In this document: piece after piece, positions 1-45,366 of the stretch | Layout of the letters: each line of letters begins with the position of its first letter | How positions within the stretch are numbered: the first letter of the stretch is position 1 | Assembly (NCBI GenBank): GCA_050011235.1 | Contig: JBEKJN010000001.1 | Span: 1-45,366, forward strand | Length of the DNA stretch: 45,366 bases | Source: Verrucomicrobiota bacterium | GTDB lineage: Bacteria > Verrucomicrobiota > Verrucomicrobiia > Limisphaerales > UBA11358 | Direction: 5' to 3' | Translations under genes and position numbers: made by a program | Notes under the pieces: model-generated | The model's input: the letters and a program-made list of their open reading frames with translations, nothing else | Databases searched by the model: none | Told to the model about the DNA's origin: nothing

Positions 1-363
1 CAGTTCATTTGTCAAAGCTTCATATTGATAAATTGCCCATATCACAAAAATTTCATACTGCTCGGGTATGTATTCGAGAACTGCATTGGGTTCATTATCC
101 GCATGTTTGAAGAAGCCTCCCGCCTTACTGAGTTGATTGTATAATTCTTTGTGTTGAGACTTAACGATATGAGCTTCTAACCACTTCGTAATGGCCTTCG
201 GATTGTTTGCGTGTTTGCAAAGATCACGGGTTATAACGTAGGCGGCGTAAGACAGCGTATGTATTGAAACGAAATCGCCACCGGCAAAGAATAATTTGAC
301 CGCCGTTTCAAGTTGCCGCCGCGCGGAGTCTAATTTTGTAACTTGAATTCTGTTTTTTTCCAT
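1..363 (-). CDS. hypothetical protein, N-terminal part only (C-terminus lies beyond the window start); low GC
   Basis: My own minus-strand translation gives ATG at 361-363 followed by 120 sense codons with no stop (MEKNRIQVTKLDSARRQLETAVKLFFAGGDFVSIHTLSYAAY...). The ATG directly abuts the trpB stop (TAAATG). The ORF is absent from the ORF track because it runs off the edge. No family recognised. Confidence 0.5.
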   Translation of the reverse strand, partial: MEKNRIQVTKLDSARRQLETAVKLFFAGGDFVSIHTLSYAAYVITRDLCKHANNPKAITKWLEAHIVKSQHKELYNQLSKAGGFFKHADNEPNAVLEYIPEQYEIFVIWAIYQYEALTNEL

Positions 364-1578
<1,215 letters not shown>

Positions 1579-1641
1579 AAAACGGCGGGTAATCTCGCGC
1601 AAAGATGCAAAGACGCAAAGGAATTTATTTTGCCACGAATC

Positions 1642-1707
1642 GTAGGACAGGCATCCTGCCTGTCTCCAGATTCAAAAAGTCAGAGACAGGCTGAAAGCCT
1701 GTCCTAC
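1642..1707. repeat. REP-like double-hairpin element (ACAGGC/GCCTGT family)
   Basis: Sequence is gtaggacaggca-tcc-tgcctgtc ... gacaggc-tgaaa-gcctgtcctac. There are two hairpins with the same stem sequence, enclosed by the outer repeat gtaggacagg/cctgtcctac. It lies between trpB and pntB. A related element is at 33647-33702. Confidence 0.7.
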
Positions 1708-1713
1708 TTCAAC

Positions 1714-3135
1714 TCAACTCGCCTTCACGGCGGCGACGAGCGCAGTTAGCGAAGCCTTGGCGTCGCCGAAGAGCATCCGCGTGTTGTCCTTGTAGAAGAG
1801 AAGATTTTCAATGCCGGCAAAGCCCGCGGCCATCGAGCGTTTCATCACAATGACGGTCTTGGCGTGGTCGGCTTCGATAATCGGCATGCCGTAAATCGGG
1901 CTGCTCTTGTCCTCGCGCGCGGCGGGGTTGACGACGTCGTTGGCGCCGATGACGAGGCATACGTCCACGCGGTCCATCGTGGGGTTGATGGCTTCCATTT
2001 CGCAAAGCTGGTCGTAAGGCACGTTGGCCTCGGCGAGCAAAACGTTCATGTGGCCGGGCATGCGGCCGGCGACGGGATGAATGGCAAAACGCACTTCGAT
2101 GCCGCGTTTGCCGAGCTCATCGGCAAGTTCGCGCACCTGATGCTGTGCCTGCGCCACGGCCATGCCGTAACCGGGCACGATGACCACCTGCGTGGCGTAG
2201 CTGAGCAGCAACGCGGCTTCGTCGGCTTGAATCGGTTTGACGGTTTTCCCCGCCGCATCACCACCCGCCGCCCCGCCGCCGGAAGTGCTTGACCCAAACG
2301 CGCCGAACAAAACATTCGTGACCGGCCGGTTCATCGCTTTGCACATGAGCAGTGTGAGCAACGTGCCGGAGGAACCGACCAGCGTGCCGGCAACGATCAT
2401 GGAAATGTTGTTGATGGTGAAGCCGTCCGCCGCCACCGCGAGGCCGGTGAACGAGTTCAACAGCGAGATGACCACCGGCATGTCCGCGCCGCCGATGGGC
2501 ATGACCATCGCCACGCCGAAAACGAGCGCGAGCGCGAACATCGCGACGAACGCCGTGGGATTGGTCGTCGCCCAGCCGGTCAGGTAGGCGCACAAACCGA
2601 GGATGACGAGGAGAATCAGGCCGTTGAGAATGTTTTGTCCGGGGAACGTGTGCGGTTTTTCGAGGTGTCCCTGCAATTTAAGGAACGCGATGATGCTGCC
2701 GGAGAATGAGAGCGAGCCGATCAACGTGGCGAACAGCATCGTGATGGCGAAGAACGTGGTGACCTCCCCCGCGTTGGCGCGCCGCAGAAATTCCAGGCTC
2801 GCGACCAGCGCTGCCGCGCCGCCGCCCACGCCGTTGAACAGCGCGACCATCTGCGGCATCGCGGTCATCTTCACTGAATACGCGCCGATGGCGCCGATGA
2901 TCAAACCGATTACGATGCCGACGATCATGAGCGTGTAATTCAATGTCCAGCCCTGCGAGGCGGACGATTCGTTGCCGCTGTTGAGCAAGGGCAGCGTGGC
3001 GATAAGCGCGACCAACATGCCGAACGCGGCCAGCAAATTGCCGTAGCGCGCGGTCTTGGGTGAACTCAGCAGCTTGATGCCGAGGATGAACAAAACCGCG
3101 ACGGCAATAAATACGATGGCGATGAACGAACTCAT
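1714..3135 (-). CDS. pntB: NAD(P) transhydrogenase subunit beta
   Basis: 473-aa ORF with a multi-TM N-terminal half and a C-terminal NADP(H)-binding domain (VIVPGYGMAVAQAQH...GRMPGHMNVLLAEA...ANDVVNPAA). Confidence 0.95.
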   Translation of the reverse strand: MSSFIAIVFIAVAVLFILGIKLLSSPKTARYGNLLAAFGMLVALIATLPLLNSGNESSASQGWTLNYTLMIVGIVIGLIIGAIGAYSVKMTAMPQMVALFNGVGGGAAALVASLEFLRRANAGEVTTFFAITMLFATLIGSLSFSGSIIAFLKLQGHLEKPHTFPGQNILNGLILLVILGLCAYLTGWATTNPTAFVAMFALALVFGVAMVMPIGGADMPVVISLLNSFTGLAVAADGFTINNISMIVAGTLVGSSGTLLTLLMCKAMNRPVTNVLFGAFGSSTSGGGAAGGDAAGKTVKPIQADEAALLLSYATQVVIVPGYGMAVAQAQHQVRELADELGKRGIEVRFAIHPVAGRMPGHMNVLLAEANVPYDQLCEMEAINPTMDRVDVCLVIGANDVVNPAAREDKSSPIYGMPIIEADHAKTVIVMKRSMAAGFAGIENLLFYKDNTRMLFGDAKASLTALVAAVKAS

Positions 3136-3416
3136 TTTTTCTTCTTCTTGAACATTTGCAGCATCCGGTCGGTGACCATGAAACCGCCGAACACGTTGGC
3201 CGAACCGAAAATCACCGCAATGAAGCCGAGCGCGATGGCCAGGGAGCTTTGCGCGCTGGCGAGCACCAGCATGCCGCCCAGCAGGATGATGCCGTGAATG
3301 GCATTCGTGCCGGACATCAGGGGCGTGTGCAACATCGAGGGCACTCGGGCAATCAGTTCAAACCCGAGAAAAATCGAAAGGACAAAAATGAAGAATACCA
3401 GGATTTCGGTGCTCAT
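3132..3416 (-). CDS. pntAB: NAD(P) transhydrogenase alpha subunit part 2 (membrane piece)
   Basis: About 94 aa, hydrophobic (MSTEILVFFIFVLSIFLGFELI...GFMVTDRMLQMF). It sits between pntAA and pntB and overlaps the pntB start by 4 nt. The start is trimmed to the ATG at 3414-3416. Confidence 0.85.
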   Translation of the reverse strand: MSTEILVFFIFVLSIFLGFELIARVPSMLHTPLMSGTNAIHGIILLGGMLVLASAQSSLAIALGFIAVIFGSANVFGGFMVTDRMLQMFKKKKK

Positions 3417-3421
3417 AAAAA

Positions 3422-4555
3422 TCAGGTTGGTTTTGCCAGGAGTTTCTCGTTGACGATCTTGCCACCGTGCGTGATAAGGCAGCCCTTGATGATTTCGTCG
3501 TCCAGCTTGAGGACGAAGTTTTTGTTCTGCTTGTCCCAAAATTCTTCGATGAGGCTCGTCAGGTTCGCGGAATAATCCTGGCTGGCGTGCAGCGGCACTC
3601 GTCCCGGCAGGTTGGCGATGCCGACAATTTTCACCCCGTTGCGGTCGGTCACCTGGTCCAGAACCGCGCCCTCGACGTTGCCGCCGGTCTCAATCGCCAG
3701 GTCCACGACCACGCTGCCCGGCTTCATCGCGTTGAGTATTTCGGCCGTGACCAAAATCGGCGCCCGGCGGCCAAACACCTGCGCGGCGGTGATGACGACG
3801 TCGGAATCGCCGCAGGTTTTTTTCATCGCGTCTCGCTGCTTCTGGATTTGTTCCTCGGTCAGCGCCTTGGCATAGCCGTCCTTGGTCTGGCCGGTTTCGC
3901 CGAGGTCAATTTTTAGAAATTGCGCGCCGAGCGACTTGACCTGCTCCTCCACGACGGGCCGCGTGTCGTAGGCGGTGACCTTCGCGCCGAGCCGTTTGGC
4001 GGTGGCAATCGCCTGCAAACCGGCAACGCCGACGCCGATGATGAAAACTTTCGCCGGCAGGATCGTTCCCGCCGCCGTCGTCATCATCGGAAAAATCTTG
4101 TTGGAATAACGCGCGGCGAGGATGACTGCCTCGTAGCCGCCAAGGTTTGCCTGCGACGACAACACGTCCATCTTTTGCGCGCGGGTCGTGCGCGGGATGA
4201 ATTCCATGCTGATGGCGCTGATGCCGCGTTCAGCCAGCTTTTGGACCAAATCCTTTTCGTTGAACGGATCGAGCAGGCTCACGTGAATGCCCCCGGATTT
4301 GAGCAGCGCGATTTCCTCGCCCGGCGGTTTGCGCACTCGTAGCACGAGGTCGCCGGAACCCAACAGCGCCTTGCGGTCGGCAGTGATTGTCGCGCCGGCG
4401 GCAGTGTAGGCGGCGTCGGCAAATCCCGCCCTCAGCCCGAGGCCGGCCTCGACTTCCACCTGCGCGCCGAGCTTGACCAGCTTGGCCGCGCTGTCTGGCG
4501 TCAATGGCGTTCTCGTTTCGCCCGGTTGTGTTTCCTTGGGGACGGAAATTTTCAT
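3422..4555 (-). CDS. pntAA: NAD(P) transhydrogenase alpha subunit part 1 (alanine-dehydrogenase-like dI domain)
   Basis: 377-aa ORF starting MKISVPKETQPGETRTPLTP, with a Rossmann motif VFIIGVGVAGLQAIATAKRLGA. Confidence 0.93.
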   Translation of the reverse strand: MKISVPKETQPGETRTPLTPDSAAKLVKLGAQVEVEAGLGLRAGFADAAYTAAGATITADRKALLGSGDLVLRVRKPPGEEIALLKSGGIHVSLLDPFNEKDLVQKLAERGISAISMEFIPRTTRAQKMDVLSSQANLGGYEAVILAARYSNKIFPMMTTAAGTILPAKVFIIGVGVAGLQAIATAKRLGAKVTAYDTRPVVEEQVKSLGAQFLKIDLGETGQTKDGYAKALTEEQIQKQRDAMKKTCGDSDVVITAAQVFGRRAPILVTAEILNAMKPGSVVVDLAIETGGNVEGAVLDQVTDRNGVKIVGIANLPGRVPLHASQDYSANLTSLIEEFWDKQNKNFVLKLDDEIIKGCLITHGGKIVNEKLLAKPT

Positions 4556-4677
4556 TGCTTCAAAAAACGTGGCGCGCAGTGTACCAGAACGCGCGCCGGA
4601 GGGAACTCAAAAATTGCTTTTTCTGTGCTGCAATTGCCGGATTTAATCGTGTAACCAAGTTTTTTCTCTGACTCTTA

Positions 4678-5298
4678 TTAGGTGGCGGCTTTGGCGGCGT
4701 TGATGAACGCGCGCAACTTCGCGGGGTCCTTTTTCCCCGGTGAAATTTCCACGCCGCTCGAAACGTCCACGCCAAAGGGCCGCACTTTGCGAACGGCTTC
4801 GGCAACGTTCTCCGGCGTCAGTCCGCCAGCGAGGAAGATCGGTTTGCCGAATTTTTGCGCCTCGACGGCCAGGTCCCAATTGAATTTTTCGCCCGAACCG
4901 CCCACCGCCTCGGGCGAATACGCGTCTAGCAGCCACGCGTCGGTCTGGTATCTTGCCATTTCATTCAGCGTTCCGGCGTCGCGCATCCGGAAGGCCTTCA
5001 TGCTCATCAAGTTGAATTGCGAGCAATACACCGGCGGTTCGTCGCCGTGAAATTGCAACAGGTTCAAACCGCACTCGCCGATGGCGCGGACCACCACTTC
5101 TCTCGGGGCATTGACAAAAACGCCGACCCGCATGACGAATCCCGGCAATTGCTTTGCGATCCCGGCGGCCTCGGGAATGGTCATATGCCGCGGGCTTTTT
5201 TCATAAAAGACAAAGCCCAACGCGTCCGCTCGCGCCTCAACGGCGGCTTGCGCATCGCCGAGGTTCGTTATGCCGCAAATTTTGACCCACGTGCTCAT
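4678..5298 (-). CDS. trpF: phosphoribosylanthranilate isomerase
   Basis: Translation VKICGITNLGDAQAAVEARADALGFVF...LLQFHGDE...FLAGGLTPENV is typical of TrpF. The start is trimmed to MSTWVKICG (cat at 5296-5298). Confidence 0.9.
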   Translation of the reverse strand: MSTWVKICGITNLGDAQAAVEARADALGFVFYEKSPRHMTIPEAAGIAKQLPGFVMRVGVFVNAPREVVVRAIGECGLNLLQFHGDEPPVYCSQFNLMSMKAFRMRDAGTLNEMARYQTDAWLLDAYSPEAVGGSGEKFNWDLAVEAQKFGKPIFLAGGLTPENVAEAVRKVRPFGVDVSSGVEISPGKKDPAKLRAFINAAKAAT

Positions 5299-5441
5299 GC
5301 TTCGATTTTCGAATTGCGATTGACGCAACATTCATCTCTTCCCGCGTCAATCGTATTTCGTACATCGCAATTTGGAAAGTGTGTTTCCTGTCTCCGCTTT
5401 TTAGCTCGTCGTCCCGGCGCGAATTGTCGCAAATTAGGCCG

Positions 5442-6587
5442 ATGCTGCGGACGATTTATTTCGATTTCAACGCCACGACGCCGCTCGACCCACAGGTGCG
5501 CGAGGCAATGCTGCCCTTCTTGAGCGGGGTCTGGGGCAACCCTTCATCCGTGCATCACGTCGGCCGGCGCGCCCGGGCGGCGCTTGACGATGCGCGCGAC
5601 CGCGCGGCGAAATTCCTCGTTTGCAAGCCGAGCGAACTGATTTTCACCAGCGGCGGCACGGAGAGCAACAACCTGGCGATTTTCGGCGCGGCCCGGCTGC
5701 TCATGCCGAAGGGAAAACACCTCATCACGTCAGTCATTGAACATCACGCGGTGCTCCATTGCTTTGATTACCTCGAAAAAATGGGGGGTTTCGAGGTCTC
5801 GAGGTTGCCAGTGAATCGCGAAGGTCGCGTGTCGGTCGTTGATTTGCAGCAGGCGATTCGCCCGGACACCGTGCTGGTTTCAATCATGGCGGCCAACAAC
5901 GAAATCGGCACAATCCAGCCGGTGGCTGAACTGGGCGCGGTTTGTCGTGAGCGCGGAATTGTTTTCCATACGGATGCAGTCCAATGGTTCGGCAAGGAGC
6001 TGGTCGAGAACATCAGCCAGTTCAACGCTGACTTGGTTTCGATCTGCGCCCACAAATTCCACGGGCCGAAGGGAGCGGGGCTGCTTTATATCAGGTCACC
6101 GTTGCATCCCGACCCGGTTTTGTTGGGCGGTGGGCATGAAAATAAACGACGGGCAGGGACGGAAAATCTGGCGGGCATTGTTGGGTTGGTTGGAGCTTTG
6201 GAGCGTTTCGTTCGTCCGCCGGTTTTCAGGCGGACCCTCCTTAACCCGCTGACCTTGCAGCTAATCGAGCGTGCCGGGAGCAATAAAGGCGTGGAATTTG
6301 TCGGCTCGCGTGACTTTCGTCTGGCCAATACCGCCTCATTTGTTGTGCGCGGTGCGGACAGCATTTCTTTGCTGGCCGGCTTGGATTTGGAGGGAATCTG
6401 CGCCTCGAGTGGCTCAGCTTGTTCGGCGGGTTCGCTTGAGCCTTCACATGTGATTGACGCCATCGGTCACCGGGAATTGGCGAATTCTCTGGTTCGTTTT
6501 TCTCTCGGGCGTGAATCAACAAGGGAGGAGGTGGAGATCGCCGCTGCTTCTTTCCTGGAGGTCGTCGGCCGTGTACAACACTGTTAA
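5442..6587 (+). CDS. cysteine desulfurase (class V aminotransferase, NifS/IscS-like)
   Basis: Motifs YFDFNATTPLDP, FTSGGTESNN, HTDAVQ, the PLP-lysine motif SICAHKFHGPKG and the active-site loop SSGSACSAG. The start is trimmed to MLRTIYFD (ATG 5442). Confidence 0.9.
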   Translation: MLRTIYFDFNATTPLDPQVREAMLPFLSGVWGNPSSVHHVGRRARAALDDARDRAAKFLVCKPSELIFTSGGTESNNLAIFGAARLLMPKGKHLITSVIEHHAVLHCFDYLEKMGGFEVSRLPVNREGRVSVVDLQQAIRPDTVLVSIMAANNEIGTIQPVAELGAVCRERGIVFHTDAVQWFGKELVENISQFNADLVSICAHKFHGPKGAGLLYIRSPLHPDPVLLGGGHENKRRAGTENLAGIVGLVGALERFVRPPVFRRTLLNPLTLQLIERAGSNKGVEFVGSRDFRLANTASFVVRGADSISLLAGLDLEGICASSGSACSAGSLEPSHVIDAIGHRELANSLVRFSLGRESTREEVEIAAASFLEVVGRVQHC

Positions 6588-6709
6588 GATGCCCTCCTTT
6601 GCTTGTGAGTGGATTGTGGAAACTGTGAAGAAGACCATGAATTGGAATCTTTACACCGGCTTGGAAAACTTCCTCGTGTTTCTTTTTCTCATTTTTCTCT
6701 GCGTTTACC

Positions 6710-6740
6710 TTGACAGAAAAGGTTGTTTATCTTATCCACA
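6710..6740 (+). promoter_or_regulatory. candidate dnaN promoter -35 (TTGACA, 6710-6715) plus a perfect DnaA box TTATCCACA (6732-6740)
   Basis: Exact 9/9 match to the consensus DnaA box. It starts 17 nt after a perfect TTGACA, in an AT-rich spacer about 50 nt upstream of the dnaN ATG. A weaker box-like site, ttgtggaaa, lies around 6614-6622. Confidence 0.5.
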
Positions 6741-6790
6741 GCCCTTAATATTAAGAATAATTTAAAGATAGAAGAAACTATTAACAGCGC

Positions 6791-7900
6791 ATGAACCTTA
6801 CCATCGCGAAGGAGCAGATTCTCAATGGCCTGCAGGCGGTGCAGAATGTCGTCAGCGCGCGCACGACCTTGCCCATCCTGTCGAACGTCTTGATGAGTGT
6901 CGAAGGGGAAAAATTGGAGTTCACCGCGACGGATCTGGATGTGACAGTGGCTTGCACGGTCGAGGCAAAAGTGAAAAAAGGCGGCGCGGCAACCGTGCCG
7001 GTAAAAAAACTTTTTGGCATTGTCCGCGAGTTGAATGGGAGTGAAATAGACATTGAGGTTGACGACAAAAACATCTGCAGCATTCGCTGTGGTTCCTCAT
7101 TCTATCGGATTCATGGTCTGGCAGCGGACGAATTCCCGCCTTTACCCAAGTTCAAGGATGACAAGAAGGTCACACTGCCGCAGGAAACCGTCAAAGCCAT
7201 GCTGCGGAAGACATCCTTTGCCATTTCCACGGATGAATCCCGATATGTGCTGAACGGCATCTACATCAGCCTGAAGGATCACAAGATGACCGTTGTGGCG
7301 ACGGATGGCCGGCGGCTGGCCTTGGTGGATGAAGAAGTGGACATCGCGGAAAAAAGCGAGGGAGAAATCATCATCCCGGCAAAGGCGGTCAACGAATTGA
7401 ACCGCCTGCTTCAGGACAAGGGGGAAATCGTGGTCAAATTTGGCGAGAACCAGGCGTCGTTCGCGCTGAAGGACGAAAAAGGATTTTCCGTGCTGGTGGT
7501 GACAAAACTGATTGAAGGCAATTACCCCAACTACCGCCAGGTCATCCCCTCGGAGGTCAAGGAGCGTGTGCCGCTCGCGCGCGAGGAATTCCTGCACGCC
7601 CTGCGCCGCGCCGAAATCATGACCAGCGAAAAGGCGAACTCGGTCAAACTCGCCTTCGGCAAAAACAATCTGGCCATCACGGCCAATTCGCCGGAAGTCG
7701 GCGAAGCGCGCGAAAGCCTGGCGGTCAACTACAAGGGCAAGGAAATGGCCATCGCGTTCAATCCCAAATATCTCATTGACCCGCTCAACGCGTTGACGGA
7801 GGACGAGGTTTTCTTTGAACTGACCGACGAACTCAGCCCCGGGGTGTTGAAAATCAACGGCCCATTCCTCTACGTCGTCATGCCCATGCGGCTGAGTTGA
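6791..7900 (+). CDS. dnaN: DNA polymerase III beta sliding clamp
   Basis: 369 aa. N-terminus is L..L..VQNVVSARTTLPILSNVLM; the three-domain length and the C-terminal PMRL ending are typical of DnaN. Confidence 0.95.
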   Translation: MNLTIAKEQILNGLQAVQNVVSARTTLPILSNVLMSVEGEKLEFTATDLDVTVACTVEAKVKKGGAATVPVKKLFGIVRELNGSEIDIEVDDKNICSIRCGSSFYRIHGLAADEFPPLPKFKDDKKVTLPQETVKAMLRKTSFAISTDESRYVLNGIYISLKDHKMTVVATDGRRLALVDEEVDIAEKSEGEIIIPAKAVNELNRLLQDKGEIVVKFGENQASFALKDEKGFSVLVVTKLIEGNYPNYRQVIPSEVKERVPLAREEFLHALRRAEIMTSEKANSVKLAFGKNNLAITANSPEVGEARESLAVNYKGKEMAIAFNPKYLIDPLNALTEDEVFFELTDELSPGVLKINGPFLYVVMPMRLS

Positions 7901-7913
7901 GAAGCAAAAAGAA

Positions 7914-7950
7914 CAAAAAAAGAGCCGAGGGAGTCGGCTCTTGCTATTTT
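7914..7950. terminator. bidirectional intrinsic terminator between convergent dnaN and the PEP-CTERM gene
   Basis: Stem agagccga (7921-7928) pairs with tcggctct (7934-7941). The hairpin is flanked by an A-tract upstream and ttgctattttt downstream. Confidence 0.75.
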
Positions 7951-7964
7951 TAAAGCAGGGAAAA

Positions 7965-8657
7965 TCAGCGTTTGCGGCGCAGCGCGACCAACCACGCAAA
8001 ACCACCAATTAGGCCCAAAGCGAGCGAAGAAGGTTCAGGCACAGGAGACGCCGACACAACAAAGTTGTCCACCCGATCCGTGCCGCCGGTGCCCACCGTG
8101 CCTCCATTGGCACTCACCGCTGACTCGTCAAACAAGCGAAACGAAACAGATGTAGCATTGTTCAAAGCAGTTCCCGTGGAACTTAAATCAGGAGTGAAGG
8201 TGTAAATACTGGATGACGTTGTCGCGTTCCAAACAGGGTTTGGCGAGGCATTTGCCAAAACGGTGTAATTAGCGCCAATTTGTGTATAAGAACCACCATT
8301 GACGCTGTAAAACAATCCAAAGGTGCCCGGCCCCGTGTTACTGCTGGCTTGATCAAAAGAAATCTGTATGCCCGTGTAACTAATAGTGCTGACATCAAAT
8401 TCCCAAAAATCCCCGACGGCCCAAGTATTGGCACTGAAAGAGTGTGAAGATCCATTTCCGGCCGGATTGCTGTAAGTGGCCGCGCTGACGTGGGAACCGG
8501 AGGCGCTGCCACTGCCGATCTCCGGACTGAATGGGCCTGCCGTGGTAGGTAAGCTTGTTTCAAAAGACCAATCGCCGAGGATATCTGCTTTGGCGGTCAC
8601 GAGAGAAACCGCTGCCACGGCGGCTGTAAGAACGACAAAAGTTTTCATATGGTTCAT
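7965..8657 (-). CDS. PEP-CTERM sorting-domain secreted protein
   Basis: N-terminal signal peptide (MKTFVVLTAAVAAVSLVTAKA). The C-terminus PVPEPSSLALGLIGGFAWLVALRRKR gives the PEP motif, a TM segment and a basic tail. The alternative start is at 8648. Confidence 0.85.
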   Translation of the reverse strand: MNHMKTFVVLTAAVAAVSLVTAKADILGDWSFETSLPTTAGPFSPEIGSGSASGSHVSAATYSNPAGNGSSHSFSANTWAVGDFWEFDVSTISYTGIQISFDQASSNTGPGTFGLFYSVNGGSYTQIGANYTVLANASPNPVWNATTSSSIYTFTPDLSSTGTALNNATSVSFRLFDESAVSANGGTVGTGGTDRVDNFVVSASPVPEPSSLALGLIGGFAWLVALRRKR

Positions 8658-8781
8658 ATGGGTTACCTTTCTAAAAACAGCATTTGGGGTTACGTAACTA
8701 CGGGTATCTTTTTAGCGGAGAGCCGCAGGGAAAGCAAGAACCAAAAAGGAGAAACAATTCACAGCTTATTCACAAAAGGGG

Positions 8782-10632
<1,851 letters not shown>

Positions 10633-10744
10633 GGGCTTGATTTAACCACGGCAAGTCGCGCTGAAGCAAAGCGAAAGCGGAAGGGACACGGACGAACACG
10701 GATTTCTGAGGAGCAAGCGCAGGGAGGCAGCGCGCCTTGGAAGA

Positions 10745-11209
10745 TCATTTCTTCCCGTAATCGCGGATGATGGTGAGCATGGCGGTGGCATCGGGCGCTT
10801 GTTCCAGCGCCAGGCGAAAGTCGGCCTTGTGCAACAACTTGGCGATGTTGGCCAGCGTGTGGAGATGTTTTTGAAACTGGCCTTGCGGCACGAGGAACAG
10901 CATGACCAGCTTCACCGGCTGGTTGTCGAGCGCGTCGAAGTTCACGCCTGCCTTTGAGCGCCCGAGCGCGCCGACGACTTCGTAGATCAAATCCGTCGAG
11001 GCATGCGGGATGCCGATACCGAACCCGATGCCCGTGCTCATCGAGGTCTCGCGTTTCTTGACGGCGGCGGTGATGGCGTCGCGATGTTCCGCCGGAATTT
11101 TACCCGTGGTGACGAGATTGCTGATCAACTCGTCAATGGCCTCCCATCGGTTCGTTGCGCGCAAATCGGTGACGATTTGCTCTTCATTCAAAATATCGGC
11201 TAAGTCCAT
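10745..11209 (-). CDS. ptsN: PTS EIIA(Ntr/Fru)-type protein (PtsN-like nitrogen-regulatory IIA)
   Basis: 154 aa with the EIIA-2 fold signature (ETSMSTGIGFGIGIPHA, phospho-His region) and LVMLFLVP. Confidence 0.8.
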   Translation of the reverse strand: MDLADILNEEQIVTDLRATNRWEAIDELISNLVTTGKIPAEHRDAITAAVKKRETSMSTGIGFGIGIPHASTDLIYEVVGALGRSKAGVNFDALDNQPVKLVMLFLVPQGQFQKHLHTLANIAKLLHKADFRLALEQAPDATAMLTIIRDYGKK

Positions 11210-11288
11210 ACCGTGCGTCTGCTGAGGATTTGAACCAAACCGCGCGACAATTCAAGACAGAAATGTTGACAAAAGCGGCGCGCGACGG

Positions 11289-11942
11289 TCAAAGCCACTT
11301 CTGCAGCCAAAGCAAAACCTGTCCGGTGCCCTCCAACCACCATCCCAGCGCGTTCAAAAGGCCAACCTCCGTCGTCAACAACGGGACGCCAAACAACAAC
11401 ACACACACGTTGCCGAGAAAAACAATCACCGCCGAAAACAACCAGCCTTGCGACGTGATGTCCGACTGTCGCGTCTTCAAAACGTGCCAGGTCAGCGTCA
11501 CGTGAAACGCATATGCCGCGCCGATCAGCAAATGAAACCAGACCAGATAACTCCGCCAATCCCAAATCAAACGGCCGATGGAGAACCCGGCAACGATCAA
11601 CGCCACGTAAAGCGGGAAAAAATAGGGCGCCAGCGCGATCAGGAAATTGCTTTTCGAGACGACGACATGACCGCCGCTGGAGGAAACCTTGATTTTTTTC
11701 AACTGGCCGCCAAAAAGCCAGGCCCACGAGGCGTGCGTCAACTCGTGGCCGAAGACATAAATCCACATCGGTTTGGGCAGCAGCAGGAAAATCACCAGCC
11801 AGCACGCCACACCCGCCAGCAGCGGCACCCAAACCACGTCCACACCTCCGCTGGCGCAAAGCACCTTCCACAAAGCCATCGCCGCGCCGGCACAGACCGG
11901 CAGCAACAGGATGGCGATGACGAATTTGATCCACTTCAGCAC
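11289..11942 (-). CDS. polytopic membrane protein with an HExxH motif (putative membrane zinc metalloprotease, DUF3267-like)
   Basis: Multiple TM segments plus FGHELTHASWAWLFGG. The ORF-track N-terminus (to 12041) runs through the REP element at 11986-12039, so the start is moved to the GTG at 11940-11942. The start remains uncertain. Confidence 0.6.
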   Translation of the reverse strand: MLKWIKFVIAILLLPVCAGAAMALWKVLCASGGVDVVWVPLLAGVACWLVIFLLLPKPMWIYVFGHELTHASWAWLFGGQLKKIKVSSSGGHVVVSKSNFLIALAPYFFPLYVALIVAGFSIGRLIWDWRSYLVWFHLLIGAAYAFHVTLTWHVLKTRQSDITSQGWLFSAVIVFLGNVCVLLFGVPLLTTEVGLLNALGWWLEGTGQVLLWLQKWL

Positions 11943-11985
11943 ACAGGCAGAATTCAGAATTCGGAAGCTGGAGGCCAGAAGAAAC

Positions 11986-12039
11986 GGTAGGGACGCCGCG
12001 CTGCGGCGTCCGCGGTCGGCGCAGCGCGCCGACCCTACC
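11986..12039. repeat. REP-like element: two GC hairpins enclosed by an outer stem GGTAGGG/CCCTACC
   Basis: Sequence is ggtaggg-acgccgcgctgcggcgt-ccgcg-gtcggcgcagcgcgccgac-cctacc. Inner stems are acgccgc/gcggcgt (also readable as ggacgccgc/gcggcgtcc, overlapping the outer stem) and gtcggcgc/gcgccgac. Confidence 0.7.
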
Positions 12040-12082
12040 AATTTTGCTTTGAACTTTGGGCTTTGGACTTAACATTTCCGCG

Positions 12083-12649
12083 ATGACACAAGACGAAGTC
12101 CTCCAGATTTTTCGCGACACCAGCGCGCTGCTTGAAGGCCATTTCATCCTGCGCAGCGGACTCCACAGCCGCCAATACTTTCAATGCGCGCTCGCCCTTC
12201 AGCAAATGCCCGTCGTCGAAAAACTCGGGCAGGCGCTGGCGGACAAAGTCCGCAAGCTGGACGCGGCTACTGTGGTTGCGTCGGCGCTCGGTGGGCTGGT
12301 CATCGGACAGGAAGTCGCGCGGCAACTCGGCGTCCGGTTCATTTTCACGGAAAAGGAGGAAGGCAAACTCGTTTTGCGGCGCGGATTCAAGATTGCGTCC
12401 GGCGAAAAAATCCTCGTTGTCGAGGACGTGGTGACCAAGGGCGGCCGCGTGCAGGAGACGATTGACAACGTCCGTGCGCACGGCGGAAACGTCGTCGGTG
12501 TGGCGGCCATCGTGGACCGCTCGAACGGCGCGGTGAATTTCGGGGTGCCCTTCGCCAGCTTGATTTCTCTCAAAGTCGAGGCGTTCGAGCCGGACAAATT
12601 GCCGCCGGATCTTGCCAACATTCCAGCCGTCAAACCGGGAAGCAAATAA
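12083..12649 (+). CDS. pyrE: orotate phosphoribosyltransferase
   Basis: Motifs GHFILRSGLHSRQYFQC and the PRPP loop ILVVEDVVTKGG. The start is trimmed to MTQDEV (ATG 12083). Confidence 0.93.
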   Translation: MTQDEVLQIFRDTSALLEGHFILRSGLHSRQYFQCALALQQMPVVEKLGQALADKVRKLDAATVVASALGGLVIGQEVARQLGVRFIFTEKEEGKLVLRRGFKIASGEKILVVEDVVTKGGRVQETIDNVRAHGGNVVGVAAIVDRSNGAVNFGVPFASLISLKVEAFEPDKLPPDLANIPAVKPGSK

Positions 12650-12741
12650 TCTTTTCGCGTGAGGCCGTTAGAAAATAAAAGGGATCAGACACTTGGTTCT
12701 CTGCACCCGCTCTCAAAACTTCAACTTGTTTCCCCCTGTCG

Positions 12742-12927
12742 CTAGCGGTTTTCGAGTTCATCAAATGCGCGTTCGGTAATTTCTAAGAGCCTGCCCCGGA
12801 CATCACGGGCATGTTCAACCCATTTGTCGGCACTCCAAATTTCCAGAACATCGCCCAAAATTAAAACAGCAGCGACTTCACCTTGGTTTGGGAGAAGACC
12901 CAAATCACGAAATTCGCGCGGCAGCAC
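12742..12927 (-). pseudogene. 3' part of a small AbrB/MazE/MraZ-like (SpoVT-AbrB fold) ORF whose 5' end was split off by the IS insertion
   Basis: The remaining frame reads LPREFRDLGLLPNQGEVAAVLILGDVLEIWSADKW. Removing the IS and one TSD copy joins it in frame to MAQLECRLVQLLGTKTGL, encoded at 15186-15227 on the minus strand, giving an approximately 79-aa ORF. The fold call is tentative. Confidence 0.45.
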
Positions 12928-12987
12928 TAAACCCGTTTTCGGGATTATGCACTTGACAAGTGTAAGACAAAATGGTATATTTGAGGC

Positions 12988-13983
12988 ATGAAAACTGAAT
13001 TACTGCCAACGCCAAAAGACCTGACACTCTCGCAAGTGATGAAGCGGTTTGGTTGTGAGTCGGATGCGCGGGAATATCTTGAAGCTGTTCGCTGGCCGAA
13101 TGGCGTCGTTTGTCCGCATTGCAAAAACAGCGACCCGAATAAAATCTGGAAAATCCACGCCAACACTGCCAAGAAAATACGCCCCGGTTTGTATCGTTGT
13201 GCCGAATGCGACAAGGAATTTACCGTGACTGTCGGGACGATTTTTGAGGACTCGCATATCCCGCTCTCAAAATGGCTGGTTGCGTGGTATCTCACTGTCA
13301 GTTCCAAAAAAGGGATTAGCGCATTGCAGATTCAACGCTCGCTTGGTTTGGGTAGCTACCGGACGGCATGGATGATGATGCACAAAATCCGGCATTCCAT
13401 GAAAGACCCGGCATTCAGCGAGCCATTGGACGGCGTGTTAGAAGCGGATGAAACCTACGTCGGCGGCAAGCCGCGTCCGCAGTTTGACAAAAGTTTTCCG
13501 CCGAAATTGATTCGCCCAATCAAGAAGAAATCGCCGGTGGTTGCGCTTGTGCAGCGGGGCGGGAAAGTTCGCACAAAAGTCGTGTCGAACGTCAGCCAGA
13601 AAAACCTCAAATTGTTTCTTGGCCTGAACGCCGACCCGAATTCAACCATGAACACAGACCAAGCCCCGATTTATCATCCGATCTTGCGCGGTTTCAAGCG
13701 TCACGATGTCGTGAATCATTCTCGGTTTGAATACGCCCGCCATAATCCTGACGGCACGGTGAGCGGGGTGAATTCCGCCGAGAGCTTTTTCAGTTTGCTT
13801 AAGCGCGGTATCGTTGGTGCGTTCCATCATGTTTCGCCGGAACACTTGCACCGCTATTGTGATGAATTTGGTTTTCGCTGGGACTTCCGAAAAGTCACCG
13901 ATGGCGAGCGAATGATTGAAGGGTTGAAGCGCACGGAAGGGAAACGGCTTCTTTACAAGCAGCCAATTAGCCAAAAGTCCTAG
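12988..13983 (+). CDS. IS1595-family transposase (N-terminal zinc ribbon plus ISXO2-like DDE domain)
   Basis: Motifs ARE.LE.VRWPNGVVCPHCKN...YRCAECDKEFTVTVGTIFEDSHIPL.KW, EADETYVGGK, MNTDQAPIYH and VNHS...NSAESFFSLLKRGIVGAFHHVSPEHLHRYCDEFGFRWDFR. Confidence 0.9.
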   Translation: MKTELLPTPKDLTLSQVMKRFGCESDAREYLEAVRWPNGVVCPHCKNSDPNKIWKIHANTAKKIRPGLYRCAECDKEFTVTVGTIFEDSHIPLSKWLVAWYLTVSSKKGISALQIQRSLGLGSYRTAWMMMHKIRHSMKDPAFSEPLDGVLEADETYVGGKPRPQFDKSFPPKLIRPIKKKSPVVALVQRGGKVRTKVVSNVSQKNLKLFLGLNADPNSTMNTDQAPIYHPILRGFKRHDVVNHSRFEYARHNPDGTVSGVNSAESFFSLLKRGIVGAFHHVSPEHLHRYCDEFGFRWDFRKVTDGERMIEGLKRTEGKRLLYKQPISQKS

Positions 13984-14095
13984 TTTTCAAATTGTATCAC
14001 AAAGCTACAACTTAATATCAACTTGGACAACAAACATTGGTTTTGAACAATTATTCCTTTGAAAAAGGCCCCGGCGTGCGCCATGCTACTCAAAG

Positions 14096-14198
14096 TGGTG
14101 CGGATGGCGGGATTTGAACCCGCAAGGCCGTTTATCCTTTACTAGAGGCGGCCACTGGCTTCCAAGGCCAGAGCGTTTACCAGTTTCGCCACATCCGC
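14096..14198 (-). tRNA. class-II tRNA with a leucine-type body, anticodon UGG (proline codons), a 31-nt variable arm and an encoded CCA
   Basis: Hand fold of the reverse complement: GCGGAUG-UG-GCG-AAACUGGUAAA-CGC-U-CUGGC-CUUGGAA-GCCAG-[31 nt: UGGCCGCCUCUAGUAAAGGAUAAACGGCCUU]-GCGGG-UUCAAAU-CCCGC-CAUCCGC-A-CCA. The anticodon is at 14162-14164. The D arm closely resembles that of E. coli tRNA-Leu. Confidence 0.75.
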
Positions 14199-14206
14199 AT
14201 CGGCAG

Positions 14207-14278
14207 TGGTGGAGCTAGAGGGAATCAAACCCTCTGCGGCGCAGGTGGAAATCCGTCCGCACCTTCACAGGTAGCCCC
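14207..14278 (-). ncRNA. tRNA-Ala-like / tmRNA-TLD-like RNA: Ala-type acceptor stem (G3:U70) and a T arm, without canonical D or anticodon arms; encoded CCA
   Basis: Reverse complement: GGGGCUA-CCUGUGAA-GGUGCGG-ACGGAUUUCCAC-CUGCGCC-GCA-GAGGG-UUUGAUU-CCCUC-UAGCUCC-A-CCA. The G.U pair is between 14276 and 14213. The T loop has U instead of C56. It ends 8 nt upstream of the next tRNA gene. Confidence 0.5.
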
Positions 14279-14289
14279 GCAGTCGTATA

Positions 14290-14319
14290 ACAGCCCCGGA
14301 TGTAACAGTCCGGGGCTGT
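14290..14319 (-). terminator. strong hairpin after the cargo ORF (terminator or processing signal)
   Basis: An 11-bp stem (acagccccgga / tccggggctgt) with an 8-nt loop. On the minus strand it is followed by UUAUAC, only a weak U tract, then the tRNA-like gene. Confidence 0.4.
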
Positions 14320-14369
14320 CCAATTCTACACAGTAATATGCTTCTTTTGCTTTCAAAAGTAAACCAGAT

Positions 14370-14783
14370 TTAGGCAGCCCATGTCCACAGACCACTCTTC
14401 TCTTGGACGCGGTCTTCGTCCTTAAGGTGGTTAAGAATTCTACGGGTTGTGCCATATTTAGTGCCCGACTCAGCGGTGATTTCTTTAATGGTGGCACCGC
14501 TGCCATTTCTGTTTTTTAGGAAATCGGAAACCAGTTTCTCAGATTGCCCCTTCTTAATCCGGCCATGCGGGGTTTTCTCTATCCGCACTATTGGTTGGGG
14601 GTTTGGGGGGCCAATGATACTGCTCCTTGTATATTCAGGGCCTAAACCAAAACTCTGTTTTAATGCCTTGATCTGCTTGGAAAGAGCAGAGACTCTGTCA
14701 ATAAGCGCACGGCGCTGTCGCTCCAGAATAGTCAAAAACTCTGGGGCTGATTCTTCTGTGACTTCAACGTTCATTGTTTTCAT
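14370..14783 (-). CDS. IS cargo protein: N-terminal coiled coil plus C-terminal winged-helix-like DNA-binding domain (hypothetical)
   Basis: 137-aa ORF. ILERQRRALIDRVSALSKQIKALKQ has heptad character. The C-terminus SEKLVSDFLKNRNGSGATIKEITAESGTKYGTTRRILNHLKDEDRVQEKSGLWTW looks like a wHTH. No family name assigned. Confidence 0.6.
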   Translation of the reverse strand: MKTMNVEVTEESAPEFLTILERQRRALIDRVSALSKQIKALKQSFGLGPEYTRSSIIGPPNPQPIVRIEKTPHGRIKKGQSEKLVSDFLKNRNGSGATIKEITAESGTKYGTTRRILNHLKDEDRVQEKSGLWTWAA

Positions 14784-14980
14784 AATGTTTTTTTGGCTTA
14801 AACATCTCTGCCCAAGTTAAGAGACTTGGAAGTCCATATCAAGAAAAATTTTCGAAAAAGTTACAAAAACGATATTCCCAAATAAAATCAACGGAAATTC
14901 ACCGTCAACGTTGAGCAACGATGATTTATTCGCCACGGTGAATAAAATTTACCGCGACTTTACTGGCAAACCCAGATAAA

Positions 14981-15112
14981 ATGGCTGGCGTGAAACAAAA
15001 GCCTGAATACACAAAGCCTTGCGTTTCAATGGATTTTGACGAAGTAATGCGCCGGGTGGTGCGCGTCAAACCAGAGAAACCCAAGAAGCCAGCCAAGCGG
15101 AAACACAAGTAA
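14981..15112 (+). CDS. possible 43-aa lysine-rich small ORF inside the IS, divergent from the 137-aa ORF
   Basis: My own translation: MAGVKQKPEYTKPCVSMDFDEVMRRVVRVKPEKPKKPAKRKHK*. It is below the ORF-track size cutoff. There is no other support. Confidence 0.25.
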   Translation: MAGVKQKPEYTKPCVSMDFDEVMRRVVRVKPEKPKKPAKRKHK

Positions 15113-15377
15113 AACCGCTAGTTTGTGCCATCGTTTCCAATTTTGTCACGCTTCCACTTGTCAAGTGCATAATCCCGCCCGTTTTTGTGCCAAGCAATTG
15201 TACCAAACGGCACTCCAACTGAGCCATTCCGTCGCTTTTGGCACAACTTTTATCGCTTCTTAAAACGGGAAAAAGTTAAAATTGTCCTATGTTTACAATG
15301 GTTTTATCATCATTTCCGCTGCGCGGCATCGCCATTGCTTGGAATACAGCCGAAGCAGTGTAACTACATAGAAATTT

Positions 15378-17333
15378 ATGGCAAAAGTTTTAGGCATTGA
15401 TTTGGGAACAACGAACTCCTGCATGGCGGTCATGGAAGGCGGCGAGCCGTTGGTTTTGGAAAATTCCGAGGGCAAACGCACCACGCCATCCGTCGTCGCG
15501 TTCACCAAGAGCGGCGAGCGGCTGGTTGGCGAGGCCGCCAAGCGCCAGGCCGTCACCAACTCGCGCAACACCGTTTACTCCATCAAGCGCTTCATGGGCC
15601 GCAAATTCGACGAGGTGTCGGAGGAAATCAAACGCGTGCCCTACAAAGTCGTGAAAACGTCCAACGGCGACGCCGCCGTGGAAGTGGAAGTGGACGGCAA
15701 ACCGAAACAATTTTCGCCGCCCGAAATTTCCGCAATGATCCTCTCCAAGATGAAAGCCGACGCCGAAATGCGTCTGAGCGAAAAAATCACGCAGGCCGTC
15801 GTCACCGTTCCCGCTTACTTCAACGACTCGCAACGCCAGGCCACCAAGGACGCCGGCAAAATCGCCGGCCTCGAGGTGCTGCGCATCATCAACGAGCCGA
15901 CCGCCGCGTCGCTCGCCTACGGCCTCGACAAAAAGAAGGACGAGAAAATCGCCGTCTATGATTTGGGCGGCGGCACGTTCGACATTTCCGTTCTCGAAAT
16001 CGGCGACGGCGTTTTCGAGGTGAAGGCCACCAACGGCGACACACACCTGGGCGGCGACGATTGGGACGGCCGCCTCATGGATTGGATTCTCGACGAGTTC
16101 AAAAAGGAATCCGGCATGGATTTGCGCAAGCAACCCGACGCGCTCCAGCGCATCAAGGAAGAAGCCGAGAAGGCCAAAATCGCCCTCAGTTCCGCGCAGC
16201 AATACGAAATCAATCTGCCGTTCATCACCGCGGACGCCAGCGGGCCGAAGCACATCCAGAAAACGCTGACCCGCGCGAAAATGGAACAGCTTTGCGACGC
16301 GCTGTTCGAGCGCACCATCGCGCCGGTGAAGGCTTGTTTGAAGGACGCCGCCATTGACGCGGTGAAGATTGACGAGCTCGTGCTCGTCGGCGGCATGACC
16401 CGCATGCCGAAAGTCGTCGAAGTGGCGCACTCGCTCGTCAACAAACCGCCGCATCAGGGCGTCAACCCGGACGAAGTCGTCGCCATCGGCGCCGGCATCC
16501 AGGGCGGCGTGCTCAAGGGCGAAGTCAAGGACGTGCTCCTGCTCGACGTGACGCCGCTGTCACTCGGCATCGAGACGCTCGGCGGCGTGTTCACGCGACT
16601 CATCGAGCGGAACACCACGATTCCGTCGCGCAAATCGGAAATTTTCTCCACCGCCTCGGACAACCAGCCGGGCGTGGAAATCCACGTGCTCCAGGGCGAA
16701 CGCCAGTTCGCCCGCGACAACCGGACCATCGGCAAGTTTCATCTCACCGACATTCCGCCCGCCCCGCGCGGCGTGCCGCAGGTCGAGGTGACGTTCGACA
16801 TTGACGCCAACGGCATTTTGCATGTGGGCGCCAAGGACCTTGGCACGGGCAAGGAACAGAAGATCACCATCACCGCCAGCAGCGGCCTCGCGAAGGACGA
16901 AATCGAGAAGATGCGTCGCGACGCCGAGGCGCACGCCGACGAGGACAAACAAAAGAAGGAAGAAGTCGAGACGCGCAACGAAGCCGAAAACGCGGTGTAT
17001 CGCTCCGAGAAAATGCTCAAGGAAACTGGCGACAAGATTTCCGGCGACGACAAGGGCAAGATTGAGAAGACCGTGGCGGACGTGAAGGAAGCGCTGAAGG
17101 GCAGCGACGCGGCCGCCATCAAATCCGCCGCCGAGAAGCTGAACGAAGTGTGGCAGGCCGTGAGTGCTGAACTTTACAAATCCGCCGCCGCGAAGGCGCA
17201 GGCTGAAAAAGACCAGACCGGCGGCCAATCCGGCCAACCGCAAGGCGAACCGAAGTCCGACGACAAAAAGAAGGACGAAGGCGTGATTGACGCGGAGGTC
17301 GTGGACGAGAAGAAACAACCTAAAACGTTGTGA
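15378..17333 (+). CDS. dnaK: molecular chaperone DnaK (Hsp70)
   Basis: 651 aa with [26 protein letters not shown] and [12 protein letters not shown]. Confidence 0.97.
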
Positions 17334-17334
17334 T

Positions 17335-17379
17335 TGAATAATTTTCCCATCGCGGGCGCGGTGGGATTTGGTTACGATT
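17335..17379 (+). repeat. conserved 45-nt hairpin element, copy A (immediately after the dnaK stop)
   Basis: tgaataattttcccatcgcgggcgcggtgggatttggttacgatt matches copy B at 41/45 positions. The hairpin 17345-17353/17358-17366 is 9 bp and includes a G.U pair, so it folds only on the + strand RNA. Confidence 0.75.
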
Positions 17380-17397
17380 GGCGGTTCAAAACCAAAA

Positions 17398-17805
17398 ATG
17401 AATGCCGGGAAAGCCAATGTTCGCATGACCGAATGGGACAAGGACAAGACCTGTCGCCTCGGGACCCGGTATCAGTTCTGGCTGAAGTTGTCCGAGCGGC
17501 CGGACCCGGACTGGCAGCATTGTTTCCGGGAAATCTGTGACCGGATGGATACGCAGCAGCCGTTCCGGGCCGACCTGATGATACCGCTGGTTGAGCGCGA
17601 ACAGTCCTATGCCCGGGTGCTGGGCGACCCGCGCGAGTTCGAGGGCCTCCTGTATCCGCGATTAAGGGAAGCCGTCCGGCGGGCCAATGAAATGTTTGAT
17701 GACCAGCAGGAAGAAGAAAGACACAGGGGCCTGCACATGACCGCCAAACGGGCGGAGGACGAGCGAGTCATCGCCGAGCTGAAAACGAGATTTCGGGTGG
17801 ACTGA
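17398..17805 (+). CDS. hypothetical protein between dnaK and groES
   Basis: This is ORF 17368..17805. The ATG at 17398 (MNAGKANVRMTEWDKDKT...) is preferred because the upstream TTG lies inside the hairpin element. GC is host-like. No domain recognised. Confidence 0.5.
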   Translation: MNAGKANVRMTEWDKDKTCRLGTRYQFWLKLSERPDPDWQHCFREICDRMDTQQPFRADLMIPLVEREQSYARVLGDPREFEGLLYPRLREAVRRANEMFDDQQEEERHRGLHMTAKRAEDERVIAELKTRFRVD

Positions 17806-17887
17806 ATTTTCCCGCCGCAAGTGCGAATAAATTTTTGAAAGCAGGATGAATGTGACGAAAGCAAATTTGAGCAACGAGATTGAAGCT

Positions 17888-17986
17888 GGGGAACACACGC
17901 GCCCTCGCGTGTTCTGGTGGACGCCCCGTCCGCCAGACGTTCGGCGCGAGGCGCGTCGAACCGCATCCGGGGCGGGTGCGCTCCCC
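17888..17986. repeat. REP-like array of three GC-rich hairpins flanked by GGGGA/TCCCC
   Basis: Stems are acacgcg/cgcgtgt (17895-17912), ggacg/cgtcc (17919-17931) and ttcggcgcg/cgcgtcgaa with loop agg (about 17940-17960). Confidence 0.6.
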
Positions 17987-17992
17987 GAAACA

Positions 17993-18037
17993 TAAATAAT
18001 TTTCCCGTCGCGGGTGCGGTGGGATTTGATTACGATT
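17993..18037 (+). repeat. conserved 45-nt hairpin element, copy B (28 nt upstream of the groES ATG)
   Basis: Sequence is taaataattttcccgtcgcgggtgcggtgggatttgattacgatt. It forms the same hairpin as copy A, with A-U replaced by G.U. Confidence 0.75.
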
Positions 18038-18065
18038 AACAAACCAACAACCAAGAACACAAACT

Positions 18066-18359
18066 ATGGCACTAAACGTTAAACCGATTGGAGACCGCAT
18101 CCTGGTCGAGCCGGTCGAAGAGAAGGAAACCAAGAAGGGCGGCATCATCATTCCCGATACCGCCAAGGAAAAGCCGCAGGAAGGCATCATCATCGCTCTC
18201 GGCACCGGCAAAACCGACGACAACGGCAAGAAAATCCCGTTTGAAGTCAAAAAGGGCGACCGCGTGCTCGTCTCCAAATACGGCGGCACGGAAATCAAAA
18301 TTGACAACAAGGAATACAAGATTCTGTCCTCGGACGACATTTTGGCCGTGCTCGACTAA
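18066..18359 (+). CDS. groES: co-chaperonin GroES
   Basis: 97 aa: [35 protein letters not shown]...[14 protein letters not shown]. Confidence 0.96.
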
Positions 18360-18401
18360 CATTCACCCAACCATCAACTTTTAACCAAGAACCAAAAAAA
18401 T

Positions 18402-20039
18402 ATGGCAGCAAAACAATTATTGTTTGATGAGGCCGCGCGGCAGGCGATTTTGCGCGGCGTCCAGAAGCTCTCCAAGGCGGTCGTCGCCACGCTCGGCCCC
18501 AAGGGCCGCAACGTGGTCATTGACAAGAAATACGGGTCACCCACCGTCACCAAGGACGGCGTGACCGTGGCCAAGGAAATCGAACTGGAAGACGCTTACG
18601 AAAACATGGGCGCCCAGATGGTCCGCGAAGTCGCGAGCAAAACCAGCGACACCGCCGGAGACGGCACCACCACCGCGACCGTGCTGGCCGAATCCATTTA
18701 TCGCGAAGGCCTCAAGTTCGTCACGTCCGGCGCGAACCCCATCGGCATCCAGCGCGGCATTCAAAAGGCCGTGGAAGCCGCCGTGTCGCACCTCGATAAA
18801 ATCACCAAAAAGGTGAAGGACAAGGACGAAATCCGCCAGGTCGCCGCGGTGTCGGCCAACTGGGATTTTGAAATCGCCGACAAAATCGCCGAGGCAATGG
18901 ACAAGGTCGGCAAGGACGGCACCATCACCGTCGAGGAAGCAAAGTCCATTGAGACAACGCTTGAAGTGGTCGAAGGCATGCAGTTCGACAAGGGCTATTT
19001 GTCGCCTTATTTCGTCACGAACGCCGAGACGATGGAAGCGAAGCTCGAAGACGCCTACATCCTCAATTACGAAAAGAAAATCAGCAGCCTGAAGGACTTG
19101 TTGCCGTTGCTCGAAAAGGCCGCGCGCTCGGGCAAGCCGCTGCTCATCATTGCCGAAGAAGTCGAAGGCGAAGCGCTCGCGACGCTGGTCGTGAACAAGC
19201 TGCGCGGCACGTTGAACGTCTGCGCCGTGAAGGCCCCGGGCTTCGGCGATCGCCGCAAGTCCATGCTCGAAGACATCGCCGTCCTCACCGGGGGCAAGTT
19301 CATCAGTGAAGACCTCGGCATCAAGCTGGAGAGCATTGAACTGACCGACCTCGGCCGTGCGAAATCAATCGTCATCGACAAGGAAAACACCACCATCGTC
19401 GAAGGCGGCGGCAAATCATCCGACATCCAGGGCCGCGTGAATCAAATCCGCCGGCAGATTGAGGAGACGACGAGTGATTACGACCGCGAGAAATTGCAGG
19501 AACGCCTGGCGAAACTCGCCGGCGGCGTGGCCGTCATCAATGTCGGCGCCGCGACCGAGACCGAAATGAAGGAAAAGAAGGCGCGCGTCGAGGACGCGTT
19601 GCACGCAACCCGCGCGGCCGTCGAGGAAGGCATCGTGGCCGGCGGTGGCGTGGCGTTGATCCGTTGCCTGCCCGCGATTGAATCGGTCAGGGGCGCGAAT
19701 GAAGACGAAAAGATTGGCGTGGACATTGTGAAACGTGCCGTTGAATCGCCGACCCGCGCACTGGCAGCCAACGCCGGTGTCGAAGGTTCGGTAGTCGTCG
19801 AAGAAGTCAAGAAGCGCAAGGGCAACGAAGGTTACAACGTGGCCACCGGCGAATACGAAGACCTCGTGAAAGCCGGCATTGTGGACCCGAAGAAGGTCAC
19901 GCGCACCGCGCTGCAAAACGCCGGTTCGATAGCCGGTCTGCTGCTCACGACCGAATGCCTGATTGCCGACATTCCTGAAAAGGAAAAGCCGGCTCCGATG
20001 CCCGGTGGCGGCGGCGGCATGGGCGGCATGGATTACTAA
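18402..20039 (+). CDS. groEL: chaperonin GroEL
   Basis: 545 aa with [24 protein letters not shown] and a C-terminal [10 protein letters not shown] tail. Confidence 0.97.
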
Positions 20040-20082
20040 AATTGTAGCGGCGGTCTGCGACCGTCGCCAAGATCGCAAGCGG

Positions 20083-20112
20083 GGCTGGAAGCAATTCCAG
20101 CCTCGTTTTTGT
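20083..20112 (+). terminator. intrinsic terminator after groEL
   Basis: Stem ggctggaa (20083-20090) pairs with ttccagcc (20095-20102), followed by tcgtttttgtt. Confidence 0.75.
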
Positions 20113-20124
20113 TCCCAGAGCTTT

Positions 20125-20796
20125 TTAATTGAGCAAATCTTTTAGCCAATCGTTCTTTCCGACTTCTTCAACTTTGAACATTTGATCGGACAAATTTAGA
20201 ATCCGGCGACAAAGAGTTCGGATAAATTCAACTTTTTCGCCTGTCTTGCTGTGTGTTAGCACAAAGTAGCCTGAATTCCCGATTGGCTGATGAGAATAAA
20301 TCTTTTCACTAGAGCCACTCCAATATCTGTAATCAGTGTTTGGATTTTTAGAAACGAGCATGCGTCGGTTGACTTTGAACCCGCGCAATTTTTCCAAAAT
20401 TTCAACGCCCTTAATTGCAGAAAGCCGCGCTAAAAATTTAGCCAATGTATCAGAAGCTTTATGTTCACAGAAAACTTCGGTTTTACGCGAGTTTCCAAAA
20501 AATGAGCCGTCGATTTCAATTCGTATCTTTTTTTGCTCCTGCCGACCACTTTGCTGAGTTAAGGTTTGGGGATTCGAGTTTTCAGCGGTTGTCGTTTTTC
20601 TGTCGTTTTGGTTTAGTGTCTTTAGCAAATTTTCGATGCGCGTTGCCTCTTGTTCAATCTCGTCAATCTGCATTTGCATCTGCTGGAGCTTGGCCGGGAT
20701 TGGGCCTAGACGGGCAATTGTTGCTGAATCGTTTAGCAACGGATTTTTAATCAACTTCATCGCCTCTCGGCCTAATTGTAACAGTTTTTGTTTCAT
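20125..20796 (-). CDS. hypothetical protein in a low-GC islet (N-terminal coiled coil)
   Basis: 223-aa ORF with strongly AT-shifted codon usage relative to its neighbours. No domain recognised. Confidence 0.6.
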   Translation of the reverse strand: MKQKLLQLGREAMKLIKNPLLNDSATIARLGPIPAKLQQMQMQIDEIEQEATRIENLLKTLNQNDRKTTTAENSNPQTLTQQSGRQEQKKIRIEIDGSFFGNSRKTEVFCEHKASDTLAKFLARLSAIKGVEILEKLRGFKVNRRMLVSKNPNTDYRYWSGSSEKIYSHQPIGNSGYFVLTHSKTGEKVEFIRTLCRRILNLSDQMFKVEEVGKNDWLKDLLN

Positions 20797-20864
20797 GGTT
20801 TAAAGTTATAGTTATTTAGTTACTTTGTCAAGCGGTTTTTTAGGGCGTTGACAGAATTTTTACG

Positions 20865-21131
20865 TTGGCGCATTTTTCTGACGTGCAATCGTTGCAGGAA
20901 ATCGAGGAAGCCATTGCCAAGTTGCCGGCCAAAGCACGCCGCCAACTGGTGCAGGATATTCCAGGGCTGTGTCCTGACGTGTTCCCGGAAGGCGGCTGGG
21001 ACGCTATTCTTCGTGACGCCCTGCCTCGCCCCGCGCTGACCGCGTTGCTCGACAAACTAGATTCCGAGTATCGGCAAAAGCCTGAGAACTTTCTGACCTT
21101 GAACGAAAAATCCTTGCGGAGCAAAAAGTGA
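20865..21131 (+). CDS. putative antitoxin of a ParE/RelE-type toxin-antitoxin pair
   Basis: 88-aa ORF (TTG start) whose stop overlaps the toxin start (GTGA at 21128-21131). The call rests on position only. Confidence 0.5.
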   Translation: MAHFSDVQSLQEIEEAIAKLPAKARRQLVQDIPGLCPDVFPEGGWDAILRDALPRPALTALLDKLDSEYRQKPENFLTLNEKSLRSKK

Positions 21132-21394
21132 CTTCGCGCGGCACAGCCGATTTCTGGCGGTTGTACCACGCCCTTTCACCGAAAACGCGCTTGGCGGCTC
21201 GGAACGCATTCCGAAAATTTTTGAACAACCCGGCGCATCCTGGCTTGCAATTGGAACGCCTGCGTTCGGATGAACGTGCGTGGTCGGTTCGCGTCACGCA
21301 AAACTACCGTGCCATTGCCCGGCGTTACGGCGATGATTGGCTCTGGTTTTGGATCGGTTCGCACGAAGAATTTGACCGGCGTTTCCCGAAATAA
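21128..21394 (+). CDS. ParE/RelE-superfamily toxin (ParE-like)
   Basis: 88 aa with the pattern F.KFLNNPAHPGLQLERLRSDERAWSVRVTQNYRAIARRYGDDWLWFWIGSHEEFDRRF. This matches the small ParE-like toxin layout (NP.HPsL...l...wS.Rv...yRAi...WfWIG.H.eyD). Confidence 0.7.
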   Translation: MTSRGTADFWRLYHALSPKTRLAARNAFRKFLNNPAHPGLQLERLRSDERAWSVRVTQNYRAIARRYGDDWLWFWIGSHEEFDRRFPK

Positions 21395-21400
21395 AAAACC

Positions 21401-22087
21401 ATGATTCGCCGCGATTACATTTTGCGCCAGATCGAACAGTTTGTCGCAATGCTGGCGAAGATTGCCGGGCTCGCGAAGAATGAGCAATGGCTGGAGGCTT
21501 CGACTGTGACCGCCGGGGAATTTCAACGGCTGACGGGAGCGGACGCCGGGGAAGTGCTCCAAATGTCCGAGACGGAGTTGCTGGCCCGGTTGATTCAGGG
21601 TGAACCAGCCCACGTTGTCGAAGCCAAGGCCTTCATGCTGGCGACCCTGCTTAAAACGAATGGAGACCTCGTCGCCAGCGAGGGCCGACTGGAAGAGAGC
21701 CGCCAGTTTTACCTGAAAGGATTGCACCTGTTACTCGACACTTTCGGGCGCAGTGGAATCACCGAACGCCCGGACTTCGTGCCTGCCGTCGAAGCGTTCC
21801 TGACCGGCTTGCGCGACGTACCGCTGCCGGTAAAGACCAACGCGACGCTCATGCACCATTACGACCGAACCGGAGAATTCGCCAGGGCCGAGGACGCGTT
21901 GTTCGGCATGATGGACGCCGAACCGGACAAGGTTGAACTTTTGGACTTTGGCCGGTCGTTTTACCAGCGATTGCAGGGATTGGGTGACGACGCGCTGGCG
22001 GCGGGAAATCTGCCACGGGCCGAAGTGCAGGCCGGGCTTGCCGAATTGGACGCGCGCCAGGCCCGGCTCCGCCGGACAGCGGGGTGA
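21401..22087 (+). CDS. hypothetical protein (helical, TPR-like appearance)
   Basis: 228-aa ORF with host-like GC. No confident family. Confidence 0.55.
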   Translation: MIRRDYILRQIEQFVAMLAKIAGLAKNEQWLEASTVTAGEFQRLTGADAGEVLQMSETELLARLIQGEPAHVVEAKAFMLATLLKTNGDLVASEGRLEESRQFYLKGLHLLLDTFGRSGITERPDFVPAVEAFLTGLRDVPLPVKTNATLMHHYDRTGEFARAEDALFGMMDAEPDKVELLDFGRSFYQRLQGLGDDALAAGNLPRAEVQAGLAELDARQARLRRTAG

Positions 22088-22224
22088 TGCTCCCGTTGGT
22101 TCTTAATAATTGGCCTCACTGGTAGTGATACAGTTTAGTGGGGCAACGCTACTGACGAGCCGGCTCGCGTGTACGCTCGCCCCACCGAAAACGGCAAAAC
22201 ATACCCACAGTCTCACCACGTTGC

Positions 22225-22253
22225 TTGACCTTGTGCAAATTAAGCGTGAGAAT
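22225..22253 (+). promoter_or_regulatory. candidate sigma70-type promoter of ssrA
   Basis: TTGACC (22225-22230), a 17-nt spacer, then GAGAAT (22248-22253), 15 nt before the mature tmRNA 5' end. Confidence 0.4.
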
Positions 22254-22268
22254 GTGAAAGTTCGCTTT

Positions 22269-22621
22269 GGGGGCGTACCGGTTTCGATCCGGGAAATGCG
22301 CCAGAGGCGGCATGCCGAGGACGATGCGTTGGCCTCGTTAATCATCGCATCAAACAAAACAGCTAACGAACAATTAGCTCTCGCGGCCTAATAGTCCGCG
22401 ACGTTCGCCGGTGGACACCTGCTACGCCGGACGAACGCCATAGCAGGCATGGCGGAACGCGGAGACCGCGCGTGGTTCGCCGAGAAAATTACATGCGGAC
22501 TAGGCAGTGCGATTCGAGTCCGGACGCCATCGCACAGCAGAAAAAATTCTCCGGACTAAGCATGTAGTCGCGGCTGGTTTATTTGCCGGGGACGCGGGTT
22601 CAACTCCCGCCGCCTCCACCA
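22269..22621 (+). ncRNA. ssrA: tmRNA (SsrA), one-piece, 353 nt
   Basis: The 5' GGGGGCG pairs with the 3' CGCCUCC-ACCA (G3:U70). The T arm is GCGGG-UUCAACU-CCCGC. The tag ORF ends ...GCU AAC GAA CAA UUA GCU CUC GCG GCC UAA UAG (ANEQLALAA**). The possible resume codon is GCA at 22347. Confidence 0.93.
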
Positions 22622-22704
22622 TCCTTCGCCCGGAACGAATGTGACGAGCGAAAGATGGTGTCCTCCGCAGCCTTGAAGCATGATGGTTGTCATCATTCGA
22701 CATT

Positions 22705-25700
22705 ATGAAGATTGGATTTTTGTTGGTAGGTCATGGACTGGTTTTGGCTGCGATTGCGCTGGCGGAGTTACCTGCGCGCGGCGACACCAATCAATACGCC
22801 GGGAGCAATTGGGCCCTGGTGGATGCAAAAAAGGTGATGGTGGCGGCGGCAGAAATCACCCCGGCGAAATTCCCGGATTGTGACGAGGCGACCGTTGAAC
22901 AAAAGTCGGTCCGGGTCTATCAGGCGGATGGCACAGGGGAATGCCAGGATGAAACGTTCGTCAAGGTGCTCACGGAAAAGGGCAAGCGCGACAATCGCAC
23001 GCTGACGATGTATTTCATGCTACCTTACACGACGGTCGAAGTGCCCAAACTGGAGGTGATCAAACCCGACGGGGAAATGGTTCCGGTGAACGTGGCGGCG
23101 AATTCGAAGGAGTCCATTGATGACAGCCAGATGGCAATGAACATTTACGACCCGAACTTGCGGGTGTTGCGGGTGAACCTCCCGAGTTTGAACGTCGGTG
23201 ACGTGGTCCATTCAGTGGAACGCGAGACCATCGAGCGCCCGTACATTGCCGGTGAATATGCCGAAGAAAACGTTTTTGAAGGCGGAGGTTTCATCCGGCA
23301 CATCACTTACGAGGTTCAGGCGCCGGCCGATCGTCCGCTGAAGCGCATTGCGTTGCGGGACGAAGTGCCGGGAACGGTCACCGCTTCGACGCAACCAGGC
23401 ACCAATAACATGATCGTGTATCGCTGGGAGGTGAACAACGTGCCGCGCATGTTTGACGAGCCGTCCATGCCGCCTTACGAGATGGTGTTGCAGCGGCTCT
23501 TTGTGAGCACCATGCCGGATTGGGCGGCCGTCTCGAAATGGTACTGGAACCTCAGCCAGTCGCATCTGGACGCGACGACGCCGGAGATGAAGCAGACGGT
23601 GAAGGAACTCACCGCCGGGGCGAAGACGGACAAGATCAAGGCGTTGTTTTATTACGTGTCGAACAAAATCCGTTACATGGGCATTACGCCGGAAAAGGAC
23701 CGGCCGGGCTTCGAACCGCATGATGTGTGCATCACCTTCGACAAAAAATACGGCGTTTGTCGGGACAAGGCGGCCCTGCTGGTTTCGATGCTGCGCCTGG
23801 CTGGCTTGAATGCGTATCCGGTGCTCGTCAGTGTCGGGACCCACAAGGACGCCGAGGTGCCCGATCCGTTTTTCAATCACGCCATCGTGGGCGTTGAACT
23901 GGAGAAGGGTCAAATTGTGTTGATGGACCCGACCGACGAGAACACGCGAGAGCTGCTGCCGGCTTCCGATCGTAATCAAAGCTACCTGGTGGCCCGGCCC
24001 GACGGCGACACCGTCCGGCTAAGCCCGATTCAGCCGCCGGAGGAAAACATGATGCAGATAAAAACGACCGGGGTCTTGAATGCGGACGGCGTTATTGAAG
24101 CGAAGTCGGAATTATCGTTTCAGGGCATCAACGACGACGCATATCGGAATGCCTTTTCACACATGAAACCGGACGATGAGCGGCGGTTCTTCGAGCAGCG
24201 CCTCCAGCAGGCGGTGCCGGGCCTGCGGCTCAAGTCGCTTAAACTTGTGCCGGCCGACATGCGCGACGTGTCCACGGGCCTGCGGGCGGAACTGGAATTT
24301 TCGGTGGGGGGCATGACGGCGAACGGCGGCGGCGAGTCGGTCGTGAGCGTGCCATGGATTGGCAAGCGGCTGGGAGTTGTAAACTTCATCCTCGACGGCA
24401 CCGGCCTGGAGAAAAGGAAATACCCGCTTGAGACCGAGGTGACCTGCGGTGTGCAGGAGGACATAACGCTCAAACTCGCGGGCGGCTTCACCGGGGCGGC
24501 GTCGCTGCCGTCACCTTCATCGGTGGAGGACGATTGCGTGAGCTATCAACAGCACTTTGATACGAAGGAAGGTGCGCTTGAGTGCTCCCGGACGTTGAAA
24601 TTGAAAACGGTCGAGTTCAGGCCTGGTCAATATCTGGCCCTCAAACAGACCTTGAAGATGCTGGATAATGACGGGCGCAAGGCGCCGATCCTCGCCCTTG
24701 CTGGCAAGCCCGCTGCGAATGACCGGGCAATGGCCGGCAATTCTCCCGCGCCGCCGGTGGAATCCAACGCGCGGATTCTGGAGAGCCGGAAGGAACTCGA
24801 TGTGACCGGCCCACACACGGCGGTTTACCGGGTGAAATACTCAAAGCGCATCCTGACTTACAGCGGCAAGGTTCGGGAGGCCGAGGTAAAGATTGCCTAC
24901 AATCCCGCCTGCGAAGAGGCCCGGCTCGTCCACGCGGTCGTGACTTCTCCAACCGGCGAGCGTCAGGAAATTTCCAAGGACGAAATCAATGTGATGGACG
25001 AGGGTTGGAATGCGTCGGCGAAGCGATACACGGGCGGTCGGATACTGGTCGCGAGCCTGCCGGGCGTGGACGTCGGGTCCACCATCGAGGTTGAATATGA
25101 GGTCATCTCCACCAACAAGCCGTTCCTGGCTGGATTTGAGTCGTTCCAATTGCCGGATGATCTGGAGCAAAAAACGTTTACGTTGACCGCACCGGCTGAC
25201 GTCAAAGTTCAGCGGTTGGTCAGTGGTGTGCGGGGCATCGTTCGCGAGCAGCGCAAGAAGGATGGCAGCCGGCAGGAGTTTCAATGGCAGTCGGAAAAAG
25301 TTGCGGCTTTGCCGGCCGAAACTCAGCTTCCGCCGGAATGGGTTTACAGTGCCGGAGTGGGTTATTTTATCGGCAATGTGACGAACTACCTGAACGAATT
25401 GAACGAGACAATGCTGGAGCGGTCGCACCAATCCACCCAGGCGGCAGAATTGGCCCGGCAACTGACCGCGAAGGCGGAGAGTAAAATTGAAGCGGTAAAG
25501 GCCATCCGCGATTTTGTTGCCAAAGCCATCCGCGAGGCCGGACCGTCCTTTACCGACCTGCCGTTGAGTGAACTTTCCGATGCCGACACGACGTTGGCGG
25601 ATGGATACGGCCACGCGGCGGATCGCGCCATTCTGCTTCATGCGATGTTGAGCGCGGCGGGTTTTCAACCGGAGTTCGTGCTGGTCTCGGATTTGCCGGC

Positions 25701-26538
25701 GATCGCGGGCATCACGAACGTGGCGATGACGTTTCCTTTGCCCCGGTATTTCCAGACCCCCCTCGTCAAAATCACGCTGGATGGTGAGAACTATTATCTG
25801 AACGACACGGACCAATACGCGCAACTGGGTTCGACAAGCAGTGATGGTAAACTGGGCATCGCGCTTTCCAACCGGGCGTGGGAAGTCATCCACGCCACCA
25901 AACAGTGTGAGGACGGGAACAAGACCGTTTATACACTCTTGTTGGACAAGAGCGGCAGGACACGGATCGGGGTTTTGCGCTGGTATTACGGCGAGAATTA
26001 CAACGAAAAGCACCGGTTTTTCTCCGAACTGCCGCCTGAGGAGCGGAAACGGTATTTTCAGGAAACCGTCTCCGAGGTGACTCAAGGTGCGCGGCCAGTG
26101 GGCGATTTGACAACCACGTTTGACACCTATCCGGGCCGTGAACAGTTCTCGGTGATCATTGACAACTACGGCGTCACGGTGGGCAAATACCTTTACTTCA
26201 ATCTGCCCTTTACTCCGTCACTGATCCCGGCCGGGGCCGACCAACGCGCGCTGCCGTTGTTGATTTCGCACGGTGGCAAAAACACCGTCCGCACCGAGAT
26301 TGAGCTGCCTTCGGAATTTCGCCGGATTGTGGTGGCGCCCAAGAGCGAAGACCTCACCGTGGCCGGGGACGAAAGGGCGCACATTACCGCAAGGAAAACG
26401 TTCAGCGGATACGTTGTCAACGATGAGGTTGAAACCACACCGGCCATCATCAGTCCTGACAATTACCAGGCGATGCTGAAGGTCGAATCCGCCTTGAGCC
26501 GGAAGTCGTCGAAGGTATTTCTTTTGGAAGAGCAATGA
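22705..26538 (+). CDS. large secreted protein with two DUF3857-like/transglutaminase-like modules
   Basis: Signal peptide MKIGFLLVGHGLVLAAIALA. The first module has a transglutaminase core (YGVCRDKAALLVSMLRLAG...HAIVGV...MDPTD). The second module repeats the architecture, but the Cys position reads YGHAADRA. Confidence 0.85.
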   Translation: MKIGFLLVGHGLVLAAIALAELPARGDTNQYAGSNWALVDAKKVMVAAAEITPAKFPDCDEATVEQKSVRVYQADGTGECQDETFVKVLTEKGKRDNRTLTMYFMLPYTTVEVPKLEVIKPDGEMVPVNVAANSKESIDDSQMAMNIYDPNLRVLRVNLPSLNVGDVVHSVERETIERPYIAGEYAEENVFEGGGFIRHITYEVQAPADRPLKRIALRDEVPGTVTASTQPGTNNMIVYRWEVNNVPRMFDEPSMPPYEMVLQRLFVSTMPDWAAVSKWYWNLSQSHLDATTPEMKQTVKELTAGAKTDKIKALFYYVSNKIRYMGITPEKDRPGFEPHDVCITFDKKYGVCRDKAALLVSMLRLAGLNAYPVLVSVGTHKDAEVPDPFFNHAIVGVELEKGQIVLMDPTDENTRELLPASDRNQSYLVARPDGDTVRLSPIQPPEENMMQIKTTGVLNADGVIEAKSELSFQGINDDAYRNAFSHMKPDDERRFFEQRLQQAVPGLRLKSLKLVPADMRDVSTGLRAELEFSVGGMTANGGGESVVSVPWIGKRLGVVNFILDGTGLEKRKYPLETEVTCGVQEDITLKLAGGFTGAASLPSPSSVEDDCVSYQQHFDTKEGALECSRTLKLKTVEFRPGQYLALKQTLKMLDNDGRKAPILALAGKPAANDRAMAGNSPAPPVESNARILESRKELDVTGPHTAVYRVKYSKRILTYSGKVREAEVKIAYNPACEEARLVHAVVTSPTGERQEISKDEINVMDEGWNASAKRYTGGRILVASLPGVDVGSTIEVEYEVISTNKPFLAGFESFQLPDDLEQKTFTLTAPADVKVQRLVSGVRGIVREQRKKDGSRQEFQWQSEKVAALPAETQLPPEWVYSAGVGYFIGNVTNYLNELNETMLERSHQSTQAAELARQLTAKAESKIEAVKAIRDFVAKAIREAGPSFTDLPLSELSDADTTLADGYGHAADRAILLHAMLSAAGFQPEFVLVSDLPAIAGITNVAMTFPLPRYFQTPLVKITLDGENYYLNDTDQYAQLGSTSSDGKLGIALSNRAWEVIHATKQCEDGNKTVYTLLLDKSGRTRIGVLRWYYGENYNEKHRFFSELPPEERKRYFQETVSEVTQGARPVGDLTTTFDTYPGREQFSVIIDNYGVTVGKYLYFNLPFTPSLIPAGADQRALPLLISHGGKNTVRTEIELPSEFRRIVVAPKSEDLTVAGDERAHITARKTFSGYVVNDEVETTPAIISPDNYQAMLKVESALSRKSSKVFLLEEQ

Positions 26539-26552
26539 AATTTCCGCCGGCT

Positions 26553-27440
26553 TCAGCAGACGACGCGCGCCCGTTCGCGCTCGACTGAAAACACCGCGGG
26601 CAAATGGCCGATCCACTCGCCGTCCAATTCGAAGGCGGTCGTTGTCTCACCCGCCAATTCAAATGATTGGGCGCGAAAACGGCGCACGAGGCTTTCCGGC
26701 AATTTTCGCCGCACCAGCAAACCCGGTGCGCAACGGAGCAGCGTCAGCCAGTTGACGCGTGGGAAAACGCAAACGTCCAGCAGCCCGTCGCACATGTTGG
26801 CTTGGGGGAAAATATCAAACGGCCCGCCGTAAAAACGCCCGTTGCCAACCAGAACGAGTTCACCCGCGAGATTTTGTCCGTCCGCGCGCGCGATGATTTT
26901 AGTTTTTGGCTCGGACAGCGCTTTCAATCCGGCAAAGACATAGACCAGCGGGCCGGTCTTTTTTTTGAGCGACCAGTCCACCAGTGCGATCGCCCGCGCG
27001 TCCAGGCCTGCACCCGCGAGTTGAACGAAATATCTCTTTTGCCGGACACCATTCGCCGAAAATTCCGCGCGCGGCAGGTCAATGCGCGTTTCACGTCCCT
27101 GCCGCAACGTTTCCCAGGCGCGCCCGATGTGCAGCGGGATTTTGAGCTCGTGCGCGAACACATTCACGGTGCCCAGTGGCAACACGCCCAGGCACGCCCG
27201 CGCAAAACCGTCCGGTGCGTCACCGAGGCCATTGAGCACTTCGTTGACCGTGCCATCGCCGCCGGCGGCCACGATGAGTTCGAAACCGTCGGCCACCGCC
27301 TCTGCGGCAAGCCGGCGCGCGTCGTTGGGCGCGGTCGTGGCCTTCAACGCGCATTGCGAGCCAATGGCGTCGAGCTGATGGCGAAAGCGCCGGGCTTTTT
27401 CGCCGCGGGCCGCCGGATTGAAAATCACACAGGTGCGCAC
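26553..27440 (-). CDS. diacylglycerol/lipid kinase family protein (YegS/BmrU-like)
   Basis: Motifs VIFNPAARGEKA and LIVAAGGDGTVNEVLNGL (DAGK catalytic domain signature). Confidence 0.88.
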   Translation of the reverse strand: MRTCVIFNPAARGEKARRFRHQLDAIGSQCALKATTAPNDARRLAAEAVADGFELIVAAGGDGTVNEVLNGLGDAPDGFARACLGVLPLGTVNVFAHELKIPLHIGRAWETLRQGRETRIDLPRAEFSANGVRQKRYFVQLAGAGLDARAIALVDWSLKKKTGPLVYVFAGLKALSEPKTKIIARADGQNLAGELVLVGNGRFYGGPFDIFPQANMCDGLLDVCVFPRVNWLTLLRCAPGLLVRRKLPESLVRRFRAQSFELAGETTTAFELDGEWIGHLPAVFSVERERARVVC

Positions 27441-27493
27441 ACACCGAATGATTTTAACGGCGGGCGCGGTTAGTCGAGCAGAAAGCGCGGCGT

Positions 27494-28363
27494 TTGCTTG
27501 CGTTCACGGCGCGTTTCCCCGAAACTGACACTGTGAGCGGAGCAAAAAACTGGAAAATTCCGAAGTGGCCATTTCTGCTCGGCGACGCGCTGCTGCTGGG
27601 GTTCGCATTTTTTATCATTTGGAAATCACCGCACCCGATTTCCCAATGGGAAACCATCACGTGCCTTGCCTCCGCTGCGGTTGGCGCGCTGCTCGGGGTC
27701 GCGCCTTTCGTTCTTGATTATCGGGCCGTTCTCAGGCTCGTGGATGTTAACGCCCTCGGCGAAGTTGCGGGTAAAATTCAGGATCTTGAGCGCCTCGCTG
27801 CCCAAATTGGTTCCGCAACCAACGAGTGGACGAACGTCCAGACGCAGGCCGAGAAAATTTCCACCGGCGCAAAGGAAATCGCCGACCGGATGGGGGAGGA
27901 AGTCCGCCAATTCTCCGAGTTCATGCAAAAAATGAACGACAGCGAGAAGGCCGCGCTCCGGCTCGAAGTCGAGAAGTTCCACCGCGGCGAAGCTGAGTGG
28001 CTGCAAGTGCTGGTGCGCATCCTCGACCATATTTTCGCGCTGCATGCCGCCGCCGTCCATTCCAACCAGCCGCAGGTCGCCGAGCAAATCACGCAATTCC
28101 AAAACGCCTGCTGCGGCGTCGCGCGCCGCGTCGGCGTGACGCCCTTCGTGGCCGAACCGGATGAGCCGTTCAACCCCGACCGCCATCAAGCCCTGGATGC
28201 GAAATCAAAACCGCCGGCAGATGCGGCCGTCGCGGAAACGGTCGGCGCGGGGTACACGTTCCAAGGAAGACTGTTGCGCCCCGCCCTTGTCCGGCTCAAG
28301 GAAAACGGCACGGGAAAGTCCGACGAGAATCAATTACCGCTCGAAGCCACTGAATCCACCTGA
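27494..28363 (+). CDS. membrane-anchored protein with a C-terminal GrpE-like domain
   Basis: Two N-terminal TM segments, a coiled-coil middle and a GrpE-type C-terminus (GV.PF.AEPDEPFNPDRHQAL......VAETVGAGYTFQGRLLRPALVRL). Confidence 0.65.
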   Translation: MLAFTARFPETDTVSGAKNWKIPKWPFLLGDALLLGFAFFIIWKSPHPISQWETITCLASAAVGALLGVAPFVLDYRAVLRLVDVNALGEVAGKIQDLERLAAQIGSATNEWTNVQTQAEKISTGAKEIADRMGEEVRQFSEFMQKMNDSEKAALRLEVEKFHRGEAEWLQVLVRILDHIFALHAAAVHSNQPQVAEQITQFQNACCGVARRVGVTPFVAEPDEPFNPDRHQALDAKSKPPADAAVAETVGAGYTFQGRLLRPALVRLKENGTGKSDENQLPLEATEST

Positions 28364-29953
28364 TTGGCGATGTTGCCCGATTCCAGTTCATACCGCATGA
28401 ATTCTCAGACTGCGCCGGATCGGATCATGCGCCGACTGGCTGCCGTTCTCGGAATTTTTTCTTTTGGTGTCGTGCTCGCCGCCCACAACATCACCGACGG
28501 AGATCTCTGGAACAAACTCGCCATCGGGGCGCATGTTTGGAAATACGGCACCGTGCCGGTGCACGACACCTTTGCCTTCACACCCGTGTTGCCGCGTTAC
28601 ATCGAACACGAATGGGGCGCCGGCACGATTTTCTTTGGCGCGCTTAAATTTTTTGGGCCGGCAGGGCTGATGACGCTCAAAATCCTGCTCGCCTTCGGCG
28701 CGCTTGGGGCGGCGGCGGCCACCGGCAGGAAAATCGGCTGCGCCCGGGAAACGTTGCTGGTGCTGGCCATTCCCGCGGCGGCGTGCGTGTTGCTCGGCTA
28801 CATACCCGTGTTACGAAGCCACACGTTTACGTATTGCTTTTTTGCCGTCACGCTGCTTGGCCTCGAAGAAATCCGCGCCGGCAAAAAATGGCCGGTTTTT
28901 GTTTTGCCTTTGATGATGCTCGCATGGTCAAACATCCACGGTGGATTTGTCGCCGGGTTGGGCACCCTGGCGGTTTACACGACGTTCTCGTTGTTCACGC
29001 GCCGGCAGATCAAACGCATGTTGTTCACGGCGTTCGCTTGTAGCGCGGCCGCGCTGGTCAATATTTATGGTCTCAAATTCTGGGCGTATTTGGTCCCGGC
29101 GCTTCTCAACCAGCGCCCGGAAATCGCCGAATGGCAACCGCTGCCGCTTTTTGCAAACGACGTGTTTCTCAGCTTCCGGATTCTTTTTGTGCTGGTGATT
29201 TTTCTGCTGCTCGGCGCATGGCGACGCACGGAGAAAAAAAGCTGGCCCGGCCTGACCTTGTTGGCGCTGACCGCGGCACTTGCGTGGCACAGCCGGCGGC
29301 ATGCACCATTTTTCGGAGTCACCGCTTTGGCTTTTGCCGGCCCATTTTTGCAAACCGTGCTCACCGATTTCGCCGCGCGTCTGCCGCGACATTTGCGGGC
29401 GGCTTTCAAACCGGCACTGGCGGTAATGATTCTTTACGGAGCCGTCGCCATTTATGCCGCGGCGGATTTTCTTCCCCATGCCTCATTCGTCCTGCTCTCA
29501 CCGGTGGGGCACGATCCGGTGCGTGAAGTGGACATTCTTTCGCGCGCCCAGGCCGAAGGGAACCTGGCAACACCCTTCAGGTGGGGTGGCTATTGCTCGT
29601 GGCGGCTTTATCCCCGCATTAAAATTTCCATGGACGGCCGCTATGAAACCACCTTTCCGGAATCCACCTTTGAATTAAACAACGCTTTTTATGAAAAGCG
29701 CGGCACCAACTGGGACCGGCTCATTCGTGATTACCAGGTGAATTATGTCATTCTTGCATTTACGCAGGAACGATTGCGCCCGGAGGATTTGTTGGACCAT
29801 GGTTACGTCTTGATTTGGACCACCGAAGGGCATTCCGCACTCATGGCCCTGCAAAAACACGCCGACCAGCTCCAGCGCGTCGCCGCCGAACTGCCGCCCA
29901 CCACCATCAATCCGGTCGACGCGAGCATTCCTGACGGATGGTGGTCTCGTTGA
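28364..29953 (+). CDS. polytopic inner-membrane protein (possibly a GT-C-type glycosyltransferase); function unknown
   Basis: 529 aa with about 11 or more hydrophobic segments followed by a soluble C-terminal domain. The start (TTG 28364 or ATG 28370) is uncertain. Confidence 0.6.
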   Translation: MAMLPDSSSYRMNSQTAPDRIMRRLAAVLGIFSFGVVLAAHNITDGDLWNKLAIGAHVWKYGTVPVHDTFAFTPVLPRYIEHEWGAGTIFFGALKFFGPAGLMTLKILLAFGALGAAAATGRKIGCARETLLVLAIPAAACVLLGYIPVLRSHTFTYCFFAVTLLGLEEIRAGKKWPVFVLPLMMLAWSNIHGGFVAGLGTLAVYTTFSLFTRRQIKRMLFTAFACSAAALVNIYGLKFWAYLVPALLNQRPEIAEWQPLPLFANDVFLSFRILFVLVIFLLLGAWRRTEKKSWPGLTLLALTAALAWHSRRHAPFFGVTALAFAGPFLQTVLTDFAARLPRHLRAAFKPALAVMILYGAVAIYAAADFLPHASFVLLSPVGHDPVREVDILSRAQAEGNLATPFRWGGYCSWRLYPRIKISMDGRYETTFPESTFELNNAFYEKRGTNWDRLIRDYQVNYVILAFTQERLRPEDLLDHGYVLIWTTEGHSALMALQKHADQLQRVAAELPPTTINPVDASIPDGWWSR

Positions 29954-29957
29954 TCGT

Positions 29958-32900
29958 TCAACCAACAAGCACGGAACGGTTCTGCGATAAAAAATGCAGC
30001 CAGCAGGCGGAGACAGGCCGCGAATAAATTTTGGCCAGGGCGCGCGCATAAAGTTTCAACTGGGGCGAATACATCTTTATTTTTGACGGCAATTCGCCCG
30101 CGCGAACTTCGTCCGTTTTGAAATCCACCAGCCAGATTTCTTCCGGCAGCAGGACGACCAGATCCGCCACGCCTTGCACAACAACGAATTCATTTTCAAG
30201 CCCCGCCTCCGGTTTTGTCCCGACGATTGCGACCAGTTCTTGCGGACTGAATTTCGCCGTAAAAGCCAGTTCGCGCCGCACGTTGACGGCGTTGGCCCGA
30301 ACTCGCCGGCCCGGATCGGACTGCCAAAATGCGGCGACGGCTTCCAAATCCAGCGCCGCGCACTCATCCGTGGACAAAACCTTTTCCCACTTCAGGCGCG
30401 CGGCTTCGGATTTGAGCGCGGCAATGTCGTTCGCATTTTCGAGCGCGAGGCACTGGAGAAATTTGTGATGCGCCGAGCCGGTTTCGGTTGCCAACAGCTT
30501 TCCGTGCGTCGGCTTGGCCGCGTGCGCGAATTGATATGGAGCGAACGTTTGCCCGGCCTCGTCATCCGATTCATCCGCCGCTTGGCGTCGCAGCGCGGTA
30601 ACGGACGATTTTGCCGCCTGTTTCGTCGCCGCGCTGAATCCGTATTCCCAGGTCAACGCCGCGCGGAGCTTTCGTTTTGTTTCCTTGTCGAACGCCTCTG
30701 GCTGGCGGGGATCGCCGCAGAGCGGGACAGGCTGCCCGCCCCATTTTTCGGCCAGTTCTTCATCACCAACGATTCGCCAGCGCAAATGCGGCAGTTCGCC
30801 TTCGGTCCCGTTTGTATTCGCGCTTTTGGCGTATTGCGCAAACCACAAGCCCAGCCAATCCGCGCAACATTTCGCCGCGAGAATTTCCCGCGGTGTCACT
30901 GCGTCCGGGTTGGTCCAGAGCGTCTGCCATTTCCTTTCCGTGACGGTGCCGCTCAAAATCAATGTGTCGCGCGCGCGTGTCACGGCGACGTAAAGCAGCC
31001 GCAATTCCTCACCCCACAACTCGCGGTGCTCGCGCCGTTGAGCGAGCCAGTGCGGCAGGCTTGGATAACGGCGGCCCGTGTGCGGCGGTTTGACGCGCGG
31101 ACACAAACCGAACTGTTCGTCCAAAATAATTTCCGCGCGCAGGTCCTGCGTGTTGAACGGCTTCGCCAAATCGGCCACGGCGACAACCGGGAATTCCAGG
31201 CCCTTGCTCTGGTGAATGCTCATGAGCCGCACGGCGTTTTCGTCCGTACTGCCCGCGACCTCCGGTTCCACCCCGGCCTCGCGCTGCGCTTCGATGAATT
31301 TCAAAAAGCGGAACAATCCCTGCCGTTGGAATTGATCAAACCGCCGGGCCAGGTTGAGAAAGCGTTCAACATTCGCCTGCCGCTGTGCGCCGCGTGGACG
31401 GGATCGCAACCATTCGGCGAAATGTGTTTCCGCCAGAACGTCTTCCAGACAGCCCGACAACGACGATTGCCGCGCCCCTTGCCGCCAACGCCCGAAGCGT
31501 TCCAGAAATTTCCCGATTTTTTCAACCGTTTCGCTCCGTATTCCACACTCCGCATTCCGCGCCCGATTGAGCGCCGTCCAGAAATGAACGTCCTTTGCTG
31601 CCAGCCGGATTTCCCCCAGTTCGTCGAGGGACAAACCAACCAGCGGCGAACGCAGCACCGCGATGCACGGAACGTCCTGCAACGGATTATCGAGCAGTTG
31701 CAGCAGGCTTAACAAATCCAGGATTTCCGCGCTCTCGAAAAATCCGCCGCGCTCGACCACCAGCGGCACACCGACCCGCTCAAACTCCTTCGCGTAAGCC
31801 TCCGCCTTGTTCGCGGGCGAGCGCAGCAGCACCGCCATGTCGCGCCATTCGGCCGGCCGGAAGGCCTTTTGCCTTGCGTCCCAGATTTCATGCCGCGCAT
31901 TTTTCAACTCCTGCAATCGCTGCGCGAGCAGCCGCGCCTCTTTTTCCATTTCCTCCAATCCGGCCAGATTGTCAGCTCCGGTTTCGCTTTCAAAATTTGC
32001 GTCGTCGCGCCCGTTTTTTTTGAAATGCAAAAGCAATTCAGCCCGCGGCGTTGAATCGCTGGCCAGGCCGGGCGCCGTCCGCGTTTCCGGCGAACCGAAT
32101 TGCAGTTGTGCTTCGGCGTCATAACGCACACCGCCGACATCCTCGCGCATGAGAAACTCAAAGACGGAGTTCACGAAATGAAGCAAACCCTCGCGGCTGC
32201 GGAAATTTTCCGCCAACGGGATCGTTTGCCCGTTTTTGCCGCGCCAGGCTGCGGCGTAATCGCGGAAGATTTTCGGGTCAGCAAGCCGAAAACGGTAGAT
32301 GCTTTGTTTCACGTCGCCGACGAGGAAGCGGTTTGCCCGGTGGGGCGAGCGTCCTCGCGAGCCGTCGGTGGAGTCAAGTTCAGCCATTTTCAGCGCCTCG
32401 CCGGGATTCTCGCCCCACCCTTCCTCGCGGCTCAATGCCTGGATGATTTTGTCCTGCGCGGCGTTGATGTCCTGGTATTCATCCACGAAGACGAACCGTA
32501 TTTTTTTTCGCCAGCGTTCCGCGAAAAACGACGGTTTGTCCGTTGCGAAATCCCAAAGCAGCTTCAACGCGAACTGTTCCAGGTCGTGGAAATCCAGAAC
32601 GCCGTCATCGCGTTTGCGCGCAGCGAACCGGGCGGAGAAATTTTGCGTCAGCCGCAGCAATGCGGTCATATGGCCGCGCACCCAATTCCAATCTTCAGTG
32701 AGCGGATCGTGGCCGTTTTCAACCGGTGCGAGCGCGGCGAGAAAAGCTGCGTCGGCAAAAAAATCTTCGAGGGGCTTTCGTAAAACGGTTTTTTTGCCGC
32801 GTGGCCATCCGGCATCGGCAGCTTGAATATGGTTTAAAACAACTGCGGCCTGTTCGCGTGAAGATTTCTTCGGTAGTTTTCCCAGGATTTCGAGGCATTC

Positions 32901-33626
32901 CGCCGCCTTGCTGTTTCCCGCCCGCAAATTTTCCAGCGCAGGCAGCCATTCACCGCGCCCGTCGCGGATGGCGTCGGTCAGCCGCGTGCGCCATTCGTCC
33001 GGTTCGGGCGACAAAAAATTTTCCAGTTGCTGTGCGTGCCAGCCTTCGGCATCGGGCCGGGTTTGGGCGTAATGATGCAAACGCAGAACGAGAGAGCGGA
33101 TTTTTTCATCGCGCCCGCTGCCATAAATTTGAATCAGCTTTTGGACCGCTTCAGCCAGTTCATTTTCAGCGGCGTAATGGATTTGCATTTCCTCTTCGAG
33201 CGTCTCGTTGGCCAGCAGCCGCGCTTCGCCCTCGTCGAGCACGGCGGGTTGCGGGTCGAGGCCGAGTTCGTAAAAACGTTCACGCACGAGCTTGAGGCAA
33301 AAACTGTGCAGCGTGCCAAGGTGCGCGGCGTCGAAGAGCGCGAGTTGCGCGGTCCAGTGAAGTTCGTCGGGCTTGTCGAAAATTTTTTCCTCGATCCGTT
33401 CGCGGAGCCGCTGGCGCATTTCAGCCGCGGCGGCCTCGGTGAAGGTGACGATGAGCAATTCGTCGAGCGATGCGCGTTCGCGGTCCAGGCAATCGAGGCA
33501 GCGCTCGACGAGTGTTCGTGTTTTGCCCGTGCCGGCGCCGGCCATGACGAGCACGTTGCCGCGCGCAGCGACAGCGCGGCGTTGCGACGGCGTCAGGCCG
33601 TCGTCATTTTTGGCAGGCGATTCCAT
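29958..33626 (-). CDS. UvrD/Rep-family helicase fused to a PD-(D/E)xK nuclease (AddA/RecB-like)
   Basis: Walker A motif AGAGTGKT, motifs VDEYQDIN and GDVKQSIYRFR, and a C-terminal nuclease motif VQGVADLVVLL..IWLVDFKTD...YSPQLKLYARAL. The start is trimmed to MESPAKN (cat at 33624-33626). Confidence 0.88.
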   Translation of the reverse strand: MESPAKNDDGLTPSQRRAVAARGNVLVMAGAGTGKTRTLVERCLDCLDRERASLDELLIVTFTEAAAAEMRQRLRERIEEKIFDKPDELHWTAQLALFDAAHLGTLHSFCLKLVRERFYELGLDPQPAVLDEGEARLLANETLEEEMQIHYAAENELAEAVQKLIQIYGSGRDEKIRSLVLRLHHYAQTRPDAEGWHAQQLENFLSPEPDEWRTRLTDAIRDGRGEWLPALENLRAGNSKAAECLEILGKLPKKSSREQAAVVLNHIQAADAGWPRGKKTVLRKPLEDFFADAAFLAALAPVENGHDPLTEDWNWVRGHMTALLRLTQNFSARFAARKRDDGVLDFHDLEQFALKLLWDFATDKPSFFAERWRKKIRFVFVDEYQDINAAQDKIIQALSREEGWGENPGEALKMAELDSTDGSRGRSPHRANRFLVGDVKQSIYRFRLADPKIFRDYAAAWRGKNGQTIPLAENFRSREGLLHFVNSVFEFLMREDVGGVRYDAEAQLQFGSPETRTAPGLASDSTPRAELLLHFKKNGRDDANFESETGADNLAGLEEMEKEARLLAQRLQELKNARHEIWDARQKAFRPAEWRDMAVLLRSPANKAEAYAKEFERVGVPLVVERGGFFESAEILDLLSLLQLLDNPLQDVPCIAVLRSPLVGLSLDELGEIRLAAKDVHFWTALNRARNAECGIRSETVEKIGKFLERFGRWRQGARQSSLSGCLEDVLAETHFAEWLRSRPRGAQRQANVERFLNLARRFDQFQRQGLFRFLKFIEAQREAGVEPEVAGSTDENAVRLMSIHQSKGLEFPVVAVADLAKPFNTQDLRAEIILDEQFGLCPRVKPPHTGRRYPSLPHWLAQRREHRELWGEELRLLYVAVTRARDTLILSGTVTERKWQTLWTNPDAVTPREILAAKCCADWLGLWFAQYAKSANTNGTEGELPHLRWRIVGDEELAEKWGGQPVPLCGDPRQPEAFDKETKRKLRAALTWEYGFSAATKQAAKSSVTALRRQAADESDDEAGQTFAPYQFAHAAKPTHGKLLATETGSAHHKFLQCLALENANDIAALKSEAARLKWEKVLSTDECAALDLEAVAAFWQSDPGRRVRANAVNVRRELAFTAKFSPQELVAIVGTKPEAGLENEFVVVQGVADLVVLLPEEIWLVDFKTDEVRAGELPSKIKMYSPQLKLYARALAKIYSRPVSACWLHFLSQNRSVLVG
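32340..32418. repeat. palindromic REP-like insertion translated in frame within the AddA-like gene
   Basis: gtggggcgag (32340-32349) is the exact reverse complement of ctcgccccac (32409-32418). The element encodes WGENPGEALKMAELDSTDGSRGRSPH, just before helicase motif III. Confidence 0.65.
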
Positions 33627-33646
33627 GGTCCGCACGCAGGCTAAAG

Positions 33647-33702
33647 TGGCACAGGCGTCCTCGCCTGTGAAATCCAAAACCACAAACCGGAGGCCTGTGC
33701 CA
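33647..33702. repeat. REP-like element of the ACAGGC/GCCTGT family
   Basis: Sequence is tggcacaggc-gtcctc-gcctgtg ... A/C-rich spacer ... ggcctgtgcca. The architecture matches the element at 1642-1707. Confidence 0.6.
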
Positions 33703-33754
33703 TATCCCAATTTTTCCGCGTGTATTTGCCGGACAGGCACGATAAATTCAACTC

Positions 33755-34468
33755 ATGTCTCAGGGCCTGCGACTTAAGGATCAACCCGCCAGCGAACGCC
33801 CGCGCGAGCGATTGGCCGAACACGGTCCGGCGGCGCTCGGTTCGGCCGAATTGATTGCCATTCTCGTGCGCACCGGTCTGCGTGGAACGAACGCCGTCGA
33901 AATCGGCGCGCAATTGATAAAAAAATACGGCAACTCGCTCCAGGCGCTGGCATTGGCGTCAGTGGACGATTTGCGGCAGGTGAAGGGTATCGGGCGCGAC
34001 AAGGCGGTGACGCTCATCGCGGCGTTCGAGCTGGCCCAGCGGATGGCAAAGGAATTGTGCAACGAATCGGAGCCGTTGGATCATCCGGAGGCCGTGGTGC
34101 GGCTGTTGCGCGCCCGGAATCTGCTCAAGAAGGTGGAGACATTGCAGGTATTGTCGCTCAACACACGCCGCCGATTCATCCGGCTGGATGAAATTACGGA
34201 CGGCACGCTCGACACCATTCTCGTGCATCCACGCGAGGTGTTCAGAGCCGCCATTGCGGCCAATGCCGCCGCGATTGTGCTGGCGCATAATCATCCGAGT
34301 GGTGACCCGACGCCGAGCGAGGCGGACATCAAGGTGACGCGCGATTTGATCCGCGCCGGACAGCTTTTAAAAATTGACGTGCTCGACCACATCATCATCG
34401 GCCGCGCGACGCAGGAGCGGCAGAAGGATTACGCGTCGTTGCGCGAGTTGGGATATTTTTATTCCTGA
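33755..34468 (+). CDS. radC: RadC-family JAB/MPN domain protein
   Basis: An N-terminal HhH region (ERPRERL...G...LS.AELIAILV.TG) and the JAMM motif LAHNHPSGDPTPSEADI. Confidence 0.9.
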   Translation: MSQGLRLKDQPASERPRERLAEHGPAALGSAELIAILVRTGLRGTNAVEIGAQLIKKYGNSLQALALASVDDLRQVKGIGRDKAVTLIAAFELAQRMAKELCNESEPLDHPEAVVRLLRARNLLKKVETLQVLSLNTRRRFIRLDEITDGTLDTILVHPREVFRAAIAANAAAIVLAHNHPSGDPTPSEADIKVTRDLIRAGQLLKIDVLDHIIIGRATQERQKDYASLRELGYFYS

Positions 34469-34560
34469 TTTTTAGCCGCAGATGAACACGGACAGACATG
34501 GATGCTTTGAACAAAATCGTTTGAATCTGAGTTCAACTGTGTGAATCTGTGGCGGCAAAG

Positions 34561-35358
34561 ATGATTCATCCAACGGCCATCATTCATCCGAAAGCGAAAC
34601 TGGATTCGACGGTTCAAGTCGGCCCGTATGCGGTGATTGACGAGGGCGTGGAACTGGGTGCGCAATGCGTCGTCGGGCCGCACGTTTATCTCACGGGGCT
34701 GACGAAGATTGGCGCGCACAATCATTTTCACGCAGGCTGCGTCATCGGTGACGCGCCGCAGGATTTGAAGTACGACGGCACGCCGACGCAGCTGCGCCTC
34801 GGCGACCACAACGTTTTCCGCGAGCACGTCACCGTTCATCGCTCGACCAAGCCGGACGCGGAAACGGTCATCGGTTCCCACAATTTTCTCATGGCCGGGG
34901 CGCACGTGGCCCACAATTGCGTGGTGGGCGAGCACGTGGTTCTGGCCAATGGCGCTTTGCTGGGCGGGCATGCGGTGGTGCAGGATCGCGCGTTCATATC
35001 CGGCAATGCCCTCGTACATCAGTTCTGCCGGGTCGGCACGCTGTCGCTGATGCAGGGCGGCTCGGTCATCAGCAAGGACCTGCCGCCGTTTACGGTGGCG
35101 CTGTACGTAAACGAAATTTGCGGGCTGAATGTCGTCGGCTTGCGCCGCGCGGGATTCACCGCGGAACAGCGGATGGAATTGAAGCGGCTTTACCATCTGC
35201 TGTTTCGTGGCGGGAAAAACCTGGGCGCGGCAATCACGGAGGCAAAAAAAAAGTTCACCAGCGCCCCGGCGAAAGTTTTACTGGACTTCATCGCCGAAGC
35301 AAAGCGCGGTGTCTGCGCGGACATCGGTCACGCGATGGGCGGAGGCGAAGACAAGTAG
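34561..35358 (+). CDS. lpxA: acyl-ACP--UDP-N-acetylglucosamine O-acyltransferase
   Basis: Starts MIHPTAIIHPKAKL, has left-handed beta-helix hexapeptide repeats and a C-terminal helical domain (NVVGLRRAGF...L..LY). Confidence 0.92.
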   Translation: MIHPTAIIHPKAKLDSTVQVGPYAVIDEGVELGAQCVVGPHVYLTGLTKIGAHNHFHAGCVIGDAPQDLKYDGTPTQLRLGDHNVFREHVTVHRSTKPDAETVIGSHNFLMAGAHVAHNCVVGEHVVLANGALLGGHAVVQDRAFISGNALVHQFCRVGTLSLMQGGSVISKDLPPFTVALYVNEICGLNVVGLRRAGFTAEQRMELKRLYHLLFRGGKNLGAAITEAKKKFTSAPAKVLLDFIAEAKRGVCADIGHAMGGGEDK

Positions 35359-35367
35359 GATGCGGCC

Positions 35368-35877
35368 ATGTATAAAGTTCTCGGTTCAGACGGAAATGAA
35401 TACGGCCCAGTTTCCGCCGAGCAGGTGAAAAAGTGGATTGTGGAAAACCGGGTTGAAAAGAAGACACCGGTCATACCGGAAGGCGGAGTGGATTGGGTCT
35501 TTCTGGGTTCGCTGCCGGAGTTTGCCGCGGCGTTCATGACACCCTCATCGGGCCCGCCGCCAATTCCTCCATCCGCCGGAGCATCAAAATCCGCCGCTGG
35601 TTTCAACAAGGTCATTCCATACAAAAATGCACGGGCGTTGGTTGCGTATTATCTGGGCGTCTTTTCAGTGATCCCGCCTTTTGGCGCCCTGCTCGGGATT
35701 CCGGCCCTTATTTTGGGAATCTCGGGATTGCGTTTTCAACGCCGGAATCCGGATGCAGGCGGCAACGTCCACGCATGGATTGGGATTGTTTTAGGCGGTT
35801 TGTTTGGTTTTGGATATTTGGCATTGATTGCTCTCGTTATTATCCGTGGGGTTGTCCACGGACATTCAATGCGTTAA
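35368..35877 (+). CDS. GYF-like (DUF4339) N-terminal domain plus DUF4190-like membrane domain protein
   Basis: N-terminus MYKVLGSDGNEYGPVSAEQVKKWIVENRV...W..LGSLPEF, a Pro-rich linker and two C-terminal TM segments. Confidence 0.75.
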   Translation: MYKVLGSDGNEYGPVSAEQVKKWIVENRVEKKTPVIPEGGVDWVFLGSLPEFAAAFMTPSSGPPPIPPSAGASKSAAGFNKVIPYKNARALVAYYLGVFSVIPPFGALLGIPALILGISGLRFQRRNPDAGGNVHAWIGIVLGGLFGFGYLALIALVIIRGVVHGHSMR

Positions 35878-35887
35878 CTTTTGCATC

Positions 35888-36391
35888 ATGTATAAAATCA
35901 TCGGGGCGGACGGCAAAATCTACGGTCCGGCGAGCGCCGAACAATTACGACAATGGCTCGCCGAAGGCCGCGCCAATGCGCAGACCCAAACGCTGGTGAA
36001 CGGTGCCTCGGAATGGAAACCACTCGGCACGCTGCCGGAATTTGCGGCGCATTTCGCGCCGCCAATTCCCCCGGTGATCAGGCCGTTGCCGCCGGGAACT
36101 TCAGTGACGGGGCAGTTGCCGAAAACCAATTCCTATGCGATGACGGGACTGATTCTGGGCATTTTGTCGCTGACGTGCTGCTGCGGATTTCCGTTCAATA
36201 TTCTGGGACTGGTCTTTTCACTGGTCGGGCTGTCGCAAATCAACCGGCATCCCGAACTTTACGAAGGCCGTGGGCTCGCCATCGCGGGAGTGATCCTTTC
36301 GGCGGCGAGCCTCATTTTGTCGTTTGGATTGCTGCTGTTCAACCTTGTACTCAGCCCACCAAGCATCATGTGGCATTTCAGAAGGTTCTGA
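35888..36391 (+). CDS. paralogous GYF-like/DUF4190-like membrane protein
   Basis: N-terminus MYKIIGADGKIYGPASAEQLRQWLAEGRA...WKPLGTLPEF, with the same architecture as the preceding gene. The start is trimmed to ATG 35888. Confidence 0.75.
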   Translation: MYKIIGADGKIYGPASAEQLRQWLAEGRANAQTQTLVNGASEWKPLGTLPEFAAHFAPPIPPVIRPLPPGTSVTGQLPKTNSYAMTGLILGILSLTCCCGFPFNILGLVFSLVGLSQINRHPELYEGRGLAIAGVILSAASLILSFGLLLFNLVLSPPSIMWHFRRF

Positions 36392-36400
36392 ACCAAAACC

Positions 36401-36838
36401 ATGCGTACGGCATCACAGCCTGTGCCGCCGAAAATCGCCGCGCCGCCGTCACTCGCCTTTTTTGCGGGGGCCGTGCTCGCGGCAACCGTGCTGGGTTCGG
36501 GCGCGGTTTTGTTTTTCTTCAATCCGAGCACGCACGGATTTTATCCGGTGTGCCTGTTTCACAAGCTGACCGGCCTGAACTGTCCGGGCTGTGGCGGGAC
36601 GCGGGCGGCGTATCAATTGCTGCACGGACACCTTTTGCGCGCGTTGCGGGACAACGCGCTGTTCATTCTCGCGCTCGTCGCTTTGATGGTGCGCGGAGTG
36701 TGGTTTGCCACGCGCAAAATTTGCCATCAGCCCGCCACGTTGGCCGTGCCGCCAAAAGTGTTGTGGGCATTTTTGGTTCTCGCGGTTGCGTTCAGCGTGT
36801 TGCGGAATTTGCCGGCGTTTTCGTTTCTCTCGCCCTGA
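36401..36838 (+). CDS. DUF2752-like membrane protein
   Basis: Carries the CPGCGGTRA motif after the first TM segment and is multi-TM. Confidence 0.7.
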   Translation: MRTASQPVPPKIAAPPSLAFFAGAVLAATVLGSGAVLFFFNPSTHGFYPVCLFHKLTGLNCPGCGGTRAAYQLLHGHLLRALRDNALFILALVALMVRGVWFATRKICHQPATLAVPPKVLWAFLVLAVAFSVLRNLPAFSFLSP

Positions 36839-36896
36839 ACCGCGCGGGAACTTTTCGCTTTTGCGGCCGCGCGTTCTCGTGTTCAATCGTTGACCT

Positions 36897-37235
36897 ATGA
36901 GTCTGACACATCCATTGACGACCACGACGTTTGATCTGCCCGGCTATCGCGTGACCAAATCGTTCGGCGTTGTGCGCGGCATCATCGTGCGGTCGCGCTC
37001 GGTCATCGGCAACTTGGGCGCGAGCATCCAGGCGATTTTCGGCGGGAACATTTCGCTTTACACCAACCTTTGCGAACGTGCCCGCGAAGAGGCCTTCAAT
37101 CTGATGCTCACGCACGCCGGCCAACTCAGCGCCAACGCGGTCATCGGCGTGCGCTACGACGCCACGGAAATTGCGGCGGGCATTACCGAAGTGCTGTGCT
37201 ACGGCACGGCGGTCTATGTGGAGCAGGCGAATTGA
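36897..37235 (+). CDS. ybjQ: YbjQ/UPF0145 family protein
   Basis: 112 aa: [11 protein letters not shown]....GVVRGI.VRSRSV..N......AIFGG....YT.L....R.EA...M...A...[11 protein letters not shown]. Confidence 0.85.
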
Positions 37236-37299
37236 ACGTTGAGCGGGCGAAAGAAAAGTTTTTCACTTTCATCCTTCAACACGCAACCATTGACTAAAA

Positions 37300-38031
37300 A
37301 TGTCCGGTCACAGCAAATGGGCGAAGGTCAAGCACTTCAAGGGTGCGATTGACGCCAAACGCGGGAGGATTTTTTCCAAGCTGGGGCGTGAAATCACCAT
37401 TGCCGCCAAAATCGGCGGCGGCGACCCGGACATGAACCCGCGGCTGCGGATGGTGCTGCTCAAGTGCCGTACGGCGAACATGCCGAAGGACAATATCGAG
37501 CGCGCAGTTAAAAAAGGCATCGGCGGCGGCGAAGACACGAATTATGAGGATTTGACCTACGAAATTTACGGGCCGAACGGCGTGGCACTGCTCGTGGAAG
37601 TAAGCACGGACAATCGCAATCGCACGGCATCCGATATTCGCAGCATTGTAACCAAGAACGGCGGCAGCATCGCGACGCCTGGATCAGTCAGCCGATTGTT
37701 TCAACGCAAAGGGCAAATTATTGTCTCACGAGAGGCGGCGGGCGAGGATCAATTGATGGAACTGGCGCTCGAAGCGGGCGCGGAGGATTTCAAGGCTGAA
37801 CCGTTGGGTTATGAAATCATCACCGAACCCGCGAATTTCGAGACGGTGCACAAGCAAGTTGAGGCCAAAAACATCAAGTGCGAGGTGGCAGAGATCACGT
37901 CGTTGCCGACGATTACCGCGCCACTTGCCGATCCGACGGCGGTGGCGGCTGTCAACAAATTGATCGAGGCTTTGGAGGAGCACGACGACGTGAAGGAAGT
38001 TTTTCCCAACGCCGAGTTCCCCGAAACGTGA
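37300..38031 (+). CDS. yebC: YebC/PmpR family DNA-binding transcriptional regulator
   Basis: Starts MSGHSKWAKVKH.KG..DAKRG.IFSKL.REI..AAK.GG.DP..NPRLR. Confidence 0.93.
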   Translation: MSGHSKWAKVKHFKGAIDAKRGRIFSKLGREITIAAKIGGGDPDMNPRLRMVLLKCRTANMPKDNIERAVKKGIGGGEDTNYEDLTYEIYGPNGVALLVEVSTDNRNRTASDIRSIVTKNGGSIATPGSVSRLFQRKGQIIVSREAAGEDQLMELALEAGAEDFKAEPLGYEIITEPANFETVHKQVEAKNIKCEVAEITSLPTITAPLADPTAVAAVNKLIEALEEHDDVKEVFPNAEFPET

Positions 38032-38046
38032 ACCGCGCGACGAGGT

Positions 38047-40830
38047 ATGAAGGCATTGAGCGCTGACACACTTCTGGCGCGACTGCTGTCCCGATTGACG
38101 ACGGCGGTGTGCCGTCATCCCCGCTGGTTTTTGTATCCGCAGGCGGCGCTGTTTCTGGTGTGTGTCGTTTACACGACCGGCTACCTGAAAACCGACATGA
38201 ACCGGGACAATCTGGTCGGCCCCAACCATAAAAATCACGAGAATTATCTCCGCCTGCAGAAGGAGTTTCCGCAGCAGGGCAACGACCTGGAGGTGGTCGT
38301 GGAAAGCGAAAACCTTGAGAAAAACCGGCAATTTGTCGAACGCATCGCCGCGAAAATGGAAGCGGAAACCAATCTGTTGCGCGACGTTTTTTACCAGCAG
38401 AGTTTGTCGGTAATGGGGGCAAAGGCATTGCTGTTCGCAGACGAGGATGATTTGGTTGAGTTGAAAAAGGAACTCGACGATGCCCTGCCCTTTCTCCGCC
38501 AGTTCACGCAGACGACCAATCTCATCACGTTTTTCGAGCAGGTCAACACGGACTTCCGCACCGCGCCGCGGGAAACGAATGCCCAGACCGAATCTCTGAT
38601 TCAGGCCATACCGGCATTGACGCGCATCGTGACGCAAGCCACCGATTGCCTGGGGCGGCCTGGGACGCCGCCATCACCCAGCGTCACGTCGCTTTTCAAT
38701 GCCGGCAGCGAAACGAACATCTACATCAACTACGATCACGGCCGAATTTTTTTGGTTACGGCGCATGCGCCCAGCGCCGAACTCAATGGGAAGGCGATTG
38801 AACGCCTGCGCCAATTGGTCAGGGAAACACAAACCGAGGTGCCCGGCCTCAATGTCGGCCTGATAGGCGAGCCGGTACTGGACTATGACGAAATGAGGCA
38901 GTCGCAGAAAGACATAACTATGGCGAGCATCGTGTCATTGGTTCTCTGTGCGTTGATTTTTATTTACGGCTACAACGAAACCGGGCGACCGGTGAAGGCG
39001 ACGATTTGCCTGGTGATCGGCCTGGCCTACACGCTGGCGTTCACCACGCTGACGGTGGGGCATTTGAACATTCTGACGATCACGTTTGTGCCCATGCTCA
39101 TCGGTTTGGCGATTGATTTTGGCGTGCATTTGGTCACACGCTACGAGGAGGAATTGCGGCACGGCAAAACGGAGGAAGCCGCGATGACCAAGGCAATGGT
39201 CTTCACCGGGCAGGGAATTTTCACCGGCGCGTTGACCACGGCAAGCGCGTTCCTGGCAATGAGATTCACTCATTTCAAGGGCATTCAGGAAATGGGCATC
39301 ATTTGCGGTGGCGGTTTGCTGCTCTGTCTTGTACCGATGATGACACTGCTGCCGGTACTGCTGCTGCGCGGCCGTCAGAACGTCATTGATCACCAAACGA
39401 CCGAGGACGATGCCCGTGCACGCATTGAAAACATCTGGCTGCAACGTCCCGTGTTCGTGGTGGCAATTACGGTTTCCTTGTGCGCGCTGGCGTTGGTGCA
39501 GGCCCGCAAAGTTAAATTCGATTACAACATGCAGAAATTGCAGAGTGTCGGATTGCCGTCGGTGGTATTTGAAGAGAAGCTGTTTGCCGCGGCGGACAAA
39601 TCCCTGCTGTCCGGGGCAGTCGTTGCCGATTCACTGACCAACGCGATTGCCTTGGAGGAAACAATCAGCAAGCTGCCAACGGTTGCCGATATTGAACCGC
39701 CGTCCAGCTTGTTGAACCATCTCCTCAATCCCAGCAGCGGTGAAAAGCTCAGGCTGATCGGCGAGATCAAACAAGAGCTTGCGCCGCTGGAATTCGGCGT
39801 GCCAGACATAAGCCCGGTGGATGTTTATGCATTCAGCCGGACGTTGTATGGACTATATGGCTATCTGGGCGCGGCGCTGGACGAAGTCGGCGGCAGCGAC
39901 CCGGAATTGACAAAACAGTTTGCCGCACTGCGCCAGGCGATTGACAATTTGCGCCAGGCGATGTTGCAAGGCGACCCCCAGGCACTCACGGAACACGCGG
40001 ACAAATTGGCACGATTCCAGCAGGCGCTCTTCACTGATATGCGCACGACGTTTCAGTTGCTGCAAAATCAGGACAATCGCGCGCCATTGCACGTGGAAGA
40101 TTTGCCCCAGGCTTTCCGCGACCAATTTGTGGGTGTGACCGGAAAGTATCTGCTGCAGGTTTTTCCGAAAAACGACGTCTGGCAGCGCGACAATCAAGAA
40201 AAATTTATTGCTGATCTGCGAACGGTGGACTCTAATGTCACCGGGACGCCGGTGCAACTTTATGAATTTGAGGAGCTGCTCAAGAACAGTTACATCCAGG
40301 CGGCTTGGTATTCCTTGGCGGCGATTACGCTTCTGGTCTTATTCCACTTCCGCAGCATCGGTTCGGTAATCCTGTCGTTGTTACCGGTCGGCATCGGCAC
40401 GCTTTGGCTGGTCGGATTGATGGGCCGGTTTGGAATTCCTTTCAATGTGGCCAACATCATGACGTTGCCGCTGGTTGTCGGCATCGGCGTCACGAACGGC
40501 GTTCAAATTCTCAATCGCTTCGCCGAGGAGCGCACACCCAGCATTCTTGCCCGCAGCACCGGCAAGGCCGTGTTGGTTTCCGGGTTGACGGCGATTGCCG
40601 GATTCGGCAGCTTGATCATAGCCAAGGACCGCGGCATTTACAGTCTGGGATGTGTGATGGCAACTGGAATCGCAACGTGCATGATTGCAGGACTGACCCT
40701 TTTGCCGGCGTTGCTGAATTTGCTTGGCCGGTGGCGTCCGTTAATAGATCAACCCAGTGCCGACAATCCGTCGTCAGCACTGGGTCAGGAGGAACCGAGG
40801 TCAAAAACCTCAAGTGCAGAGAAAAAGTAA
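38047..40830 (+). CDS. MMPL/RND-superfamily exporter (HpnN-like architecture)
   Basis: 927 aa with two 6-TM bundles, each following a large periplasmic domain. The MMPL-type motif is GLAIDFGVHL / GIGVTNGVQIL. Confidence 0.85.
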   Translation: MKALSADTLLARLLSRLTTAVCRHPRWFLYPQAALFLVCVVYTTGYLKTDMNRDNLVGPNHKNHENYLRLQKEFPQQGNDLEVVVESENLEKNRQFVERIAAKMEAETNLLRDVFYQQSLSVMGAKALLFADEDDLVELKKELDDALPFLRQFTQTTNLITFFEQVNTDFRTAPRETNAQTESLIQAIPALTRIVTQATDCLGRPGTPPSPSVTSLFNAGSETNIYINYDHGRIFLVTAHAPSAELNGKAIERLRQLVRETQTEVPGLNVGLIGEPVLDYDEMRQSQKDITMASIVSLVLCALIFIYGYNETGRPVKATICLVIGLAYTLAFTTLTVGHLNILTITFVPMLIGLAIDFGVHLVTRYEEELRHGKTEEAAMTKAMVFTGQGIFTGALTTASAFLAMRFTHFKGIQEMGIICGGGLLLCLVPMMTLLPVLLLRGRQNVIDHQTTEDDARARIENIWLQRPVFVVAITVSLCALALVQARKVKFDYNMQKLQSVGLPSVVFEEKLFAAADKSLLSGAVVADSLTNAIALEETISKLPTVADIEPPSSLLNHLLNPSSGEKLRLIGEIKQELAPLEFGVPDISPVDVYAFSRTLYGLYGYLGAALDEVGGSDPELTKQFAALRQAIDNLRQAMLQGDPQALTEHADKLARFQQALFTDMRTTFQLLQNQDNRAPLHVEDLPQAFRDQFVGVTGKYLLQVFPKNDVWQRDNQEKFIADLRTVDSNVTGTPVQLYEFEELLKNSYIQAAWYSLAAITLLVLFHFRSIGSVILSLLPVGIGTLWLVGLMGRFGIPFNVANIMTLPLVVGIGVTNGVQILNRFAEERTPSILARSTGKAVLVSGLTAIAGFGSLIIAKDRGIYSLGCVMATGIATCMIAGLTLLPALLNLLGRWRPLIDQPSADNPSSALGQEEPRSKTSSAEKK

Positions 40831-40963
40831 TTGAAAACCGTTTAAAGTCAATCTCTATGTTAAACCCAGTCGCCAATAACGGAAAACCGCCAAAGCGTTT
40901 GTTTAGTTAACGATAACTTAAAGCATTGTAAGGCTTGATTTAAAAGACGTTTCTTCATTAACT

Positions 40964-42445
40964 GTGAAAAAGAAGATGGCCAATGAACTCGGAAATTTTG
41001 CCTGGCTGCTCCGAATGGGCTGGCTGGGTTGGGGCCTGTGTCTCCCCATGGTGGTATTCGCTCAAGACGGTTTTAGTGCCGGGCCGCTCTATGATCAATT
41101 TCCGCTGACGCTGGATTCCGGGCATCGGACTGAAGCCGTCGGGCCGTTTTTTTACCAACAAGAAAGAGACACGGAAAAATCGTGGGGCGTGCCGCCGCTA
41201 TTTTCGCGCGTGACGGATCCCGCCATCGAATCCGAAACCTATAACCTGCTTTATCCACTGTTGACTTACGAAATTTACGGGAGTGCATACCGCTGGCAGT
41301 TTTGCCAATTGCTCAGTATTGCCGGCGGCCAGAATCAAACCGAGGTTCCCAGGAATCGTTTCACCCTTTTTCCGGTCTATTTCCAGCAGCGTTCGCCGGA
41401 CACAAACGAAAATTACACCGCGCTTTTGCCATTCTACGGCCATCTCAAAGACCGGCTGTTTCGGGACGAAATTTTCTTCGTGATGTTTCCGATTTATAGC
41501 GAGACGCGGAAACACGATGTGGTCACCGACAATTATCTTTACCCCTTTTTCAATCTGTGTCACGGCGATGGGCTGCACGGCTGGCAATTCTGGCCGGTGG
41601 TTGGCACCGAACACAAGGACGTGACCACGCGCACCAACAGTTTCGGCGAAATGGAAATCATCGGCGGGCACGACAAATCATTTTTGCTCTGGCCGCTTTA
41701 TCTGCGGCAGGACACCGGCATCGGCACCGACAATCCCGATAAATTCCGCGCCTCGATTCCGCTTTACGCCACAACGCGCTCGCCACAACGAGATTCAACG
41801 TCCGTACTGTGGCCGTTCTTCAACTGGATTGACGACCGCGAAAAGAAATACCGCGAATGGGAGGGGCCATATCCATTTGTCGTCATCGCGCGCGGCCCTG
41901 GCAAAACCACCACGCGCGTGCTGCCGTTGTTCGGCCGGTCGCACAACGACACATTCGAGAGCGATTTTTACCTGTGGCCGCTTTACAAATACAACCACCT
42001 CCATGGCGGGGCATTGGACCAGGAGCGCACGCGCATCCTGTTTTATTTGTTTGTGGATCTGACGGAAAAGAACACCGGGACCGGCCGGGTAAAGCGGCGC
42101 GTTGACCTGTTGCCGTTATTCACCTGGCATCGGGATTTTAATGGCAACCGCCGGCTGCAAATTCTCGCGCCAATTGAACCGGTACTGCCCGGCAGCAGCG
42201 GCGTCGAACGCAACTGGTCGCCGCTGTGGTCTTTGTGGCGGGCGGAAAACAATCCCAAGACCGGCGTGGCGAGCAAATCGTTGCTCTGGAATTTGTATCG
42301 CTACGACACGACGCCCAGCACAAAAAAATGCTCGCTTCTTTTCGGTCTTTTTCAGTATCAATCCAATGCGGAAAGCAAAAAATTACGCCTGCTTTATATT
42401 CCGCTGGTCAAAACGCACCAGCCGGCAGGCCATCCGGCAAAATGA
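40964..42445 (+). CDS. secreted repeat protein of unknown function (about 15 aromatic-Pro beta-strand-like repeats)
   Basis: Signal peptide (LLRMGWLGWGLCLPMVVFAQD). The motif recurs as LLYPLL, LFPVYF, LLPFYG, MFPIYS, LYPFFN, FWPVVG, LWPLYL, LWPFFN, LPLFGR, LWPLYK and LLPLFT. The start is GTG 40964 or ATG 40976. Confidence 0.6.
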   Translation: MKKKMANELGNFAWLLRMGWLGWGLCLPMVVFAQDGFSAGPLYDQFPLTLDSGHRTEAVGPFFYQQERDTEKSWGVPPLFSRVTDPAIESETYNLLYPLLTYEIYGSAYRWQFCQLLSIAGGQNQTEVPRNRFTLFPVYFQQRSPDTNENYTALLPFYGHLKDRLFRDEIFFVMFPIYSETRKHDVVTDNYLYPFFNLCHGDGLHGWQFWPVVGTEHKDVTTRTNSFGEMEIIGGHDKSFLLWPLYLRQDTGIGTDNPDKFRASIPLYATTRSPQRDSTSVLWPFFNWIDDREKKYREWEGPYPFVVIARGPGKTTTRVLPLFGRSHNDTFESDFYLWPLYKYNHLHGGALDQERTRILFYLFVDLTEKNTGTGRVKRRVDLLPLFTWHRDFNGNRRLQILAPIEPVLPGSSGVERNWSPLWSLWRAENNPKTGVASKSLLWNLYRYDTTPSTKKCSLLFGLFQYQSNAESKKLRLLYIPLVKTHQPAGHPAK

Positions 42446-42460
42446 AAATGTGCCCGACAT

Positions 42461-43198
42461 ATGTTTGAGAGCATCGGCGAAATCGTCCTTCTGTTCTGGC
42501 GCACGCTGCTGGCCCTGCCGCTCGCATGGCGGCAGCGGCAGAAGGTCTTCGACCAGTTTTTTGAAATTGGCAATGCGAGTTTGCTGATGGTCTGCATATT
42601 GTCGTTTTTCATCGGCGCGGTCACCGCGCTGCAAACGGGGCCGGTTTTGGTTGACCGCAGCCTGGCCAGCGCCGTGGGGGGCATCGTGGGCATCGCCATG
42701 GCCAAGGAACTGGCGCCTGTGATAATGGCCATTCTCATCGCCGGGCGCATCGGCTCGGCGATGGCGGCGGAAATCGGCTCAATGCGCGTCTATCAGGAGA
42801 TTGACGCGTTGCGCACCATGAACATCAACCCGATCCACTACCTCGTGCTGCCGCGGCTGGTCGCGATCGCGGCGGCGCTCCCGATGCTGGTGGTTTTTGC
42901 GATTCTCGTCGGCTGGTTCGGTGGCGCGGTCGTGGCGGAGGCGAACAATCACATCGCCATTCCGTTTCAGGCGTTTTATTCGGACCTGCGCGACGTTGTT
43001 GAAGTCAAGGACGTGGCCAACGGCGTTTTCAAAAGTTTTTGCTTCGCGCTGATCATCGGCGTCGTTTCCTGTCATCAGGGCCTGACGACCATCGGCGGGC
43101 CGCGTGGCATTGGCCGCTCGGTCACAAAAGCCGTCGTGAACTCCATCGTGTTGATTGTCATTTTTGATTACATCCTCACCCGCATCCTTTTGAAATGA
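42461..43198 (+). CDS. mlaE: MlaE-family ABC transporter permease
   Basis: 245 aa with the MlaE pattern (GP.LV.R....VGGIVG.AMA.ELAPV..A.L.AGR.GSAM.AEIG.M.V.EQIDAL..M). Confidence 0.9.
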   Translation: MFESIGEIVLLFWRTLLALPLAWRQRQKVFDQFFEIGNASLLMVCILSFFIGAVTALQTGPVLVDRSLASAVGGIVGIAMAKELAPVIMAILIAGRIGSAMAAEIGSMRVYQEIDALRTMNINPIHYLVLPRLVAIAAALPMLVVFAILVGWFGGAVVAEANNHIAIPFQAFYSDLRDVVEVKDVANGVFKSFCFALIIGVVSCHQGLTTIGGPRGIGRSVTKAVVNSIVLIVIFDYILTRILLK

Positions 43199-43971
43199 TG
43201 AGACCTCCGGCAAACCATGATTCCGGCGTCAGCCTGCAAGTTCGCGGCTTGCGCAAGAGCTTTAATGGACAGGAAGTGCTCAGAGGCGTTGATTTCGAAG
43301 TCAAGCCCGGCGAAGTTTTCGTCATCATGGGACCGAGCGGCAGTGGCAAAAGCGTTTTGCTCAAACATCTCATCGGTTTGGAAGCGCCCGACGCCGGCGA
43401 GATTCTCGTTAACGGCGAATCCATCCAATCACCGGAGATCGCCGCCAAATACCGCATGGCACTTGTCTTCCAGTCCGGCGCCCTGCTCAATTCGCTCACT
43501 GTCGGCGAAAACGTCGGACTTTACCTGAGCGAACACCGCCTTAAATCACCCGAGGAAATCGCGCGCATCGTCGCTGAAAAACTTGAAGACGTCGGCCTCA
43601 AAGATGTCATTGACAAATTGCCCAGCGAACTTTCCGGCGGCATGAACAAGCGCGTGGCCATTGCCCGCGCCCTGGTCATTGAGCCGCAGTTGATTCTTTA
43701 TGACGAGCCGACCAGCGAACTCGACCCGCTTTCGGCCATTGTCATCGGCGAGGAAATTTTGCGTCTCAAAGAACGTATCCATGTCACGACGCTCGTGGTG
43801 TCGCACGACCGCGACCTTGCGTTCGGTGTGGCCGATCGCATCGCGGTCATCAACGAGGGTCGCATCCTGACCATTGGGACGCCGGACGAGGTGAAACGGT
43901 TTAACGATCCGCTCGTCCAAAATTTTTTACACGCAGACTTTAAACGTGAACCTCAACACCAAAGTTTATGA
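43195..43971 (+). CDS. mlaF: MlaF-family ABC transporter ATP-binding protein
   Basis: Walker A motif GPSGSGKS, signature LSGGMNKRVAIARAL and Walker B motif ILYDEPTSELD. The start overlaps mlaE by 4 nt. Confidence 0.92.
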   Translation: MMRPPANHDSGVSLQVRGLRKSFNGQEVLRGVDFEVKPGEVFVIMGPSGSGKSVLLKHLIGLEAPDAGEILVNGESIQSPEIAAKYRMALVFQSGALLNSLTVGENVGLYLSEHRLKSPEEIARIVAEKLEDVGLKDVIDKLPSELSGGMNKRVAIARALVIEPQLILYDEPTSELDPLSAIVIGEEILRLKERIHVTTLVVSHDRDLAFGVADRIAVINEGRILTIGTPDEVKRFNDPLVQNFLHADFKREPQHQSL

Positions 43972-44918
43972 AAAATTCACTCGAAACCCGCCTCGGCGTT
44001 TTTGTCATCCTCACGGTCATCGCCGCCGTGATCATCATTGAAACCCTCGGCGGGGTGGAAATGTTCCGCGGCGGTTATCGCATCAACGCGCTGTTTGACA
44101 CGGTGCAGGATTTGAAGGTGGGCAACAACGTCAGGCTGGCTGGCGTTGAAATCGGCCGCGTCGAGAAAATTGCGCTGGCCGACAACAAGGTTCGCGTCAC
44201 GATGAAACTGCACTCCGATGTCGTCGTGAGGACGGACAGCAAGGCCACCATCAAATTCACCGGTTTGATGGGGCAGTATTTTGTTGCCATTGACTTTGGC
44301 ACGCCGGGGGCGCCGCCAGCGGGGGACGGCACGGTGCTCGGAACCGAAGAACAACCCGACCTCAACGCCGTCATGACCAAACTCGACAAGGCCGCCACGG
44401 GCATCGAAAATTTCGGCAAGAGCTTCACGCCCGATACCATTAACAATTTGATGGGCCCGTTGGTGGATTTCGTCAAACAAAACAGCAGTCATCTCGGCGG
44501 GGCCATTTCCAACATCGAAAACATTTCCGGCCAGATCGCCAGCGGTCAGGGCACGGTCGGGAAACTAATTTACACGGAACAGCTCTACGATTCCGCGCTC
44601 GTCACCGTCACCAATCTGCAGGACGCCGTGACCGAGGTGCGCCAGGTCGTCAATGGCGTCAGCAACGGCCAGGGCACGCTGGGCAAGCTCGTGACGGACG
44701 AAACGCTTTACAACTCGACGACCGCTTCGATGACCAACCTCAACCAGATTTTGCAGAAGGTGAATCAGGGCCAAGGCACGGTCGGCAAACTCGTCAATGA
44801 CCAGGAATTTTACAGGAACGCCAAACTCACGCTGCAAAAGGTGGACAAGGCCACCGACGGGCTGGAAGACCAGGGGCCGTTGAGCGTCCTCGGCATCATG
44901 GCGAACAATCTGTTTTGA
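43968..44918 (+). CDS. mlaD: MlaD/MCE-domain protein with a C-terminal GQGTxGKL repeat region
   Basis: An N-terminal TM segment and an MCE domain (V.DL..G..V...GV.IG.V..I). Three copies of (S/N/Q)GQGT(V/L)GKL(I/V)..(E/Q)..Y lie in the C-terminal half. Confidence 0.85.
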   Translation: MKNSLETRLGVFVILTVIAAVIIIETLGGVEMFRGGYRINALFDTVQDLKVGNNVRLAGVEIGRVEKIALADNKVRVTMKLHSDVVVRTDSKATIKFTGLMGQYFVAIDFGTPGAPPAGDGTVLGTEEQPDLNAVMTKLDKAATGIENFGKSFTPDTINNLMGPLVDFVKQNSSHLGGAISNIENISGQIASGQGTVGKLIYTEQLYDSALVTVTNLQDAVTEVRQVVNGVSNGQGTLGKLVTDETLYNSTTASMTNLNQILQKVNQGQGTVGKLVNDQEFYRNAKLTLQKVDKATDGLEDQGPLSVLGIMANNLF

Positions 44919-45022
44919 AAACCGCAAGAGCCGGGACAACGAGGCGCTGATCAAATTTAACCCGAAAAGCGGCGTTGGTTTTTCCTGGCTGGTGAGGCAC
45001 GGGCTTCCCAGCCTGCGGGTTC

Positions 45023-45089
45023 GGGCGACTTTCTAGTCGCCCTAAGCGGAACTGGAAAGTTCCGCCCACCAGCAGACAGGAATGTCTGC
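45023..45089. repeat. REP-like array of three tetraloop hairpins
   Basis: The three hairpins are gggcgact-ttct-agtcgccc (45023-45042), gcggaact-ggaa-agttccgc (45046-45065) and gcagaca-ggaa-tgtctgc (45072-45089). Confidence 0.7.
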
Positions 45090-45189
45090 TCTACCGGCAC
45101 GCCAATGGCGATCCCCTTTTTTGAGTTTAAGAGTTAGAGTTTGGATTTTGAAATGAGCCTTTTTGCGCCGGCGGCTGCGATTTTTGGGA

Positions 45190-45224
45190 AACAAAAAGCC
45201 CCTTCCGGTTTTGCCGGAAGGGGC
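45190..45224 (-). terminator. intrinsic terminator for the minus-strand gene ending at 45244
   Basis: An 11-bp stem (gccccttccgg 45198-45208 / ccggaaggggc 45214-45224). On the minus strand the hairpin is followed by UUUUUGUUU. Confidence 0.8.
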
Positions 45225-45243
45225 CAAGGGTCCTAAATCAGGT

Positions 45244-45366
45244 TAGAACTTGTAAATGACGTTGGCGTAAAAGCCCACCGAATCTTTTTCCTCGAGGTAA
45301 CTCGTACTTAAGAATTGATTCTGGTCCACGTGATCCCAGCGGATTTCGAGGCGGCTGATGACGTTC
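45244..45366 (-). CDS. C-terminal end of an outer-membrane beta-barrel-type protein (partial)
   Basis: My own translation: ...NVISRLEIRWDHVDQNQFLSTSYLEEKDSVGFYANVIYKF*. It shows an alternating hydrophobic pattern and a terminal Phe, the OMP C-terminal signature. The ORF runs off the window end. Confidence 0.5.

Follow-up and report, generated by a model that had tools for sequence, protein, structure and literature searches.

A transporter insertion sequence of the IS1595 family with a tRNA gene and a tRNA-like RNA gene among its passengers

Introduction

The transporter insertion sequences (tIS) of the IS1595 family were reportedly described by Siguier, Gagnevin and Chandler in 2009, and to our knowledge the passengers described for them are protein-coding genes only. 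Such elements are defined by an IS-like structure with passenger genes between the inverted repeats (IRs) and no second IS copy, and those with protein cargo are a recognised class within the family (10.1101/2021.05.26.445724). The element described here, found in a 45,366-nucleotide stretch of DNA from a bacterium of the Verrucomicrobiota (the window), resembles them in its single DDE transposase with a zinc ribbon, its short IRs, its 8-bp target-site duplication (TSD) and the position of its passengers inside the IRs, and differs from them in that its conserved passenger is a tRNA together with a tRNA-like RNA. As in the initial annotation, which knew of no RNA-gene passengers in this family, a literature search that was not exhaustive found no description of such cargo, although one may exist.

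Several described RNAs share individual features with this cargo. The nematode nev-tRNAs (Hamashima et al. 2012), which are Leu-derived class II tRNAs with Gly or Ile anticodons, are charged only with leucine and decode GGG as leucine in vitro (PMC3333845); like the cargo tRNA, they combine a class II body and Leu identity elements with a non-Leu anticodon, whereas they are eukaryotic chromosomal genes with no transposon, and their charging has been shown whereas the cargo tRNA is known from its sequence. The allo-tRNAs and irregular polycistronic tRNAs of Mukai et al. 2017 (PMC5389517) share with the cargo RNAs the type of habitat, a mismatch between anticodon and identity, and candidacy as missense or nonsense suppressors. 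The irregular tRNAs of peat and soil occur in polycistrons that show a loose association with TA systems and with an ORF related to transposons, and some of them are charged but unused in translation; no IS1595 element, IRs or TSDs are described in that study. Allo-tRNAs have by definition a 12-bp acceptor branch of 8/4 or 9/3 geometry and are mostly of Ser identity, whereas the cargo tRNA forms a canonical 7/5 cloverleaf with Leu identity. Phage-encoded and suppressor tRNAs are likewise encoded by mobile elements whose codon usage differs from that of the host, whereas the cargo tRNA travels on a transposable element of 2.2 kb and not on a virus, and its body and anticodon belong to different amino acids.

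The element and its insertion site

The element occupies positions 12940-15177 (2,238 bp) and is bounded by a left terminal IR (IRL, CGGGATTATGCACTTGACAAGTGTAAG, 12940-12966, plus strand) and a right terminal IR (IRR, 15151-15177, plus strand), identified by an IR search, which are complementary at 26 of 27 nucleotides (96%) and exactly so over the first 23, the extent to which they had been paired in the initial annotation (12940-12962 with 15155-15177). The 23-mer occurs at these two sites only in the 45 kb, even with three mismatches allowed (none expected from 100 shuffles), and the same type of IRL terminus is found in L021, L027, L042, L044, L050 and other related loci. Identical copies of a perfect 8-bp TSD, CCCGTTTT, flank the IRs at 12932-12939 and 15178-15185, as had also been recognised, and bracket the entire unit. 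Deletion in silico of the element and one TSD copy yields a virtual empty site in which a 79-aa MraZ/AbrB-like gene is restored: its 5' part (MAQLECRLVQLLGT, 15186-15227, minus strand), followed by the codons KT within the TSD copy at 15178-15185, joins in frame to the 3' part (12742-12939, minus strand), which has a weak match to MraZ and is annotated as a 61-aa ORF with a GTG start (12742-12927). The rebuilt ORF aligns over its full length with the 83-aa P0007. The GC content of the element is 48%, versus 56% for the host.

The element recurs at 100% identity on at least 25 contigs that the JGI, ENA and Logan pipelines assembled independently, with the left junction on many of these and both junctions, again at 100% identity, on L001, L002 and L004. 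Because both junctions are reproduced on independent contigs, the arrangement of IRs and TSD is not an assembly artefact, an explanation to which we assign a vanishingly small probability and for which no support was found other than the evidently metagenome-derived source. The earlier proposal that the whole unit had moved, and recently, is sustained in its first part by the IRs, the TSD, the virtual empty site and the separate IRs and TSDs of sister elements; its second part is not, since the insertion is fixed, every contig from the same population carrying it at 100% identity, no real empty site was found among the metagenome contigs, and a single insertion site was seen, so that the event is not datable.

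The transposase (331 aa, 12988-13983, plus strand) is a DDE enzyme of the IS1595 family with an N-terminal zinc ribbon, and the family assignment made at the outset is upheld by its matches to NF033547 (180 bits, cut-off 75), to PF12762, the ISXO2/IS1595-type DDE domain (107 bits, cut-off 27, E 1e-30), and, at residues 24-76, to the zinc ribbon PF12760 (48 bits, cut-off 25.4, E 9e-13), as well as by the short IRs and 8-bp TSD. Among annotated plasmid sequences, its nearest relatives share no more than 45% identity with it and bear only the label 'IS1595 family transposase'. A sigma70-like transposase promoter is located at the IRL (-35 TTGACA, 12953-12958; -10 TATATT, 12976-12981), with 11 of 12 positions matching in a consensus scan and a TG extension in addition. 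Between the transposase stop (13983) and the RNA genes no internal IR was detected in either orientation (93 of 500 and 498 of 500 shuffles scored equally well), in keeping with the earlier inspection. Approximately 1.2 kb of cargo lies within a single IR pair, with neither a second IS copy nor an internal IR, as in a tIS. That the cargo exceeds the transposase gene, to which attention had been drawn, is correct as an observation and is no oddity, since tIS are a known class in IS1595; the RNA cargo, and not the size of the cargo, is the new part.

RNA and protein genes of the cargo

The cargo tRNA (14096-14198, minus strand; 103 nt with an encoded CCA) is a class II tRNA with anticodon UGG, identified by Rfam model RF00005 (14099-14198, minus strand, 63 bits, cut-off 29), by our own model R1 (89.8 bits) and by covariation; of the two tandem tRNA-like genes initially proposed, it is thus a true tRNA, and only its neighbour, RNA2, is properly called tRNA-like. 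ARAGORN called neither of these genes in the window, which shows that annotation of this type misses such RNA genes. The variable arm is about 30 nt long, and the anticodon loop, CUUGGAA, presents UGG for the proline codons CCR. In the covariation analysis of the cloverleaf across 12 lineages, 98.8% of cells were paired and 17 of 20 pairs showed double-sided changes, a result equalled by none of 500 shuffles, and U8, A14, A15, G18G19, U33, U48 and A73 were present in all 18 cargo tRNAs. These features point to a tRNA that is probably functional and aminoacylated.

Identity rules for LeuRS, AlaRS and the bacterial and archaeal-type ProRS were taken from PMC9976931. The body of the cargo tRNA carries the tRNA-Leu set of A73, A15:U48, G18G19 and U8:A14, as do all 18 cargo tRNAs, together with C2-G71; because its anticodon is UGG, rather than the NAG or YAA of leucine, it is by decoding not a tRNA-Leu isoacceptor. 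It also has the G35, G36 and A73 of bacterial tRNA-Pro, and shows G1-C72, A15:U48, A37 and the long variable arm where a bacterial tRNA-Pro has C1-G72, G15:C48, G37 and a short variable loop; across all cargo tRNAs, C72 is found in 17 of 18, A15:U48 in every one and A37 in 13. The nucleotides used by archaeal-type ProRS (A73, G1-C72, G3-C70, G35 and G36) are largely present in the cargo tRNAs. An NGG anticodon occurs in 15 of the 18, and the anticodon stems vary freely. Ordinary tRNA-Leu genes with the same D-arm made up 60 of 80 metagenome matches, and an ordinary tRNA-Leu(CAG) scored 74 bits with the cargo tRNA model.

RNA2 (14207-14278, minus strand), separated by 8 nt from the cargo tRNA downstream of it, is a 72-nt RNA with an encoded CCA, delineated by Rfam, homologs and identity rules. 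Its acceptor stem, GGGGCUA/UAGCUCC, contains G3·U70 and is followed by A73-CCA; there is no D-arm, the central hairpin is non-canonical and a T-arm is present. The AlaRS-substrate set (G3·U70, A73, G2-C71 and G4-C69) is complete, and G3·U70, invariant in the RNA2 of the window, L021 and L027, is kept in L246. In these three homologs A73 is kept as well and other acceptor and T-stem pairs change compensatorily, so that G3·U70, A73 and CCA are retained across lineages with otherwise different acceptor sequences. The acceptor/T geometry of the window's RNA2 is 7/5; for the three homologs an acceptor of 8 bp is predicted, and their RNA2 could be drawn with the 8/4 geometry of allo-tRNAs. The tRNA-like domain of tmRNA (RF00023) also combines a G3·U70 acceptor stem, A73-CCA and a T-arm with the lack of a D-stem, whereas RNA2 has no mRNA-like domain or pseudoknots. 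As a tmRNA, RNA2 is ruled out by its length and by its score (21.9 bits for 14207-14297, minus strand, cut-off 47), with only the two ends of the model aligned; the genuine tmRNA of the host, encoded at 22269-22621, differs from it in acceptor sequence.

Upstream of RNA2, a conserved palindrome or hairpin, ACAGCCCCGGACUGUUACAUCCGGGGCUGU (14290-14319, minus strand), is invariant in sequence in three lineages, with no compensatory changes, and has a diverged copy in L246. A terminator scan called no terminator there, and the palindrome is a candidate operator for ORF137, or else a candidate 5' leader or processing hairpin. It is preceded by a conserved promoter-like motif (14323-14356, minus strand) composed of TTGAAA (14356-14351), 22 nt and TAGAAT (14328-14323), which may be a promoter; its spacing, which is non-canonical, is the same in L021 and L027, and the motif was not called by the consensus scan.

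The two further ORFs listed in the initial annotation, the second of them only as a possibility, are both present. ORF137 (14370-14783, minus strand; 137 aa), for which Pfam gave only weak HTH matches, belongs to an uncharacterised family that comprises 140 representative clusters at E<=1e-3 and has no counterpart in Pfam. In its AF2 model (pLDDT 74 overall, 85-91 in the winged helix-turn-helix, wHTH) a long helix at the N-terminus is connected by a disordered linker to a C-terminal wHTH, for which the best Foldseek matches were Zalpha, IclR and GntR wHTH domains (E~2e-3); the protein putatively regulates the RNA cassette. ORF43 (14981-15112, plus strand) encodes a small basic peptide, without a match in Pfam, in which a motif ending in MDFDEVMRRVVRVKP is followed by a K/R/P-rich tail; the motif is kept in L027, L066/L067, L083 and L085, all of them tRNA carriers, and in L099.

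The cassette in related elements

The cargo is a conserved cassette of ORF43, ORF137, palindrome, RNA2 and tRNA, of which the last four are opposite in strand to the transposase and convergent with it. The cassette is conserved among elements with unrelated flanks and a protein identity of only 43-58%, and the ORF137 homologs in this range always have one or more class II tRNAs directly downstream. In L021 and L027 the homolog and tRNA are enclosed, with an IS1595 transposase, by IRs of the same type, and L027 has a TSD of its own, CCGGCCTC. Of the 80 reference-genome loci with the transposases most closely related to this one, 12, representing 10 distinct elements, carry a Leu-bodied A73 tRNA with anticodon UGG or CGG; they come from five phyla, Verrucomicrobiota, Acidobacteriota, Chloroflexota, Actinomycetota and Planctomycetota, and from a Chitinispirillaceae MAG, and the count leaves out a 13th locus, L068, whose anticodon is uncertain. 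In relatives with mapped ends the tRNA is enclosed by the IRs; L083, L085, L092 and L094 have TSDs, and those of L027, L083, L085 and L094 are 8 bp long. Two copies in one genome, L066 and L067, are 100% identical, tRNA included. Diverged sister elements with a homologous cassette have IRs and TSDs of their own.

Near-identical tRNA bodies bear the anticodon UGG in the window, L027 and L031, UGC in L246, UUA in L021 and L028, and UCC in L028; the L246 tRNA is one substitution away from that of L027. In the window, L042, L045, L083, L085 and L243 (the last with anticodon AGG) the tRNA adjoins the 3' end of the transposase gene and converges with it; in L066, L092 and L094 it lies 0.8-2.7 kb away from the transposase or shares its orientation. 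The cassette is also found without an IS1595 transposase in L246 and in L244, a phage-like contig.

The initial annotation had considered that the unit might be a plain IS1595 with accidentally co-mobilised host DNA, its cargo unrelated to the element. Some observations could be read in this way: in L013 a der/engA-like gene is joined directly to the spacer upstream of ORF137, with ORF43 and the right IR absent, and window positions 14936-14968 resemble the 3' end of that der gene; moreover, the close relatives L044 and L050 carry cargo without any RNA gene. The recurrence of the same ordered cassette in elements so diverged and so differently flanked, the lack of an internal IR, the bracketing of the whole unit by the TSD, and the presence of Leu-bodied NGG tRNAs inside the IRs of distant family members nevertheless leave the scenario unsupported, largely refuted already and extremely improbable. 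The element is very probably a transporter IS of which the tRNA cassette is an integral and mobile part.

Proposed function and alternatives

The transposase, made from the promoter in the left IR, recognises both 27-nt IRs and moves the 2,238 bp with formation of an 8-bp TSD, in this instance into a small MraZ/AbrB-like gene. In the mechanism proposed here for the cargo, RNA2 and the tRNA would share a transcript that starts from the conserved motif preceding the palindrome, to which ORF137, as a helix-mediated dimer, may bind and thereby gate their transcription, and RNase P and a 3' nuclease would free the two RNAs, each already CCA-ended. The cargo tRNA would then be leucylated by LeuRS and read CCA and CCG as a low-level Pro-to-Leu missense decoder, the same body in sister elements would read UAA (ochre), GGA and GCA, and RNA2, with its AlaRS acceptor set, would probably be alanylated. 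The element would in this manner spread an anticodon-swappable decoding cassette, charged by a synthetase independently of the anticodon.

Leucine is suggested because every nucleotide used by bacterial LeuRS is present in the cargo tRNA and LeuRS ignores the anticodon; moreover, AlaRS cannot use a UGC tRNA with G3-C70, and UUA has no cognate synthetase, so that an anticodon-blind synthetase is the consistent reading of the variants. The cassette most likely supplies an anticodon-independent, LeuRS-charged decoder. A mobile tIS with a LeuRS-charged missense-decoder cassette is the best explanation that we can offer and, taken as a whole, is evenly balanced between being right and wrong, and the identification of the amino acid itself as leucine is tentative, somewhat short of that balance. 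It is rather doubtful, yet conceivable, that IS1595-type tIS, and occasionally phage-like elements, are vehicles that spread repressor-gated, codon-reassigning cassettes and with them regulated missense and nonsense suppression across phyla; such cassettes would pair a LeuRS-charged tRNA with a freely swapped anticodon (for CCR, GCA, GGA or UAA) with a D-armless, Ala-accepting RNA.

The codon usage of the element bears on a different possibility, namely that the cargo tRNA accepts proline, being charged by ProRS via G35, G36 and A73 despite its Leu-type body, and boosts the decoding of CCA and CCG for an AT-richer element in a GC-rich host, in the manner of phage-borne tRNAs. The share of CCA among proline codons is about threefold higher in the element (8 of 28, 29%) than in the host (32 of 352, 9%; p=0.005), which fits a codon-supplementing tRNA-Pro. 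Carrier transposases keep CCN at 29 of 33 conserved proline columns and have proline at none of 77 conserved leucine columns and none of 451 hydrophobic columns, so that the element's own genes evidently read CCN as proline, and efficient Pro-to-Leu misreading of CCG, the host's commonest proline codon, would be costly. Recognition by ProRS is also compatible with the retention of NGG across many lineages in spite of variable anticodon stems, and archaeal/eukaryal-type ProRS relies mainly on the anticodon with A73 and G1-C72. Proline is, however, rather unlikely: the bacterial ProRS determinants G72, G15:C48 and G37 are missing from nearly all, all and most cargo tRNAs, respectively, the LeuRS set is complete, near-identical bodies carry UGC, UUA and UCC anticodons that ProRS could not serve, and a 1-kb transposase gene would gain little from a private tRNA. 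Still less probable is a role outside decoding, with the cargo RNAs as tRNA-shaped processing or regulatory modules or decoys; convergent transcription might, for example, yield an RNase P/Z-processed antisense RNA that restrains the transposase, or charged RNAs might titrate a synthetase, EF-Tu, SmpB or a tRNA-targeting toxin. The convergent abutment of tRNA and transposase gene in the window and five relatives would suit such a role, as would the finding that a terminator scan placed no site between the tRNA 3' end and the transposase, the resemblance of RNA2, without a canonical anticodon arm, to the tmRNA tRNA-like domain, and the precedent of peat and soil tRNAs that are charged and not used in translation (PMC5389517). 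Purifying selection on the anticodon and on all the tertiary nucleotides that an L-shape requires speaks against it, as do the cassettes that lack an IS1595 transposase and the tRNAs that are distant from the transposase or co-oriented with it.

Implications

Should charging independent of the anticodon prove true, the family would be the first among transposons with demonstrated transfer of missense or nonsense suppressor tRNAs between genomes, and would provide a horizontal route for code ambiguity, stop-codon read-through and adaptive mistranslation in soil and peat bacteria, as well as a genomic home for the 'irregular' tRNAs of peat metatranscriptomes. The anticodon-tolerant Leu body, the unusually long and structured variable arm and the D-armless Ala acceptor are possible parts for genetic-code engineering. 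Even under the conservative reading of a private tRNA-Pro, the cargo of insertion sequences is widened from proteins to RNAs of the translation machinery, and the occurrence of related elements with the same kind of tRNA in several phyla implies that mobile DNA may spread tRNAs that possibly misread the code.

Boundaries and integrity of the element

The initial annotation described a 2,238-bp IS1595-type unit bounded by inverted repeats and a shared 8-bp target duplication, and each of these features was borne out. The terminal repeats (12940-12966 and 15151-15177, 27 nt each) are complementary at 26 of 27 positions, the first 23 exactly, and their 23-mer occurs at only two sites in the 45 kb when up to three mismatches are allowed, with none expected from shuffled sequence. 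The octamer CCCGTTTT is present at both borders (12932-12939 and 15178-15185), and the distance between the outer ends of the repeats is 2,238 bp. The transposase (12988-13983, 331 aa) matches the IS1595-family model NF033547 at 180 bits, against a cut-off of 75, together with PF12762 (DDE domain) and PF12760 (zinc ribbon), and a promoter scan identified a strong sigma70-like promoter within the left repeat. As initially reported, neither orientation yielded a significant internal copy of the repeat in the part of the window that separates the transposase stop from the RNA genes.

The exact transposase, accompanied by the ORF137 gene of the cargo, was recovered on approximately 25 independently assembled metagenome contigs (from JGI, ENA and Logan) that display 99.9-100% identity to the element and its flanks. 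The left junction is present on many metagenome contigs and both junctions on three (L001, L002 and L004); because independent contigs reproduce the junctions, the arrangement of repeats and duplication is not an artefact of assembly.

Insertion site and age

Among the retrieved contigs no real empty site was found, those with the exact flanking 61-aa ORF either bearing the adjoining element or being too short, and an empty site was instead generated in silico by removing 12940-15185 (the element and one copy of the duplication). This deletion links 15227-15186 to 12939-12742 on the minus strand and restores an ORF of 79 aa with an ATG start (MAQLECRLVQLLGTKTGLVLPREFRD...), which aligns from end to end with P0007, an 83-aa protein that possesses extra N-terminal residues and is encoded at L242 in a different genomic context, as the only diverged relative of the flanking ORF. 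The element therefore separates codons 17 and 18 of a small MraZ/AbrB-like gene. (The label ‘LpxH’ that JGI gives to the truncated 61-aa product seems to be spurious.) Both halves of the split gene (12742-12939 and 15186-15227, minus strand) are undecayed, which supports a clean and relatively recent insertion. The proposal of recent movement thus stands insofar as the repeats, duplication and gene halves are intact, but since the insertion is present in all sampled members of the population and at a single site, ‘recent’ cannot be given a date. No second insertion site of this element was seen among the retrieved contigs, all of which, except L013, share the same one.

Genes of the cargo cassette

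The RNA genes and ORF137 all occupy the minus strand and converge on the transposase gene. The cargo tRNA (14096-14198, including an encoded CCA) corresponds to an Rfam tRNA call at 14099-14198 with a score of 63 bits (cut-off 29); ARAGORN did not call it, probably because of its variable arm, which is unusually long (about 30 nt) and structured. By inspection of the sequences rather than a formal count of pairs, that arm has an outer stem of 5 bp, in which compensatory changes set the window and L027 apart from L045, together with an A-rich bulge and, farther in, pairing of CCU with AGG. The anticodon loop, CUUGGAA, presents UGG, a proline anticodon.

RNA2 (14207-14278, minus strand) is located 8 nt upstream of the cargo tRNA and combines a 7-bp acceptor stem (GGGGCUA/UAGCUCC, with G3·U70), a T-arm, A73 and an encoded CCA with a non-canonical central hairpin, and has no D-arm. 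It matches the Rfam tmRNA model at its two ends only (21.9 bits, cut-off 47). A genuine tmRNA gene, with the tag peptide ANEQLALAA, is found 7 kb from the element (22269-22621, plus strand); its acceptor stem, GGGGGCG/CGCCUCC, differs from that of RNA2, so RNA2 is not a recent copy of that gene. Compensatory changes occur across homologs in both the acceptor stem and T-stem of RNA2, and G3·U70, A73 and CCA are kept even in L246, where several acceptor pairs differ. According to published identity rules, AlaRS reads G3·U70, A73, G2-C71 and G4-C69 (PMC9976931), and RNA2 possesses this acceptor set in full.

Upstream of RNA2 lies a 30-nt palindrome (14290-14319), and farther upstream a conserved motif, TTGAAA-N22-TAGAAT, which has 22-nt spacing and was not called as a sigma70 promoter for the RNA cassette by the promoter scan. 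The window, L021 and L027 share the sequence of both and show no compensatory changes in it, a pattern more in keeping with DNA bound by a protein than with a helix formed in RNA.

In the predicted structure of ORF137 (14370-14783, minus strand), a long helix is followed by a disordered linker and a confidently modelled winged helix. Structure comparison of the predicted model returned generic wHTH domains as the nearest solved folds (E approximately 2e-3) and nothing more specific as to function. A word-indexed search recovered five clusters of homologs, and an exhaustive profile search 140 representative clusters, nearly all of them full length and outside any Pfam family. ORF43 (14981-15112, plus strand) displays the motif P-L-x-F-[DE]-E-A-[VL]..L-L-K-V-K-P followed by a basic tail and has no match in Pfam; the recurrence of that motif in L027, L066/L067, L083, L085 and L099 indicates that it is a real gene.

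Conservation of the cassette in sister elements

Wherever diverged ORF137 homologs were recovered with enough contig, one or more class-II tRNA genes were found immediately downstream; at L248, where none was seen, only 335 nt are available. In L027 (ORF137 identity 58%), repeats of the CGGGATTATGCACTT type and a separate 8-bp duplication, CCGGCCTC, accompany RNA2, a UGG tRNA with an equally long variable arm and a convergent IS1595 transposase. L021 (55%) also possesses CGGGATTATGCACTT-type repeats and a transposase, with a tRNA bearing the ochre anticodon UUA, while L028 (43%) encodes two tRNAs, UUA and UCC, and L031 (51%) a single one, UGG. At L246, where ORF137 is recognizable by profile match only (E 7.5e-39), the palindrome, an RNA2 homolog and a tRNA(UGC) that differs from the L027 tRNA by one substitution adjoin a MauJ-like gene rather than a transposase.

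These comparisons argue that the cassette is conserved and forms an integral part of the element. The proposal that the whole unit moved in one piece was upheld, in that the target duplication brackets the cargo and the L027 cassette has repeats and a duplication of its own. An insertion sequence with co-mobilised host DNA is not supported, the cassette recurring in elements with ORF137 identities of 43-58% and an internal repeat being absent.

One contig departs from this structure. In L013 (JGI 3300040944 Ga0439237_0038484, 1-1300), a der/engA-like GTPase gene is fused to the spacer upstream of ORF137; ORF43 and the right repeat are absent, and the remaining element copy is otherwise identical. 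Window 14936-14968 matches the 3' end of der at 29 of 33 positions, the four mismatches clustering in the 33 nt of the junction and identity being 100% inward of it. The spacer of L013 type is not conserved in L027. L013 may be a deletion derivative, a remnant of the origin of the cargo, or a chimera.

Distribution of tRNA carriers across the family

A transposase-profile scan of one genome per GTDB species yielded the 80 closest loci, at 43-57% identity. The closest relatives are Verrucomicrobiota MAGs, several from SPRUCE peat, which makes a peat verrucomicrobium the probable host of the window. A covariance model built from the cargo tRNAs (R1) matched long-armed, Leu-bodied tRNAs with A73 and UGG or CGG anticodons in L045, L059, L066/L067, L080, L083, L085, L092 and L094. 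Carrier hosts comprise Verrucomicrobiota, Acidobacteriota, Chloroflexota, Actinomycetota, Planctomycetota and a Chitinispirillaceae MAG. The ends were mapped in most carriers, and there the tRNA resides within repeats of the same terminus type as in the window's element, and 8-bp duplications were identified for L083 (TTTAAATA), L085 (GCTATCTC), L092 and L094 (ATCGAAAT).

The search for further copies proposed in the initial annotation was answered by a related element: genome OZ255834 contains two copies (L066/L067) that are 100% identical over 2,118 bp, including the tRNA, and have different left flanks, which directly demonstrates transposition of a tRNA-bearing unit in one piece. Both termini of the 6.9-Mb ‘chromosome’ record OZ255834.1 lie within copies of the tRNA-bearing element in opposite orientations (L066 1-2118; L082 6903052-6904128), which could reflect an assembly break at the repeat; L082 is a partial copy that stops short of the tRNA.

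Several loci display further variation. L042, a Verrucomicrobiota SPRUCE MAG and the closest genomic relative, encodes a short-armed UGG tRNA (74 nt), likewise recovered with R1, that still has G1-C72 and A37. The IRL-like sequence occurs twice there (3547-3573, 3966-3981), the second copy lying 400 bp within the terminal one and shortly before the transposase, and such doubling suggests nested or modular growth of these elements. L068, an Acidobacteriales IS1595 element with a PIN-domain gene, contains a 116-nt tRNA-like match (7391-7506, minus strand; R1 61.7 bits) whose anticodon (CGA?) is uncertain because of an insertion of about 47 nt. At L059 (Chitinispirillaceae), where no element ends were found, the Leu-bodied UGG tRNA sits upstream of the transposase, and an odd 74-nt tRNA (1403-1476, minus strand; GCU, G73, no long arm) follows directly after it, convergently.

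Carrier elements also bear an R-M pair and PIN, HicA-like, IrrE/HTH and protease genes. Neither tblastn nor an 86-sequence HMM detected homology between ORF137 and the wHTH-like ORFs found in distant carriers. No RNA gene could be detected in seven other relatives, among them L044 and L050, whose termini are of the same type. Carriers are patchily distributed on the transposase tree and absent from a large alphaproteobacterial clade, the only one found on sequenced plasmids; the plasmid collection contained only distant, tRNA-less alphaproteobacterial relatives and no match to the RNA cargo. The repeat pattern is absent from the viral collection, in which L243 pairs an IS1595 transposase with a convergent AGG tRNA, and L245 has a UGG tRNA but no neighbouring transposase. 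A phage-like contig, L244, has a Gp37/Gp68-type gene and, downstream of it (6043-6679, plus strand), a 142-aa wHTH-like ORF followed immediately by a Leu-bodied tRNA(UGG); it contains no IS1595 transposase, so the pairing of a wHTH ORF with a tRNA extends to other mobile elements.

Amino-acid identity and role of the cargo tRNA

Pairing in the cloverleaf reaches 98.8% over 12 lineages, with two-sided changes at 17 of 20 pairs; none of 500 shuffles performed as well, and slid controls were about 40% paired. In 18 cargo tRNAs U8, A14, A15, G18G19, U33, U48 and A73 are invariant, G1-C72 is found in 17 and A37 in 13, and the anticodons are NGG (15), UUA (2) and UCC (1), the UGC tRNA of L246 lying outside this set. 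Bacterial LeuRS ignores the anticodon and depends upon A73, the A15:U48 Levitt pair, G18G19 and U8:A14, whereas bacterial ProRS depends upon A73, G72, G15:C48, G35, G36 and G37 (PMC9976931); by these rules the cargo tRNA possesses the complete leucine set and only three proline determinants. A metagenome scan with the D-arm, limited to non-G35 anticodons and thus not an unbiased anticodon census, returned ordinary tRNA-Leu genes in 60 of the 80 matches listed, none of them near a transposase, and ordinary tRNA-Leu(CAG) scores 74 bits with R1; the shared D-arm and this score show that the cargo body is a true tRNA-Leu body.

Other odd tRNAs were also noticed. A second, unrelated family of Leu-bodied, A73 tRNA-like genes on metagenome contigs (L139, L143, L170, L175, L181, L182, L185 and L199; body GCUGGUGUGGCGAAACUGGUAAACGC...) bears CAC, CUC, GUC or UUC anticodons and a conserved 3' trailer (...ATTGACTCGGCG), with downstream sequence repeated within the contig and no IS1595 transposase nearby, and may be a tRNA-derived repeat element. 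Singleton Leu-bodied tRNAs carry UCA, of opal suppressor type (L141, about 6410-6497, minus strand), AUC (L146) and GAA (L188).

Near-identical cargo bodies bear UGG, UGC, UUA and UCC. A UGC tRNA with G3-C70, or one with UUA, would offer no synthetase a means of acting through the anticodon, and charging by an anticodon-blind LeuRS is the reading consistent with all of them; that the tRNA decodes as leucine is accordingly our tentative prediction, held at somewhat less than even weight. The transposases themselves provide no signal of CCN-to-leucine recoding: CCN is kept at conserved proline columns in carriers (29/33) as in non-carriers (188/207), and in carriers proline never occupies conserved leucine (0/77) or hydrophobic (0/451) columns, from which it follows that the elements read CCN as proline. 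A proline-accepting tRNA that supplements codon supply would fit this usage, as well as the lower GC content of the element (48%, versus 56% for the host) and the threefold enrichment of CCA among its proline codons (8/28 versus 32/352; Fisher p=0.005). ProRS recognition would likewise favour G35 and G36, which are strongly retained, and archaeal-type ProRS rules (A73, G1-C72, G3-C70, G35, G36) are largely satisfied; we give proline decoding somewhat less weight than leucine decoding. Less probable again is a non-decoding RNA with an antisense or processing role, a possibility raised by six lineages in which the tRNA adjoins the transposase 3' end convergently and the scan called no intervening terminator.

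Relation to known systems

Transporter ISs are recognised in the IS1595 family, reportedly the subject of a family paper by Siguier and colleagues in 2009, so a cargo larger than the transposase is not new. The suggestion that no member had been described with RNA-gene passengers held for the papers surveyed, none of which describes a tRNA or other RNA gene as an IS1595 passenger; the size of the cargo was not in itself a novelty. The closest precedent for a Leu-bodied tRNA with a non-leucine anticodon is provided by the nematode nev-tRNAs, Leu-derived molecules with glycine or isoleucine anticodons that are charged only with leucine and read GGG as leucine in vitro (PMC3333845). The nearest prior observation was made by Mukai et al. 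(PMC5389517), who described allo-tRNAs and polycistrons of irregular tRNAs with mismatched anticodons from peat and soil, for which they noted a loose link to TA systems and to an ORF related to transposons. Allo-tRNAs are defined by 8/4 or 9/3 geometry and mostly have serine identity, whereas the cargo tRNA has 7/5 geometry and predicted leucine identity, and that study describes no IS1595 element. What is new here is a transporter IS that carries an anticodon-mismatched tRNA cassette as a conserved passenger.

What the first reader, a model, noticed from the sequence alone, without database searches (positions are those of the whole stretch)
14096..14198. Mobile-element tRNA with a leucine-type class-II body but a proline anticodon (UGG) and a 31-nt variable arm
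The hand fold gives a clean cloverleaf. It has a 7-bp acceptor, U8, a 3-bp D stem with an 11-nt D loop (UG-GCG-AAACUGGUAAA-CGC, nearly the E. coli tRNA-Leu D arm) and a perfect 5-bp anticodon stem. The anticodon loop is CUUGGAA, so the anticodon is UGG. There is a canonical T arm (GCGGG-UUCAAAU-CCCGC), discriminator A73 and an encoded CCA. Natural tRNA-Pro is class I with a short variable loop. This RNA instead has a 31-nt variable region (stem GGCCG/CGGCC with an 18-nt cap), longer than ordinary Leu, Ser or Tyr arms. In E. coli-type systems LeuRS uses A73 and the D/T-loop architecture and does not read the anticodon. The simplest prediction is therefore a Leu-charged tRNA reading CCA/CCG, that is Pro-to-Leu recoding or mistranslation. 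Other possibilities are a nuclease-resistant substitute tRNA, a decoy, or a regulatory or transposition-linked RNA. As I recall, anticodon/identity-mismatched tRNAs are known elsewhere, for example nematode class-II tRNAs with Gly/Ile anticodons and Streptomyces tRNA-Pro variants. I know of none carried on an IS.
Basis: partly seen in the sequence, partly recalled or inferred. Interest (0 to 1): 0.9.

Follow-up and report, generated by a model that had tools for sequence, protein, structure and literature searches.

The report
Transposon-borne leucine-type tRNA reading proline codons
An intact leucine-type tRNA with a proline anticodon sits inside a small jumping gene (an IS1595-family transposon), and similar transposon-borne "wrong-anticodon" tRNAs occur in at least eight bacterial phyla, which suggests that genetic-code misreading can spread horizontally.

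Summary
Window 14099-14198 (minus strand, CCA at 14098-14096) is a clean class-II cloverleaf (Rfam tRNA 63 bits) with anticodon UGG, A73 and a 31-nt bulged variable arm.

It lies inside a complete 2,238-bp IS1595-family transposon (12940-15177). The element has 27-nt terminal inverted repeats and an 8-bp target duplication (CCCGTTTT). It also carries the transposase, an alanine-acceptor tRNA-like RNA, a small winged-helix protein and a 43-aa ORF.

It is not a one-off:
- 66 Leu-bodied tRNAs with UGG were found in 65 species genomes, with strong covariation.
- 43 of these loci have the same transposase family nearby, and 21 are enclosed by inverted repeats plus exact 8-bp duplications.
- Sister elements carry the same scaffold with UUA (ochre), UCC, AGG, GGA or GUC. 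Within or directly beside an element none has a leucine anticodon.
- The tRNA is the best-conserved segment of the element (89% against 78% for the transposase).

The best reading is a LeuRS-charged missense suppressor (Pro to Leu) carried as regulated transposon cargo. Charging and decoding are inferred, not shown. The closest precedent is the acidobacterial allo-tRNAs and "irregular tRNA polycistrons". I found no description of this family or of its IS linkage.

The parts
12932..12939 (.). Left copy of the 8-bp target-site duplication CCCGTTTT
   Evidence: Read directly from the sequence. It is identical to 15178-15185.
12940..12966 (+). Left terminal inverted repeat (IRL), CGGGATTATGCACTTGACAAGTGTAAG. 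It contains the -35 box of a near-consensus promoter (TTGACA-17-TATATT, 12953-12981) for the transposase.
   Evidence: Inverted-repeat search. Promoter scan gives 11/12 matches. The same repeat consensus occurs in 21 tRNA-bearing and 57 transposase-anchored elements.
12988..13983 (+). IS1595-family DDE transposase, 331 aa, with an N-terminal zinc ribbon
   Evidence: Pfam DDE_Tnp_IS1595 1e-30 and Zn_ribbon_IS1595 9e-13. NCBIfam NF033547 scores 180 bits against a cut-off of 75.
14096..14198 (-). Class-II, Leu-bodied tRNA with anticodon UGG, A73, encoded CCA and a 31-nt bulged variable arm (the finding itself)
   Evidence: Rfam 63 bits, fold, family covariation. It is the most conserved segment against the sister element L298, at 88.8%.
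14207..14278 (-). tRNA-like RNA with a tRNA-Ala-type acceptor stem (GGGGCUA/UAGCUCC, G3:U70), A73, CCA and a T arm. It has no D arm or normal anticodon arm. It ends 8 nt upstream of the tRNA.
   Evidence: Weak tmRNA-TLD-type Rfam hit, E = 1.7e-6. Folds. Sister elements L298 and L294 keep G3:U70, the acceptor stem and the T arm through compensatory changes, while the middle part differs.
14290..14319 (-). Perfect 11-bp GC-rich hairpin between the winged-helix gene and the tRNA tandem. Equivalent hairpins lie 10-20 nt upstream of the tRNA in most relatives.
   Evidence: the repeat finder I6, fold z = -5, upstream sequences of 66 relatives.
14370..14783 (-). 137-aa protein with an N-terminal long helix and a C-terminal winged helix-turn-helix. 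It is on the same strand as the two RNAs and upstream of them.
   Evidence: Only sub-threshold HTH Pfam hits. AlphaFold2 model pLDDT is 85-90 in the C-terminal domain, and the best PDB matches are winged-helix domains. It is fast-evolving, with only 5 homologues, all in sister elements. Analogous small winged-helix ORFs occur in other elements.
14981..15112 (+). 43-aa basic ORF (MAGVKQKPEYTKPCVSMDFDEVMRRVVRVKPEKPKKPAKRKHK), divergent from the winged-helix gene
   Evidence: Called in the public annotation of the same contig. It is 79.5% identical to the L298 copy. A similar motif (PMPFEQAV.GLL.VDP) occurs in L068 and L111.
15151..15177 (-). Right terminal inverted repeat (IRR), matching IRL at 24 of 27 positions
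15178..15185 (.). Right copy of the 8-bp target-site duplication CCCGTTTT

Best explanation
SHOWN. The tRNA is a passenger gene of a complete 2.24-kb IS1595-family transposon (12940-15177). It belongs to a widespread family of transposon-borne tRNAs that keep a bacterial tRNA-Leu body: 7/5 acceptor/T architecture, a Leu-type D arm with G18G19, a class-II arm and A73. These tRNAs carry non-leucine anticodons, UGG by far the most often, and also UUA, UCC, AGG, GGA and GUC.

INFERRED. Bacterial LeuRS recognises A73 and the tRNA's tertiary architecture and ignores the anticodon. The host LeuRS would therefore charge this RNA with leucine. After RNase P/CCA-end maturation and EF-Tu delivery it would read CCA/CCG (possibly all CCN) as leucine. 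That makes it a missense suppressor. Its UUA sisters would be ochre suppressors.

It appears to be co-transcribed with the upstream winged-helix gene, through or after a strong hairpin. No sigma-70-type promoter was detected on its strand in the window, and in most relatives the hairpin ends only 10-20 nt before the tRNA. Expression is therefore probably low and under the control of that protein, which would make a potentially toxic tRNA tolerable.

The tRNA is not needed for transposition as such. What the element or the host gains from it is unknown. Candidates are conditional mistranslation, toxin-like stabilisation, or defence.
For: Real tRNA:
- Rfam 63 bits and a cloverleaf minimum-free-energy fold.
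- 64-sequence alignment with 96% pairing, 444 compensatory cells, 0/500 shuffles.

Cargo of an IS:
- Inverted repeats plus an exact 8-bp duplication in the window and in 20 further genomes.
- The transposase is IS1595 family.
- 43 of 65 genome loci have a homologous transposase, and it is the only recurrent neighbour.
- The element has 48% GC against 56% for the window.

Leu body:
- The Leu D-arm search pattern also retrieved genuine intron-containing tRNA-Leu(UAA) genes.
- The family covariance model scores a genuine tRNA-Leu(CAA) at 79 bits, but class-II tRNA-Ser at about 36 bits.
- A73 occurs in 65 of 66 members.

The anticodon mismatch is the selected feature:
- Among anticodon-blind, transposase-anchored loci the Leu-bodied tRNAs carry UGG x10, AGG x2, UUA x2, GUC and GGA. 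The only Leu anticodon (CAA, L199) lies about 4 kb from the transposase and looks like an ordinary tRNA-Leu.
- The closest sister elements carry UGG (L298), UUA (L294/295/297) or UUA+UCC (L299/300) on near-identical scaffolds.

Purifying selection: against L298 the tRNA is 88.8% identical, compared with transposase 77.8%, winged-helix gene 64.9% and spacers 50-63%.

Not required for transposition: only 6 of 57 complete elements of this transposase clade carry such a tRNA.

Published precedents:
- LeuRS ignores the anticodon, and engineered tRNA-Leu(UGG) mistranslates and is toxic in yeast (PMC11028032).
- Acidobacterial allo-tRNAs with mismatched anticodons do mistranslate in E. coli (PMC5389517).
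Against: - There is no direct evidence of transcription, processing, aminoacylation or ribosomal use.
- A leucine-for-proline tRNA should be strongly deleterious. Yet the family persists in many lineages, including a Tpase-less, vertically inherited copy in two Tepidiformaceae species.
- Position 37 is A in the window tRNA and in 46 of 66 relatives. CCN-reading tRNAs normally have m1G37.
- Two relatives have C33 instead of the universal U33.
- The 31-nt bulged variable arm has no counterpart in ordinary tRNA-Leu, and its effect on LeuRS, EF-Tu or the ribosome is unknown.
- Some irregular tRNAs in the closest published system were charged but not used in translation in E. coli (PMC5389517).
- No codon signal was found in the element's own transposase genes: Pro codons at conserved hydrophobic columns are rare and are not CCA-biased.
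Confidence: 0.5

Rival explanations
1. A tRNA-shaped RNA that does not decode. It could be a regulatory, decoy or toxin-like RNA. For example, it might be charged or uncharged but excluded from translation; it might sequester LeuRS, EF-Tu or a modification enzyme; it might signal through the ribosomal A site; or it might be bound by the element's winged-helix protein through the bulged variable arm.
For: - The unusual conserved arm architecture (outer stem, inner 3-5-bp stem, 4-5-nt A-rich 3' bulge) is kept by covariation in 21 long-arm members.
- A37 and occasional C33.
- The upstream partner is clearly not a decoder in the window.
- Published irregular acidobacterial tRNAs that were charged but not translated, and allo-tRNA(UAU) species judged non-translational and linked to transposable elements or TA systems.
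- The winged-helix domain's best structural matches include nucleic-acid binders of both DNA and RNA.
Against: - Every feature needed for the L-shape and for processing and charging is conserved (T54-Psi55-C56 loop, G18G19, A73, 7/5 stems). So is a canonical 7-nt anticodon loop with U33 in nearly all members.
- Two thirds of the family have ordinary-length Leu arms.
- The spectrum of anticodons (Pro, Gly, Ser, Asp, ochre) looks like a suppressor series rather than one RNA-RNA pairing partner.
Confidence: 0.25
2. A genuine, harmless proline tRNA in an unusual class-II body. ProRS would charge it through G35, G36 and A73, and it would simply supplement CCR decoding.
For: - UGG/AGG dominate the anticodon spectrum.
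- A73 is shared with bacterial tRNA-Pro.
- Six relatives have C1:G72, and 20 have G37, as bacterial tRNA-Pro do (tRNA-Pro identity rules are from established knowledge).
- A Tpase-less, syntenic copy in two Tepidiformaceae species has C1:G72, A73 and G37 and could be domesticated.
- ARAGORN labels short-armed members tRNA-Pro.
Against: - The window tRNA and 55 of 66 relatives have G1:C72, not C1:G72, and most have A37.
- The same scaffold in the closest sister elements bears UUA and UCC. ProRS could not recognise these, so the charging enzyme of the family is anticodon-independent.
- Class-II synthetases such as ProRS approach from the variable-arm side, where a long arm is expected to clash. 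This is established knowledge and was not tested here.
- Engineered class-II tRNAs with UGG are not rescued by ProRS in yeast.
Confidence: 0.12
3. The tRNA serves transposition itself. It could be an RNA cofactor or guide for the transposase. Alternatively the gene could act as a cis-acting DNA site, or as an antisense or processing module that limits transposase expression, since it is convergent with the transposase stop codon and within 10-160 nt of it.
For: - A conserved convergent layout occurs in 17 loci including the window.
- Read-through from the tRNA would be antisense to the transposase 3' end.
- The tRNA is the best-conserved segment.
Against: - Only about 10% of complete elements of this transposase clade have such a tRNA.
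- Orientation and distance vary in the other loci.
- 22 loci keep the tRNA without any transposase nearby.
- A structural or processing role would not explain why no tRNA within or directly beside an element has a Leu anticodon.
Confidence: 0.06
4. A host tRNA-Leu gene that was captured by accident and is now decaying (a pseudogene), or an IS that merely inserted next to a pre-existing tRNA.
For: tRNA genes are common insertion targets. The neighbouring tRNA-like RNA is degenerate.
Against: - The inverted repeats and target duplication enclose the tRNA.
- All stems are intact, with compensatory evolution.
- It has the highest conservation within the element.
- The acceptor stem is identical and the sequence very similar in an alphaproteobacterial copy (L015), although the elements differ.
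Confidence: 0.03

Closest known systems
Allo-tRNAs and 'polycistrons of irregular tRNAs' of Acidobacteria and soil/peat metatranscriptomes (Mukai et al., Nucleic Acids Res 2017, PMC5389517)
   Same: - Bacterial tRNAs, many from acidobacteria and peat or forest soil, whose anticodon does not match their identity elements.
- Long variable arms.
- Tandem irregular tRNAs, proposed to be missense or nonsense suppressors.
- Noted near transposon-related genes and toxin-antitoxin systems.
- Some carry G3:U70 Ala identity, like the upstream partner here.
   Different: - Allo-tRNAs have 8/4 or 9/3 acceptor/T structures and Ser (or Ala) identity. This tRNA is 7/5 with a Leu body and A73.
- The main text of that paper does not mention UGG or proline, and LeuRS does not occur in it.
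- That paper does not define a transposon with inverted repeats and a target duplication, and does not link the tRNAs to IS1595 transposases.
- Its supplementary sequences could not be read.
Canonical bacterial tRNA-Leu, and classical tRNA-Leu-derived suppressors
   Same: Same body: a class-II arm, a Leu-type D arm, and A73. The family covariance model scores a genuine tRNA-Leu(CAA) within the family's own range. The UUA sisters differ from tRNA-Leu(UAA) by one anticodon base.
   Different: - The anticodon is UGG.
- The variable arm is 31 nt with an inner helix and a 3' bulge, against 13-20 nt in most relatives.
- A13/A22 replaces the G13/G22 of the genuine tRNA-Leu genes retrieved here.
- It is encoded on a transposon, not in the core genome.
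Nematode nev-tRNAs (class-II tRNAs with Gly/Ile anticodons charged with Leu) and engineered tRNA-Leu/tRNA-Ser(UGG) mistranslators in yeast (PMC11028032, PMC6827378)
   Same: They work the same way: an anticodon-blind synthetase charges a class-II tRNA that reads codons of another amino acid. One sister element even carries the Gly anticodon UCC.
   Different: These are eukaryotic or synthetic, are not mobile, and are not homologous. The knowledge of nev-tRNAs is from memory.
Streptomyces tRNA-ProA / ProRSx mistranslation system
   Same: A natural bacterial tRNA with an identity/anticodon mismatch that gives deliberate missense decoding.
   Different: The logic is the reverse: a Pro body with a non-Pro anticodon, plus a dedicated synthetase. 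No synthetase gene accompanies the tRNA here. Knowledge of that system is from memory.
IS1595-family insertion sequences with passenger genes
   Same: A zinc-ribbon DDE transposase, terminal inverted repeats, 8-bp target duplications, and extra cargo in most members of this clade.
   Different: I found no report of a tRNA as IS1595 cargo. The cargo set here is two tRNA-type RNAs, a winged-helix protein and a 43-aa ORF.

Membership tests
tRNA (Rfam RF00005) | Cloverleaf with acceptor, D, anticodon and T arms scoring above the curated threshold | tested here: met
   63 bits against a gathering score of 29, full length, no non-canonical pairs. Covariation in 64 relatives.
Bacterial tRNA-Leu | Class-II variable arm, Leu-type D arm (3-bp stem, G18G19, long loop) and discriminator A73 | tested here: met
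   The D-arm pattern co-retrieves genuine tRNA-Leu(UAA) intron genes. The family model scores tRNA-Leu(CAA) at 79 bits against tRNA-Ser at about 36 bits.
Bacterial tRNA-Leu | Leucine anticodon (NAG or YAA) | tested here: not met
   The anticodon loop is CUUGGAA, giving UGG.
Bacterial tRNA-Leu | Aminoacylation by LeuRS | not testable with these tools
   Needs biochemical assay. It is inferred from the identity elements only.
Bacterial tRNA-Pro | Anticodon NGG with G35 and G36 | tested here: met
   UGG.
Bacterial tRNA-Pro | Class-I body (4-5-nt variable loop), C1:G72, G37 | tested here: not met
   31-nt variable region, G1:C72, A37. The tRNA-Pro rules are from established knowledge.
Allo-tRNA (Mukai 2017) | 12-bp acceptor branch arranged 8/4 or 9/3 | tested here: not met
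   The arrangement is 7/5.
Allo-tRNA (Mukai 2017) | Long variable arm and an anticodon that does not match the identity elements | tested here: met
IS1595-family insertion sequence | DDE transposase of the IS1595 type with an N-terminal zinc ribbon | tested here: met
   Pfam PF12762 and PF12760. NCBIfam NF033547 at 180 bits.
IS1595-family insertion sequence | Terminal inverted repeats and an 8-bp direct target duplication flanking the whole unit | tested here: met
   IRL 12940-12966 and IRR 15151-15177 match at 24 of 27 positions. CCCGTTTT is duplicated. The same holds in 20 other tRNA-bearing elements and 57 transposase-anchored elements.
IS1595-family insertion sequence | Demonstrated mobility (empty site, or several copies in one genome) | tested here: inconclusive
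   No empty site was found. The same insertion is present in all peat samples that carry the flanking gene. A closely related element with identical terminal repeats sits in a different context (L298).
tmRNA (for the upstream tRNA-like RNA, 14207-14278) | tRNA-like domain with G3:U70, together with an mRNA-like tag region and pseudoknots | tested here: not met
   Only the acceptor and T-arm ends match (21.9 bits against a gathering score of 47, with 328 model positions skipped). The genuine tmRNA is at 22269-22621.

The most novel reading that the evidence does not exclude
IS1595-family transposons disseminate deliberately 'miscoding' tRNAs across bacterial phyla. These are Leu-charged tRNAs that read Pro, Gly, Ser, Asp or ochre codons, sometimes paired with Ala-acceptor tRNA-like RNAs. 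They would act as a regulated toxic cargo: the winged-helix protein keeps the tRNA operon nearly silent, and de-repression floods the proteome with Leu-for-Pro errors. In other words, this would be a tRNA-based toxin, abortive-infection or stress module that also stabilises the element. Mistranslation would then be a horizontally mobile, selectable trait rather than an accident.
Probability: 0.2. Interest if true: 0.92.

Novelty: new variant of a known kind. Interest (0 to 1): 0.8.

Why it matters
Natural tRNAs whose anticodon contradicts their identity are rare and mostly anecdotal. Here one turns out to represent a large, structurally conserved family that travels on a defined transposon through at least eight phyla.

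If these tRNAs are charged and used, several things follow:
- Bacterial genetic-code fidelity can be altered by a 2-kb mobile element.
- Proline-to-leucine (and stop-to-leucine) decoding is a transferable trait.
- Insertion sequences can carry functional RNA cargo.

Practical consequences:
- Standard tRNA finders either miss these genes or label them tRNA-Pro. This distorts tRNA inventories and code inference in metagenome-assembled genomes.
- The bulged long-arm Leu scaffolds are candidate parts for genetic-code engineering.
- A cultured carrier (Mesorhizobium mediterraneum USDA 3392, L074) makes the question directly testable.

Tried and rejected
- ARAGORN on the window found only the tmRNA. 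It misses long-armed members.
- blastn of the tRNA against E. coli genomes and PLSDB plasmids found nothing.
- I tested whether the transposase genes need the tRNA, that is, whether CCA codons sit at conserved Leu or hydrophobic columns. There was no signal.
- I looked for a dedicated synthetase or any other recurrent neighbour. Only the transposase recurs.
- PADLOC defence models gave no hit for any element protein.
- Pfam and NCBIfam give only sub-threshold HTH hits for the winged-helix protein. Structure search shows a generic winged helix and does not separate DNA from RNA binding.
- I looked for an empty insertion site through the flanking phosphoribosyltransferase gene. All contigs carry the IS.
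- The plasmid hits to the transposase that were scanned with the family model (L290-L293) contain no family tRNA.
- A regular expression for the 43-aa ORF motif was too strict, giving 3 of 21 elements.
- 'TTGTA' motifs seen downstream of many relatives turned out to be the antisense of the transposase C-terminus, not IS ends.
- The idea that the UGG loop pairs with tRNA CCA ends was dropped, because sister elements carry unrelated anticodons.
- The host phylum was not determined. The closest transposases are in Verrucomicrobiae MAGs.
- The supplementary sequences of Mukai et al. are not held, so identity with their 'tRNA0/1/2' polycistrons could not be checked.
Full report
**1. The observation**

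The reverse complement of window 14096-14198 reads:
GCGGAUGUGGCGAAACUGGUAAACGCUCUGGCCUUGGAAGCCAGUGGCCGCCUCUAGUAAAGGAUAAACGGCCUUGCGGGUUCAAAUCCCGCCAUCCGCACCA.

Rfam's tRNA model matches 14099-14198(-) from end to end at 63 bits (threshold 29, E = 1.8e-11), with no non-standard pair.
- a 7-bp acceptor stem;
- a GCG/CGC D stem, whose loop contains G18G19;
- anticodon stem CUGGC/GCCAG;
- a 7-nt loop CUUGGAA, which gives anticodon UGG with A37;
- a 31-nt variable region;
- T arm GCGGG-UUCAAAU-CCCGC;
- A73 and an encoded CCA.

ARAGORN misses the gene. It calls shorter-armed relatives 'tRNA-Pro(tgg)'.

**2. The tRNA lies inside a bona fide transposon**

A 331-aa IS1595-family transposase lies at 12988-13983(+). 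The evidence is Pfam DDE_Tnp_IS1595 plus Zn_ribbon_IS1595 and NCBIfam NF033547 at 180 bits. It is convergent with the tRNA.

A 27-nt sequence, CGGGATTATGCACTTGACAAGTGTAAG, sits at 12940-12966. It recurs inverted at 15151-15177, matching at 24 of 27 positions. Both copies are flanked by the same 8 bp, CCCGTTTT (12932-12939 and 15178-15185). An 8-bp duplication is the hallmark of IS1595 elements.

The unit is 2,238 bp long. It has 48% G+C, against 56% for the window. In order, it contains:
- IRL, which carries a near-consensus promoter (TTGACA-17-TATATT);
- the transposase (+);
- the tRNA (-);
- a second tRNA-like RNA (-);
- a strong hairpin;
- a 137-aa winged-helix protein (-);
- a 43-aa basic ORF (+);
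- IRR.

The same insertion is present in peat-soil metagenome contigs from several samples. No empty site was found.

**3. It is one member of a large family**

One scan of 185,579 species genomes used a pattern combining the Leu-type D arm with a UGG anticodon.

After parsing, 66 hits are complete class-II tRNAs with UGG. The rest fall into two groups:
- tRNA-Leu(UAA) genes split by a group I intron, which shows that the D-arm signature is that of genuine tRNA-Leu;
- repeated tRNA-Leu 5' halves in Ruminococcus-type contigs.

The 66 come from Acidobacteriota, Alpha-, Beta- and Gammaproteobacteria, Planctomycetota, Verrucomicrobiota, Gemmatimonadota, Chloroflexota, Actinomycetota and others. 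They include the cultured Mesorhizobium mediterraneum USDA 3392.

An alignment of 64 of them shows 96% standard pairs and 444 cells with changes on both sides. All five helices covary, and no shuffle of 500 reaches the observed values.

Family statistics:
- A73 in 65 of 66 members.
- G1:C72 in 55, C1:G72 in 6.
- Position 37 is A in 46 and G in 20.
- The variable region is bimodal: 13-20 nt in 45 members and 27-36 nt in 21.

The long arms share a covarying architecture. An outer 5-7-bp stem runs into an inner 3-5-bp stem, with a 4-5-nt A-rich bulge on the 3' side. The window's arm is therefore a selected structure, not a decayed insertion.

**4. Association with the transposon**

In 43 of the 65 genome loci a homologue of the window's transposase (28-57% identity) lies within 3.5 kb. 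It is the only recurrent neighbouring gene. The commonest layout, in 17 loci including the window, puts the tRNA antisense and 10-160 nt beyond the transposase stop codon.

A stringent screen required matching 18-nt terminal repeats and an exact 8-bp duplication. It finds complete 2.2-3.9-kb elements enclosing the tRNA in 21 of the 66 loci screened (the 65 genome loci plus the window). The repeat consensus is CGGAAGTATGTACTTGAC. The tRNA is thus cargo. It is not an insertion target.

Conversely, 160 loci were fetched by transposase similarity alone, from metagenomes and IMG/VR. Of these, 57 yielded complete elements of 1.15-4.15 kb, and only 6 of the 57 contain such a tRNA. The tRNA is therefore optional for this transposase clade. 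This argues against a role in transposition chemistry.

**5. The anticodon is not fixed, but none within or directly beside an element is a leucine anticodon**

A covariance model of the family was run on the anticodon-blind loci. The Leu-bodied tRNAs it found next to the transposase carry:
- UGG, ten times (two of these with C33);
- AGG, twice;
- UUA, twice;
- GUC, once;
- GGA, once.

Two class-I-sized tRNAs that also carry UGG occupy the same kind of position beside the transposase. The only Leu anticodon (CAA, L199) is about 4 kb from the transposase and looks like an ordinary tRNA-Leu.

The winged-helix protein has only five homologues, and all of them are in sister elements:
- L298 (58% identity) has the same terminal repeats. 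It carries an Ala-acceptor tRNA-like RNA plus a long-armed tRNA(UGG).
- L294/295/297 carry the same scaffold with anticodon UUA, the ochre-suppressor type.
- L299/300 carry two Leu-bodied tRNAs in tandem, with UUA and UCC.

Between the window element and L298, identity by segment is as follows:

| Segment | Identity |
|---|---|
| tRNA(UGG) | 88.8% |
| 43-aa ORF | 79.5% |
| Transposase | 77.8% |
| Winged-helix gene | 64.9% |
| Ala-acceptor tRNA-like RNA | 61.4% |
| Spacers | 50-63% |

The tRNA is the most conserved segment.

**6. What it most likely does**

Two things are conserved: the tRNA-Leu body, and the absence of a Leu anticodon. The only synthetase expected to charge UGG, UUA, UCC, AGG, GGA and GUC versions of one scaffold is one that ignores the anticodon. 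LeuRS has that property, and its main determinants (A73 and the D/T-loop architecture) are all present. The LeuRS rules are established knowledge, restated in PMC11028032.

The family model also scores a genuine tRNA-Leu(CAA) at 79 bits, inside the family's own range. Class-II tRNA-Ser scores about 36 bits.

My best-supported mechanism is therefore a leucine-accepting missense suppressor that reads CCA/CCG, with ochre and other suppressors as sisters.

Engineered tRNA-Leu(UGG) is among the most toxic anticodon variants in yeast, so expression must be limited. The gene has no recognisable promoter of its own on the minus strand. It follows the winged-helix gene and a strong hairpin, an arrangement seen in most relatives. 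This suggests low, co-regulated read-through expression.

The AlphaFold2 model of the protein has a long N-terminal helix and a confident C-terminal winged helix. Its best PDB matches are generic winged-helix nucleic-acid binders: Z-alpha domains, the IclR type, and RPC39.

In the host genes of the window, CCG is the main proline codon (49 of 79) and CCA is rare (7 of 79).

All steps from charging onward are inferred.

**7. Rivals**

*(a) A non-decoding tRNA-shaped RNA.* In favour are the bulged arm, A37, occasional C33, and the published observation that some irregular acidobacterial tRNAs are charged but not used. Against it are the full conservation of decoding-competent features and the suppressor-like anticodon series.

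*(b) A true tRNA-Pro in a class-II body.* This is disfavoured by G1:C72, by A37, and by the UUA/UCC sisters. A Tpase-less, syntenic copy with C1:G72 and G37 in two Tepidiformaceae species could be a domesticated exception.

*(c) A transposition cofactor or antisense module.* This is disfavoured by the 10% occurrence and by the variable layout.

*(d) A pseudogene or a mere insertion target.* This is contradicted.

A test for self-dependence, looking for Pro codons at conserved hydrophobic columns of the transposases, was negative.

**8. The upstream partner**

Window 14207-14278(-) has the acceptor stem of tRNA-Ala (GGGGCUA/UAGCUCC, G3:U70), A73, CCA and a T arm. In place of D and anticodon arms it has a connector and a long hairpin. 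L298 and L294 keep G3:U70, the acceptor stem and the T arm through compensatory changes. Their middle parts differ, and L298's ends in a CUUUAAA loop.

Other elements have a class-I-sized tRNA in this position: UUG in L054, GCU in L040, and AAG with G3:U70 in L105. It may be an AlaRS substrate. Its function is unknown.

**9. Comparison with what is known**

The nearest literature is Mukai et al. 2017 (PMC5389517). That paper describes allo-tRNAs with mismatched anticodons and 'polycistrons of irregular tRNAs' in peat and forest metatranscriptomes. They are probably acidobacterial, were proposed to be missense or nonsense suppressors, and are linked to toxin-antitoxin systems or transposable elements.

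This tRNA fails the defining 8/4 or 9/3 feature of allo-tRNAs and has Leu identity, not Ser or Ala. The main text of that paper does not mention UGG or proline, and LeuRS does not occur in it. It also defines no IS.

The tRNA works like nematode nev-tRNAs and like engineered tRNA-Leu/Ser(UGG) mistranslators. It is the mirror image of Streptomyces tRNA-ProA.

Eight literature searches found no description of IS1595-borne tRNAs or of natural bacterial tRNA-Leu(UGG).

I rate it a new variant of a known kind (identity/anticodon-mismatched bacterial tRNAs). The new elements are the Leu/Pro combination, the bulged arm, and above all the systematic carriage by a defined transposon family across phyla.

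**10. Verdict**

- The functional claim (Leu charging, Pro-to-Leu decoding) is the best explanation at about 0.5 confidence, and is untested.
- Interest is high (0.8).

Noticed in passing
window 14207-14278 (-): A D-armless tRNA-like RNA with a tRNA-Ala acceptor stem (G3:U70), A73, CCA and a T arm ends 8 nt upstream of the tRNA(UGG). Sister elements keep the acceptor/T minihelix through compensatory changes, while the middle part drifts. It may be an AlaRS substrate.
   Followed up: partly
window 22269-22621 (+): A canonical one-piece tmRNA gene (Rfam 160 bits) with tag peptide ANEQLALAA lies about 7 kb from the element. It is unrelated to the tRNA-like RNA in the IS.
   Followed up: no
window 12953-12981 (+): The left inverted repeat contains a near-consensus sigma-70 promoter (TTGACA, 17 nt, TATATT, with TG) ending 7 nt before the transposase ATG. 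The TTGACA core is conserved in the terminal repeats of nearly all related elements.
   Followed up: partly
L002 1-1265 (peat contig), aligned to window 13356-14968: A second contig shares the transposase 3' part, both RNAs and the winged-helix gene at 99.75% identity. It then diverges at window 14968 into a 427-aa gene and has no right inverted repeat. It is a rearranged or truncated copy, or a chimeric assembly.
   Followed up: partly
L052, L080, L099, L122 (Lachnospiraceae, Ruminococcus and Oscillospiraceae MAG contigs): Up to six copies per contig of a tRNA-Leu 5' half (GCGGGTATGGCGGAAYTGGCAGACGC...GGATTTGGGCAG...ACTACAGTGGAG) are each followed by different sequence. This is an unexplained repeat family built on half a tRNA.
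   Followed up: no
L017, L022, L030, L037, L041-L043, L049, L050 and others: Many tRNA-Leu(UAA) genes interrupted by a group I intron after U34 were picked up because the intron starts with GG. L017 was confirmed as RF00028. They occur in Alpha- and Gammaproteobacteria, Eremiobacterota, Acidobacteria and Cytophagales.
   Followed up: partly
L283 5149-5331 (IMG/VR contig), inside a 2,366-bp IS: A Leu-bodied tRNA with intact acceptor, D and T arms carries an insertion of about 100 nt from the anticodon region onward. The IS that holds it belongs to the same clade.
   Followed up: no
L089 5716-5800 and L092 5828-5912 (two Tepidiformaceae genomes): A syntenic chromosomal copy of a class-II tRNA(UGG), with no transposase nearby, has C1:G72, A73 and G37, which are the features of bacterial tRNA-Pro identity. 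It may be a domesticated member that is charged with proline.
   Followed up: partly
L040 4115-6895 (Phycisphaerales MAG element): This tRNA(UGG)-bearing IS also carries a 75-nt tRNA with the Ser anticodon GCU, a DUF3800-like ORF and a DUF3800-IX RNA motif (Rfam 62.8 bits). Cargo is therefore modular.
   Followed up: no
L131 1112-1187 and L179 3861-3934 (metagenome contigs): Class-I-sized tRNAs that also carry anticodon UGG sit directly beside transposases of the same clade. UGG therefore recurs on more than one tRNA body type.
   Followed up: partly

Follow-up and report, generated by a model that had tools for sequence, protein, structure and literature searches.

A miniature alanine-type tRNA-like RNA carried by an IS1595-family element belongs to a widespread family and may serve as a mobile suppressor

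In a 45,366-nucleotide stretch of DNA from a Verrucomicrobiota bacterium (contig JBEKJN010000001.1; hereafter the window), an IS1595-family element carries the gene for a 72-nt RNA that belongs to a widespread, apparently so far undescribed family of shrunken alanine-type tRNA-like RNAs residing on transposons. With a probability of about one half, we regard the window RNA as a compact tRNA that would be charged by alanyl-tRNA synthetase (AlaRS) and would act as a missense or nonsense suppressor, a reading in which we infer both the charging and the decoding. In the literature on IS1595, tRNA-like, suppressor and allo-tRNA topics we did not find this architecture; the supplementary tRNA0, tRNA1 and tRNA2 of PMC5389517 lay outside this comparison.

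The preliminary description of this DNA, made from the letters alone, had noticed a 72-nt minus-strand sequence with an alanine-type acceptor stem, the G3:U70 pair, A73, an encoded CCA end and a T arm carrying U56, and all of this is present in the sequence, GGGGCUACCUGUGAAGGUGCGGACGGAUUUCCACCUGCGCCGCAGAGGGUUUGAUUCCCUCUAGCUCCACCA (window 14278..14207; Table 1). The acceptor stem, which we take to be identical to that of E. coli tRNA-Ala, contributes G1:C72/G2:C71 to G3:U70 and A73, so that the identity set of tRNA-Ala is complete. Together with U70 in nearly all relatives, this set makes the RNA plausibly alanylatable, as the preliminary description had proposed, although charging itself is a prediction. 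The branch consists of 7 acceptor and 5 T pairs, with C8 and C61 unable to pair. In the D hairpin, C8C9U10-GUGA-A15G16G17, the G-A of the tetraloop is proposed to provide the equivalents of G18 and A19. The outer helix of the anticodon-type arm, UGCGG/CCGCA, pairs U18-G22 with C40-A44 and abuts the T stem, a variable arm or loop being absent; its inner stem pairs G25G26 with C34C35 (GG/CC) and closes a 7-nt loop, AUUUCCA (window 14246-14252), with U at position 33 and C at position 37. If CGG pairs with CUG instead, the inner stem closes the 8-nt loop AUUUCCAC.

Table 1. Coordinates of the IS1595-family element, its cargo and the parts of the miniature RNA in the window
Feature	Position	Strand	Remarks
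Left terminal inverted repeat	12940..12966		27 nt; target-site duplication CCCGTTTT at 12932-12939
IS1595-family transposase	12988..13983	+	Zn ribbon and DDE_Tnp_IS1595 (PF12762, 1e-30; PF12760, 9e-13)
Partner Leu-like class-II tRNA	14096..14198	-	RF00005 63 bits (14198..14099); 29-nt variable arm, A73, encoded CCA
Miniature Ala-type tRNA-like RNA	14207..14278	-	72 nt; encoded CCA 14207-14209, A73 14210
T arm GAGGG-UUUGAUU-CCCUC	14218..14234	-	U at position 56; T-stem covariation in the family
Anticodon-type arm	14235..14261	-	From the window row of the family-model alignment; outer helix, internal loop, inner pairs
Mini D arm CCU-GUGA-AGG	14262..14271	-	3 bp and tetraloop, directly 3' of the acceptor stem
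Acceptor stem, 5' strand GGGGCUA	14272..14278	-	Pairs with 14211-14217 UAGCUCC; G3:U70
GC-rich hairpin ACAGCCCCGG-N-CCGGGGCUGU	14287..14322	-	Between ORF137 and the RNA genes; no U tract
ORF137, small protein	14370..14783	-	Upstream of both RNAs, same strand
Right terminal inverted repeat	15151..15177		27 nt, 96% complementary to the left repeat; CCCGTTTT at 15178-15185

About 100 distinct relatives of the window RNA, found in metagenomes and in genomes of more than eight phyla, share one common architecture: an acceptor stem without nucleotides 8-9 is followed by a mini D hairpin, then by an anticodon-type arm with 9-10 layers and, the variable loop being absent, directly by the T arm. Because the search pattern prescribed the T loop and most of the Ala acceptor stem, the Ala-type character of all members is partly built in, but the pattern left position 70 free and did not include the CCA end. 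Position 70 is U in 99 of the 101 sequences of our alignment, the acceptor helix is paired throughout (100%), and CCA is encoded in 41 of 105 members. Member length is tight, about 66-71 nt before CCA, even though the pattern allowed lengths down to 59 nt. A scan for structure only returned two further miniature RNAs with the acceptor stems GGGGGUA and GGGGGUG, both of which have G3:U70 and A73. Among the matches in the genome collection, the window's own RNA sequence was absent; a blastn search of the plasmid collection gave no match, and viral contigs yielded only four matches.

That the window RNA is more than a chance assembly of tRNA-like pieces follows from its fit to a family model built without it. 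A covariance model constructed from 14 relatives, with the window left out, assigns 60.8 bits (E about 2e-11) to 14210-14278 on the minus strand, with all helices in register. Nearly all members score 45-82 bits with this model, a few members from CPR/Peribacteria 38-42 bits, and compact canonical tRNA-Ala 33-43 bits. Because the core varies in length, MAFFT and RNAalifold applied to the whole family yielded no more than the acceptor and T stems; an alignment made with the covariance model was used in their place.

In this alignment of 101 sequences, 95.1% of the cells are paired, as compared with 72.6% after shuffling and 40-56% when the partners are slid, and the covariation score is 0.506 versus 0.122; as the alignment was fitted to the model structure, these pair counts are tilted toward it. 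Double changes occur in all three pairs of the D stem (in which 93% of the cells are paired across the family), in 5 of 5 pairs of the outer and 2 of 2 pairs of the inner anticodon arm, and in 3 of 5 pairs of the T stem. The D loop and the T loop covary as well: of the 93 sequences with GG in the D loop, 90 have C56, and all 8 with GA have U56, the latter being spread over five different D arms (Fisher p = 8e-10). This dependence of T-loop position 56 on the second base of the D-loop dinucleotide indicates a D-loop/T-loop contact of the kind that forms the elbow of tRNAs; in the window RNA, the counterpart of the 19:56 pair would be A14:U52. The family RNAs have four covariation-supported helices and a D-loop/T-loop tertiary pair, as in a cloverleaf tRNA, with the D stem reduced to 3 bp and the anticodon arm extended, its 9-10 layers taking the place of the stacked D and anticodon stems.

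Viewed as a single sequence, the window RNA gives a different picture. Its minimum free energy structure is the fold of the preliminary description, with a 12-nt loop, at -31.1 kcal/mol (z = -2.7; -30.9 in the comparison of folds that follows), and 4 of 200 shuffled sequences fold just as stably. The family fold with the 8-nt-loop inner stem lies 2.2 kcal/mol above it (-28.7 versus -30.9), and the one with the exact 7-nt loop assigned by the model is much weaker (-23.4 kcal/mol). The preliminary description had seen an 8-nt linker and one 7-bp helix capped by a 12-nt loop, with neither a D arm nor a 7-nt anticodon loop; the approximately 100 relatives favor the other fold. Nevertheless, the greater in silico stability of the 8-nt-loop and 12-nt-loop folds speaks against a decoding function of the window RNA, as does its inner anticodon stem, which has two G:C pairs only, next to a 2 x 4 internal loop.

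The family-wide features of the anticodon-type arm bear on decoding in both directions. A 7-nt loop is present in 70 of the 101 aligned members, and all loop counts refer to these 70: U33 occurs in 68, A38 in 61 and C32 in 52 of them, and the anticodon triplet is hypervariable, with the stop-codon anticodons UUA, CUA and UCA together making up 14 (about 20%); L021, L111 and L128 are examples of loci whose miniature RNA has UUA or CUA. The 5' strand of the arm is 9 nt long in 47 and the 3' strand 10 nt long in 42 of the 70, the family mode for 5' strand, loop and 3' strand being 9/7/10 nt and the window having 9/7/11. Selection for decoding would be expected to produce such U33, A38 and C32 hallmarks, a constant arm length and an excess of stop anticodons. 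At position 37, where tRNAs that decode nearly always carry a purine, the window and 31 of the 70 relatives (44%) have C, which counts against such a role. The same is true for the loops of 6, 8, 9 or more nucleotides in 30% of the relatives, and with nucleotides 8, 9 and 26 and the variable loop missing, compatibility with the ribosome is a presumption.

As the preliminary description had proposed, the RNA is carried by a mobile element: it lies inside an IS1595-family element with 27-nt inverted repeats, which, together with the 8-bp duplication CCCGTTTT, surround the transposase, the miniature RNA, the Leu-like tRNA and ORF137. IS1595-family elements make 8-bp duplications and sometimes carry passenger genes (ISfinder). 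The element resembles them in its transposase with DDE_Tnp_IS1595 and Zn ribbon, in its inverted repeats and 8-bp duplication, and in having genes between the transposase and one end; it differs in that the passengers are tRNA-like RNA genes and a winged-helix-turn-helix (wHTH) protein, and we found no paper describing RNA passengers in the literature on IS1595 or IS1 elements. The 20 contigs with an exact match to the transposase or to ORF137 are 99.75-100% identical to the window, and those long enough to include flanking genes represent the same locus, except for one (L013) that diverges at position 14968. A comparison with an empty site did not succeed, as every contig with the flanking phosphoribosyltransferase also has the insertion.

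As described previously, the miniature RNA lies 8 nt upstream of a class-II tRNA, whose 5' end is at 14198. The anticodon loop of this partner, CUUGGAA, has the anticodon UGG for Pro codons on a Leu-type body, and ARAGORN missed it. Homologous partner tRNAs with Leu-type bodies carry UGG at loci L021, L038 and L177, UUA at L022, and both UUA and UCC at L029. LeuRS, like AlaRS, ignores the anticodon. Upstream of the two RNAs, the GC-rich hairpin is kept at L021 and L022, and a simple scan of the minus strand upstream of the miniature RNA revealed no sigma-70-type promoter. From its sequence, ORF137 seems to combine a proposed N-terminal coiled coil with a C-terminal winged-helix-like domain; a Pfam search returned no match for it, and one of its homologues has a weak match to HTH_58. 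Its homologues form only five clusters, one of which is near-identical to ORF137; for the other four (43-58% identity), irregular tRNA genes lie just 3' of the reading frame in all contigs fetched, and an IS1595 transposase is encoded on the same contig at L021 and L022-L026, where the sequence suffices. In the family as a whole, the usual neighbors are IS1 or IS1595 transposases or integrases, and small wHTH or XRE regulators recur; in Acidimicrobiia, one member is located between selA and selB.

These data lend themselves to the following model. The miniature RNA and the Leu-like tRNA downstream of it would be made as one transcript, from which the miniature RNA would be cut, with RNase P making its 5' end and trimming to the encoded CCA making its 3' end. 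AlaRS would then charge it with alanine via G3:U70, A73 and G1:C72/G2:C71; as this enzyme reads neither the anticodon nor the core, Ala identity can outlast a drastic remodeling of the tRNA body. EF-Tu would bring the charged RNA to the ribosome; there, its anticodon UUC, in the loop AUUUCCA, would place alanine at GAA/GAG codons, and those relatives whose anticodon is UUA, CUA or UCA would act at stop codons. The element would thus be a mobile carrier of molecules that change the meaning of codons, an Ala-type miniature tRNA and a Leu-type tRNA with a Pro anticodon, both perhaps regulated by the small wHTH protein ORF137. A more specific role, suppression of an in-frame stop or frameshift in the element's own transposase gene, was considered and rejected: in 39 of 44 loci the best tblastn alignment of the adjacent IS1 or IS1595 transposase has no in-frame stop, some of these alignments being partial owing to short contigs, and the exceptions look decayed.

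Two alternatives would place the RNA among known molecules, and both fare badly. The preliminary description likened it to a stand-alone tRNA-like domain of tmRNA, which might bind SmpB or enter stalled ribosomes; we consider this highly improbable. The RNA does share with tmRNA the Ala-type acceptor stem and its G3:U70 pair, a T arm, a CCA end and an acceptor/T branch that could be aminoacylated, set on a non-cloverleaf core, and the Rfam tmRNA model RF00023 is its best Rfam match in E-value mode (27 bits for the homologue at L021). Yet the 21.9 bits reached by the window RNA are far below the gathering score of 47, and the alignment comprises the acceptor stem and T arm only, skips 328 model positions and uses for the 5' strand a GGGGCUG further upstream, not the GGGGCUA of the RNA. 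The 72-nt RNA has no tag reading frame, no helix P2 and no pseudoknots. Its D hairpin is paired, whereas the D-loop analogue of tmRNA is not, and an anticodon-type stem-loop occupies the place of helix P2; such a covarying D hairpin and arm argue against SmpB substituting for these two parts. With RF00023, the true ssrA (22269-22621) reaches 160.5 bits; it is the sole tmRNA reported by ARAGORN and has different stems, so that the miniature RNA is, as previously stated, not its duplicate. A decayed host tRNA-Ala, or a piece of an attachment site that happens to have a 5' complement, is hardly credible. Such a remnant could explain the E. coli-like acceptor stem noted above, and tRNA genes are common integration sites, with some relatives adjoining integrases. 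Decay is contradicted by the roughly 100 distinct sequences from many phyla in which compensatory changes keep four helices and the 19:56 pair, by the tight length range, and by the location of the window copy within an insertion sequence whose transposase is intact and which is bordered by a target duplication. The RNA is likewise not a regular tRNA: ARAGORN did not report it in the window, RF00005 gives no match at gathering for 14207-14278, and since tmRNA is the best clan match at 21.9 bits, the tRNA model must score lower, below its threshold of 29. It has the acceptor stem, G3:U70, A73, CCA, 5-bp T stem, 7-nt T loop and elbow pair of a canonical bacterial tRNA-Ala, but differs in the absence of nucleotides 8-9, 26 and the variable loop, in a D arm of 3 bp and 4 nt, in an arm of about 9-10 layers, in the anticodon UUC instead of NGC, and in C37 and U56.

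Two further possibilities concern what a genuine member of the family might do. The fold could recruit RNase P and 3' enzymes as a processing or punctuation element between the ORF137 mRNA and the Leu-like tRNA, or help to mature the latter, with no function of its own. Its position between ORF137 and the class-II tRNA, behind a hairpin without a U tract and with no separate promoter predicted, would fit this idea, which the preliminary description had raised as well; it is weakened, and in our view improbable, because a scan for a 7-bp acceptor stem plus T arm detected a tRNA-like partner within 400 nt in just 13 of 105 members. Moreover, the position of the RNA relative to the transposase genes varies among loci, and punctuation would need neither G3:U70, nor a 7-nt loop with U33, nor a constant arm, nor 19:56 covariation. 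A weightier contender, even if we judge it rather unlikely, is a tRNA-shaped but non-decoding RNA, a regulator, decoy or toxin/antidote of the mobile element that would retain the L shape and possibly alanylation. AlaRS, EF-Tu or a tRNA-targeting nuclease might be titrated by it, or its loop, which differs in sequence among members, might pair with a target, under the control of the adjacent HTH protein. The frequent C37, the irregular anticodon stems and the loops of other than 7 nt point in this direction, as do the recurring small wHTH or XRE regulators and the difference in the whole inner stem-loop (about 17 nt) between otherwise alike scaffolds (L021/L022; L185/L192/L194). Furthermore, PMC5389517 describes irregular tRNAs, linked to toxin-antitoxin systems and transposable elements, that were charged but went unused in translation, which counts against a suppressor, and some of them were lethal in E. 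coli. On the other side, U33, A38, C32, the constant arm length and the excess of stop anticodons fit decoding, and PADLOC returned no defense-system match for ORF137 or the other small neighbors, one XRE-type neighbor having weak HTH hits only. A guide function of the loop was also set aside: by eye and without statistics, no complementarity of the window loop to the ends of the element or to the target duplication CCCGTTTT was seen in the window.

The closest precedent is provided by the allo-tRNAs and the "polycistrons of irregular tRNAs" of soil and peat bacteria (Mukai et al., Nucleic Acids Res 2017; PMC5389517). These molecules are non-canonical bacterial tRNAs detected in metagenomes of soil and peat, and for many of them an acidobacterial origin is assumed; they have anticodons unrelated to their identity, including nonsense anticodons, and an identity, Ser or, via G3:U70, Ala, that is set by synthetases blind to the anticodon. 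They also have D tetraloops and occur as tandem odd tRNAs, the irregular, anticodon-swapped genes lying near transposable and toxin-antitoxin elements. Some of them inserted Ala or Ser in E. coli, alanine being inserted by G3:U70-bearing irregular tRNAs. What defines allo-tRNAs is an acceptor/T branch of 8/4 or 9/3 pairs together with a long D stem and a long variable arm. From these the window RNA differs in its 7/5 branch, in lacking any variable arm or loop, and in its D stem of only 3 bp, although its D loop, like theirs, is a tetraloop. With size-reduced tRNAs, that is, D-armless or armless mitochondrial tRNAs and the compact tRNAPyl, the family shares a short core, missing connectors, a long anticodon stem and a short or absent variable region (PMC7609411). 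Those tRNAs are organellar or dedicated to Pyl and have given up either the contact between the D and T loops or the conserved T loop itself, whereas the window family is bacterial, borne on mobile genetic elements, and combines a covarying 19:56 pair with a standard T loop and Ala identity.

Extending the compact suppressor interpretation from the window to the whole family is a more tentative step. On this broader view, miniature tRNAs of about 68 nt might constitute an unrecognized, translation-competent class in many phyla, charged by AlaRS whatever their anticodon and spread by IS1, IS1595 and integrase islands; as part of the same tentative proposal, they might form mobile "codon-reassignment cassettes", often together with Leu-type tRNAs that have foreign anticodons. 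Cultured carriers are known (among them Caulobacter ginsengisoli DSM 18695, Mycolicibacterium elephantis DSM 44368, Mesorhizobium sp. YM1C-6-2, Yoonia maritima and Cribrihabitans marinus), which makes direct testing possible. Since both ARAGORN and RF00005 miss the genes of these miniature RNAs, genome annotations and inferences of genetic codes from metagenomes may overlook them.

Even if the family RNAs should not decode, a conserved, alanylatable tRNA mimic on elements of two transposase families would point to an unknown link between transposons and translation. If they are charged and decode, the bacterial ribosome would be able to use a tRNA without connector nucleotides, without a variable loop and without a normal D arm, which would be relevant to the evolution of tRNAs and to orthogonal tRNA design. 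Insertion sequences would then carry anticodon-swapped tRNAs of precisely those classes, Ala and Leu, whose synthetases ignore the anticodon, and mistranslation and stop-codon suppression would be horizontally transferable traits, moved between genomes by transposons.

The 72-nt RNA is well supported as a conserved, L-shaped tRNA-like molecule with alanine identity elements that is carried as cargo by a mobile element. Inverted repeats bordered by a target duplication delimit a complete IS1595-family element (12940-15177; 2238 bp; three or four passenger genes), with a phosphoribosyltransferase gene on one side and dnaK on the other, and thus place the transposase, the Leu-like tRNA, the 72-nt RNA, a GC-rich hairpin, the small-protein gene ORF137 and possibly a 43-codon ORF within one unit (see the table). 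An exact match to the transposase or to ORF137 was found on 20 metagenomic contigs, including several JGI ones, and all are 99.75-100% identical to the window; those reaching the flanking genes represent the same locus. Contig L013 (1-1265), 99.75% identical to window 13356-14968, departs at 14968 and enters a der/engA GTPase gene; either the cassette has a second genomic setting or the assembly is chimeric. An empty insertion site was not found among the contigs carrying the flanking phosphoribosyltransferase gene. The idea that the insertion sequence needs a tRNA for stop read-through in its own transposase gene was tested and rejected.

Features of the carrier element and of the 72-nt RNA (RNA parts numbered from the RNA 5' end, after the alignment of the window to the family covariance model R1)
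Feature	Position	Strand	Remarks
Target duplication CCCGTTTT	12932-12939 and 15178-15185		8 bp; flanks both inverted repeats
Inverted repeats	12940-12966 and 15151-15177		27 nt, 96% complementary
IS1595-family transposase	12988-13983	+	PF12762 1e-30, PF12760 9e-13
Leu-like class-II tRNA	14096-14198	-	Anticodon UGG, 29-nt variable arm, encoded CCA
72-nt RNA	14278..14207	-	GGGGCUA CCUGUGAAGG UGCGGACGGAUUUCCACCUGCGCCGCA GAGGG UUUGAUU CCCUC UAGCUCC A CCA
GC-rich hairpin	14287-14322		CAGCCCCGGACUGUUA..UCCGGGGCUG; between ORF137 and the 72-nt RNA
ORF137	14370-14783	-	
Acceptor stem	RNA 1-7 with 62-68		
D arm	C8C9U10-GUGA-A15G16G17		
Outer anticodon-arm helix	U18G19C20G21G22 with C40C41G42C43A44		
Internal loop	A23C24 opposite U36G37C38G39		
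Inner pairs	G25G26 with C34C35		
Anticodon-type loop	A27-A33		AUUUCCA
T arm	RNA 45-61		

The sequence bears out what the preliminary description had recorded of a 7-bp tRNA-Ala-type acceptor stem with G3:U70, A73 and encoded CCA, of a T arm carrying U56, of a class-II tRNA (14198..14099) across an 8-nt spacer, and of a resident ssrA (22269-22621) that is a separate, different RNA. This ssrA, with the tag ANEQLALAA, comes after a DUF6483 protein gene (window 21401-22621). ARAGORN called neither the 72-nt RNA nor the neighboring class-II tRNA in the window, and Rfam at gathering thresholds returned only the latter (63 bits) and the true tmRNA (160.5 bits). The proposal that the RNA is a stand-alone tmRNA tRNA-like domain is not supported: tmRNA is its top Rfam match in E-value mode, but at 21.9 bits versus a gathering threshold of 47, and the alignment covers the acceptor stem and T arm only, with a 5' strand (GGGGCUG) taken from the upstream hairpin instead of the RNA's own.

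The search pattern for relatives held most of the acceptor stem and the T loop constant, left position 70, the outer T-stem pairs and the whole core free, and excluded canonical tRNA-Ala spacing. It matched at least 120 loci in the metagenome collection and 56 in the genome collection (one genome per species), leaving at least 53 and 52 distinct non-canonical sequences, respectively, once compact canonical tRNA-Ala was removed. The matches listed span Acidobacteriota, Verrucomicrobiota, Acidimicrobiia and other Actinomycetota, Alpha- and Gammaproteobacteria, Chloroflexota, Gemmatimonadota, Ignavibacteriales, CPR Peribacteria and a single contig from a Methanobacterium bin; cultured carriers include Mycolicibacterium elephantis, Mycobacterium kyogaense, Caulobacter ginsengisoli, Mesorhizobium, Yoonia and Cribrihabitans. 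Members measure 66-71 nt before CCA (one model match, 73 nt) where the pattern permitted down to 59, and CCA, absent from the pattern, comes next in 41 of the 105 members listed.

Constrained folds reveal a common plan: the acceptor stem leads directly into a hairpin of 2-5 bp and 4-5 loop nucleotides, followed by a long helix, frequently interrupted by a single internal loop and capped mostly by 7 nt, and, 0-1 nt later, by the T arm. R1, trained on 14 members of identical layout with the window left out, gives the window 60.8 bits (E about 2e-11); the range for nearly all members is 45-82 bits, with a few CPR/Peribacteria sequences at 38-42, and compact canonical tRNA-Ala lies at 33-43. In the 101-sequence alignment made with R1, 95.1% of the paired cells are complementary versus 72.6% in shuffles (0 of 500 as high) and 40-56% with the partners slid, the covariation score is 0.506 versus 0.122, and double changes affect all three D-stem pairs, five of five outer and two of two inner anticodon-arm pairs and three T-stem pairs, counts that must be read knowing that the alignment was fitted to R1's structure. 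Acceptor/T-arm pairing is kept among homologues, with compensatory T-stem changes, in the covariation alignment that the preliminary description had called for. A further signal does not depend on this fitting: a D-loop GG accompanies T-loop C56 in 90 of 93 cases, and GA co-occurs with U56 in eight of eight, the window included, across five different D arms (Fisher p = 8e-10, the lineages not being fully independent). Judged from the sequences, this covariation is the classical G19:C56 elbow pair turned into A:U, which would account for the seemingly odd U56 of the window.

The single core helix drawn earlier is indeed the minimum-energy fold of the isolated sequence (z = -2.7; -30.9 to -31.1 kcal/mol), but it would abolish the covarying D hairpin. 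The R1-assigned family fold is computed at -23.4 kcal/mol, and a variant in which CGG/CUG closes the 8-nt loop AUUUCCAC at -28.7 kcal/mol. For the nearest relative (L141), whose D arm is identical, the family fold is the sole option.

The long arm ends in a 7-nt loop in 70 of 101 members; 68 of these have U33, 61 have A38 and 52 have C32, and at position 37 C (31) is commoner than A (24) and G (13). The triplets are diverse (UCC 10, UUA 9; GUA, CUA, UAG, UUG, ACC and UGA 4 each), UUC occurring in the window alone, and the stop anticodons UUA, CUA and UCA make up 14 of 70, versus 3 of 64 when possible triplets are simply counted. Since the arm strands measure 9 nt (5') and 10 nt (3') in about two thirds of these members, the distance from anticodon end to elbow is held constant; this length is roughly that of the anticodon stem stacked on the D stem in a normal tRNA. 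The loop motifs UUCCCA, UACCCA and UUUCCA(U), with C at position 37, recur among the miniature RNAs and also occur in a canonical-shaped partner tRNA (L104, 6118-6190); ARAGORN calls another partner (L175, 6730-6805) a tRNA with the 4-base anticodon UCCC. Some members can form 8-nt loops, and quadruplet decoding is conceivable.

Partner RNAs sit 5-14 nt downstream of the miniature RNA. The window's partner has a proline-codon anticodon and an unusually long variable arm. On contigs with ORF137 homologues, partners have Leu-type class-II bodies with A73 and a tRNA-Leu-like D arm, combined with the anticodons UGG (window, L021, L028), UUA/ochre (L022-L027, L029) or UCC (L029). Because LeuRS does not read the anticodon, these anticodon-swapped tRNAs are predicted to be mistranslators or suppressors. 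Long-armed Leu-type tRNA(UGG) also accompanies L038 and L177, whose transposases are only 41-45% identical to that of the window, while L062 and L123 have as partner a second miniature RNA of different acceptor sequence, again with G3:U70 and A73.

A search of 5.8 billion proteins gave just five homologue clusters for ORF137, one near-identical to it and four at 43-58% identity. Irregular tRNA genes lie directly downstream of the homologue on all contigs fetched for these four, and the IS1595 transposase is likewise present on L021 and L022-L026, where sequence suffices. ORF137 and the homologues P0002-P0005 share a C-terminal winged-helix-like motif (RNGxGATIKEIT...YGTxRR...GLW); an N-terminal coiled coil is proposed. 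Homologues of the 72-mer in L021 and L022 both retain G3:U70 and show the compensatory T-stem change from GAGGG/CCCUC to GUCGG/CCGAC; L022 also replaces U6:A67 by C:G. A GC-rich hairpin lacking a U tract is kept between ORF137 and the miniature RNA in the window, L021 (1175-1205) and L022 (2153-2183), whose ORF137 proteins are just 55-58% identical; processing site, operator and atypical terminator are conceivable roles for it.

Clustering of the ORFs neighboring the 105 members listed yielded an IS1-family transposase (PF03400; 29 loci; 30-630 nt downstream, same strand), an IS1595 transposase (15 loci; upstream on the same strand, or convergent), a divergent XRE-type HTH protein (10 loci; 300-530 nt upstream), three clusters of small wHTH proteins including ORF137 (11 loci; directly upstream, same strand) and adjacent tyrosine integrases (3 loci); of the loci left over, many are short contigs. 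Small wHTH or HARE-HTH proteins analogous to ORF137 precede other members as well. At L065, IS1-type inverted repeats enclose both RNA and transposase. The IS1-type transposase beside one member is split into three frames on both contigs that have it (L087:2790-3727, a metagenome contig; L206:6176-7113, a Terriglobales MAG), owing either to decay or to programmed frameshifting. Several Acidimicrobiia MAGs (Ca. Poriferisodalis and others) have a member flanked on the same strand by selA, about 129 nt upstream, and selB, about 107 nt downstream (L161, L162, L164:1548-1616, L165, L171, L176, L181, L182, L186); its loop, YUGAWAYC, has no UCA anticodon, and Rfam found no tRNA-Sec in the seven such loci scanned.

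For AlaRS, acceptor-stem determinants suffice and even minihelices are charged, so alanine identity is compatible with so remodeled a body. The loop signature, the constant arm, the nonsense-enriched hypervariable triplets and the Leu-type partners are as expected of a decoding suppressor or mistranslating tRNA. According to PMC5389517, the 7/5 acceptor/T branch is what EF-Tu recognizes, and alanine insertion in E. coli was shown for other irregular tRNAs with G3:U70 from comparable habitats; some irregular tRNAs are charged yet unused. This last point, the frequent C37, the irregular stems, the loops deviating from 7 nt and the weakness of the window copy's inner stem speak against decoding. 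Weighing both sides, we therefore put the probability that the miniature RNA is charged and would decode at about 0.5, regard a non-decoding tRNA-mimic role as possible but rather unlikely, and consider a pure processing signal improbable. Very little weight falls on a tmRNA mimic or on a pseudogene.

No Rfam 15 family covers the miniature RNA, and our literature search met only work on allo-tRNAs and irregular tRNAs, from which it is set apart by the architectures described there: 8/4 or 9/3 branches and long variable arms. The irregular sequences of PMC5389517 may include a partial earlier sighting. We rate the miniature RNA as a new structural variant among the known non-canonical, suppressor-type tRNAs associated with mobile genetic elements.
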